NCBI RefSeq assembly: GCF_964204645.1
Contig: NC_134035.1
Coordinates: 62,001-126,000, forward strand
Length of the DNA: 64,000 nucleotides
Source: Tubulanus polymorphus
Lineage: Eukaryota > Animalia > Nemertea
Reading direction: 5' to 3'
The translations under genes were made by a program, and so were the position numbers. Shown in pieces: positions 1-64,000 of this stretch (its first letter is position 1; each line of letters starts with the position of its first letter). Below the pieces are notes generated by a model that was not told where the DNA came from, searched no databases, and worked only from the letters and a program-made list of their open reading frames with translations.

Positions 1-1807
1 TACTGGCTAGGATAATGATAATGTATATGACTAAATCATAGATTGCATAATGTATATTGAATTGTCTTATTTCTTGCGTCTGAAATTATACTAATAAATA
101 ATTATTTTTTCGAATCGATGATTTCTATAGCAATAATAACGATTATTACTTTTTTAACTATACAAATTTTCCGACTGTAAAAAATCTATGATTGATAATA
201 ATTTTGATCGCAAAGACATCGAAAATACAGTGAAAACTCCTTCCGTTTCAATAAAATTGCCCAACTTAACTTAAGCTAACAAATTCCAGGCTAGTCAGGG
301 CAACATCGGGTTGTCATCACATGAATGAAGTAAAATTATTCTAAACATCATCCAAGGCAAGTGCAGTCTTTTAAATTCTGATATACTCTTGTCTATTATG
401 CGACAATTAAATAATTTAGAAATTCTCGATCCATCATTAATTAATTATTGAGTTGATCCGAAAAAGAGTTAACTGTATTTTGTAAATTATTCGTTGCGTT
501 TTCGATGTTCCCATTTTACACCAATCATCAATGTTAAATTATTTTGTCGTCACAGTTTTTCAGTGTTTTGTGTTTAGCGAGTTTTATGGTGCATTGATTG
601 TGTATAAAAGTGAAAGACGTCCTGATTGTAGTGGAGACCTGTAAATTACAACCATTAATGCCAGCCTCGATCCTCAAAGGGGTCATTTACATCTTATACA
701 GTGAAACTAACGTAGAGAGTTGTCCTATGATTTGGGACGATCCACTTTGACAATTGAATTGGAAATACAAATTGGAACAGAAAAAGAGATGGCTTCAGTA
801 ACGTGATGACTTTATCAGTTTCACTGACCAGTGTAAGTTGTTTTATTAGTTTCACTGAAGTCGTCTAATTTTTAATCCAAATTTGTATTTGTAATTCAGT
901 TTACTATTAGTACAAATCGTCATTTGATGATAAGGTAAATCTTTGCCGACAGGTGCTTTTTTTGAGCTATTTTTGAGACCCTATCTCTGTTTAAATGTTC
1001 CAATTAATCTAAGATCTTATTAGGTTCAGTTTAGCTGAACAGCGGTTTCTGAACTGTCTAATTGAAATAGACAGGATTTTTTAATTGATGATTGAGTTAG
1101 CTGAACTGTGTCTACAGAGCTGCAGTTGCTCGAAAGTTGGTTGAGTTAAACCAGTGAATATTTAAGATAGTGAAAATTAGAGGTTCATTGTTACTATGGT
1201 ATCTATCCAGCGATTATCTTTAACCAACTATTGAATAACTGCAATGCGAGGATTTTAATAACGATGACAAACGTTTCAGTTTTCACTCAGTTCTCTCTAA
1301 TAATAAATAAATAAACTACTGATGAACGATGGATAATACATGTTATTTGTAAATAGATATATTGATACAAAAATTGTAAATATTCATGGTTAAAAAAAGG
1401 TCATTTTGTGCATTGATACAAAACAGAAAATACAGTGAATTCATTAATAATGAATGTGGTATGTTTTATATTTAATCTGGTCACGTTTGATGATTATGAC
1501 TAAGCTGAAAGCAGATTATTTTTATGCCCCTCCCCACAACCCATTGCGTGGAGTGTACTGTAATCCCTTTGTCATCCCTGCAGTGGTTTCCGTCCCCACC
1601 AAAACCGTTGAACAGATTTTCCTGAAATTCAGCAACTAGTTGACGATAGTAACTGATGAGATTTTGGGTCCTGCAGGTCCAAGGTAACAACTTCAATATT
1701 AAACTCCCTCTAGTGACGGGAACAAAAAACTGGTTCACCCCAAATCCCCTGTGAGGAGACGAATCCTAAGACAGCGATAACAAATATCAAGACTATAAGT
1801 TATATTT

Positions 1808-3522
<1,715 letters not shown>

Positions 3523-3764
3523 TTCTGTAGAGTAATTAGGCTAATTATTTAATTAAAAAAATCACGCCGTCGGTCGAAAAATGGTTCAGCTCGACGACCT
3601 TAAAAATTCTGTCGTTTTAACCGAGCGGTGTGATTACTCGGATGCCACAGTCGGTCTCGATAAATTTCAACCGTCGAGTGCTGCTCCTACGATAACTTGC
3701 CACATACTAGTGTGACTGGTTGCTGGTCTCTGACTGTGACCGGTAATCAGTCTAGTCGACTTAG

Positions 3765-3794
3765 AACTGCGCATAGAATATTCTATGAACTGCG
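3765..3794. mobile_element. Transposon footprint or mini-insertion: 16-bp palindrome flanked by a 7-bp direct repeat
   Basis: AACTGCG-[CATAGAATATTCTATG]-AACTGCG, just upstream of the METTL1 start codon. Confidence 0.55.
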
Positions 3795-4239
3795 CCCAAT
3801 GTGTTGCGAAAAGAATAAAGTCCAAGTCCCGCATAGCCGAAAATTTAGATTCTAAAAATCAGAATTTTCGGTTTTTTCTCTAAGAATACATTTAACCGTA
3901 GGCCAGTACAGTTCATTGCACACAACTACGTAGTCGGCGTCAACAAATGAGGAAATGTGAACTGGGAGACAAGTTTCCACAGGCTGCGGGATGGCTTTGC
4001 AGCATGTTAACTATCTTATTTGACGCACGAGATTTCGCTACTAATGAGTGAATGAGTATAGTCAAAATCTCTAATTCTAGTGTCAGTCTAGTGCCTACTG
4101 TTGTTTTCCATTGACTCTGTACTCATCCCCCCCCGATGAAGCCTCTAATAGTAGCGAAAGCTCGTCCCTTGTTGCTCGTCACGGTTCATCCGGCGCGGCG
4201 TATAATAACGGTGTGCATGGGTTTATCCTCGGGGATTTT

Positions 4240-4440
4240 CTCTGCATCCAAGAGAATGGTTCGAGTCCTACTATTCTCTTCACCGTCCAAGAGAATTAAG
4301 GGTTTGCGTCCTTAGCCTACAGCGTCCAAGAGAATTATGGGTTTGAATCCTCAGCTGTCTCTCTTTCAGCGTCCAAGAGAATTATGGATTTGAGTCCTCA
4401 GCCTACAGCGTCCAAGAGAATTATGGGTTTGAATCCTCTA
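4240..4440. repeat. Degenerate tandem repeat (~40-45 bp)
   Basis: About 5 copies sharing the core GTCCAAGAGAATTATGGGTTTGA. Confidence 0.8.
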
Positions 4441-4544
4441 AGAAGATGCCGGATGGTCCAAATCAGGAATCTAGACATAAAACACAAGAATCAAAAGTGA
4501 TATGATTTATTTTTACATCCAATAACAGCCACCTATAGCGATTA

Positions 4545-4942
4545 AAGATGCAGTCATCTGTGATGTATCTGGGATGCTGGAGTGAAGATGCAGTCATCTG
4601 TGATGTCTCTAGGATGCTGGAGTGAAGATGCAGTCATCTGTGATGTCTCTAGGATGCTGGAGTGAAGATGCAGTCATCTGTGATGTCTCTAGGATGTTGG
4701 AGTGAAGATGCAGTCATCTGTGATGTATCTGGGATGTTGGAGTGAAGATGCAGTCATCTGTGATGTCTCTAGGATGATGGCGTGAAGATGCAGTCATCTG
4801 TGATGTATCTGGGATGTTAGAGTGAAGATACAGTCATCTGTGATGTCTCTGGGATGTTGGAGTGAAGATGCAGTCATCTGTGATGTCTCTGGGATGCTGG
4901 AGTGAAGATGCAGTCATCTGTGATGTATCTGGGATGCTGGAG
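4545..4942. repeat. 40-bp minisatellite, ~10 copies
   Basis: Unit GAAGATGCAGTCATCTGTGATGTCTCTAGGATGCTGGAGT. Confidence 0.95.
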
Positions 4943-5119
4943 AGAAGAGATGAGAATTTAGCAACAATTCTTATGATAAAAAGTTCAGATATTTCCCATA
5001 TCGTAGTCAATAGTTAAACTGCCAAACAGTCTAAACACTAATTCTGAACTGTAAAACATTAAACTCATTAAACTTACCAATCATTAACTGTAATGCATCC
5101 AATTTCTAGGTGAAGTCTC

Positions 5120-5263
5120 AGTTCTGGTAGCGGTGTTCTAGTGAGTTCTGGTAGCGGTGTTCTAGTGAGTTCTGGTAGCGGTGTTCTAGTGAGTTCTGGT
5201 AGCGGTGTTCTAGTGAGTTCTGGTAGCGGTGTTCTAGTGAGTTCCGGTAGCGGTGTTCTGGTG
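5120..5263. repeat. 24-bp minisatellite, ~6 copies
   Basis: Unit AGTTCTGGTAGCGGTGTTCTAGTG. Confidence 0.95.
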
Positions 5264-5364
5264 ACTAATTACTGCTTGTTTGATCAACCTGAAATTATTA
5301 AAAAAAATCGCTCGAATCGAACGAGTTAGAATTCTGAACAATTTCACCGAGATTAGCTCAAAAA

Positions 5365-5670
5365 CACCGCGAGATGACTTCAGAATAAAACGGCGCGAGA
5401 TGACTTCAGAATAAAACGGCGCGAGATGACTTCAGAATAAAAACGACGCGAGATGACTTCAAAATAAAACGACGCGAGATGACTTCAAAATAAAACGACG
5501 CGAGATGACTTCAAAATAAAACGACGCGAGATGACTTCAAAATAAAACGACGCGAGATGACTTCAAAATAAAACGGCGCGAGAAGACTTCAAAATAAAAC
5601 GGCGCGAGATGACTTCAAAATAAAACGGCGCGAGATGACTTCAAAATAAAACACCGTGAGTTGACCTCAA
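5365..5670. repeat. 26-bp minisatellite, ~11 copies
   Basis: Unit GCGAGATGACTTCAAAATAAAACGRC. Confidence 0.95.
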
Positions 5671-7319
5671 AATATGAAAGGCTCGATATTAAGAATAATT
5701 CGTGATTCGAAGTTTGACGCGTTTAGATTTTTGTGGTGTTGGTTTAATTATAGATTGTGTTATTTTCTGTGATTGACCTGTGAAAACGGAGTGTTTTATA
5801 TCTGTTTTATTTGTAAAGTATGTTGAGATGTTTTTGCGGCGTCACAGATTGGCCCTATTTGATGTTGGGTCTCAGTCCAAACCTAGCTTTACTCGTCTTA
5901 GTCCAAACCTAGCTTTACTACTTGTCATGTTGAGTTTTAAGCAGAGTAAAAGAAACTCGTATTTTGTAAAAAGTCCAAGTCCAAGTCACACCTAACCATA
6001 ATATGGACTATTCGTTTTATAGTCCATGACCTAACTCACAAACTTTTGAAATAACGTTTCCTAACTTTCCTAACCAAATTGTTAGCGGGTAATGTATTTA
6101 AAATCGGTGAAAAATTAACGATTGAAATCACGCGGTTTTTAGAATATAGACGGTCCTAAATATTACTAACATCAATCCAATTCTATCAATCTACGAAAAA
6201 TGTCAAACAAACATGTGACTCGGTCACAATCATTCAACTTCCGGTGTTCAATTCCATGGAAGTACAAGTACAACCAGGGACCTGATTTACCTAATCTAAC
6301 CTAACCTAACCGAACCTAACCGTGCGTACCTAAATATAAGCCGATAAAACATTATTTCTGCTGCAATTAAATAAATGTTCCACCTACCTTACAGCAACCT
6401 TGTAACGCGTCGAAACTTGAGCGACTTGAAAAGTTTATTCAATTAATCCTTTGATTAGAGTCAATTATTGAAGTCATGTTAAATTCCGTATCCTGAGTTG
6501 AAAGTCGAGTTGTATTCATCATCAGTTCAGATGCGCGTTTGTGCCAAATATTTGATAAAAGTTTGTTTTTTTTGAACGTATCCTATCTGTGTAATATCAG
6601 GTGACATCCTGTACCTGACTTCATCCTGTAGGATTGTCCGAGTGTAATGACGGCTTATAGGAGCGCCCACCTGTTTTTAAGTGACCTCTTAAATTCTTCT
6701 GTAGTCGTTGATTGGCTGCATCACCAATAACAAAATAAGCTCCAATGATTTCTAAAGGTGTACACTGCTCCCTATTCTTGGTGAGTGGTATCGGTTCTCG
6801 CGAGGTCAGACCGGGCAGGCAGCGCTTCACGGTTTTGAAGATGTGTAACGCAGTGACTCACAATAGATAATCCACGGGCCTGCACTAAGCCTCTTGAGAA
6901 ATACTATATGGAATCTTATTCCTGGATCAGCCACGCATTGAAAAATCATTTACAGGTGCTGATGTATCCCCCCCCACCCCCAATCTGTTATTTCTTGGTT
7001 TTGAGACTAATTTGACGGTCTGAGCCAACATGCTCAGTCGGATGTGGCGAGGGGTAAGCAGGGACCCGCAGCCAGTTTGGTTGACTAATTTAATGATGCT
7101 CTAATGGTTTGACCGAAAATTTTGACTTCTTAGATTTGTAATTTTTCAAATAGATTTTGTGGTTGTAATTTCCGAATCATACGTTCCAAGGGAGGTAATC
7201 AAACCCTGGCAAGCGAGGATAACCGCGTCCTTGTCTTCACCATCAAATGCTGTCCCTCTATGAAGCAATGGCGGCGAATGTGTGAACTAATCTATTACTC
7301 GCATGCTACAGTATGTTCT

Positions 7320-7560
7320 GCGAGACTGGTCGCCTGTCAAATTCTGCGCCACCAGCATTCGTAGTCAGTAGAGACCGGCAACCAGTCTACCAGCGAGTTA
7401 CAGAGCAGTTCACACTTGCACCGCTAACTATCAGGATCTATTCAGGACTCTGAGGACTCAATCTCACTCTGATAAATTCGCTTTTCTGATGTCTTACAAT
7501 AACAACGATCCCGAAATCTCTACAATTGTGTGCGACATGTGGTTAATGAATTGGTAAAGC
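7320..7560 (+). mobile_element. Possible decayed 3' fragment of a non-LTR (LINE) ORF2
   Basis: Frameshifted pieces VETG and CTANYQDLFRTLRTQSHSDKFAFLMSYNNNDPEISTIVCDMW resemble LINE ORF2 C-termini. Recognised by eye only. Confidence 0.3.
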
Positions 7561-8168
7561 TATGAATTCAGTGCCCAGTAATCCCTGATTGAAAAACACT
7601 CTTGAACGAAACACTACCTCGGCTGTTCAAATTTAATGGAACAATCTTAAATCTGGTGTGAAAACCTACCTTTTTAAACAACATTTTATTGAAATGTAAT
7701 ACGATGATCATGTGACCATGTGTATATTTTATTGTAAACCGCTCTCAAAAATATCTACCTCCAAAAAGAAAATTTGATGGAAACAAACTATTCAGAAACT
7801 ACAACCCTAAACCCTTCGAAAAACAAGGCCATCTATACCCCTAACGTGCGAACGTGCTAACATAGAGTGGACTGGTCTGCTAGGTCGCGATACACGCGGC
7901 AATTTACATCGAAACATATATATAACAAATTTCAGCTGGATAATTCTCAATCTGAATTTTATATTGAATTTCATTTTCAAATGTGTTGTTGATATCGGGT
8001 GAACTCTGACGCTCGCGAAATCCTAGAACTAATCTATAATTAGTGTGAGAAATTGATCTCGAGGGGAAGGTGTCACGTGTGAGAGTGTGTGTTCGGGTTT
8101 ATAATATATAAACACGGTATTAGTTTTAATTGGTTGTACGTCACAGAGATCGGACTGCGCTGAACACG

Positions 8169-9161
8169 ATGACTGAGAGTCCCGCTACTACAGTACCGGT
8201 TGTCAATACGACAACATGCGACACGACAGTCGTCGATACAGCACGAATAGTCGTCATTCAAATACGCATGGGTTTAGCCATCCCGAGTGTTATCGGTAAC
8301 TGTTTATCGTTTGCGGTGATGACGATGAAGAAGAACCGGTGTCTGACTAGTTGTTTCCTGATGGCGAATCTGGCGATAGTTGATACGATTCCGCTGTTAG
8401 CTTTCCTTCACGATTATCTGTCGACGGCTCGACTGCACGATACTAACACCCGCCCGTTTTACTGTCAACTGGGAGTGTTCCTCGGTAATCTCGGTGTCAC
8501 ATCAGCCGCTTGGATCGTGTTTCTGATGACGGCCGAGCGCTGCGTGGCGATCCTGATGCCGTTAAAAGTATCGCAGATTTGTACGATGAGAAACGCTCGA
8601 ATATCGGTTCTTGTCGTCTACGTGGTAGTATCCATCAGACATATACATTCATTTTTCTTTTTCACAACCACATTTGACGCCGACTCGGGCTGGTATTCGT
8701 GCGTGTTCGTCGAAGGCTACGACAACGTTATGGTCGCCGACCGAATTTTCAAATTAGCATTCGACTCGCTTGGACCGTGCGTGCTCATTTTCATAGCCAA
8801 TATTTTGATTATCATGAGTTTGAGAAAACGTCAGCAGGCGAACCTGGGAGCCACGAGTTCCGGTGCGACGGACAAGAGAACTTATTCACAACAGCAAATT
8901 ACTCGCACGTTGCTGTTCGTGTCTATAACGTTCTCAGTACTGGTGACACCGCACACAGTGCGTACATTCCTGCAGGCTGTCAACCCTGCTCCTCCTGCCT
9001 CGTGTAACTCAACCTCTTACAACAAGGACAGCATCATCGATAAAGTACTTCACGGTCTGCTGTACGTAAACCACGGTATAAACTTCTTTCTGTACTGTAT
9101 AGGAGGAGGAAAACGATTCCGAAATGACGTGGCCGCCGTTCTCAAGTGTAAAAGAAACTAA
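8169..9161 (+). CDS. Single-exon class A GPCR, FMRFamide-receptor/GPR139-142-like orphan peptide receptor (~330 aa)
   Basis: Seven hydrophobic segments. TM1 GN (SVIGNCLSF), TM2 NLAIVD, TM3 end MTAERCVAILMPLK, TM6 FSVLVTP, TM7 YVNHGINFFLYC (NFxxY typical of this clade), helix 8 KRFRND. First ATG at 8169, with an N-glycosylation sequon in the short N-terminus. Confidence 0.92.
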   Translation: MTESPATTVPVVNTTTCDTTVVDTARIVVIQIRMGLAIPSVIGNCLSFAVMTMKKNRCLTSCFLMANLAIVDTIPLLAFLHDYLSTARLHDTNTRPFYCQLGVFLGNLGVTSAAWIVFLMTAERCVAILMPLKVSQICTMRNARISVLVVYVVVSIRHIHSFFFFTTTFDADSGWYSCVFVEGYDNVMVADRIFKLAFDSLGPCVLIFIANILIIMSLRKRQQANLGATSSGATDKRTYSQQQITRTLLFVSITFSVLVTPHTVRTFLQAVNPAPPASCNSTSYNKDSIIDKVLHGLLYVNHGINFFLYCIGGGKRFRNDVAAVLKCKRN

Positions 9162-10680
9162 CAAATGAATTTGTCGTTGTTTTCCTTTCAAACGATGTCT
9201 TGATTTCCTCACAAATATGTGTAAACCATTTAGACACATGAAGAAACAGTTGAATCCGATTGATGTAGGCCTGTTCCTATTGGGCTGGACGGATTACCTT
9301 CCTCTGGGGAGAGTTCGTGGACTCAGAATGTCAATGAGCAAAAATCAGCTTCCTCTTGAAGAGTATGGCAAAAGATTTCACCGAAAATATCACTCACAAC
9401 AAAAACATAATTTTTTGAATGAATCTTGTAATTGTAAATTTACGAATACTATAACAACAATAATAAAGCGCACATTATTTTACACCGTACGAACCAATGT
9501 AAATTACAATGTAATTTTCTGGCCTTTTTCAATTCTCAACAATGTTCGCATGATTGCAAAAAGTACTAAATATTGAGAAGCGTTTAATAAAACGGCTTAG
9601 TAGTAGTAAACCTAACGACGAAATTTACTATATGTACGAAATGAAAGATTTCACAATTAACCTTCTCGCTCGACAAGAAGGTCGAAAAATATACATATTG
9701 TTTACACTTGCTTATTATTATTGCGTTACAAATACATGATAAATAACATATTAACAATTCAATAAGTTGAAGACTTAGAGTTCACACTGACCGCTGCGGT
9801 GTATGACAGCATATTGTACTAGAGACGGAATGAAACTTATTTTGAAAAAGAAATTGAGATCAAATCAACAGATATTTCAGCTTATTTCATAAATTCTATT
9901 GCGCCGAAACAGTTTCGAATACGTCGTTGTTGTGGTTTATATGAAAATGTATAGAGACTCGTATGTTTTCTGAAAGTAAGATTTAACATGTATCAGTATC
10001 TACATGGCGAATAGAAACTCGATATCATCGAGATAATTATCTATCAACGTGACGCCGATACAGGATCGGTTTCTTCAAACAGAAATAAGATATGCTACCA
10101 ATAGTCTAAAGAAAGTCGACACCTGACGATATCGAATGACATTAAACGAGGCAATTATTCGAGATTTTATATCGAATCGATTTGAGTTGAATTCGGTGTA
10201 AATTTCGGTAGGTTTTAGAACGCGAGGTCAGTTCTAATGGTCAGTGATGTGATTGGGTAATCAAAGTTCAATTTGGTACACGTTTGAGTTTGTTAGAACC
10301 GAGTATCGCGGTATTAGATTCATTATAGATGAGAGATATCTAAATGATCGATATGACACCTGCAGACTGATAGCACACATAATAATCAGGGGTGAATCTA
10401 GAGTCTGATTCAGGGAGGAACCATTGGAAAACATGATTACTGTTTTTATGAATTTAAACTTTCTAAGTATCAATTGATAATTCATATTTTTCATTTCCTC
10501 TTAAAATTTCAGGGGAATTTGACAGTTTAGGGTGGATGCCCTGCGAATCTAAGAGGGGTGTGCTCCCTTAGATTCGCTCGGTTCAATGTTAGACAGCTAA
10601 ATCATTGAAATTGAATTGAGGTTTCAAATTTACCTGTGTTATATACAAACAGTTTGTGCTAGAGATGTCTCACTCGATCT

Positions 10681-13600
10681 TTATGTTGCCGCTATCTGCA
10701 AAAACCGATAAGAAAATACATTAAACATATAGAATTTTCCATTTTACTTGATAATCACAATAAAACGAGTTTGTATTTTGATTTCGGTCGGGGCGACGAT
10801 GGGTGTGCCGGACGCCAGAGCGACGATGGGTGTGCCGGACGCCGGAGCGACGAGGGGTGTGCCGGACGCCGGAGCGACGATGGGTGTGCCGGACGCCGGA
10901 GCGACGATGGGTGTGCCGGACGCCGGAGCGACGATGGGTGTGCCGGACGCCGGAGCGACGAGGGGTGTGCCGGACGCCGGAGCGACGATGGGTGTGTCGG
11001 ACGCCGGAGCGACGATGGGTGTGCCGGACGCCGGAGCGACGATGGGTGTGCCGGCCGCGCAGTTATCAGCTGAGGTAATCAAATCTAATTTACATACCTT
11101 CGCCGTGCTTCCGGTTGGCGGTTTGACTTGGAATTTTTTCTTTTCGGATTTCTTGATATCGTTCGTCGACGCCTTAACTGCGTTATCGGCGTTGAATAAA
11201 CCAACTGCGCCACCATCCAGATCGGCCAGACTACCCAGATTCGACTGACTATCAGATACGTTATCGGCTAGAGTTTGTTTCTCTTCTAACATCGCTTGCA
11301 CTTTCGGGTCGTCCAGATTCAAGTCGGCTTTTCCTTCCAGCCAAAACGTTTTCATCACACCCTTACCCTAAAATCAGAACAAGTCGAAGTAACTTGAAGT
11401 TTTACTGTAACAAATAAGGGAGGATCTTTGTTTGGGAGAAAATAGAAAATTTCTTAAATTAATTTCTTAAATTTATTATCATTTTATCAAGGAATATGAA
11501 TTGTTTCCTCGTGACCGTCATCAAATAGTGCCCTGGTCCCCAACCTTCAAAAAATCCAGGCTCCACCCTTGCTGTAAAATGCAATAATTCGGATACTTAC
11601 CTTTACTTGTACGGTTCCACGTTCTTTGACGGAGAACGGAAATCCTTCCAGTAAAACTTTAGTCGTTTCGGAGATGTGAATTTTCTGCGCTTCCGAATTG
11701 GTTTCCATTCGAGATGCGGTGTTTACAGCATCCCCGAATAGACAGTATCTGGGCATCTTTAAACCGACAACTCCGGCTACGACTGAGCCTGAGTGAGCGC
11801 CTGCGAACAGAGAAATACATGACTGTCATATTCCGAGTTTTATTAAGAGTACATACATGATCCGTGTTAGAGAATTTAAGATTCAAAGTTTCAAGTTTAA
11901 TTCGGGAACACCGCGGAACACTTGGTCAAGAATCAAGGCTTAACCCAGGACTGTGAAACTGTCGAAATCATTCCTTCAGATATGAAACTCACCAACTCGA
12001 ATGGTTACTTGTTTCTGACTGTTTGGATCTTTAATCTCGTACATAGTGGCGATCATATCTAACGCCATTTCGCTGATATAACAAGCGTGATATTTGATAA
12101 CATTCGGGACCCCTGAAGCCACCATGTACGCGTCACCGATTGTCTCAACCTGTAATAAAACGATGAGTGTATGTTTAAGTGTACTCACCGGCGCGTACGT
12201 TTATAGGTTTCCCGGAGCTCGGGTCTTTAATGTCGTTTGCCGAAGCCATCATCTCGAGCGCCATTTCGCAGATATATGCGGCGTGATACTGGCAGCGTTT
12301 CGGAGCCCCGGACGCGATCATGTACGAATCTGCGATCGTTTCCACCTGTAACAGAGGCAAGCTATTTTTGAACGCAGAAATTTTCGCAATATTTGAAAGC
12401 CCGGAAATTTTCACCCCTTAAGTGTATGCGAGAACGAATGTATTCGATCGAATTGATATCAGTGATTTTTTATCTGATGATAATTTGTTTAGAATAAGCG
12501 AAAATTTCCAGTTTTCTAATAGCCAGACTCTGCTGAATGGACACGGGATAAACACAGTTGATTGTCCCCTACAGATCAGCACTTTAGTTTCATTGAAACC
12601 AAATTGGGGTCTATATCTAGAGTACTGTATAACCCTAGCGAGATATTCACAAACCACTGAAGTCCAGCGGTTAAGTAAAGGTAACCTAGCCCCAGTTGCA
12701 CAGCTTTGACTTGTCCAAAAATGGTCCTTAATCACATTAAGACACAATGTACAATTATAATAATCAGATCCACTGTGCAACTGGATCCTGGTCACGTGGT
12801 GCTAGGCCCATGTCTTATTGTCAAACTGTCACTCTTGATAGTTTACAGATGAACTCGCGTTTTGTACGGTGTGAAGTCTTACCTTGTAAACCCTGTGCTT
12901 TTCGCTTAATGTATCGAACTTCGTGTACATCGAGTTGAGCATCGTGACCACTTGTAACGGGGTGATTTTACTACAGATTGTCGTGAATCCAACTACATCA
13001 CTGAACAACACTGTTACACATTCAAACGTCTGTCAAATATACAACATACACTTACTAGACGTCAGGGGTTGGTTTAATATGTTAACCTTTGAATTGAATC
13101 ATTATTTAATGATCAGAAATATTGACCACTTTTATCTTTAACCCCAGGGGCCAATTGCACAGTCATGACTTAAGTCGAAAAGTGGTCTTGAATCTTAAGA
13201 CTGGTCTTAAGTTGTTAGATTAGCAATAAAACTAAGTTGGTCTTAGACTGGTCTTAAGTCTAAGCCATGACTATGCAACAGGCCCCTGGAATGATTTAGA
13301 GACTTAGTGATGATTTCAACCCGGAGTTAAAAACCCAATTCGACTATGGCCATAAGTCAATCATGTGGACAATCTTTGTCACTGGAATAAAACATACCTC
13401 ACAAGTAGCGACTGGATCCTCTCCACGACGAAGCCGTTCAGCCACAGATCGCGGTATCATTTGATATAACAACTGATCGGTTCGTTTCATCTCAACGTGA
13501 AGACGCTTCATGAATTCTTCCAATTTCTTAGATTTTTGTTGTTCCTATTGAACGAATGGGTGAAATCATAATTCTTTCGGTTGTTTCGTGTTTGGCGCAC

Positions 13601-16600
13601 AATGATTTTCACACTGACAAAACAATTAATTTTCAAAGTCTGATGATGTGATTTCTGTTGATTTGTTAGTGTTTTACTTTACCTGATCAAGAGCGAGTTT
13701 CAGTTCTGCCGACTGCTGGGTACCGGCCAGAATCAAGTCACGTGACGAGTCGTGCATGCTCAAATCGTTAATGAAAAGACCGGCGTTGAACATATCATTG
13801 ATATCTTTCATTCTGTAAGATGAAGTGAAACATCTCAAATATACACTGTATGTTCTTCACCTCAATCTAATACCATATACTTACACAGGACATCCTAAGA
13901 ATATAATACTGTCCCAATCGTTCATGTACAACATTTGACCTTTGAGTTTCAAACATTTTGTGGAGCCACCGTCTGCTTCCTCACCACCATCTGATTCTCC
14001 TCCCTGCAGGAACAATACATCATCAAACATCATCAAACACCGATATTACCCAGCCCCGCCGGGATTACCCAGCCCCACCGAGATTACCCAGCCCACCGAG
14101 ATTACCCAGCCCCGCCGAGATTACCCAGCCCCGCCGAGATTACCCAGCCCCACCGAGATTACCCAGCCCCGCCGAGATTACCCAGCCCTACCGATATTAC
14201 CCAGCCCCACCGAGATTACCCAGCCCTACCGATATTACCCAGCCCTACCGATATTACCCAGCCCCACCGAGATTACCCAGCCCTACCGATATTACCCAGC
14301 CCACCGAGATTACCCAGCCCCGCCGAGATTACCCAACCCCGCCGAGATTACCCAGCCCCGCCGAGATTACCCAGCCCCGCCGTGATTACCCAGCCCCGCC
14401 GATATTACCCAGCCCCGCCGAGATTACCCAGCCCCACCGAGATTACCCAGCCCCGCCGAGATTACCCAGCCCCGCCGATATTACCCAGCCCCGCCGAGAT
14501 TACCCAGCCCCACCGATATTACCCAGCCCACCGAGATTACCCAGCCCCACCGAGATTACCCAGCCCCACGAGGACTTAGCTCCACGCAGAGTTCACTTAA
14601 CTCAATGCAGTATAGAGCTTTCACAAAGCTGAATGAATTGAGAACGAGAAGGTTGATAACTGTTTAACCTAACGCACATAACCCAAATCTATAATGATTC
14701 CTTTCAGAAATTAGGAAACCATGAAACCAACCTTTTTATCGCCATCTTCCTTTTCAGCATTTTCTTTATCTGCTTTTTCTTTTTCTGCCGCTTTCGCTTC
14801 TTTCTCTTCTTTCTCTTTTCTCTCTTTTGCCTCTTCTTGCTTTTGCTCGAGAAGTTTTCGTTTGCTCTCCCTGAGGACACGTGATAACATATTCAACGAT
14901 CAAATATCGGTTCACTCGTGCAAACGATTTCAGTTATAAGTTTAAAGTTTTGAATACATTCGACACTCGATATGCGAGCATCGATATCGTATATAATTTA
15001 CCTTCTTTCCATAACACTGGAATGTTTCTTTGACCTCCCTGTAGGTTTTGAACTGCTACCTCCTTTCATCAACGCGTTTAATTTCGCCTGCGCTTTCTCT
15101 ACGTCATCTCGCCGTCCTCCTTTTGCTACTTTACCCACACGATTTTTCTCTTCCTCAGCTGCAAATACAACGAAACTGTTTGTTGTTGTGTGGAGTTTTA
15201 ATTATTTGAACTGCTGGCCGAGGATTATTTATCACTTACCGAATTCCTTCAGATATTCTTGAAGATCTTTAACTTCTAACTTCGTTACGATTTCGAACAC
15301 GTTGTTTGTGTGCATCATCACCTATTTATCGATTAGTTTATGTATTTAGATTCAGCAGGGACCAGTTGTACAGTAGCAGCAGGGGCCAGTTGTACAGTAG
15401 CAGCAGGGGCCAGTTGTACAGTAGCAGCAGGGGCCAGTTGTACAGTAGCAGCAGGGACCAGTTGTACAGTAGCAGCAGGGGCCAGTTGTACAGTAGCAGC
15501 AGGGACCAGTTGTACAGTAGCAGCAGGGGCCAGTTGTACAGTAGCAGCAGGGACCAGTTGTACAGTAGCAGCAGGGACCAGTTGTACAGTAGCAGCAGGG
15601 GCCAGTTGTACAGTAGCAGCAGGGACCAGTTGTACAGTAGCAGCAGGGGCCAGTTGTACAGTAGCAGCAGGGACCAGTTGTACAGTAGCAGCAGGGGCCA
15701 GTTGTACAGTAGCACAGGGACCAGTTGTACAGTAGCAGCAGGGACCAGTTGTACAGTAGCAGCAGGGACCAGTTGTACAGTAGCAGCAGGGACCAGTTGT
15801 ACAGTAGCAACAGGGGCCAGTTGTACAGTAGCTGCTTATTTTGTTATAGTCGATTTATAATTTTTTATACTTACAGATTCCCAGCTGAAGCCGACAAGTG
15901 GTCGCGTCAAGTCGAAAATCTGGTTGATAGCATGACCCAACAGTTCGGGCATGACAGCCTTCAGACCATCGCCTATATACCGGACGGTCATACCACGATT
16001 GAATACTAAGTTGAACGGGAACACCTCGAAGAACACGTCTGACGGAACGGGTAAAGCATCTACTAATCGTTCAGCCTGAAGTTGGGCTGCTGTTTTGTAC
16101 GCGTGATTCGTGAAGTGCAATCGTAGAATGACGTTGATCATCGATTCTTGTACGAACTCAGACACGATCTCGATTTCTACTTCCGTGTCGTAAACAGACT
16201 TCGCCACTTGTCGAATCTGACCTTTGACGTAATGGATGAAGTTACGTCTTCGGGATCTGTAGTGAAGTGTGAGCCCGGTTTTCGATTCGTTCACGCAGAA
16301 GAAGCTAGGCGGTTTCAGTTTTGGGTAACTGAATCGTAGATATTCGTGTAGATTGTCCAGACCGTTCAGGAAATCTCGTAAATGACGTCCTAACACTTTC
16401 AACACGCCGTCGTAACCGTACTGACCGACGAAAGCGACGAATGTGACTCCCAAATCTTCTAAAACCTCCTCAACGGAGAAACCAGTCAGGTCGGACGCCG
16501 CCTCGGCCAGTGCCGGGATGTAATTCTCGTTGTAGACTTTGTGAGTGTTGAACGTAGTGAGAGGGATTCCCGCTAACTTCACAACCTGCTCCCAAATATC

Positions 16601-16657
16601 TTCACCATACTTGATTTTTACGTAATAGAAAATACCCTCTAACAATAAACCATACAT
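10681..16657 (-). CDS. Atypical soluble guanylate cyclase, Gyc-88E/beta3-like (H-NOX, PAS/H-NOBA, coiled coil, cyclase)
   Basis: Exons 15875-16657, 15240-15321, 15002-15158, 14732-14870, 13885-14003, 13683-13812, 13398-13544, 12883-13029, [12189-12345 or 11993-12149], 11601-11800, 11098-11367. The last exon is uncertain (possibly 10681-10695). Motifs: MYGLLLE start, proximal His104 (LDNLHEYL), YxSxR (YRSRR), distal Tyr143, [38 protein letters not shown]. Confidence 0.95.
10790..11056. repeat. 30-bp GC-rich minisatellite, ~9 copies, probably intronic in the sGC 3' end
   Basis: Unit GCGACGATGGGTGTGCCGGACGCCGGA-type. A good donor (AAG|gtatgt) at 11098 precedes it on the minus strand. Confidence 0.9.
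11993..12149 (-). CDS. sGC catalytic-domain exon, variant B ([52 protein letters not shown])
   Basis: ttacag acceptor, gtgagt donor, 157 nt, phase 0 to 1, open reading frame. Confidence 0.9.
12189..12345 (-). CDS. sGC catalytic-domain exon, variant A ([52 protein letters not shown])
   Basis: ttacag acceptor, gtgagt donor, 157 nt, phase 0 to 1, open reading frame. Confidence 0.85.
13145..13289. mobile_element. MITE of a window-wide family with (CA)GGNCCAGTT-like termini (PIF/Harbinger-like)
   Basis: Imperfect TIRs CAGGGGCCAATTGCACAGTCATGACTTA...TAAGCCATGACTATGCAACAGGCCCCTG. Related copies at ~12688-12790, 36923-36995, 49840-49952, 52192-52279, 55654-55786 and 55873-56030. Confidence 0.7.
14040..14570. 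repeat. 19-20-bp intronic minisatellite
   Basis: Unit CCGAGATTACCCAGCCCCG/A, ~27 copies, in an sGC intron. Confidence 0.95.
15352..15835. repeat. 24-bp intronic minisatellite, ~20 copies
   Basis: Unit CAGCAGGG(A/G)CCAGTTGTACAGTAG. Confidence 0.95.
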
Positions 16658-18051
16658 TTTGATTTTTTTTCTGAAAATAAGGAACATAGAATTTTGAATT
16701 GAAAATCTTTACGATAAAGTTATTAGAGGATCTCACGGGGCTAAGATAGAACGTATGAATCGGTAGACCAGACGACAAACTCCATGGCGATCAGGTCCAC
16801 AGGTCTCAGTAAGAATTAGTCCATTCCCAATTAGTTAACTCTCGGTTCATCCGAAATTCTTTTAAGTTTGATTGAGTTATAAACGAAGTCATATCAACAA
16901 ATTTTAACTCAGAGTCAAATTTGAAGAGAGAACTGCGGAAATGGACCGTGTGCAGTCAAGGTTCAACTCGTATGTGAGGTACCGGGGCTATAAACAGTTA
17001 AATGTTTGGTCATCCAAAGGTTTAACGTGTTCCAAGCTAAGCGAATTTCTACATAAAAATAAAATTGAGTTAACTGAAAATATCTCGTTAACCTACCTCG
17101 AATTCTCCTTCTTGTGATAAAAGTTAAACAATCCTTTTGTAATCTTTACTTCAGCAGTATTTCACTGATCTGTATCGTGTTAAATACTAAACGTTGCGGT
17201 GACCGACGTCGCTCTTAAATAACCGACCGTTTCAATGTTTACCCGGGCAACGTTAGAAAAATACATAAATACCTAATACAGATCGGTGTGTATAGCGTCC
17301 TTGGAGGAGTGGATGAAGACTTTTGGACAAAAGATTGTCGTTTTCATCCCCCCTGCAATTACCGTTTTCCGATATCGACAGCCTCATTAATTTACTTAAT
17401 AACCCGCTGATATAGTGCCCCTCATCTACCGGTGGTTATATATCAGCAGTTATGTAATTATACTATATATCTGGTAATGCGTGTTATCAAGGGTTGGTTT
17501 CGTCTTTATATAAATATCCGTGAATTCTGATAATTTCGATGCTATTTTGTTGGTTTTTTTAAGTCTATCGTTTTATAAACCAAAATCATATTCGTATTCT
17601 TGAGTCAGACTTACAAACACTCTCCCTGCCTGAAACAGAAACCCACAATCACATGAAAAAATCATCTAAATCTTAAATCATAAAATTAATTTGAATTTTA
17701 CTCTAAAATCTGGACTCACCGCTTGGGATGAGACGTCATAAACAGGACTGGCTTCAGAACCTATTCGAATCACGACCACGCCTTAGAATAGAAGAGAGTA
17801 TAATTGTTGTTTATAACAGATGACAGAATCATATGTTTGATCATTTACGCCACCGAAAGCAGTCAATCTTGAGAGGATATCAAATTTTCGGTTTTAAATT
17901 TTCCTCTGTTTGAAAAGCTGTATTTGTCATTTATGTTAATTTGGGTGGAGTCCTGATGAGAATATGTATATTAAAACCTCTAAAATAAAAGTTTCTAGTT
18001 GTATTCAGACGCTGCTGCTGTCAGGGTCTATCACTAGGAACTAAACCAGAC

Positions 18052-21000
18052 ATGTGAGTAATTCAGATATCATTTATTTTGAAATGAATTTAAAAAGTTT
18101 TGTGAATTGAATGATTTTGAATGATCTAATTTAAAATCGCGTGAAATCCTCTACGAAAATTGCTCTAGAATAATTTTTCAAACGGGAAATTGTTAATTTG
18201 ATAGTAGATGATAAAGGATGTATTTTTTGTGTCTGGTATTTTTGAAGTTGTCGATGTTGTAAAGTTGAACTGGAATATATCTATTTCAGGGGTTGGTTTA
18301 GTCTGTGCTGTCTGATAGTCATCGCTGTACTCATAGGGATAGACTTATTAGTCCAGAAATCTGGTGGGTACAACTTTCATGTCTTCATTTGAGAGATTTC
18401 ATTTCTGGGGGAAATCAGGATCCGGTTCTACTGATTCGTGTTTTCATCACATATTTCCATAAAAGGCAAAAAGTCACGGTTTTCTTTATTTGTTTTATCA
18501 TTCGAATCAAATTCATCACAATTATTATTAATTCACTACTTAGTAGAACCGGATCCTGATCAGTAGAACCAGATCCTGATCAGTAGAACCGGATCCTGAT
18601 CAGTAGAACCGGATCCTGATCAGTAGAACCGGATCCTGACCGACGAACGATTCAATTGATTGTATTCAACAATTTATTTCTAAAACCTTGAAAGCGCTTT
18701 CATATGATTTTAAGTTTATTCTGGTTTTTCGCAGACGCCACTGCTACAAGAAACAGCACATTTCCATTTAAAAATCGCTTGCCGGGAAGATTCCCAGGAT
18801 TTCCGGCACCCGACGATAAACAGGTGACCGTTAAAAATGATGTAAACTCGACGAGCGTACCGCCACCGACCACAGCAACAACTACTGATCAAATTCAATC
18901 TGTATCTGAGTCTACTGCTGCTGCAGCTACAACAACTACTGATCAAATTCGATCTGTATCTGAGTCTACTGCTGCTGCAGCTACAACAACTACTGATCAA
19001 ATTCGATCTGTATCTGAGTCTACTGCTGCTGCAGCTACAACAACTACTGATCAAATTCGATCTGTATCTGAGTCTACTGCTGCTGCAGCTACAACAACTA
19101 CTGATCAAATTCGATCTGTATCTGAGTCTACTGCTGCTGCAGCTACAACAACAACAGCCATTGTTTCTACTTCTAAACCAGATACAACAAATATTAAGAA
19201 AACGAGAAAATATAATTCGAATAACGAAGAGAATTTCACTTGTAAATCGATAGCGGTTCCAGCGCACGATGATCGAACCAATCATAGCCTGGCATTGATA
19301 TCGTCGATTTGTATCCCAGCCAGTCGCATCGACCCCGAAACATCATCAAACTTCATTAAGAAACAGATTTACAACGATTTGATCGGCTTTTTATCGCACG
19401 GCGTTTCCTCGTTGATAGAGGGAGGAGGGACGACTGATTTGACGGATGATTTAGTCTACTACGTTCAAAACTGCGGCTCCAAATTTCCGCTGTATATGAA
19501 TTCCGGTCCATTAGAGATCTCTACCCCTAACTACCCGGATAACTACCCACCGATGGCGACGTGTAAATGGACGATACGATCGAGTAAGGGCTACCGACTA
19601 AAACTGAACATGGAGATAGACGTAGAAGAAGGTATGGACTGCGAGTATGATAGATTCACGGTAATCGATGAACAGGCTGGTGTAACTGATTACTACTGCG
19701 AGGAGACAGGTAATCTCTACATATACACGACCGCAGGTCCTGAAATACAGATGGTATTTTTCAGCGACGATGAATTCGAAACTGCTGGCGTCCTGATTCG
19801 ACTCGAACAAATACCGGATACGGAACTTTTCGATAGTTTTCTGTTGGAGGAAACGTTCGCGAGTGAGTATCTGAAACGCGACAATAGAGTGATTTCCGTT
19901 CGAGGAAGGAACCAAAAACGTACAGTTGCGATCGGGATGGATAATGGTCGGTACATCAGCGATACCTGGTCATTCCGCGTGCTGTCCAATCACTCCATTC
20001 AAATAGTCGTTCATGATTTGAATATGACAAATTCGGGCGCGAAATGCGTAGATGAATATCTAGAAATTGTCGATGTAATTTTGAATTCGACGTCTCGGCT
20101 TTGCGGTAAACGAACGCACGCGGTCTTAAACCTGATGGGCTCGGAGGCGAAGTTTACTGTACGCCTGAGGTCGACTAGTTCGCTAGAAACCCTTCAAAAT
20201 GCTTTGTTCGCGTCCGTTTACGCGACTCCAAATACAATACAGTACCGACCACTAAAACATATTAATATAGATGTAGCAAATAATACTAAGGAATTCATAC
20301 TAAGTCACCAGGCTCCTTCTGTACCGATTAAAACAGTCTTTCAATACCAATTTCGAGCACCGTATTTCCTACGAGTTCATCTACAGTTTGAAGGTATCGA
20401 CAACACGACTATAGACCAAATTGAGTATAAAGAAGGCCCGTGGGATATCGCTACGGAAATGAAACCGTTATCCGAAAAGTATTTAACATCTAATTCGCCA
20501 ATAGTTTTTGTCCAGTTCACCGTCGATATGAGTAAACTTGGCCACAATTATAAGGTGAAGGTCACGCATACGGCTTTACAGCTTATCATCACTAATCACA
20601 AAACCGTTCAAATGCGCCGCGTTGTCGAAAGGAATCAGTTATTCTCAGATGACAGCGGAGGATATTTACCGAATACTTATTCTTATATTCGAGCCGATTT
20701 GGGCATTTCGTCTTCGTTGCGAGTTAGATTGGCAATAAACTCGAGTAAAACGGCTCCGGTCGACGATACATGCTCTCATTGGGGATTCGGGTTCATAGAT
20801 AGAGACCCGAGTGGGGACACGGTGATGTACGGTCCATTCTGCGGTAATTCTAACAGCAGCGGTATCCCAGCGTCCTACGTCGCGCATAGTTCGAAATTAG
20901 AACTGATTTGGTATTCTTACGGGATTTACTTGAATAATGAAATATTCGGGGTTTTAAGTATGGATGTATTATATACAGAATGCGTTGGATACGTGTTAGG

Positions 21001-24000
21001 TGAATCGACCGCGCCGATACAGAGTACCGGTCCTCCTTGTCTACACGTACAGCAGTTACCGGCCAACAAACCACTGACCGGTAATGTCTCAATAACGATA
21101 ACCAGCGGGAGGGTCGCATACGAAACCAAAAATCCGCACTCGCTAACCTTAGTAAACAGTTCATTTTGTAAAGAAACCCGCACCGTATCGACGACTTGCA
21201 GCACTGGAAACGAAGGTTGCCGGGTTGAGGCGGTGATGTCTTCGGAATGTCCGTATTCTCAGTCTGCGTGGGGGATAACGTTCACGTACGTGTGTAGCCT
21301 GTCACAGCCCCATAATCAGATTAAATGGCTACAGAAACCATGCGGGGTTTTAAGATCGATGCAAAGTCTTAAACGCAGTCCTGTGGTTAAGATATTCTGG
21401 AAACTAACGGCTTGTTCGAGAGACAATGACGGTTATTACGAATTCGAATTTCTATCCGCGTTACCGGAGAAATTTGGACTGGTTACCATCACCGAAACGG
21501 TCGCGTATCCTCGATGTAGTAATTCAACTATCGGTAGGAAATCAGTGAACGATGTTATTCTTAGCGATATCGCTCAACACAGTAAATACAGAACTTACTC
21601 TAACCAGAGAATTGTAGTCGAAGCGATGCTGATGAGCGAAGACGCAAAACTAGAAATCAGGTTTGTACTGGAGCGGTTTCTGCGGGTTAGGGGTGTCCTG
21701 GGATCTGGTAATAAACAACCCGATAATAACTTTACGACTGTCGAACATAATGGTGGTTACTACACGTATGTTCCCGCGTCAAAGATACCCTGGATGTTCC
21801 AGACCTGGCACGACCAGAGAGCGGACTGTAAGCGGCTAACCGGCGGTGATCTAGTCAGCATCAACACCGATGACGAATGGAATTTCATTAGATACCATCT
21901 ACAAACAGGTGTCTGGGCAACGCTGGCTGCTTCTTCGCAAGATCGCAGGATCGCTATTGGACTTTTCATAGATAAAACAGTAAGTTAGAAGATGTGCTTT
22001 ACAAGCCGCGATCACACGACGAGCATTTTGAACCGTACCAAAATCGGCCTGGAACAACAGTGTTCGCACTGGTGCCAAATCGACCCTTCCTTGCCTGTTT
22101 GACCCGTGCCGTTGGACCAGGCCCGAACCAAATTTTAGTGCAGGTAGAATTGTTGCGTTGGAAACTGCAGCGGTGAAAGCGGCGACAATAATTTACTGAA
22201 TTACGTTTCTTGCTTGCAACTGGTTCCGGAAGTGTCTCACGATTTTTGTATCGAGTGAGTGCTCTCTTATAAGGCATGGGCCAAATCTCGGGCCTGACCC
22301 GGGCCAAATCGTCGCCGTGTGATCGTCATTGTCATTGCAATTTTTTACCATCGCGATATCTCCATAAATATCACTACTAACCGTCTGATATCTGTGTGTG
22401 ATTTATCATTACAGACAGGTATGTTAGAATGGAGCGATGGAAGCCCGTATAATTACAATGAATTCCTATCGGTTCAGATGTCGTCTCTTGTGAAAAATCG
22501 TCAAATATCTAACGTGGAATTAGCTATTCATCTATTACTGATACAGAATCCTAGTCGAGCGTTCGCGCAGCTCACTTTACCAAAGTACGTGGCGAATCCT
22601 TCAGACTATATCTGTAAATACAGCGTGTCGAACTCAACCTCAGAACCCATTCATATTGAATCAGGTATCTATATGTGTACTAGCGTTGTTTCTATTTCCA
22701 AGCAAATTTTCTTTTTATTTTTGTATTTAGTAACACACTTTAACTAGCGATGTGTCGATCTGCAGCATGTGGCTCAATCGAAGGCTGCTGATTGGTCTCT
22801 ACCGATTCCGGAATTCCTTCTGGCGCATTCATTTCGACCAGAATACACTCTATCCCTATTCTGGAATAGTATAATCCGTAACCCCCGATAGAAGCGACTG
22901 GGAGAGAGTTCGTTCCTTCAAAATCGAAAACTCTTGCTCAGTATTAATCTGCAACATGACACCACACCTTTCAAACTAAAAGAAAAAAACATTTCCGAAA
23001 GGGTTGGTGCCAGGCTTTAACATAATATCGGAATGTTTTTCTCTTGCGCAGGTTCTTCTTATAAGAAATGTCGCGACGACGGTATGGTGTTCTTCAAAAA
23101 CGTGTGTATCAGTCTAGAGGAAAGATTCGTCATCGAAAGTGAATGTTTGAGCGTCGATCAGAAAAGGTTTTCGTTCCGTTCAACACAAGTAGATGAAATG
23201 AAAAAGTTGTTTTTGATGTTAAAAATTCCTCGTGAAAAAAAGGTCGAAATGAACAACGGCGTGAAAGGTTGCTTTATGGCTACACTCGGCATAAACGACG
23301 ACATTCGATCATTAAGCTGTTTTCTACCTGTTTCAAAAAGAGCTAAATTTCTGATTTTATGTCAGAGCGATCCTATTGAACAGGAGACAGTGTGTAACAG
23401 GGAACAGATTGAATGCGGTGACGGTACGTGTGTCTCGTACGACCGTCAATGTGACGGTCACGCTGATTGTCCCGGTGGTGACGACGAACACTCGTGCGGT
23501 ACAGCGACACCTGCTCCGATGTCTCGGTGCAACGATGGCAGTTTTGTTCATATCGAACGAATTTGCGATTTTTCGATCGACTGCTCGGACGGATCGGATG
23601 AAAGCGCGTGCGTTTATCCATCCTGTAACAGCGAACAGTATCGCTGTAATTCGGGTAAATGTATCAGTTACATGAAACGATGCGATGGTTATAAAGATTG
23701 CGATGACGGTGTTGACGAAGATGCGTGCACCTCGGCGGATTGTCGAGGCGTCTGGTGTCCGAGTACATCGATATGTTTACCACTAGTAACAGCACGAAAC
23801 GGTCGTATCGAATGTCCTCCTCCGGACGAGACAGATGAACTGATGAACGTCTCTTATTCGTGTGATAGTGTGAAACACGCGAGTTGTAACAACGATTTCT
23901 CCAAATGTTTCAATCGAAAGAACACGTGTATTCTCGACCGAGCCGGGAACCGTTCGTTCGAGCAGTGCGACAACCAGGCGCATCTTAAACACTGTCAGAA

Positions 24001-25840
24001 CTTCGAATGTCCGGGTAAATTCAAATGCCACAATTCCTACTGCATCAACATGAAACACAGGTGCGACGGTGTGATCGATTGTGGAGGAGGTGAGGACGAA
24101 TCGGGCTGTTCGAACCGTTCGTGGAAATCGGGTTTGTTTCGATGCTCCGAGGAGGGTTACCTGTTGTCCCAATCGCAGGTGTGCGATGGTACATTAGACT
24201 GTCCGATAACCGGTGAAGATGAACGTTATTGTGAACTAACGCCTTGTATCAGTGGCTGTAAGTGTATCGGGCACCAGGTGAACTGCAGCGAACCGACTAC
24301 CGGCATCGTGCCATTCATTATACGATTAACTGATCATTTAAAGTCGCTTTCAATCCAAAATAACAAAATGACAGTTTTTTCTGGTCTGTTCGTCGGGTTG
24401 AAACGATTGATTAGTTTAACTTTGCGTAGAATCATTCTGAACAGAGTGACGTCAACCACTTTCGGTAAAATGCTCAATCTCAGGTATCTGGATGTAAGTA
24501 ACAACGCGATCGCTGAGCTGACCGCGAATTCATTGACGGGTCTAACCAATCTACGACAGCTGATTATATCTAATAATCCCATCATTAAAATACACCACGA
24601 TACATTCTCTAAACTGATAAATCTACAACATCTCAACTGTTCCGGCATCAGTAAAATTGTACTCGGCAAATTCGTCATCCCAAGATCTCTTCGGTCATTG
24701 GACGCCACAAATTCCTTCATCGAATCTGACGAGGCGATTCGTCCAGCAGGCGACAGTCCAAATCAAAATATGATTCCCAATGGCGCCAGTCTGCTGACCA
24801 AGGGATCCAGAATCGCAAAAACTGGTATCGAATTCTTGCAATCGTCGGCACAGACCTCGTCTCGGAACAGCTCGTATCTAGTGTATTCAGATGATTTTGT
24901 GACTTGTTGCGCGGCGGCCGGATTGGCTCGTTGTAACGCGTCGATACGGGAACCCCTGTCAACCTGCACCGATTTCATCCACGACGTAAAATTACGCCTG
25001 TTTCTTTGGGTTTCGGCGATATTCGGAAATGTCGGCAACGTTTGTATAATCGTAGGTAAAGTCGTTAGATTTACGAGGACCGCCGATCTCACCATCCGAA
25101 TATCAGCCTTCGTCGTCATCAACGTCGCTATCGTCGGTTTCTTGGCATCGAATTTCTCGTTGATTTTGATGCTGGCAGATGTTTATATGTCGTCTGGAGA
25201 TTATTTCCATTATCATAACGAATGGCGGAACGGTACATTGTGTAGTTTTACAGGATTTCTAGGATCTGTTTGCCCAATGATGACCACATTTACGGCGCTG
25301 TTAGTATCGATGAAACGTCTCTATATGTACCCGAACACTAAGAAGCACCCACGTCTATTGGTTTACTTCGTAGTCGCCTGCATAGTTGCCTGGATGGTCG
25401 GGATAGGTTTAAGCGGTTGTAATTTGGTCATCTTGCCCGGTGGTTATAATCATCTGAACAACTTATGCTTGGTGCAGGATTCCACGAGTATTTGGGTGTC
25501 TATTGTTTATCTGTACACACCAGTAGTTATCGGCGGTTTAGTTATCGTCGTGTACTCAGTAATGGCTGTCGTCGTTAGAATCAACAGAAATTCTCCCAGT
25601 AAACACGGAATCGAAGATACCATTTCGATCGGTTTACTGATTTGTCTTATCCCGTCTTGTTTAGGGGGTTTCTCTACTCTGGGGGTAGGTCGCGATTCTA
25701 ATCTGTGGTTTAACGCCGCTACGCTGTCGTTCATGGCGTTATGCGCGCCGCTGATGATTCTAACGCAGTGCCCGAGACACGTCAAAATACCTAACAATCA
25801 GCATCACGAAGAAAACAAGGAAAACTTATCGAAATACTAA
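18052..25840 (+). CDS. GRL101-like LDLa-LRR GPCR with an extended ectodomain (signal peptide, Thr-rich mucin repeat, CUB domains, C-type lectin-like domain); ~2,119 aa
   Basis: Exons 18052-18053 (AT), 18290-18363, 18735-21979, 22415-22664 and 23052-25840 join in frame (6,360 nt). Signal peptide MGWFSLCCLIVIAVLIGIDLLVQKS. CUB motifs ISTPNYPDNYPPMATCKWTI...CEYDRF and CVDEYLEI...RLCG. CTL motifs WHDQRADC, GDLVSI, IGL, EWSDGS, YICKY. About 7 LDLa modules (CDG..DC..G.DE..C), LRRNT PCISGCKC, LRRs (LRYLDVSNNAI), hinge CC, then 7 hydrophobic helices. Confidence 0.9.
18540..18640. repeat. 20-bp intronic tandem repeat, 5 copies
   Basis: Unit CAGTAGAACCGGATCCTGAT. Confidence 0.9.
18875..19155 (+). repeat. 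54-bp coding tandem repeat (TTTTDQIRSVSESTAAAA x5), mucin-like
   Basis: In-frame, near-identical repeats within the 3.2-kb receptor exon. Confidence 0.9.
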
Positions 25841-26211
25841 AATCTAGAGGAATCTAGACGTCACTCGTGTCTCTCAAATGGTACGCATTTCTAATAATCG
25901 ATCGTTATTTCCAAATTCTCCTTTTAGTTTCTTTGATTTGTAGAATCTCCAGTTTTTGTTACAAATAGATTGAACCAGTTCATCTTTCATATACTGGGTC
26001 CATACAATAATGTATGGAAAATGTGAACCATTGGTTCATCTTTTGACCCTTTATCATTATACATCATTGTTGAATAATCTTAAGGTGGCGCTACGTAAAT
26101 AAATAAATGTTGTTAGATCGCACTATGATACGATGTGTTAGGTATTCGTCTATATTGAAATCAGGGGCTGCGAAGTTGCCTTCAATCTGAAGTTGTTTGA
26201 TTGGCTACAGG

Positions 26212-26568
26212 CTGACAGGTGATCTGGACAGACAGACAGACAGACTGACAGGTGATCTGGACAGACAGACAGGTGATCTGGACAGACAGACAGGTGATCT
26301 GGACAGCTAGACTGGTAGGTGATCTGGACAGACAGACTGACAGGTGATCTGGACAGACAGACAGGTGATCTGGACAGACAGACAGGTGATCTGGACAGCT
26401 AGACTGATAGGTGATCTGGACAGACAGACAGGTGATCTGGACAGACAGACAGGTGATCTGGACAGCTAGACTGGTAGGTGATCTGGACAGACAGACAGAC
26501 AGACTGACAGGTGATCTGGACAGCTAGACTGACAGGTGATCTGGACAGCTAGACTGATAGGTGATCTG

Positions 26569-26628
<60 letters not shown>

Positions 26629-26832
26629 GGTGATCTGGACAGACAGACAGACTGACAGGTGATCTGGACAGACTGATATGTGATCTGGACAGCTAGACTG
26701 ACAGGTGATCTGGACAGACAGACAGGTGATCTGGACAGACAGACAGACAGACAGGTGATCTGGACAGACAGACAGACAGACTAGTGATCTGGACAGACAG
26801 GTGATCTGGACAGCTAGACTGACAGGTGATCT
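26212..26832. repeat. Compound satellite: CAGGTGATCTGGACAG interspersed with (GACA)n
   Basis: Directly visible; lies between the convergent 3' ends of the receptor gene and the DENND2-like gene. Confidence 0.95.
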
Positions 26833-27871
26833 CGACTGGATCCCAGCACTCGACGGGGCAAACACAAATAAATAATGTTCTGTTTCATTAAACGCAATTT
26901 CATTTCATTCAAATAATCTTTACAAATATAACAAAAATAATTTTTCATTAGAATTTTCATAATGCACAATAGTTGGTAAAATCTATAGAAGCTATTTTTC
27001 AATAAACACAATTGAAGCTTTATATTAATATAAGATATAGATATATTACAAAAAAATAATGTTATTGAATTCATTTCGAAATATAAATACAAAATCAGTG
27101 AGCTTCGGCGGGAGGCAACTCGAGCAACGGAACAACTCGATTTATATCAAAAATATTAGTTTCACTTAATATAAAATTTCGAAAGAGAATCATATATATT
27201 AATACTCGAATCTTGTGAGCAAAAGTGAAATCATCGTAATAAACAGGTTTCGTATTATCGAGGTTCAACTGTAGAACAAATAAATATGGCATAATAGAAT
27301 GCATTGTATAGAATACAGAACAGCAGACTAGATATATTCATAGAAAGAATGTACATAGTAGAAATGCCCAAAATCAATGCCCCCTCCCAAACTGTCGAAC
27401 AAGAACTTAGAAACTAGAACCTAGTTCTACAGTGGAACCTACACTGAGGAATGAACCTACTGTAGGTGACCAGAGGAAAAGCAGTTTTTGTAAACAAGCA
27501 CTTTTTGCACTACAGTATATACTCCACTCACGTCAGATCCGATAACTGTTCAGATGTTTGTTGGAATATTTTTGTGACACTTTATATGAAATACATTACC
27601 AACTAACATCTAACAGTTCGATACGGCTCTCAAGTCAAGTTTTCACGGTGCCAATAGGTCTGACTTGAGCGCAGTCTACTGTAGTCATGAGCAGAATCAC
27701 AGTCAAGACAATTACACAGCAGTTTACTATCACAGATAAATAATTTTAACCAGGGTTTTATCATGAACCCCTGATTATACCAGAAATAGATGATTCTATA
27801 TCAGTCCATGAAATGACAGTAGCCTCCAGCAGCAAAAACACAAGAATACATGATGATCGTTTCAGATTGAA

Positions 27872-30800
27872 TTAAGTTTCATTCAGTTCATCTCTGCTCT
27901 GCCTCCTTCAAATATAAAATACCATCAAAATATCATTACATGTACCACATAAATCACTAATAAATCTAGTCATAACACCAGCACACCCCACCGAGGCACC
28001 ACTGATACCCCTAAGATTTCACACCTAAAATCAAAGACCGCCCGATCAATGCAATTTCTCCTATGATGATGGCACTAGAGGGATAAATAAACATACCGAA
28101 CCCTCAAGACAATTGATCAAAGCATCTTCAAAACTCCCCCTGAAAACTTCGAAAATGTGCAAAAGTGCTGATTTTGCGGAGGGTGAGAAACGTTAAAACA
28201 AGTGTTAATCTGTTCTTAGGTGAATATCAGGGATAAAAACATCTTACCTTTTAAATGCTCTTTTCACTTTTTTGCCCAAATCTTTAAGACTCCAGGCTCC
28301 GGTGTCTTGTTGAACGCTTTCCTTAAATTCGGCGACCTGTTTCTGGAAAATTCCTACAAAGATCCCAATAACGCATTATCAATTCGACACGGCAAATAGA
28401 GGCAGTAGACCTTTGGTATTCATAAACAATAATAGACTGTATATAATTAAATTGAAGAAGAAACCCACAATAACTATCAAAACAATAAGAATTTTGAAAT
28501 TGGCTCATGGGAATTTCTTAATGTCACTTCTCTCTTGGTTTTTCTTGATAATATCTGGCGCTGGTTAAATTTACCTGATTGAGGCGCTTCAGCCTCTAAT
28601 TGATCTATGATGAACAGATCAAACATTTGAGTTTCCACGAACCAACGTAGAAACATGCGAATTCCTCTCGACGACGGACTCTTAACAAACAACTCTTTCT
28701 GTTATAAAACAAATCATACAGGAACAAATTGTACACAAAACATCGGCATCGTTTATGGGTTTAACTAATTTCTACTGTCATGAACAATTATATTTGTACC
28801 TGGAATATTTTCTGTCCGTCATGTTGCACATTGATATAATCTTCGTAATGTCGGATTGTCATTAAGAAATAATGCATGAATGCCTCCGATATCATCAGGT
28901 TCCTAGTGGCATCATCTTTAGTAGAAATACATCATATTTATTATCAAGTACACAACAAATTTGTTAAATGATTAACGTTTGAGGAAGAAAAAGGGAGGAG
29001 ATACTCAGTGAGAGGGAGGAGATATTCAGTGAGAGGGAGGAGGTACTCAGTGAGAGGGAGGTACTCAGTGAGAGGGAGGAGGTACTCAGTGAGGAGGAGA
29101 TACTCAGTGATGAAATAAAGAAGAGTAACAGATCAACTAACCCGGTTCAGAGAATGACATCTGTAAAGCTTGAAAGAGAGCTCTACGCAGTTTATTTGGT
29201 AGAATGGTCAATTCATCTTTCTGTTCTCTATATAAACAGATCTCATCGATATTCACAATCAAAACCTGAAAATATCAAATATCACTCAGATACTGATTGA
29301 ACTAGAGAATTGCCAGTTCGAATGAAATTAGGTATTGTACCTCTTCCATCGGCAGATCGTAAACATCATCCATAAACTCCGTCAATATTCCAACAATATA
29401 CGGCGTAGGTGAACAAACGATATCGATCATCTCAGGTGGCAGCACCGGTATGAATGTGTGTTGCCAGGACAACGGATACAACAAGGCAACCATCGCGTGA
29501 ATACAAGAAGACAATGTTCTGAAAAATATTCGTCCTATACAGCAAACTAAGTTCCTTCATTGGTTTCAAACTATATCATAGAAGAGAACTACGTGTACCC
29601 AAGATTTGTTGCAGAAAATATAATTCTTCTTTCAGACAACATCGACGCAAATATCTTCAATACGTTATCAATTCCTAAAACTTGAACCATGTTATCATAG
29701 GACACCTAAAAATATAAAACACACAATTCTAAATACCGGGACTGGGGTAAATGATATTTACTGTCTTGAGGAACTGGTTCTGAAGTTCTTAGTTGAAAAT
29801 TAACATGATCAAAACATTAGAAATGAACTAATTCTAACAATATATGCTGCAGTGAAAATGAACTCAGAGCTGTGTGGTGAACCAGCTGCTGATGGTTCAG
29901 CACTGAACTCAGAGCTGTGTGGTGAACCAGCTGCTGATGGTTCAGTGCTGAACTCAGAGCTGTGTGGTGAGCCGGACACTGATGGTTCAGCGCTGAACTC
30001 AGAGCTCTGTGGTGAGCCGGACACTGATGGTTCAGCACTGAACTCAGAGCTGTGTGGTGAGCCGGACACTGATGGTTCAGTGCTGAACTCAGAGCTGTGT
30101 GGTGAGCCGGACACTGATGGTTCAGCACTGAACTCAGAGCTCTGTGGTGAGCCGGACACTGATGGTTCAGCACTGAACTCAGAGCTGTGTGGTGAGCCGG
30201 ACACTGATGGTTCAGCACTGAACTCAGAGCTCTGTGGTGAGCCGGACACTGATGGTTCAGTACTGAACTCAGAGCTGTGTGGTGAGCCGGACACTGATGG
30301 TTCAGTGCTGAACTCAGAGCTCTGTGGTGAGCCGGACACTGATGGTTCAGCACTGAACTCAGAGCTGTGTGGTGAGCCGGACACTGATGGTTCAGCACTG
30401 AACTCAGAGCTGTGTGGTGAGCCGGACACTGATGGTTCAGCACTGAACTCAGAGCTGTGTGGTGAGCCGGACACTGATGGTTCAGCACTGAACTCAGAGC
30501 TGTGTGGTGAGCCGGACACTGATGGTTCAGCGCTGAACTCAGAGCTGTGTGGTGAGCCGGACACTGATGGTTCAGCGCTGAACTCAGAGCTCTGTGGTGA
30601 GCCGGACACTGATGGTTCAGTGCTGAACTCAGAGCTGTGTGGTGAGCCGGACACTGATGGTTCAGCACTGAACTCAGAGCTGTGTGGTGAGCCGGACACT
30701 GATGGTTCAGCGCTGAACTCAGAGCTGTGTGGTGAGCCGGACACTGATGGTTCAGCACTGAACTCAGAGCTGTGTGGTGAGCCGGACACTGATGGTTCAG

Positions 30801-33800
30801 CACTGAACTCAGAGCTGTGTGGTGAGCCGGACACTGATGGTTCAGCACTGAACTCAGAGCTGTGTGGTGAGCCGGACACTGATGGTTCAGTGCTGAACTC
30901 AGAGCTGTGTGGTGAGCCGGACACTGATGGTTCAGCACTGAACTCAGAGCTGTGTGGTGAGCCGGACACTGATGGTTCAGCACTGAACTCAGAGCTGTGT
31001 GGTGAGCCGGACACTGATGGTTCAGTGCTGAACTCAGAGCTGTGTGGTGAGCCGGACACTGATGGTTCAGCACTGAACTCAGAGCTGTGTGGTGAGCCGG
31101 ACACTGATGGTTCAGTGCTGAACTCAGAGCTGTGTGGTGAGCCGGACACTGATGGTTCAGCACTGAACTCAGAGCTGTGTGGTGAGCCAGACACTGATGG
31201 TTCAGTGCTGAACTCAGAGCTGTGTGGTGAGCCGGACACTGATGGTTCAGTGCTGAACTCAGAGCTGTGTGGTGAGCCGGACACTGATGGTTCAGTGCTG
31301 AACTCAGAGCTGTGTGGTGAGCCGGACACTGATGGTTCAGTACTGAACTCAGAGCTGTGTGGTGAACCAGCTGCTGATGGTTCAGTACTGAACTCAGAGC
31401 TGTGTGGTGAGCCGGACACTGATGGTTCAGTACTGAACTCAGAGCTGTGTGGTGAGCCGGACACTGATGGTTCAGTGCTGAACTCAGAGCTGTGTGGTGA
31501 GCCGGACACTGATGGTTCAGCACTGAACTCAGAGCTGTGTGGTGAGCCGGACACTGATGGTTCAGATCTATTCATGTACTGATACAAAACGTACGTTTTC
31601 AAATCGTGCATCTTCTTGTCTCTGAAATCTATTATCAGCAACGAGCCCATCAGTATTCTAAAAATACAACCAGTAACTTTACAATGAATGAATACAGGGA
31701 ATGTATAGGAGAAGATTCAGAGTGTTTATAGTGTTCTACAAAATTAGGACTGAATCTTGTTACATCCGTGATATTGGAGCATTCCTTATGTTATAGATCA
31801 TTAAGGTTATATTGAAAAATACAGTAATCATTAATTGACAGGTTTTTTCAATATGGAGACCAACTTACAATGACGCAAATAGAAATAGTGTTTCCTGGTT
31901 TTGGTAGCGGCCGTGAATAAGCAATCTCGATGAACGTAGTCGCTAAATCTTCCTGTTCCAGATACCGCTTCTCAATCTCTGATAGAATCTACAGTATAAT
32001 TACAATATAATACAGCGTTATTACAATACAGAATATTCATTCTGTGCAGGGGTAAATGAAAAATCTGTAAGAAGTTGCGGCATTAATTCGATGTCTGACC
32101 TGATGGTATAGCGATTGCGCTCCACATGGTGACACTATACATACAACTATCGGATAGACCTCTAGTTTACCAGACGGCTAATAAAACAAGACATATTATC
32201 ATTATTAGGAATTTTCTTAAAATTTCCACGACAGAAAAGCTGAGAATCGTACCAGGAACCGTTGGCAATATCCGTAATTACGACTTCCATCACAATTCGT
32301 CAAAACAAATGAATAAGTTTCACTGTAAAATAAACAAACGCATCCGATCTTAGCATAAAACCCAATTCACAGTTAACTGAGTAAACACCGGGTTAAAGTC
32401 AATACGGTTTTATCACCAGCTCCCCCGGGGATTTATCTAGTTTCATGATTACTTAATCAAGATAATGCTGCAATAACAGGGTTTATAGTTATATAAAGGC
32501 CAAGACTATGTTTAAGTTAAAACTGGCAGCTGATCCCAATGAATCATCACAGCAGTTTCGTGTTAAAGTTTTTACATCCGGTTGCAAGTTGTTTGAAAGA
32601 AACTCACCTTTTAAATTCACTGTAAGGTTTGATTATAGAGACATCCGGGAAACAGAATTGTGGAATACAAAACTCTTCAGGTTTCACCTATAAAAGTCGT
32701 TTATATTTATATCAACACATTTGAGACCGACTGTATTTTCTTCTGAACCAAACACTGGTAACTGGGGTATCTTTATTATTTTGGGAATATTATCAAACAA
32801 GCAATAAACTATTTATACATAATTGAAAGGTGTTTTTGTTCGATGTTGAACACGTTCAGTTTCATTTCCTACTTATTGCATCTTACGTCATACCGGTTGT
32901 TAACGGTTGTTTCTTCGAATGAAAAAAGAATAAACTTACGTTATGCGGAAACTTGTATTTGATGTACGGAATGAGATTGCCTTCCACTTTTTTTACGCCG
33001 ACAATGATAGCGTAGTCGAATAGTGAAGGGTAGATGAGTTTACGGAATGCTCGTATTCTCGTGTATACAGACGCCTAAAATTACAATTGAAACTCAGGTG
33101 AATTACGGGTTTAAAGACAACATACATCATAACAGTCGCATCTTTCTGGACTCGATAAAATCTGTACGACTTGAGAGCGATATCTCTGTTATCTCCGAGT
33201 TCATCGGATCTTACTCGAAAGGACAACTGTAATAAAGGTCAAGGTTAGGACCAGCAGACCGGGAGTCGAAAAGTTCTCACGATTTTTCAAGTGTAAGAGA
33301 GAGGTATAAGAGAGAGGTATAAGAGAGAGGTATAAGAGAGAGGTATAAGAGAGAGGTATAAGAGAGAGGTATAAGAGAGAGGTGGCTGACCTCTAGTCGA
33401 GGTATGCGTACCGTAGAATTTGGAGATAAACAGTTAGTCAGAAACGACCAGCCTAAATCTGTATTGATTTCGTACCCAAACGATACAACTGTTTCCATAG
33501 CAACGAGAGATCCACGTTCATCGAACCGCGCTGTCGAGCGAATCGAATCATCAGTCGCTGTCAGACTATCGTTACCTAGCAACGGCGAAGTAGCCACGTC
33601 ATCCGGTGGTTTTTTATCGAGATATTTCTGGAAGAGACTTTGTTTTAACGATGATCGGTTTGTTTTTAATGAGTTACATTTACCGAGAGCGCACGATCCA
33701 CACGGAGTTTTCAAAACAATCGATCGCGGAGTTGAGATTATTATCTGTTTTTGTAACGTTATTGATTGTCTGCGGTTGCTATGGTAATGCGGAGTTAGTT

Positions 33801-36800
33801 TACTGCCGCTACTGATAAATGGTTTTATTCTTCCAAGTTTACTTGGATGTCTATTTATACTGTTGTTCTCTGGTGCGCCCCGCGCGATGGAACCCCGTGC
33901 GATGGAACCCCGCGCGACGGAACCATGCGCGACGCAGATAGAATCAGTTTGAACGTTATTCCCCGTAGGATCGGTAATTTGGATCAATGGAACGATTGGA
34001 CTGATAGGCGCTCGCTGATCAGTGATTGGTCGAACGATCGGACTGATGGACGGTTGCTGATTGCTGATTGGTCGAACGATCGGACTGACGGACAGTTGCT
34101 GATTGCTGATTGGTCGAAGTAATCCCGGTATGAAGGGCGTACTGTATGAATTCAGCCATCGTTTCCCATCAGATTCACCAGGTGGCGCCTCTATCACTAT
34201 ATCAGGAATTATAAATCTTTTGTCGACCGAGTCAAATCTATTCAGTTGCCAAGGTTTATTATTGTTCTCAACTGATTCCATTGTTGGTGTCTCAGTTTCC
34301 ATGGTTTCATGGATAAAATCCTCTTCGAATGAAACGGCTTTTTGTAATTTTTTTGACCTGCAAATTTTTAGATTATCGCGATGCATTGATATGTCATCCA
34401 CATAGACATCATCCACATTGACATCATCCACATTGACATCATCCACATTGACATCATCCACATTGACATCATTCACAGTGATGAGTGGCTGATATCTCTC
34501 CTCACTGATGAGTGGCTGATGTCTCTCCTCACTGATGAGTGGCTGATGTCTCTCCTCACTGATGAGTGGCTGATGTCTCTCCTCACTGATGAGTGGCTGA
34601 TGTCTCTCCTCACTGATGAGTGGCTGATGTCTCTCCTCACTGATGAGTGGCTGATGTCTCTCCTCACTGATGAGTGGCTGATGTCTCTCCTCACTGATGA
34701 GTGGCTGATGTCTCTCCTCACTGATGAGTGGCTGATGTCTCTCCTCACTGATGAGTGGCTGATGCTGCTGTGTTAGATACGCCTCATTCAGTTTGTTATT
34801 GTTGAGATCAAGCATCGGTGGTAAAATGAAATAATTTCCGCCATCAGATGGCGCCGTAAATAATTCTGTGAACTTCGCGAGCAAATTTTTGAAACCCTAA
34901 AAAGAAATACCAGTAGACTATTTCAGTATAATCCTCAAACAATTTGGTTTCGCGGAAAAAAACATTTTTTGAATTTTGTTTCGAAAAATTGAAAAAGAAA
35001 TAGTCTACTGGGTAGGGCGTGGCGACTCGTATAGACTGCGGTGTACATACCCATTTCTCTCTGTTTGAACGCGTGCGTTTGATTTGTCTCTCAATATCTC
35101 TCTCATCAAATTGACTTCCACTTCCATCTGAAATATAGCAAAATTTTACATTAGAAATGTAAACCAATAGAATTAAATAAAAGTGGCTGTTTATATCTAA
35201 ACACGAGAAAAACACTTAATTCTATGTTTTGAAACATCGAAACAACTTTCATAGTTTATCTTTTGATTGTCAGTTATTCTCTCTCAAACAAATGTCGATA
35301 TATCCCTCAAGTTTCACCCACCATCAGTAGATACCCAACGACGAGGACTACGTAAAGAACCTAAACTCCTAACAGCAGGGCTGTAGAGACTGCGACATTT
35401 CCTCAGAATCGGTCGTTTACGTCGACTCTTAGACTGCAGCGGTTCATTATCACCGAGTAAATCCTTTTCAGGTGTATTCACTAGTAATAAATTCAGTTTG
35501 TTCGGCGTAGTAAACGAAAGCCTATTCCTCGGACTAGTCGTAGAACTTGGACTAGCAGTCGTAGAACTTGGACTAGCAGTCGTAGAACTTGGACTAGCAG
35601 TCGTAGAACTTGGACTAGCAGTCGTAGAATTGTAACTACCGATTATAGAACTAGGAGTCACAGTATTTTTACTTGTATTTCTATACTCTTCATCCATGAT
35701 AGAATTATCTATATCCAGCTGTTATCAATGTCTCTCAACAGACAGAATTGTTTGTCTTGTTTCTATCATTCAAAATATTTCTGATTCGAAAGCTTTAAAA
35801 CTGAAAGTTTTCCATCTTGTCTGTTGAACTGTACCGTTACATATAGTAGTGTTACCCCTGCTATAGAAACCAGTCTGAATGATGTAAAACTATTTATTAA
35901 TTGCTGGCAATTTTTAACAATTACGCCATCTAAAAAGTCGGATATTTTTGTCAATTTGATGATTATCACTCTAATTCACTATAGAGGCCGCTACGTCGAG
36001 GGGGGGGGGAGTCATGAGAACTTTCATCCACCCGTGTTAAATACGATATGTTTCATTTAGTAAAAGAGTTCTAATCTTTCTCAGGAAATGATGATATGCG
36101 GGGAAAATTGTGAATTAATGCAGAGATAATATCAGGGTCAACTGTGTTAAACAAAACCGAGCAATTTCTGTGACTGCCGCACAAAAAGCTGATAAAATTG
36201 ACCTGCATCCATTCTAGACCTAATTACATCGATGAAAACTGGGACATATCAAAATCATTGCTGTATCTATGGTGAATTAGGAAGAGTGATACAGAATTCA
36301 ATGAATCTGACCTTCACATAAACAGCATTGATACCTAGTTCAGAAATCTCACAATGATTTCATTCAAACAATCTACTGCACATGTATTTATAGAGATACA
36401 CATTGGGACACACACTATACGTCAATATCTCAAAAACTCACTGGATTTTGAATCTTGTTCGTCTGCTGATTCAGCTGCCGTCCGATGAGTTCCGGAAAAT
36501 ATTTGCCAAATCTTCGACCGAGCCTAAAAACAATGAATGATAAATATTGAAATAATTAACGACAGAAAGGACAGACAGGTGTTGGTTCCTGTCGGTTCCT
36601 GTCAGTTCCATTTTTCACGAACCTTCTTTTTATTTGCCTTTTGCTCGTGAGACGTCATCATGTTTTTAAGAAGATTTTCCTGCGAGAAAAGTTTCTTGAT
36701 TTTATGCAGTTTTGGTTTCTGTTCGGCGTGCCATTTCTTCAGTTCATCGATACTCTACAAATATAGAACAATGCAGAACAAATCAGTTCGAACCTGAACC

Positions 36801-38623
36801 AACTGAAATCACATGTCGGCTCCAGGAGTTAATAGAACTGGACACAGTCCCGCAGTTGTCCGTTTAAGATCAAGTTAAAATCAGCTCATTTCAATGTTTA
36901 ATCCCTCAACACAGCAGTCTCCTGGGTCCAGTTCCACAGTTGTGAGTTAAGATTTGACTCCGAATAACTAGAACTCAACTGTGGAACTGGGTCCTGTTTC
37001 TGTGCATTCCTAGTCAAATCTAAACCAAGAACTGTGAACTGCAATCAAACTGACCTCTCTGGTAGATGTAGTCACGGGATTCCTCAACATCCGATTTCTG
37101 ATAGGAATATTAATGGCGGAGTAAACGTCCTCTTGTTTGGACTGACGAGGAACCGGTCGACTGAACACCTCAACCGGGTCTGTATACGTAGAACTATCAG
37201 AGTTTATACTCATAGTACGCGCGTATAAACACTCATCACTGGTGCTACGCTGTGACTGTAGATTACTACGCTGTGACTGTAGATTACTACGCTGTGACTG
37301 TAGATCACTACCCAGTGCATGTTGTCGTACGCGATCCTGTGAAACGCCGAACGTATCGACGATAGTCCGAACGTATTGATATTCATTTTGATCGGTTTCG
37401 CTGAGCGTTCGTTTTAGAATCGAATGATTCGATGAATCGGGAGCCGCGTAAATTACTTCCGTAGCCGCGACGGTCGCTGATTTCAACGGTCGATTCAAAC
37501 TTTCGTACAGATTTTCACCAGACTCTGAATTGTCTGAAAATCCTGCAGTATTTTTTGGTTTTCTTAAACATGAAAAATCGGCGTCATATTGAAAGTAATC
37601 ATCGTTTTTATTATTCCGCGTAGATTTGACGGCTACCGATGAATATTCGTAGTTATCACGATTTTGTCTGTTTGTTACAGTTTGTTGATTAGGGTCCAAT
37701 ACAAAGACAGGCCCCGCGTGATTCTTGTTTAATTTAGAGTCGAGATAGACGTCATGTCTGAACGTGCGCGGTGGTTTACCTGGAGGGGTAGGTTTACTAG
37801 GAAGGGTAGGTTTACTAGGTGGTGTAGGTTTACTAGGAGAAGATAGAGGGCCGTCTGTTGCGCGTTGTTCTAAATGCGTGAATTCACTAAGTACATCATC
37901 GAACGACGGTGGACGCGGGGAGGGTTTGAATTTCGACGTCGCGAGATCAGTCGAGTCGTCTATATCGCTACCTACACTCGATGATTTCGACGAACTCCTT
38001 TTATTCTCCTTGGATTTCCTACGTTTACTGGATCGACCAAATTTCACGCAACTAACGACCTTGCGTTCTTCATCATCGGAATCACTCGCACCTACAATAA
38101 ATCTATCACTTCTCACCGGTGAATCAGTTTCATTCTCAAGTCCTGCAGATTGTTGTTCTGTAGTTTGTTGCTCGACTGTAAAGTCTAAACTCGGCGCTAT
38201 TAAAACGTTTTTATTCTCGAATAATTGCGTTAAAGCATTCACTGATCGCGCCACATTCGATTTGTCGATAGATTTCTGACGGATTTGAATCGGTTCGTCG
38301 TCCGGTGATCGTAGTTCTGATTTTACGACGCGCTGAGGTTTCAGCGGTAAATTACCGGGTTTTAGTTTTGGTTTAACCGAAGTCGCTGGATCAGAAATCG
38401 GTAATTTTTTCAACGCAGTTTCAGCACTAGTCGATCGTTCATGCTTGTTATCGACGGCAGATTTCACTAAATCACGGTCGTCGGTCTTTGACCGATTGTG
38501 GCGTAATTGATGCCCGAAGGTGCTCTGTTTCAGTTTGATCTCATCTACCCATGGAGCTGCAGAGTGCTGCTGCTGCTGCTGCTGCTGCGATGATGAACTC
38601 CATTTATCACCATTTGTTGACAT
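27872..38623 (-). CDS. DENND2: DENND2/ST5-like DENN-domain Rab GEF, multi-exon; last exon uncertain
   Basis: Long disordered N-terminal exon (~37053-38623). uDENN motifs LFDYAIIVG, IPQFCFPD and ETYSFVLTNCDGSRNYGYCQRFL. cDENN motifs IFASMLSERRIIF and LSSCIHAMVALLYPLSWQHTFIPVLPPEMIDIVCSPTPYIVG. dDENN motif FLRWFVETQMFDLFI. Confidence 0.9.
28990..29112. repeat. Short ~21-bp intronic tandem repeat
   Basis: Unit GTACTCAGTGAGAGGGAGGAG. Confidence 0.85.
29858..31566. repeat. 45-bp intronic minisatellite, ~38 copies
   Basis: Unit CTGAACTCAGAGCTGTGTGGTGAGCCGGACACTGATGGTTCAGCA, between DENN exons at ~29705 and ~31592. Confidence 0.97.
33295..33382. repeat. 13-bp tandem repeat
   Basis: Unit GAGAGAGGTATAA. 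Confidence 0.9.
33412..34896 (-). CDS. Probable alternative large exon of the DENND2-like gene (495 codons, disordered, 27-bp HQPLISEER repeats, PxIxIT motifs)
   Basis: tttttag acceptor at 34896 and ACG|gtacgc donor at 33412, phase 0-0, fully open. Confidence 0.6.
35335..35697 (-). CDS. Possible alternative first coding exon of the DENND2-like gene (MDEEYRNTSK...SPRRW)
   Basis: ATG-initiated Ser/Thr/Pro-rich ORF ending at a phase-0 donor (TGG|gtatct) that is compatible with the 34896 acceptor. Confidence 0.45.
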
Positions 38624-39155
38624 ATTTTACAAGAAATAAAACATCAATGAATTCTATAATTCCAATTTCATTCAGTTCAATTTATTCCACTTCTGAAATA
38701 CAAACAAATAAGCATGAGACGACGGTAAGAGACGTGCCCCTGCACTGTGTTTGGTATTCTGTCCCTGGGTACCCTGTTACTACTCCAAGCTCGGTACATG
38801 CCCCGGCTCTTCTGTTTCAGACAAGGACGAGCTTCTTCTTTAAAATAGGGCAAATAGAAAGAATAATATGTTAGAGGGGAACCTTATAGGCATAAGAAGA
38901 GCAGGTCTACAGAACATAGGCAGGCTGGATCCTGATTTATAGGCCAATTGACTAATAGCACAGTAGTTAGGAAACCGTAGTTAGTTACCTAATCGTTGGT
39001 GGTAAGCCTTTTATAATCGGATGGCAACTGAAAATATCCGATCGTGAAACTAAACCACAGACAGGTTACTGACTACACAGGGGCTTGTCACAATTTGATG
39101 GAGGATGGATGAAACCAGTAGATACCAGCTGCTTGTGTAATGACGGTTAGGTACA

Positions 39156-39690
39156 AATGTCTATTTATTAATTGATGAGACCTATTTTTCTGGGATATTT
39201 TGCTTACTCTTTGGGGTACATACCTCATTTATGTCTTAACAGAATGCCAAAAATCGCGGACAACAACTGAATATCCGATATATTTCCAGTTCTGTACCAA
39301 TTAGATGGATTGGCAAAAAGACTCCTTAAGTCCAGTTGAATGAGAGAGAAAATCCTCCATTTTGTCAAATTTCTTGGATTTGAACATTGTTACCATGCCT
39401 ACGCCACCCTGATTTAGTTGTTGAGACCCCACAAGAAAAATAACTTCATTTCGTAGGCATGTAAAAATTCAAGAAATTTCACAAAATGGAGGATTTTCTC
39501 TCTCATTCAATTGGACTTAAGGAGTCTTTTTGCCAATCCATCTAATTGGTACAGAACTGAAAATATATCGGATATTCAGTTGTTGTCTGCGATTTTTGGC
39601 ATTCTGTTAACACATAAATGAGGTATGTACCCCAAAAAGTAAGCAAAATATCCAAGAAAAACAGGTCTCATCAATTAATAAATAGACATT
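39156..39690. mobile_element. Foldback/long inverted repeat (~245-bp arms, 48-bp spacer)
   Basis: 39156-39403 is the near-perfect reverse complement of 39452-39690. Confidence 0.9.
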
Positions 39691-40063
39691 AGACTATCTC
39701 TGACTGTTGTGTAGGCTATGTTTATAGATTGTGTAATTAGTAGTTGGATTACCCTGCCTGCCTGCCTGCTGTATACACAGGGTTATTTAATACATACTAT
39801 AACATTGGTTTAACAGATTATCGTTTTTACATTACTTACATACAACTCTGGCCCCTGACCTGTGGCTGTATAGGGCCTATGCTATGACTATGACTGTGTT
39901 CGTCAAAAATATGTCAATACTACATTCACTCAAGATAGGAATGACAAAGAAAGTGAAACTAACGTGTCCTTCCATTCCATCGTTTCCACAAATGTCACTT
40001 TCAAAAGTTGGAAAAAGTTTCCCTTCATCGCAAAACTTTTTACGCCCGTTAGTATTAGTTTAT

Positions 40064-42075
40064 TATGGAAGACCTCAGACGACATACAAGATATGAGATA
40101 TAACATACGAGATATGAGATGCAACATACGAGATACGACATATGACATACGAGATACGACTTATTTACAGTACGGGTGTCCGTCCGCTGGCGCCACCGCA
40201 GTGTATGTTTTTTCAATATTTACTGCATATAAATCGTTTAACATGGTGACGCGTACAGTCATCGTCAATTATATGAAAACCAACATAGTCAACATTTTAT
40301 TCAAACCAGAAATAGATTTCTTTTGGATAATGGACACCTGGACCGGACACAACGATATTAGGCCATACTGTGAACACCCTGGACTAGGCGCGCCGCCGGC
40401 CGTTCCTCTCCCGCGGGCGACGAAAAGTTTTTCAAATCACAAAACTAAAAAGATATCAAACTGTTCAAGTTCATAATATTATGCTATTTCTTGTCTTCCT
40501 TTGGTCTTAAAACGGCCTGGTGTTCAGGAGCCGGGGTTCCGGTTACTCAATGCCTGCAGAAAAAATAACTACTGTTCACCGCCCGCCGTAACCGCCTGCT
40601 TTTCTGCATCAGAAATCAAAATTCTAAAAAAAACTCCGCAGCCGGAAATCCCGGCCCCCTTGTACCCCTCCTCCGCTGTTTGACACCCCTGCCTGAGTTC
40701 TTGAATCCCAAACAACCTGGGAACCCGTACATCGCCCTGGTATCCAGATTAAGAACTCCCGTGCTCTCTCTCAAGGTTTGAAATCCCCAGCTAAATTCCA
40801 TCCCTATCGAGCTACTGGGGCAGACTGGTGAGTCCACTAGACCAGCCATGCATTGAGAGTCGAGACTGGCCAGTTTTCGCTAACCGTTAGGGCAGTATGC
40901 GGTACTGTCTTTCTGAAGCCATAGTCTGGGGTCCTCCCCTGAAAATTTGTTCAATTTAGGTACTTGTGTATTCTGAGTGCTTTTTGGCTATCTTTCTTTT
41001 CTGACATCTTTCATGAAAAGGGCCAATGGCTGAATCTGAATAACTTTCATAATCGGAGAATCCAATTTAAGATCATTCTTATCAATTGTCATGGCCAGTT
41101 TTAAAACTGTTTATTGACAAAAGTACAGGAACCACATAAATAAGTCTTCAGCAAAACACAACAGCTCTTACATTTGTAAAGATAAGAGATCCATGGAAAT
41201 ATCAAGTAACATTTCTTTAGACCGGGGAATTAGCGGAACACCGGAACGTTGCTCGTATGGTGCGTTTGCACCCGTCGCAAAAAACGTCGTGATAAATGAA
41301 ATCAGCTGGACTAGGGCCAGGAGCTGAGAGTGATACAATGGAACTCCATTCTGATATTTAATGAATAATTCATTCAATAGATCTATGTTATCTTTAGTAT
41401 TTTTAATTCATGTCCATGTTTCAATTCATTCGTTGAAATCATAGTACACTAAACACAGATTCCGCGTGTGTCGGACTTTTTTTTAAACTCTTTGGTCATC
41501 GGCATTCGTAATATACATACATCTTTCATTCTTCATCGAAAACCCTCGATCGAACGCGAAGTTTAAACCCTTGACTAGGCGCAATTCTTACTGACCACCA
41601 ATTTGAAGGGGCCATGGCTAACTCTTTTTGAGGGATTTTTGTACACTCAAAAATGGAATTTGAGGCGTTTTTGGTGGATTTAGGGGCTGTAGCCCCGTAT
41701 TTGGAGCCAACTCGAATCACCGGACCATCGGTGTCTCACACTACTAAGAGTGGCCGCCCACTGATGTCACAGCGAGAAGCCGGTCCCCGGGAGTGGTTGA
41801 TCGAATATTTTTAAATGTTTTTCGTTTCAAATGAAACGTTTTTCGCATATTGATATTCATAGTTAATGTATACGCCACTGCCTGCGCACGTGTTGTAGTA
41901 TACGCCACAACGCCGAGTAGATGTTGAAAAATATACACTGCGGTGGCGCTAGCGGACGGACACCCGTACTGTAAATAAGTCGTATCTCGTATGTCATAAG
42001 TCGTATCTCGTATGTTGCATCTCATATCTCGTATGTTATATCTCATATCTCGTATGTCGTCTGAGGTCTTCCATA
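40064..42075. mobile_element. Non-autonomous DNA transposon with ~160-bp TIRs and a 6-bp TSD
   Basis: Ends TATGGAAGACCTCAGACGACATAC... and ...GTATGTCGTCTGAGGTCTTCCATA. GTTTAT is duplicated at 40058-40063 and 42076-42081. The TIRs contain tandem ACATACGAGATA sub-repeats. No transposase ORF inside. Confidence 0.85.
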
Positions 42076-42119
42076 GTTTATAGACACTGAACGATCGTTC
42101 ACTTCCAGTTCTTTACCAT

Positions 42120-42190
42120 TTAGCGCATGCGCAATTTTCAAAAACGAACTATACCGTTTACTAAACAGTCACTAGTTAACCCGGAAGTAT
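42120..42190 (+). promoter_or_regulatory. Candidate promoter of the THAP gene: NRF1-like and ETS-like motifs
   Basis: GCGCATGCGC at ~42123 and CCGGAAGT at 42181, about 450-500 bp upstream of the THAP ATG. Confidence 0.45.
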
Positions 42191-42632
42191 TTGTGTCGGG
42201 TTATTTTGGTAAATAGTTGTAAGGTGCGCCACCTCTAAACTTGTTCGGTTGTAGTTTTAGAATTTTAGCCTTATGATTTCGCGATCTCAAGGCTCTGTGG
42301 TAATAAAATTCGGTAGTAACGAGTAAAATCTGAGTCAACTCTACTGCCATAGGTAGAATATACAATTCAAATAAATTTTATTGCTTCATTACAATCATTG
42401 TTTTAAAATCTCTATTTGAAACCATATTGAATTGAAAACGTTATCCACACGACACTACAATACAAAAACCGCGTAGAAAGCCGGTTAGACCTATAGACGA
42501 CTGGAGGGTGTGTAATCCGGAATAGTATTTCTTAACTAGACGGTTAGATTACAGAATCAACTAATCTATATTAATTAGCGCTTCTTGACTGTGATCTATT
42601 ATTCTCGTGAAGTTTGTGAATGTGAGTGAACA

Positions 42633-44377
42633 ATGCCTTATTGTGTAGCTGGAAACTGTAATGAAAATGCACATGCTGGTGGTATAAACTTTCATACTTT
42701 CCCGTCGAAAAATGCTAAATTACGACGACTGTGGATAAAAGCGTGTGGAAGAGAAGAGTCGTGGAAGCCCGGTAAAGACGCGAGGATCTGCGGTCTTCAT
42801 TTCACCGATGATTGTTTTGTAATCCCACCCGCTGTCGCCAAATCATTGGCGTATAAACCCGATAGAGTGAGGCTTAAGCCGGATATGATTCCGACGATAT
42901 TCAAGAGAAGAAGTGACTCGGTCGCTGCTAACAGTATTAGCAGTACATCGTCGCCGGTTGAGCTAACAACGCGTTTAAACGACTCACAGCGATCACAGAG
43001 ATCAAAATCTTACGAAAGACGTTGTCAAAAAAAGGTGGATTTATTTATTTTTACCCTCGTCGCGAATCAGTTCCTTATCGCAAATAAATGACAATGATAG
43101 AGGGTTAAGGGATCCCGCTTCACGTAGCCTAAACCCTTCTCCCTGTACTTAGTTTCCTTTCCTCTTGAATAAACAGCTGAAGATAAGAAACTGTACCATT
43201 TATAAATAATACAGGAATGATTTTTTGGGATTGTATTAGGAATCATGGTTCATTGAGTTGTAGGCGTAGTCTGAATACCAGACGTTTTTATGTTCCCCTG
43301 GGGAACAACGGCTAGATACTGGACTATTGTAGGCGCTACTGCCCAGTTCAATACAAAACTTACAAATTGTTTAGGCCATTGTTTATTTTGTCATTTTGTT
43401 GTTTATTTCCAGATCGTAAATGATTTATTAAGAACTCACCGGAAATCACCATCGCTCGAAAATCAGTCCAAATGTGAAGATGAGTCCGTAGGAATAAAAA
43501 CAGAGAGTCCTGAATTGGAGTCGTCAGAAATGGAAGTGTCACTTTCTACGGAATTTTCATATACACAAGAAACTCAAGTATGTAAGAGTATTGGACAAGC
43601 AATCAATAAAATATTCCTATTTCTTATTGTATCATTTTTTCTTTTTATGACAGGCCTTAAATGATACAGGGGTAAAGTTGGAGTTAAAAAGTGAAGTAGA
43701 TCCATCATATTCAACAGAATCTTCATTTACTCAAGGAACTCAAGTATGTAAGATTATTGGACATTCACAAGCAATTAAAAAAAAGATCCTTATTTCGTAT
43801 TGTATCATTTCCCCTTTTTATGACAGGGCATAAACGATACAGAAGTAAAATTGGAGTTGAAAAGTGAAGTGGATCCATCATATTCAATGGAATCTTCATT
43901 TACTCAAGGAACTCAAGTATGGAAAATTATTGAAAAGAATCGCGAACTAATAATAGAGAACATTACAATAATTATCACAATGAAAATATAACAGGGGAGA
44001 CATGTAACGTGGATTCACCACATTCTAGTTATTACATTACTATATGAATACATTCTATTAACACTGTATTGAAAACGCAGAAACTTTCAATCATACTTTT
44101 CTTTTAGATTACCAAAATGTTTTATGCATCCAGAAGTGAAAGAGACCATCTAGAAACTACATGTATATCTGAAGAACCGGTGATGGATATTGAAACACAA
44201 TTTCAAGAATTTGACTGTCAAACTTTACAAAAACTTCAAAAACATTTGGATTATTATAAAGAAGTAACAACAATTCTGGAGACTATGATAACGAATAAAA
44301 AATTATCCATCCAAAAGTTACCGAAAGAACCAACTCCAGATTTAGTAACTTTGTTAGGACTCAAAGACACTATATAA
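42633..44377 (+). CDS. THAP zinc-finger domain protein, 5 coding exons
   Basis: MPYCVAGNC...FHTFP...LRRLW...W.P...RICGLHF...LKPDMIPTIF (C2CH plus AVPTIF box). Exons 42633-43034, 43413-43577, 43654-43743, 43827-43916 and 44108-44377 are all phase 0. Coiled-coil-like C-terminus; no transposase catalytic domain. Confidence 0.9.
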
Positions 44378-44811
44378 CTAGGGGTAAGATAAGCGGTTAT
44401 GAACTTCGCGATTATTTAAAATCAAACTTATTAAATGAAGTAGTTTCAGGATATAAAACATAATTTAAGTAAACAGGTGAATCACCCATTGACTGAATGC
44501 TTTATACAAGGTTTAATGTGAATATGTAATGATGTAATATCTAGTCTAACATTGAATTAAATGTAATTTGAATAGAAACAAATAAAAATTACACAAATAG
44601 CACTAGTGGTCATCTGATAGTAGTTTCTAGCACTAGTGGTCATCTGATAGTAGTTTCCAGCACTAGTGGTCATCTGATAGTAGTTTCTACTGTGATTATA
44701 GGAATCATTTTTCCATCCATTTCAACAGAAGACACCAATAAATACATTGAATTTATTAAAGGCTTGGTTGTGGTTGGTCACTCCACTGTTAGTTGACCTG
44801 GTTGACCCATG

Positions 44812-45295
44812 CTAGTACTGAGTGTCTGTGATGTCACTGGTCACCTGACCTAGGGTTAGGGTTAGCTGCTGGCACTCAGTGGCTGTGATGTCACAGGTCA
44901 CCTGACCTAGGGTTAGGGTTAGCTGCTGGCACTCAGTGGCTGTGATGTCACTGGTCACCTGACCTAGGGTTAGGGTTAGCTGCTGGCACTCAGTGGCTGT
45001 GATGTCACAGGTCACCTGACCTAGGGTTAGGGTTAGCTGCTGGTACTGAGTGGCTGTGATGTCACTGGTCACCTGACCTAGGGTTAGGGTTAGCTGCTGG
45101 CACTGAGTGCCTGGGAGGTCACCTGACCTAGGGTTAGGGTTAGCTGCTGGCACTGAGTGCCTGTGAGGTCACTGGTCACCTGACCTAGGGTTAGGGTTAG
45201 CTGCTAGTACTGAGCGACTGTGATGTCACTGGTCACCTGACCTAGGGTTAGGGTTAGCTGCTAGTGCTGAGTGACTGTGATGTCACTGGTCATCT
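44812..45295. repeat. 57-bp minisatellite, ~8 copies, each carrying CTAGGGTTAGGGTTAG
   Basis: Unit GCTGTGATGTCACTGGTCACCTGACCTAGGGTTAGGGTTAGCTGCTGGCACTCAGTG. Confidence 0.93.
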
Positions 45296-48200
45296 ATGGC
45301 TGATTATGGGTACATGGGATGTCACTGACCTGGAGTTAGTCGCTGTTAGCACTCACCTAGGGCTACAAAATAAATCTTTAAGTCACTTTTTAGACTTACT
45401 TTTTTAGGCCATAGATAACAGATTCAGCTCGCTACATCTTTGAATACATGTCCTGAAAACTATTAGGGGATAGTGTGGAGTATTTTCTTATTCTAATCAG
45501 TTACACCCTCATTTCATCAGTGTCAATCTTCATCTGTTTTACTGATGTGGTCTCACAATGCAGAGACAGCAGGTTCCTCATATCAACAAATCAAAACGAT
45601 GACATATATTCAAATATGTATGAAAGAAAAGTAATTTTGAAATTCGCTTGTTTACTGTGTTGATATAATAAGTGAATTGTGTATGATTTAATACTATAAC
45701 ACTATTATACCGGTATTTCACACCGACAATATATTAAACACATCACTGATCTAGATTATGTTTAACCAGGTTAAAATCCGGTCTATTTATTGGCTATTCT
45801 GAGTTGTCTAGCTGTTACAAAGATGGAGGATTGACATGGGTGTCTCAGATCTGAACCCTATCTAGTGACTGATCCTCAGTGGCCGGTCCTAAAGAATGGC
45901 TGAAAATGGATATCCATTTCTGGTAATAAGACGATGATCCGATGAAGTCTGTGCGAGAAACGTGTTTTTGTAGAATTCACTGAGAATAAAGATACCGCAA
46001 ATGACGATCCTCGAAAGAACTGAAAATTTAATCAAGAAATTGTTGTATCCATTGACAATTTTTATTCCTAATAAAGGATATCTTACAGATATGGCGTAAT
46101 AGCCCATACAAATTACCCTTAAAACATCATCCCTTAATGTTTAATAAGAATCAAGTAAAAAAAAAGCTTGTTTACAATGATTAAGTTTTTATACAGTTAC
46201 AAATTATAACTGGTCAAAGTGAATCGAACGAAACCGAATCCAAATCTACGACGTAACAATACAAATTAGATCTATAAAAAAAAAGCCGGACATTCCGCGG
46301 CAACTAATCTTTTATCGACAGCTCGGATATTTATAGAAAACTTAGATACGAATGTATTTCAGCTTTAATTTACATATTCTTGATTACTGGAGAAATTCAT
46401 CGAAAGTCGATTAAGATTTTTGCACAAACTGATATGATTCTGCAGCTTTCATCGAGAAAAGGTGAAATTCTAAAAAGCAATAATTCGCAATAGATTCATT
46501 AATTGAAGATGTGATAAATATTACTAGAAACATCTATTAAGGCACAAGCACGCAGTATATATATCTATACATGTATACCATTACTATTACTGAAGCATTC
46601 TATAGAACATCAGTAGCGCAGTTCTGAGTTAGAGAATTGGACTCTTGTAGTTAAAACGCTTGGAAATGAACTGATTTTAACCGTGAAAAGTCAAACCGAA
46701 AACTCAGATCTGCAAAACCAGAGTCCAGACTGACAACATTCATACTCGCAGATAAACAGATATTCACAGTTTCTCATAAAAAGCTATTGCCTACGTTACA
46801 GTAAATGATAGCCTCGCGCAACATCGGATTATTCACGAATTAACCAAAATTACAGTTTAATTAGGGATGTCATTTTGAATAGTCTATGAGGACTGGATTT
46901 TTTGCGTTACTTTGGCACAAAAAAGCAGCAAGTCGTATCACTTTTAAATAGATCCCTTCTAATACAAGACGATTGACCAAATCTAAAATGCATAGTAATC
47001 TAATAGTAATCTAATAACCGGTTTAATCAATTATCAATATCCTAATTGGAAGAATGACTCGCAGTCTAATAAATGTAAGTAATAACTAAACCTAATATAT
47101 CTGTTTAATCTAAATTATATATTCAATAACCTATTGACTATCAGCATCTAACACATGAATTAAGAAAAGTGTGTCAAAATTTTGAGCAAATTTACGCAGC
47201 TGAAATAATGACTGAAAATAACGTATTTAACAATTCATCGTAATTTTCAGTACTTTTAGAGAGATATTCCGTCAATCATTTCCTTTTAGACCCACCTGGA
47301 TAAAAGACCACCCACGTAAATCCCCGACACATCCATTTAACTCTCTGAAAATGGGTAACTGGAAATGTGTGAAGATTCTTTGTAGGTGGTCTCTTTCACA
47401 GAGGTCATATTATTACAGGTCGGACGAGCGATATAGATATGATAGCGATGTCGAAAGAGCCGTTTCCTTTTCATAATTCTTGCCGTTATTCGAATGGGAA
47501 AAAAGGCAGCGAAACGTGACGCACTGACGACTGACTAGATCCTGCGCTCCTCCTCCGACACCAGCAGACGTGAATAGATTCAGAAACAGATGGCATTCAG
47601 TTTAGCGTAATACATGATACAAGTTTATTCACATGAACGAACGAATCATATTCACTAAATTTTTCGAATAAAAAAAATCATCATGATATTTTTGCGTCGT
47701 TTATTTTTTTTTGTAAATACGTAGAACAAGAGAGTTTCGATACGTTAAATTGTGTTTAACTTACATCGCGAAAACTAATCGGATTAATTTAGTCGTAGAA
47801 ATTGCACAATATTGAAGTTATACTTATTGACACTAATACAGAGGAGGCTTCCTCTCGATACATTTCTTGTGCTCGACTCGATAATAAAAGATATAAGTAT
47901 AAAACGAAAGCCCCACCTGTTTATAGACATAATAATACGGCATGACAAATTACATAATCCAGAGCCACATATTTGTTCACAGAGAATTCATTCTGTAGCT
48001 GAACTTAAATACGCGATATGCTATTATTTTATATTTCGTTACAAGAATGAAGAAGGCTATACTGTTTTATATTCGTAACTACAGAATTGAGCGCCCAGCA
48101 CTGTTCAGCATATAATTCATTAGAACGACGACGTCGATGTAAGAGAGACTGCAGATAAATAGTTAAACAGCACCTTTCACTGAAGTTTAATAATACATCG

Positions 48201-48424
48201 ACGAATTAGAGAAATATTGATCCTCGCAGATTTCCTCATCTCTCTTCTCTTCACCGTGCGTCATTGTTAACACGGAACGCTTACGAATAAATGACGACGA
48301 CGACAGTATTTTAAACTCCGTGTTGATATATCGTTTTATCACAAAATTCAGATGCGATATTTCTTATATTAAAGTCTTGAATGAATGTTAGAATCACCGC
48401 TCCTCAGCGCCGCGCCGCGCGTGA

Positions 48425-51400
48425 CTAAGCCTGAAATTTCGCTAACAAGCTTCTTGTCGTTCCGGACTGCGGCATGACGTCGACGTCGTTCGTATCGGCT
48501 TCGCGGATGACATCTGATCGAACTTCGGGATTGTTTTCATATTCTCCTCCTTCGGGACTCATATCGAGCTGATCGGTGCCGTTCACCGGCGCTTGCGGTT
48601 CGCCTTTCTTGTAAGTGACGGTCGTGCCCCATTCTCCTCGCGGACGACGCACGGTAACCGGCGATTTCTCGCGTTCGTCTTTATGTTTCTGTTCCATCTC
48701 ACGGAATTTAGCCAACATTCCTACGTAGAATTAAGATTAAACATCTTCATTAACACGTTTCTACCGGACCTAACCCTCTGTTAAATCAGCGTAAAAAATA
48801 AAAGCTGAAATTGATTGAAACTTTGAAATAAAGATACAAACCTCGCGTAAGATCAGGTGGTGGTAACTCTTCGGAATCGTCCCATAATTCATCACAGCGT
48901 ATGACTTCCGGTTTATGTTGTTCCGGCTCGTTTTCTAAAACTTCCTTTGATGTGATATTACGAGCTGGTGATTCACGCGGCGGCGTAAACTCCTTATACT
49001 GAAATATAATTAATAATAACAGTTAGCGATTTGCGAACACTTTTCAGGATATTTTCAGATATCAAACTTTAATCATACCGTCACGTCAGGGGTGGAACCA
49101 GCTGAGCTAAAGGACAAGACCGTTGAATACATGATACAATTACATCGCGTTTATCAGGGGCAACATTTTAAGGGGCTGCATCAAAATTAATGATCTTGAA
49201 AGATGGTCAGATGAAGAAATGAGTATTTTTCTGTAGCTTTGTCATGACCTTTCTCATCATGAATGCGTGTGTGTTTTGTAAGGCTCTACTGGATCCACCC
49301 CATGTTTATATCGCTCTACGTAAGCTACATGTTTGGACTGACATCACCACATACTGTCACAGTCTAACACTCATGCTCCAGTAATAGAAGTTTACCACCA
49401 GAATGAAGAGAGTACCGACACGCTATACATCTGTATAGAATTCACAGAATTATAAAAAGATTCAACTGTGCTCAAAATTGATTCACAAAAACCCTACACA
49501 ACCATTACCAGTATTGTTATCATGTGATGAAGGTTCTGGAGTTCGATTTTAGAATGAATGAAAAGGTTTCGTGGAACTAAAAGCAGTTATATATTTGAAA
49601 ACGCTTTGTGTGATTCTATGCGGGTTTTTTTGTGAAAAGGAAAAATGTTTTGTTGTAAAAATCGGTTTCGCTGATTTCGGTTTTTGCAGTTTTTCATCTA
49701 AGCTGAATCAGCAGTGTCTGGAATCTAAGCTGAATCAGCAGAGTCTGGAATCTGGGAAATGAAATGTTGGCTACAGGATTCATTAAAGCGTTTGAATATT
49801 GGGGTCAGACTCTTGGAAATATAAAGATATTGTTGTAAAACTGGGACCAGTTTCACAGTTCTTTGTTTTGAATCATTTCAGTCTCAATTAGAGTCTAGAG
49901 TAGAATCTGAAAGAGCAACTGTGGAACTGTGGAACTGTGGAACTGGGTCCTGATTATTGAGTCGTATCATTAAGATATTGTTAGATGAACACTAGACTTG
50001 TTACCAATGAGAACAAACACCTCGTCGTGCTGTGTGACCTGATCATCCTCACCCTCAATATTTCACCTCAGTTGAAAATGAAAACCCTCTTTCATAAAGC
50101 AGATCGTAGTTAGTAGTGATGGTGGGTTAGAGGAGTTACTAAGCGGGTTACTGAGCAACAAAAAACGTCAACAGAACGTTACGTTATTTCAAATATTACC
50201 TGCGACCTGCTCTCGTACACAAACGGTTTTGGCGACTCCGGTTTCTTAAGTACCGGTTGCCGGATGGTCGTTGCCGGGGATTTCGGCGGTGTCGACCCGA
50301 CGGCCCCGGAACGGTACGACGACGGCGATTTAGGTATTAGGTTCGGTGAACCGGGCGGTTGAGCGTAACGTTGGGAAGCGGACTGCGCGACGACAGGGGA
50401 ATTAACGGAACCACCGTACCGTTTCGGAACCGTAGGTGAACCGTATTGTTTATTAGTAGTTTGCTGTAAATGAAGAGATTCAGTCGTTGAAGCAGCAGTT
50501 TCGTTTTTACATGCAGTTTTATAAATGGTAACAATGTTTTAGCAGATGCAGTTGTTCAATAGTTGATTACAGTTAACCAATTTTTTTTCCTTTAACACCC
50601 TTAACACAATGAGCGCCATGCGGGGCATTATTAGTGCGTTCGTTGTTGCTTTTTCCCAATGGGGGGAGACCAGGGCAGAACCTAAATGGTTAACTGGACA
50701 TAGTGACAACTAAAACTGGTTAAAGTTAACCAGTGGATAACTTGTCATAGTGACAATTAAAACTGGTTAAAGTTAACCAGTGGATAACTTGTCATAGTGA
50801 CAATTAAAACTGGTTAAAGTTAACCAGTGGATAACTGGACATAGTGACAATTAAAATGTATTGATATAATTTCAACTTGAACAACTATTGAACAACTGGC
50901 CTCGAGTAATAGACGTAATGCTTGTTTTTCTGCTTAGCAACAAATGAGATGCACATAGCCGACATTCCTTTTGTATTAGGAAGCAATAACAATTAATAAC
51001 AGCCATTCAGAATTTAGAAAATTTCGACGGAAATACCACAAAATACCGCAGCACACGGAGTCCGAAACGAGAGAAATGTACCGGTATTCAAATTGTAGAG
51101 AGAGCTATGTTAAGAGAAAAGATTCCTGTCTACATAACTCACCCCTCTGACATCATATACCCATATTACAAACATCATACGGATGTATAATCTAGAATCT
51201 ACATCCGTACGAAGATGTAAATGATGTCATCGGGGTCGGATAGCGGTCGGAAGCGTGGAGACACTGCTTCGCATTAGTAAAAACTAAAATTAATAATATC
51301 TATAAATAAATAGCAATAGGAGTATAATGGATTGTTTTATAACGGGAAGCCGCCTACAGCTTTCCGTTCCACGCGGTGTCGTTCGTCTCTTACCCTTTTC

Positions 51401-54400
51401 TCTTCTTTCTTCTGCTCTTGACTTCCCATATTCTGGAACATATCTCGGATATTTCTAGCCATCTGAGGCGGTGGTAGTCCGTCGTCGAATTGGTCGGATT
51501 CCCTGACGACGTCTGTACGTACGACTGGTTGTGATTCTAGTTCACCGTTATGATCAGCCGATGCAGGAATCTCCTGAAATAATCAATTACGCTTTTGTAA
51601 ATGTTCGTTTTAAAGACTTATCGAAGTTAAGCCTGAGGCAGATTCTAATTACGAGCAAAGCACAGTTGCACAATCTTAGCTTAAGTCCATTAAAGGTCTT
51701 TAATCATTAGACTGGTCTCAAATTTAAGTCTTCACTGTGAAACTAACCCCGAGTAACAGTGAACATATGGAACAGTGCATGTGAAGAACTAGGGAGAGAA
51801 TAAAATTACCTTCATGGGTGGAGGTGATCTCTTCTTGTAAGAATCACCAACCTGTGGACTAGGAACGCCACCTGTCTGCTCGATTTCTTTAAATATCGCC
51901 AGACGACTTTTGGTCGTTCCGATTTCTGGAAGAACTTCGGTTTGATTAGGATCCGATTCTCGGATGACATCCGGGCGCTGTTCGGGGTTATTCTCGAATT
52001 CTCCGCCCTCTGGTGCGTTTTCCATAGCCCATTCCGTGCGCACGTCACTAGCGCGTCGAGCCTGGTCTATCAAATCCATTCTCGGTTCTGGAGGTCCGGT
52101 CGGCTTCGCAGGCTGAAAATGTTTTAATAGAAATCCTATTTTTACCCGAAGGTATCTATACCAGTATAGCGACATAGGTCTACCACCAAACCAGGATCCA
52201 GTTCCTCAGTTCTCGCATAATATTCGACTCTCAGTAAATCAGTGTCAAACTTAACACAAAACTGTGGAACTGGATCCAGAATATTAAATGCACTATTACC
52301 AAAATTAACCCAGGCAGAAACCGTCACCAAAATATACACATTCTTAACTCACTCTATACATAGATCTAAATTATGAAGTTTACAATCGATAAAAATAATT
52401 AAATAATGTAAATTTACTGTTTTCAAATTCTTGACGTCATAGAACAAACCGCAACATAAAATCAGAACGCTCAATAATGAAACATAGGTTTCGATAACGT
52501 AGCTACAACAACCAGCCCCGAGGGCTATATGATTCCCAGTCACACTAAAACTAGTTCAGCCCCGAGGGCTCTATGATTCCCAGTCACACTAAAACTAGTT
52601 CTTATTCAATGATCATTTGAGAAATAACAGCGGGAAACAAAACTAGACTGTGAATTGACTTACAACAGCTGTTATATCTTATAGAGTTTGATTCTGTAGT
52701 TTATAGTTGTCAAACGGAGATAAGTTAGAGTTAATGTTTGTATGATCTGACATGCTCACTATATCCACTACGTCATGCATTCAATGAGTTAACAACCTGT
52801 GAATAACCTTTCAATAAAAGATCACAATTTTTAGATCTGAAGGATAATTTTCAAGAAAGGTGGCAGGTTGGCAACTCTTTAAGGTATCAAAACTACCCGG
52901 GTTCAAATGCCAGGCTAGGGGTAAACCGCTATTATAACTGATTTGCTACACATGCAAAAAATCATGTTTTGTTTCTCGTTAAAAATCACTCCACGCAATT
53001 AACAGTATATATATATGTTTATAAATCATTCATCAAATTCATCCAATATTAATAAATGTTGATTATACAATGATTTCACTAATTATCACCTATTTATATT
53101 TCAATTCAATCAATTACGATGCGATTAATTTCAAAATACACAGAATTAGTAAAATATTTGAGGAAGCAAGATTCACACTATGGAACTAAATTTCGTTCAA
53201 AGTATACCAGGGTGGCGCCACTTCCCATTTACAAATTCCCCTGATTTTTCCATGTTACAACACAAAATTCCCTGAAAGAATGCCGAGACATTTCTAGGTT
53301 TAAGATCTAACAATTCATTCATCTTTCATTGAATCACATAGTGATAAAGAAATACATGGTCAATAGCGAATTCCAGGAGTTTTCCAGGTTTTTTTGGGAG
53401 AAACATTTGTCAAATTCCCCGAGTTTTCCTGGACAGTGGCGCCACCCCGTATAAGTCTTTATATCCCGCTTTCTCATTGGTCAATCTCTCATCCAGTCTG
53501 TTAGTGACACACCGTTGTTAGTACCTGTTGCTGTTGTTGGTTGCGAGCATGCAGTTTAGGCGACCTCGTCGGCATAGGTGGCGCTGTATGTACCTGTTCG
53601 CTTTCCATCTGTCGGAATCGAGCGACTAAACCTTTAGCGAGATCTTTCGGCGGCATGTTCTCCTCGACGATGCTGTCGCTACGGACGACGTTCGGATCTC
53701 GCGGGATGTCCGGCGATGGCGACCGTTCTGTAGCATCCTCGTACTCGATCTTCTGTAGCGGAACATAAGATGAAACCGGTTTTTCAGCCGCTTGTTTCAC
53801 GCTTTCCTCCCACTGCGATTTCACTTGCGATAACAGACCGTCGAATTTGACCTGTAAATTCACAAACACCAGGTGGCGCTATACGCACCGTCGTCAATAA
53901 TATTGACTGGTGTTAGTGTTCGTTTTGTTTAGTAGATTTCGCGACAATCGATTTTATTTTTGAAACTCGAATCATGCGCGGAATTATTATGAAAAATTTA
54001 GCGGCTGCAAAAATCATGCGAACTTGAACTAATACGAAATATTTCAACTCGGTTCAAATAGTTCAGTTAGTTCAACGAACAAACTCGGTCAAACACGGGT
54101 CGCATTCTGTTATCGTAAATTGAATCACGAGTGAGATAGAGTTATGAGGTACGGGGAGAAACATTGACATGCAAAAAAAATGATAAAAACAAAAATTCAT
54201 AAATTTACGCCATTACAACATTATATAAGGAGCCAGTTCCACAGTTCTGAGTTAAAACTTGACTTAAGGGTTAAAAATCAAAACTCATTTCAACCCTAGG
54301 GCCCGGTTTTATAGACTGGTATTACCTTTAACCCGGGGGTTAACTCAATTGATAATGAATTGAGTTAACCCCCGGGTTAAAGGTAATACTAGTTTGTAAA

Positions 54401-57400
54401 ACCAGACCCTGATCTACAGTTAAAACTAACCCACAACTGTGAAACTGTGATTTCTTAAATGACAAAAATATTCAGAAATCATTTGTATACATTACATAAT
54501 ACAATTAGTAAATGCTAATTAATACTAATTTACATTAAAACAAATTTGCCGCAAATAAAGCATTTGAATCTCGATAAGGTACACAGTAGACTCAGGTCAA
54601 GTCGAACCTTTTGGGACTGTGGAAATGAGTCCAACTTGAGTGATTTCCTAGTTGGATGTTATGTATTTCATTGTTAGTGACCAAAAGTTTTCAACAAACA
54701 TCAGAATTGAACGGTTATCAGAGTTGAACGGTTATCCAACTTGGGGTGGAGTCAACTATATAAACTCTAAGTGTCTCATTAGTTGTAAGCTATTGAGAAG
54801 ATTCTCAATTCACACAGAAATCATTTTTCTAAGTAATTATCATCTTTAAGTCTCGCGGTAGTTTCGACTGTAAGATACTTTTTCATGATTTCTGTCGCGA
54901 GATTTGAATTTCTCAATAAAATTCTGATTTACAAGCACAATTAACTATCTCTGAATCATTATGCAGCGGTGTATACACACATATATAAAATTAAAACACA
55001 AAAAAACTGATGCGTAGTTAAGGAGTATATATCACACGAGAAAAAGAGAAATAATCATGAATGTAAGCACAAATAGAAGGGAAAAAAGAATTCACAAGCA
55101 CCAAATATCAAAAAAGAAAGTTTAAAACAAAAATAATGCTGTTTTACAGTGACATGACATCATGAGGAAATGTAGAAGACATTATGAGGAAGTTCAGCAG
55201 CCAGAATAACTACTGGGCCTCACTTGCCACAGTAGCCTAGGATGTTTCCATTTGTTTAGAAACTCAGTCTCTGGTAAAACAACATTGTTTTTGATGCAAA
55301 AGCAAACGTTAATTAAACATGCAGATGAACAATTATTGAAGCATTCACAATAACACACATAAATACAGGTGAATTTATTAAATCTTTATCTATTGATTTA
55401 TTCAGAATAAATATCAAATAACTAGAAATTGATGATTTTTCCACAGCAGGAAATACCAAATATTGCGATAAATTATATCTGCATATTTATTGGTATGTAC
55501 AGTGGTTATAAAATTGCCAGATACATGCCAGATATATATGAACTGTTATCAGCAATTTGATTAGAAACTACTGTATATCACAGATCCAGTTATTCGGTTG
55601 TCGATCGAGACATTTGTAATAATATTCCTCATAGGATTCATTTCAGATTTCACGGGCTGCAGTTGCCCAAAAGTTGGTTAGAATTAACCAGGAGATAGCT
55701 GACATGGGGACAATTAAAATTCCATTGTAACAGCGGTATTTATCTGCCGGTTATCTTTAACCAACTTTTGAGCAACCGGACCCTGAGGCTGCAGTTACTC
55801 TAAAGTTGGTTAAAGATAACAGGCAGATAAATACCATAGTAACTTGTCAACAATCCGCTGAGTAACAGGACACAGGACCCAGTTCCACAGTAGTTTGACT
55901 CGAGCTATGGAGGTGTGAGTGAACTCCCATCTCATTGGCTTAAGGTAGTTTGACTCAACGAGTTAAAATTCATTCATTTCCAATGTTATAATTATTGAGC
56001 TAAATTTCAACAGAGAACTGTGGAACTGATCATCCAGCATTCTGGTTAAAAACCAACTAAATTACGACTCAATCAACAACTGCAGAACTGTGAAACTGCA
56101 GATACAAAGCTTTATTCTATTCTTAATTTTGAATATTCAAATTGCCTAAGTATCGTTACACTTACGTTTTTGTGTTCGGGATCTTGTTTCTCGTTGCGAA
56201 TAATCGAAGGATCTCGTTCCGGTGACGGGGAACGTTCAACAGTATTGTCACTACAATATACAACACATTCATCCATTCTTTAACACTGATTCACAGAAAT
56301 CGCAACAAAATAATAATTCCTTAATACTGAATAGAAGATAATGCTTTCACAGCTTCAGTTCTCAAGAGTGAGAGTTCTTAGAAACGTATGATGATAATAC
56401 TAGTGCTCATCCCCGACCTGTCGAGGATATAATATTGGCTATTTCTGACTAACAGTTATTCAACAACTAAACAACTAACTATATACACGAGGAGGGAGCT
56501 ACATCTCGGCACATTAGAATACTGAATTCCTCGTAGAGCAGTAACACATGTATTTATAGATAGTCTGCTGAACAACACTATTTCCGCATTAATCTAACGA
56601 GCTGCATCCTCCTAAAATCTCACTCGAATATCTATCATTTCAATCATCCTCCTAAAATCTCACTCGAATATCTATCATTTCAATCATCCTCCTAAAATCT
56701 CACTCGAATATCTATCATTTCAATCATCCTCCTAAAATCTCACTCGAATATCTATCATTTCAATCATTCTCCTAAAATCTCACTCGAATATCTATCATTT
56801 CAATCATCCTCCTAAAATCTCACTCGAATATCTATCATTTCAATCATCCTCCTAAAATCTCACTCGAATATCTATCATTTCAATCATCCTCCTAAAATCT
56901 CACTCGAATATCTATCATTTCAATCATCCTCCTAAAATCTCACTCGAATATCTATCATTTCAATCATCCTCCTAAAATCTCACTCGAATATCTATCATTT
57001 CAATTCTCTCTGAGGAATTATTAATTTACGAACGTTTTAATGCGTGTTTTACAATTGAATAGAACTATATTGTATATTTCTTTTTCCGATACTTATTGCG
57101 CGCGCTGAAAACGCCATTTTTCGAGAATGGACCCGGCAACAAATATCACCTTATCTCTAGCCAGAAGGCCCTATCATTAGATTTCACCCTTCCACTTCCT
57201 GCTATAACGCGTGAAATATTAGGTTTATTTTTGATGCCACTTTATGAGGTTATCTATATCATATATAGATAGAGGTTTAGGTTGACTCTCGATCATATTG
57301 ATAAACACTACTAAATAATATAACAATACATTATATATATATATAAAAGTCTGTTGATTCGTTCGGTCAAATTTCCAACTATAGAAAATGTTGGAAACAT

Positions 57401-60400
57401 GAAAATACATTGATATCTAATAAACGATGATGAAATAATTTATTTGGTTGATTTTTGTTATACTTAATAAAATTGACATCCTACAGAATCTATATGTATA
57501 TAATCAATCACGTTATTAATTAGATTGATGTTTAAATTGCACAAATTATTCATGAACCCATGAAATAGGGTAAAATACATAAAACATCTAAATTTCTATT
57601 AAGAATAAGAAATATTGATATTGTTGAAGGCAATTTTGATTTACAGTTAAACTAGCTCATATAAGTAGTTATGACGATCATTAAGCTGATGACTTATCAT
57701 CCATATGACAATTTACACGCATTAAATTGAATTGGAAATACACAAATTGTGACTCAAAAATAGAGATGATTTCAGTAAAGTGATGAGGTGGGCATCATAT
57801 AATATTGCATTTAACTTCCTCGATCACATATAATGTTACAACAAACTGAATTTCACAATATCTACCTATCTTCTGTTGTCGACATGATGCTATATCCCTG
57901 ATTTTGAGCGTATAAATGACTAGCGCTAGACTTCTGAATGTCTCGCAGTTTTATCTTATGTCCTATATACATGTTTACAACAATATATACAGCTTGCTTA
58001 ATCTGTATCAGTTTTAGGTTAAAGCTTTAAAGTCCAAAACGACCGAACACAAAACACAAAACAGTATCCGCATAGTTCCAGCTATTTCAACGTATTTACA
58101 TTTCATGTATTGTTTGACATAAAAACGAGAACATTAATATCACAGTCACGCTGAAAATAATCTATCGGAGCCAGTTCATACAAACACTTCTTTCGCTCTA
58201 AACCCGGTAGTTGAATTAGAAAACTTTGTACCCGAGAATGGCGTCCAAAATCAGCCAATTCTGTCTATGTACATAATGCTTAAAATTGCATAAATTGCCG
58301 AGTTGAGAATCGGTTAAATTTTGCGAACAAACTTTGAGAATGGCCTCTTATCTAAGTCTAGATTCAAATCCGAACTGACAAATTTTGAACTGACCCAAGC
58401 CCTCTTAATTTAGGGTGATGTTTGTTAGGAATATTTACCTCGGGGTCCAACCTGTACGCATCTTAGCCGACGGGGCTCGAACTTTCTCATTCGTATTCTG
58501 GTCCTGACCACTTTCGAACATTGAGCGAATGTTTTTAAGATTTGGTACGGTGTCGATTCCATCGTCCTGTTTGTCGTCTTCTAAAAATTAGAGAAAATTC
58601 AAAACTCGTTGAAATAAAAGATCATTCATTATTTATATTCAACTTAACAACCATATACGACACGTATTGACAGTGAGAAAAAAATCATAAGTCAAGTGTG
58701 AGAGGTTGATTAGGGGAACAGGATGGAGCTACGAGATCTGAAAAATAGAAACAATGTTTATATATATACTAGATAGTGCTGCCATCTGTAGGTAACTATT
58801 GAAAGCACTGACTCACGCTAAGTAACCGTTGACTTTACCAACAGGTTATGTTAACATTTCAACTCAATTGTCACGAGCCATTTCTAAAACTGATTTATTG
58901 TCAAAAAACAGTTGAAACAATAAGAGAAGAGACCCTTTATTAGCAGCTAGGATGTAATGATTATGAGGAGAGTAGAATTTACACTAGAATCACAGTTGAA
59001 AACAGCTGATATCGATTGAGTTGAAATAGTTTTTCCACTGATAGGTTTATCTCTTGAACTGACTCTTACCAGTCGAGGTGTTGTCAGATTCTTTCACCGC
59101 TTTCTCAATCTCACAGCGCTGAATACGATAGAGATCTCGATACCAATTCTTAAATCCGTCCGAATTCATCTTCGCGACGGCCTCTTCAATAAATTGAAGA
59201 TCTTCGGCGTCTTGAGCGGCTTCTTGTTTCTGATTACCGCTCGCTGGTCGATCGTCTACGTTCAAACTGACTTTACGCTTTAAAAGTTGCTCTTTTTTAT
59301 TAGTATGAGACTGGGGTAGGGAATCATCGTCGAGACTGTATTTACGAGCCCATTCTTGACGTTTCTTTTCTAAATTCGGGTCGTCTTCCTGTTCAACAAA
59401 TTCATCGTACGTCTCTTCATTCTCATCATGAGAATTTTCTTCTGTCACCAAATCTGTCACTGGTTCTTTCACCGGTTCATCTGGTTCTGTCGCCAGTTCT
59501 TTCACCGGTTCTTCCAATTCAATGGTTACCGGTTCTTCTGGTTCTGTCTCCGGTTCTGTAACTGATTCTTCTGGTTCAACTGTTACTGGCTCTTCTGGCT
59601 CTGTCACGAGTTCTTTCATCGGTTCTGTCTCAAGTTCTGTGACTGGTTCTTCTCGTTGAACTGTTACTGATTCTTCAGGTTCTGTCTCTAGTTCTGTGAC
59701 TGGTTCTTCTGGTTCTGTCTCGAGTTCTGTGATTGGTTCTTCTGATTCTGTCTCTAGTTCTGTAACTGGTTCTTCTGGTTCAACTGTTACAATGTTTTCA
59801 TCATCGTGTTTAGGAATGCGTTTTTTGGAATGAGGGACCGGGGCTAGAACTAGCGAACCACCACTACTGGTACTATCAGTAGGTGACAATACATCCGTAT
59901 CATCAATCGGTAAATCATAGCAACTATTCAAATACTGTTCGTTTATAATACTTTGAATGCGTTTGTCTTCTTCGTTATCGTTTTCCGCATGAATCTCATC
60001 GACTTGCTCAGAATTTTCAGGGTTGTTCGCGGCGACGTGGAAACCGTCGTTATAAAATGCAACGGAGGAAGCGTGTTTGGTCTGAACGACTTCGGTCGGA
60101 CGATATCCATCATCGACATCGAGGATCATTTCGCATGAATTCGTACGCGGTATCTTCTTCTCTACGGTTTCATTCGGTGATGCATCATCTGTGTCTTCTG
60201 ATGTTTCCGAGTGTTTGTCTTCATTCACATCGTCATCTCGCATTTCGACTGGTTTGCAACAATCGTCGGAATCAGATTTTTGTTCATGGTGGATGTCTAC
60301 GACGACAGTAGTCTCGGACAGATCGTCCGCTCTCGGCGTTGATGGCGTATCATCATCCGTTTGACAGAGAGGAACAACAACGGCGCCGTCTACCGATTCG

Positions 60401-61617
60401 AGAGGCACGTTCCCGGTGGGAGATGTCAGAAATGCGTAGTCGGCAGATTCAGGTGTAGCGAGTGGTGGTAATATCGGAATGTCGAGGTGAGGATCGTCGT
60501 AACCTTCAGAGCCGAGATCGTCTGAGATGATCGATGATTCGAGCACGCACGATGAGACTGATTCCGGTTCGAAATCCGCGTATTTCACGTCGTCGACTTC
60601 ACTTTGCGTGGCTTGCATTAAAGTCGCGGCGTTTATAACGGTATTGTTCAGGTCGTCGAGGGCGGCTTCGATTAAACCGTTCTCATTCTCTTCGGTTATT
60701 GATGCGGGTGAAAGTTCCATAGGTTCAGGACTCGCCGGTTCGTCAGGAGGTGGAGGTGGTGGAGGCATATCTTCGATATTCGATAAATTATCGATTTCAT
60801 TCGCCATATTTGCCATGTGCTCGTGAGTCGAATCGCGAAAATTTGATTCTCTATTTTCATTCGATTCCGTGTCACGATGAAGACTAGATTCATTAATATT
60901 TCCATTGGAGCATGAAGCCTGCTGTTCATCATCGACTGAAACCTCAAGCGATGATCGCTTTTCGTCGCTTATCATATTTGTATCAACGATTACAGTTTCA
61001 GATTCAGCGTCTTGAACACCGTCTGGTTCAACTGGTTCCGTATCACCAGTTTCTGTGATTTCATCGAGTCCTGACATTTCTACTTTATCGTCGTGTTCAT
61101 TGACATTTTCAGACGTACTTTCTGCCTCATTTCGTTCTGACGTGTCATCGGATATTTCTACTTTATCTTCTGTGTGATGATTTTCAGGATTAAATTCAGT
61201 CAGATCGACAGGATCTGGAGGCTCATCTTCTGTCAACTGTGATGTCAGCACTTCAGTTTGACCTTCATCAGGTATAAGTACAGATTCTGTATTGATTTCA
61301 TGTTCCAATGGCGTCTGTTCCTGCGATTTTAAAGGTTCTAAATCCACCTGACCACATTTTTCGTTTATTCCATTTTCCTCGAGACAATTTTCCGTATCGT
61401 GATTTATACTTTTATGGTTTCTATGACTAGCATCATTAATTACATCACCGTTGTGTTCAATTCCATTTTCCTTCGACTTTTCTACTTCCGCCGACGTATC
61501 ACCGTTATGATTCTCGAAACCATTCACATCATTCACCTCCTCGTTTGTTATTTTTACCGAGGAGGACTGGCTCGATTCGAAAGTTTCAATCAAATCTGCG
61601 TTCTCCATTTCATCCAT
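48425..61617 (-). CDS. Uncharacterised ~1,433-aa acidic, disordered protein with C-terminal ~45-aa repeats (possible cytoskeletal/actin-associated scaffold)
   Basis: Exons 59070-61617, 58439-58580, 56166-56250, 53525-53851, 51810-52112, 51394-51573, 50200-50463, 48842-48998 and 48425-48720 are all GT-AG and frame-consistent (4,302 nt). An in-frame stop lies upstream of the ATG at 61617. No catalytic or LIM motif seen. Confidence 0.8.
53209..53449. mobile_element. Small non-autonomous element with CAGGGTGGCGCCACT termini (hAT-like)
   Basis: CAGGGTGGCGCCACT...AGTGGCGCCACCCCG; no clear TSD. Confidence 0.55.
54298..54410. mobile_element. Near-perfect palindromic MITE nested in another MITE (~54229-54448)
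   Basis: GTATTACCTTTAACCCGGGGGTTAACTCAATT...AATTGAGTTAACCCCCGGGTTAAAGGTAATAC. Confidence 0.8.
56605..57003. repeat. 40-bp intronic minisatellite, ~10 copies
   Basis: Unit CAATCATCCTCCTAAAATCTCACTCGAATATCTATCATTT. Confidence 0.95.
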
Positions 61618-64000
61618 GATTCTCTCTTTCCCTACCAATTATTTGACGTCTTATTCTGTAAAGAGAAATGAAAAAACAAAATGACTAGGTTTCCACATAC
61701 CGGGTTTACACTGGGTTTAGTACCGTACGATTCTGAAAAAATAACAATAACTTTTAACTTTCTAAGAAAAGAAAAATGGACCCGAATTCGCGGAGGTCTT
61801 TCATATAAACAAGGCAAGCAGTCAGAGATTGTTTTACAACGTTTGTTCGCAGATGAAAGTTGAGAATAACCTTTAGAGAAAATAAAACACCTGCTGCTGG
61901 TAGTTAGAGATACACGTATATATACGAGAACAACAAAGACAAAGATGAACCCTCTTCATCTTCATCTTCATTTTCATCTTCATCTTCATCCATATGGAAT
62001 TTAGGATGCTTTCTTATCTGACGAAATTTCTTCACATTCCGGAAACGAAAGCGAGTGTATCTCATCCTCTGAAGATAATCCATCCTTAATCTCTATTGGG
62101 ATTAACAAATGGCTGCTGCCGGTATTGAACTGTTCTTACTCAATAATCCACATTCTATACCAGACTCCGCTAAACCTATTTATTACTCACACAACCAAAT
62201 ATTCTCAGCAAATTCTGAGAAAGCATTCCAAAAAATATCCACCTGATATTCAAAAACTGCATCTCTGGCAGCATTTATATCCTAAAATCTAATGTCCCTC
62301 ATGACAAGCGACGACTTAACTAATCCATCTCTATGAGGAGTAAATGTAATTTTGTTGTTGATAAAATAATTCCTGAATGAATTAAACAGTATCTAATCTT
62401 ACAACACCCGGGCCCAGTCGGGCCAGGCCCGGTTTCAAAGTTGTCCAGTCGCAGAAGTTTACGGCTATAGGAAATTTACAGAAGGATGAAATAATGTCCT
62501 AACGAGGAATTTCAGACCTAGTAAATGACTATGAGATATAGAATGATTTCTTAAAGAAATTGATAATGATCCCAATAAATACCTTAGAAAAACAGCCTGT
62601 TATAATCCAACAGAAGAGAAAAGCCGCCCCAACTGTCCAGCAGTAGGTGATAGAAATGATTGAAACTGAGAGCTACAGTCAGCGCCACGAGTGAGGGAGG
62701 ACTGTGAGTCAGAGAGAGAGAGAGGGGGAAGGGATTCTCTGCAGTATTACCTAGTCTCTATTTTTATACACACAACAGATACTGATTCTACAGACTGCGC
62801 CGTAATGAGGCCACAAATATGCACGTAAAACTCATAACAATAAATCTGCCAACAAATACGTTACAATTCACCAGTTTCTGTGAATCTCTTCACAATTACA
62901 ACGATTTATGCTCTAAACTTCTTAGAATCGCTGAGATGATCTTATCAAAAACTACAAACATGGAAATCTGGTTCACCAGTTCGAATAAATGATGGAATTT
63001 TACTTACGATTCCCGATACAATCCGATACAATCCGATACAGTTAGAATAGCAGCTGGTATAACCATCAATACTAACACGTATTGTCAGTTCTAATAACAA
63101 TATTGTTTTTTTTTATACTATCTATGTCGGGTATTAATCGCTAACAATAATTGTGTTCGATATAAAATAATCGGATAACTGCGTGTCTGGTCGCTACGGG
63201 TGATAATAGTGCGTCGTCTGTCCGGTCGGTCGCGGCCACTAGGAGCGGGTAATCACGTCTTCTGCCGCTGATAATCCGAAGTAACTGCGCAAATGGAACA
63301 GCACCACCCTTGATACCACTGCAGCAACGACAATATATATATTTATCTAATTATATATTCAATAGATCTTAAAGCAATATATACACAATATATATATATA
63401 TATGCATCTAAATATATGATACTTCACACTTCATACGTTCATCAGTTTTATATTAGATGATTTTTGTATAGTTGAAAAAGTGATGCTAGCTTTTTCGTAC
63501 AGCGTTCTATGACGTTTCTATGATGTATATTTGATATAGTTTTCACTAAAGGCACAACGTGTAGCCATATATATATATATATATATTATACACATATAAC
63601 GTGCGCGGTGCGGTGTTCATAGCTATATTTATATATACACGAATATGTGATTGAATCCGATTCAAGTTTTCAGAAAGTTCAGGCTTCTTTTAAAAGATGT
63701 AGACGACCATCTTCGGGAAGACACAAAATGATGTTGTTACCGCGGTTTCACCGCGTAAGGTTGCCGGATGATTTTCCACCGGTGTAAAATGTCGAGCGCA
63801 ACTTAAACGCACATAATTGAAATCAGTGTAATTAATTCATGAAGTTCCTCCTGTTAGTGATTTGGTATTAATTCATTCATCCATGAATTCAACTGCTACA
63901 GATAAACACCATCTAACACTAAACATCGACGATATATTAATGAGTTCCTTATAGCGGATTCAGCAGTATATCACATAGCAATCACTCGCAGGCATCCGAT

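Follow-up and report, generated by a model that had tools for sequence, protein, structure and literature searches.

Two homologous exons of 157 nt each lie side by side within the cyclase domain of a soluble guanylate cyclase gene of the nemertean Tubulanus polymorphus. The locus raises two questions: whether the two exons replace each other during splicing, and what such a choice would do to the enzyme. The exons, named 9A and 9B herein, were found in a stretch of 64,000 nt (contig NC_134035.1, positions 62,001 to 126,000), which is called the window; exon and intron coordinates below are window positions. A sequence-only reading of the window had proposed that the pair is mutually exclusive and swaps the active-site segment. 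Our main reading, with a probability of around 0.7, is that an old tandem exon duplication produced a mutually exclusive 9A/9B pair in a nemertean Gyc-88E-type gene. In this reading, 9A most likely provides a weaker or retuned face, through which the choice of subunit would, at about even odds, adjust the gain of O2-gated cGMP signalling.

The gene and its relatives

The gene is encoded on the minus strand. Exon 1 (15875-16657, 783 nt, ATG at 16657) carries the H-NOX domain and the start of HNOBA (Pfam PF07700/PF07701) and is identical to that of the RefSeq model XP_074660375.1. Exon 2 (15240-15321, 82 nt) and exon 3 (15002-15158, 157 nt, a low-complexity linker) were placed by RefSeq mapping. 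Exon 4 (14732-14870, 139 nt), a putative Glu/Lys-rich linker skipped by RefSeq, was placed by splice signals and an open frame, and a similar charged insert is present in P0334, the orthologue described below. Exon 5 (13885-14003, 119 nt), also skipped by RefSeq, carries a conserved CLKLKGQM segment and was placed by its frame and by a paralogue exon of identical length. Exon 6 (13683-13812, 130 nt) was placed by a frame check and RefSeq mapping. Exon 7 (13398-13544, 147 nt) encodes a coiled coil, and its joint to exon 8 was seen in sequencing run X3. Exon 8 (12883-13029, 147 nt; Pfam, run X3 and RefSeq mapping) opens the cyclase domain with the first metal-binding Asp (FSD). After 9A and 9B, exon 10 (11601-11800, 200 nt) carries the guanine-binding Cys and the catalytic Asn and Arg. 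Exon 11 (11098-11367, 270 nt) holds the end of the cyclase domain and a tail, as placed by the 10-to-11 joint of run X3 and by homology to the paralogue and P0334. The probable last coding piece, with the stop codon and no CAAX, is at 10681-10695. All searches were run exon by exon, and the joined model was built solely for a local reading-frame script.

The introns of the gene contain three minisatellites, at 15353-15832 (24 nt), 14038-14569 (19 nt) and 10789-11058 (27 nt). Intron 7 holds a high-copy MITE-like element (13140-13290) with a summed contig depth above 100,000. The intron before 9A holds inverted arms of 23 nt placed 69 nt apart (12681-12795), probably a second small element.

The Pfam architecture is H-NOX, HNOBA and class III cyclase. 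The protein has the haem His104, the YxSxR motif and the distal Tyr143/Gln147, matching Drosophila Gyc-88E, and it lacks the beta1-type Cys78. Whichever exon 9 is used, one chain contains both metal Asp residues, the guanine Glu and Cys, and the catalytic Asn and Arg. From the haem-pocket residues, the missing Cys78 and the full catalytic set, the gene is therefore assigned by sequence as a Gyc-88E-type atypical soluble guanylate cyclase subunit. The likeness to Gyc-88E and Manduca MsGC-beta3 thus covers the three domains, the pocket residues, the missing Cys78 and a residue set capable of homodimers; the Tubulanus gene differs by its duplicated catalytic exon, and it is a putative O2 sensor. 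We know of no duplicated catalytic exon in cyclases of the Gyc-88E/MsGC-beta3 type. Gyc-88E itself senses O2 and is active as a homodimer (PMC1435932).

A close T. polymorphus paralogue, 13.4 Mb away and 76% identical in exon 1, has a single IGDAY exon, and no remnant of 9A was found in its introns. The sequence-only reading had proposed a search of relatives for both exons. An A-type exon was indeed found in P0334, but the orthologues of Lineus, Lingula, Owenia and the chiton Liolophura have one IGDAY exon each. Three metagenome orthologue contigs also have one exon, and 19 other cyclase loci in the T. polymorphus genome have one G-D exon apiece. No separate A-type gene was found in that genome. 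In Lingula anatina the same gene has duplicated independently, giving two closely related Gyc-88E-like copies on a scaffold of the same length.

Exon pair geometry, transcripts and selection

In minus-strand order, exon 8 is followed by a 537-nt intron, 9A (12189-12345), a 39-nt spacer (12150-12188), 9B (11993-12149), a 192-nt intron and exon 10. 9A is the variant IADSY copy and 9B is the canonical IGDAY copy. Both are open, both run from phase 0 to phase 1, and both have a TTACAG acceptor and a GTGAGT donor; these features, the lengths, the coordinates and the spacer had all been given in the sequence-only reading and were confirmed in the sequence. The copies share 102 of 157 nt (65%) and 29 of 52 amino acids, with no indels. 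Both match the same part of profile PF00211 (positions 54/55-103/104), and a single homologous exon of exactly 157 nt, running from phase 0 to 1, is present in the paralogue, Lineus and Lingula. These two observations indicate that the likeness is not due to chance. The pair thus consists of homologous neighbours of equal length and equal phase, as is expected of mutually exclusive exons.

The reading-frame script showed that 9A alone or 9B alone yields a protein of 781 aa. When both are joined through the canonical donor, a stop occurs at nucleotide 3 of 9B (621 aa), and when both are skipped, a stop occurs 22 nt into exon 10 (575 aa); both stops are upstream of further junctions. The proposal that including both or neither shifts the frame thus holds with the canonical donor, but not with a cryptic GTACGC donor, which keeps both in frame in XP_074660375.1.

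The spacer contains the 9A donor, a candidate branch site, a pyrimidine tract and the 9B acceptor. It had been described as shorter than other introns, and none of the 31 others measured across the cyclase genes of the T. polymorphus genome, a small sample and not a genome-wide one, is as short; the shortest were 69, 72, 73 and 81 nt. The candidate branch site, CTCAT, places its A 25 nt from the 9A donor by consensus match only. Any branch point must be within 40 nt of the 9A donor because the entire spacer is 39 nt, and this distance is below the approximately 50 nt used as the steric criterion for human exon pairs (PMC5740500). Similarly, C. elegans does not splice out introns below 40 nt (PMC4165533). 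No convincing RNA docking or selector structure was found around the pair, where only short imperfect repeats are present. A genome-unique stem of 14-15 bp was predicted at 12377-12506, just upstream of the 9A acceptor, by minimum free energy folding with no shuffle comparison; this predicted stem could cover the 9A branch region.

Three of the five tested features of tandem-duplicated mutually exclusive exons and their steric subclass were found in 9A/9B. In the proposed mechanism, tandem duplication of one 157-nt cyclase-domain exon would have created the mutually exclusive pair. Under known splicing rules, the spacer would be too short for removal, so that 9A and 9B would not be joined. Rare products with both exons or neither would be cleared by nonsense-mediated decay, the frame shift serving as a second safeguard. 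9B would be the main form, and 9A presumably a minor form limited to certain tissues or stages.

Read evidence came from assembled (Logan) contigs, in which rare variants are dropped, with one informative T. polymorphus run of low depth. Contigs of this run, X3, contain the joints 7 to 8, 8 to 9B with 9A skipped (12883 to 12149), 9B to 10 (11993 to 11800) and 10 to 11, at depth 7.5-13. All four are GT-AG joints that fall on model exon borders, and we therefore take run X3 to be RNA. The two 9B joints are those by which the sequence-only reading had proposed to recognize this isoform; for the corresponding 9A joints, the contigs have no 9A coverage. No 9A-to-10 joint was found among T. polymorphus contigs, no A-to-B joint was found among the run X3 contigs, where 9A had zero coverage, and a 2015 run (X5) contained nothing from the locus. 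The contigs show that 9B is used without 9A in T. polymorphus, and silence of 9A does not follow from them. Mutual exclusivity, as first proposed, is supported by the frame logic, by the joint that skips 9A, and by a spacer below the steric limit of 40-50 nt known from nematodes and mammals.

Selection on both copies had also been suggested. Between 9A and 9B, dN is 0.33 and dS is 1.43, a ratio of about 0.23 that supports this suggestion, and identity by codon position is 37/52, 40/52 and 24/52. The frames are free of stops despite the divergence, as had been pointed out; under neutrality, with splice sites kept in simulation, such a frame would arise with P = 0.04-0.17, which is weak evidence of selection by itself. 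With the paralogue as the third sequence, a three-way comparison placed most amino-acid change on the A branch (dN of about 0.25 compared with about 0.08 for B). Similarly, the P0334 branch length is 1.21 for the A-type exon compared with 0.15 for the remaining protein. The A-type exon evolves fast.

The best-surviving alternative is that 9A worked in the ancestor but has since fallen silent or begun to decay in T. polymorphus, with 9B alone in use. No 9A contig was found in three possible-RNA runs, the paralogue has no trace of A, and the excess of change on the A branch would also be expected of a decaying copy. However, 9A keeps an open frame, two intact splice sites and every invariant residue; dN on the A branch is well below half of its dS (about 0.7); and a minor isoform would escape contigs at depth 7-13. 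A second haplotype also has no differences in the pair: an unspliced contig of run X1 spans both exons, and its introns differ at 15 positions over about 1000 nt, 9A and 9B at none. By hand arithmetic, zero differences in 9A alone has P of about 0.1, which is weak support. Silence of 9A is considered improbable. We prefer a genuine pair that is probably both old and functional and that represents a known mechanism at a new locus.

Age of the duplication and the RefSeq model

P0334 is a protein from an intron-free contig of 2473 nt in run SRR12873395, whose source was placed among nemerteans by tree only. The IADSY-type exon of this contig is directly between the equivalents of exon 8 and exon 10. 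The IADSY variant noticed in the window is real, and another nemertean splices an exon of this type into its orthologue. In a tree without exon 9, P0334 is sister to the pair formed by the T. polymorphus gene and its paralogue (100/98), and Lineus is the next to branch off. In the exon tree, the P0334 exon pairs with 9A at 85/89 on a branch that was not starred. The best genome-wide match of the P0334 exon is also 9A (38.9 bits vs 35.6 bits).

The ADS motif occurs in two of 91 homologous segments, namely P0334 and 9A. Ala5, Ser7, Ile10 and Arg17 are jointly shared by these two alone; singly, they occur in 2, 1, 7 and 13 of 80 other segments. Since ADS is confined to 9A and P0334, the exon duplication probably predates both the species split and the duplication of the T. 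polymorphus gene. In the simplest history, the exon duplication came first and the paralogue later lost A. Three rare residues are common to 9A and 9B (Glu27, Ala34 and Lys46), and their sharing fits some conversion between the copies or a younger duplication. When P0334 was used in a region search for further A-type sequences, it retrieved only itself, and a metagenome scan with an A-type profile gave no match. A second metagenome scan found six loci, four of them with the exon segment, each in a single G-D form.

Alternatively, ADS may have arisen twice, the other nemertean having a single fast exon and the Tubulanus duplication being younger and independent. The long branch of the P0334 exon and the three rare residues common to 9A and 9B would fit such a history, and an AU test did not reject 9A and 9B as sisters (p 0.23). 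Against this, three of the four residues limited to 9A and P0334 are at columns 78-96% conserved elsewhere, the Ser7 codon is TCG in both, and at eight positions 9B and the paralogue agree with each other against 9A and P0334. Two origins are thus regarded as quite unlikely; if they were the case, exclusivity would still stand and an old conserved variant would not.

XP_074660375.1 keeps 9A and 9B together in frame by cutting 9A at the cryptic GTACGC donor at 12198, which leaves a 147-nt exon and a 49-nt intron. It also skips exons 4 and 5 in frame (258 nt together); given the conservation of exon 5, this skipping is probably an error of the model. Its C-terminal end is a non-homologous tail. 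Since the model drops conserved exons 4-5, including CLKLKGQM, and ends in this tail, its chaining of both exons is distrusted and probably wrong. Real inclusion of both exons would repeat 49 aa inside the cyclase and make it an insert form comparable to sGC alpha2i, which is dominant negative. The model does exist and is open with the full exon set (830 aa), but this form requires an intron below all 31 measured, the observed joint skips 9A, the orthologue has no duplication and the model looks partly ab initio, so this form is very improbable.

Possible roles of the variant exon

In class III cyclase dimers, each active site is built by both chains: one supplies two Asp and a phosphate-binding Arg, and its partner supplies Glu/Cys together with Asn/Arg. 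Exon 9 encodes the guanine Glu, the second metal Asp and the phosphate-binding Arg; structurally, it covers the beta2-beta3 hairpin, helix alpha3 and strand beta4. The proposed swap of the active-site segment is correct in that the segment carries these three residues, and slightly overstated in that Glu, Asp and Arg are the same in 9A and 9B. The changes affect both neighbours of the Asp, Gly to Ala and Ala to Ser, which are otherwise Gly in 96% and Ala in 93% of segments. All canonical catalytic residues are kept in 9A. The idea that Cys placement gives different redox sensitivity was not borne out: the extra Cys of 9A (exon position 18) is missing from the P0334 A-type exon, and each of the four nemertean segments has its own arrangement of Cys residues. 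An AlphaFold prediction of the A-type domain without alignment reached a pLDDT of 37 and was not used.

Gly928 of ROS-GC1, located via E925/D929, is presumably the Gly beside the second metal Asp. The substitution G928E lowers the activity of human ROS-GC1 (PMC7138296). The Gly to Ala substitution in 9A is a mild change. Four other homologues with a non-Gly residue at this position each lack another catalytic residue as well, and two Gly-Asp-Ser homologues have likewise lost another catalytic residue. Because every canonical catalytic residue survives in 9A, the variant more likely tunes or dampens activity and less likely abolishes it. From the Asp neighbours, G928E, the degenerate homologues and the fast A-type branch, our best guess, at about even odds, is that 9A forms an attenuated or retuned metal-donating face. 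A 9A subunit would then provide a weaker or differently metal-tuned face, and it is about an even bet that the choice between 9A and 9B subunits would set the gain of the O2-gated cGMP signal. The most specific form of this idea is doubtful, namely that an old nemertean exon switch decides whether one homodimer face of an O2-sensing cyclase is fully catalytic (IGDAY) or attenuated (IADSY). If it is true, splicing of a single gene would create the kind of functional asymmetry for which flies, nematodes and vertebrates rely on distinct genes for partner subunits.

The pair resembles alpha-tropomyosin 2/3, OGDH 4a/4b, and C. elegans egl-15 5B/5A and let-2 9/10, in which homologous exons of equal length encode one structural segment. 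These pairs also share a too-short intervening intron, a frame-shift safeguard and one apparently dominant copy (PMC5740500, PMC4165533). The present pair differs in its host gene and phylum, which are new, and in that the exon is in an enzyme active site across a dimer interface. Human sGC alpha2i is similar in that a soluble guanylate cyclase is alternatively spliced within its catalytic domain, with an effect on dimer activity (PMC11432225). However, sGC alpha2i carries a dominant-negative insert of 31 aa in that domain (PMC11432225), whereas 9A and 9B replace each other with all catalytic residues kept. Gyc-89Da/Db-like proteins and tunicate gcy-31-like proteins with IADGF/VADGF share substitutions beside the second metal Asp; unlike the exon choice within one gene, these are separate genes that have lost other catalytic residues.

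A literature search of partial coverage found no paper on mutually exclusive exons in soluble guanylyl cyclase. If both forms are made, this would be the first soluble guanylate cyclase found to choose between mutually exclusive exons for its catalytic core. The splicing mechanism itself is ordinary, and the finding corrects the RefSeq model. The two forms would then be a natural protein pair differing only in a segment of 52 residues. They would allow a test of what the two near-invariant neighbours of the metal-binding Asp, Gly and Ala, contribute, and of how homodimeric cyclases move towards asymmetric active sites.

Two further cyclase loci were observed in the T. polymorphus genome. A third H-NOX cyclase on the same chromosome (C11, 11.867-11.877 Mb) has a degenerate VETLGDAV segment, lacks the first metal Asp and is a candidate heterodimer partner. 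At 3.894-3.904 Mb (C5), two soluble cyclase genes in tandem form an alpha1/beta1-like pair.
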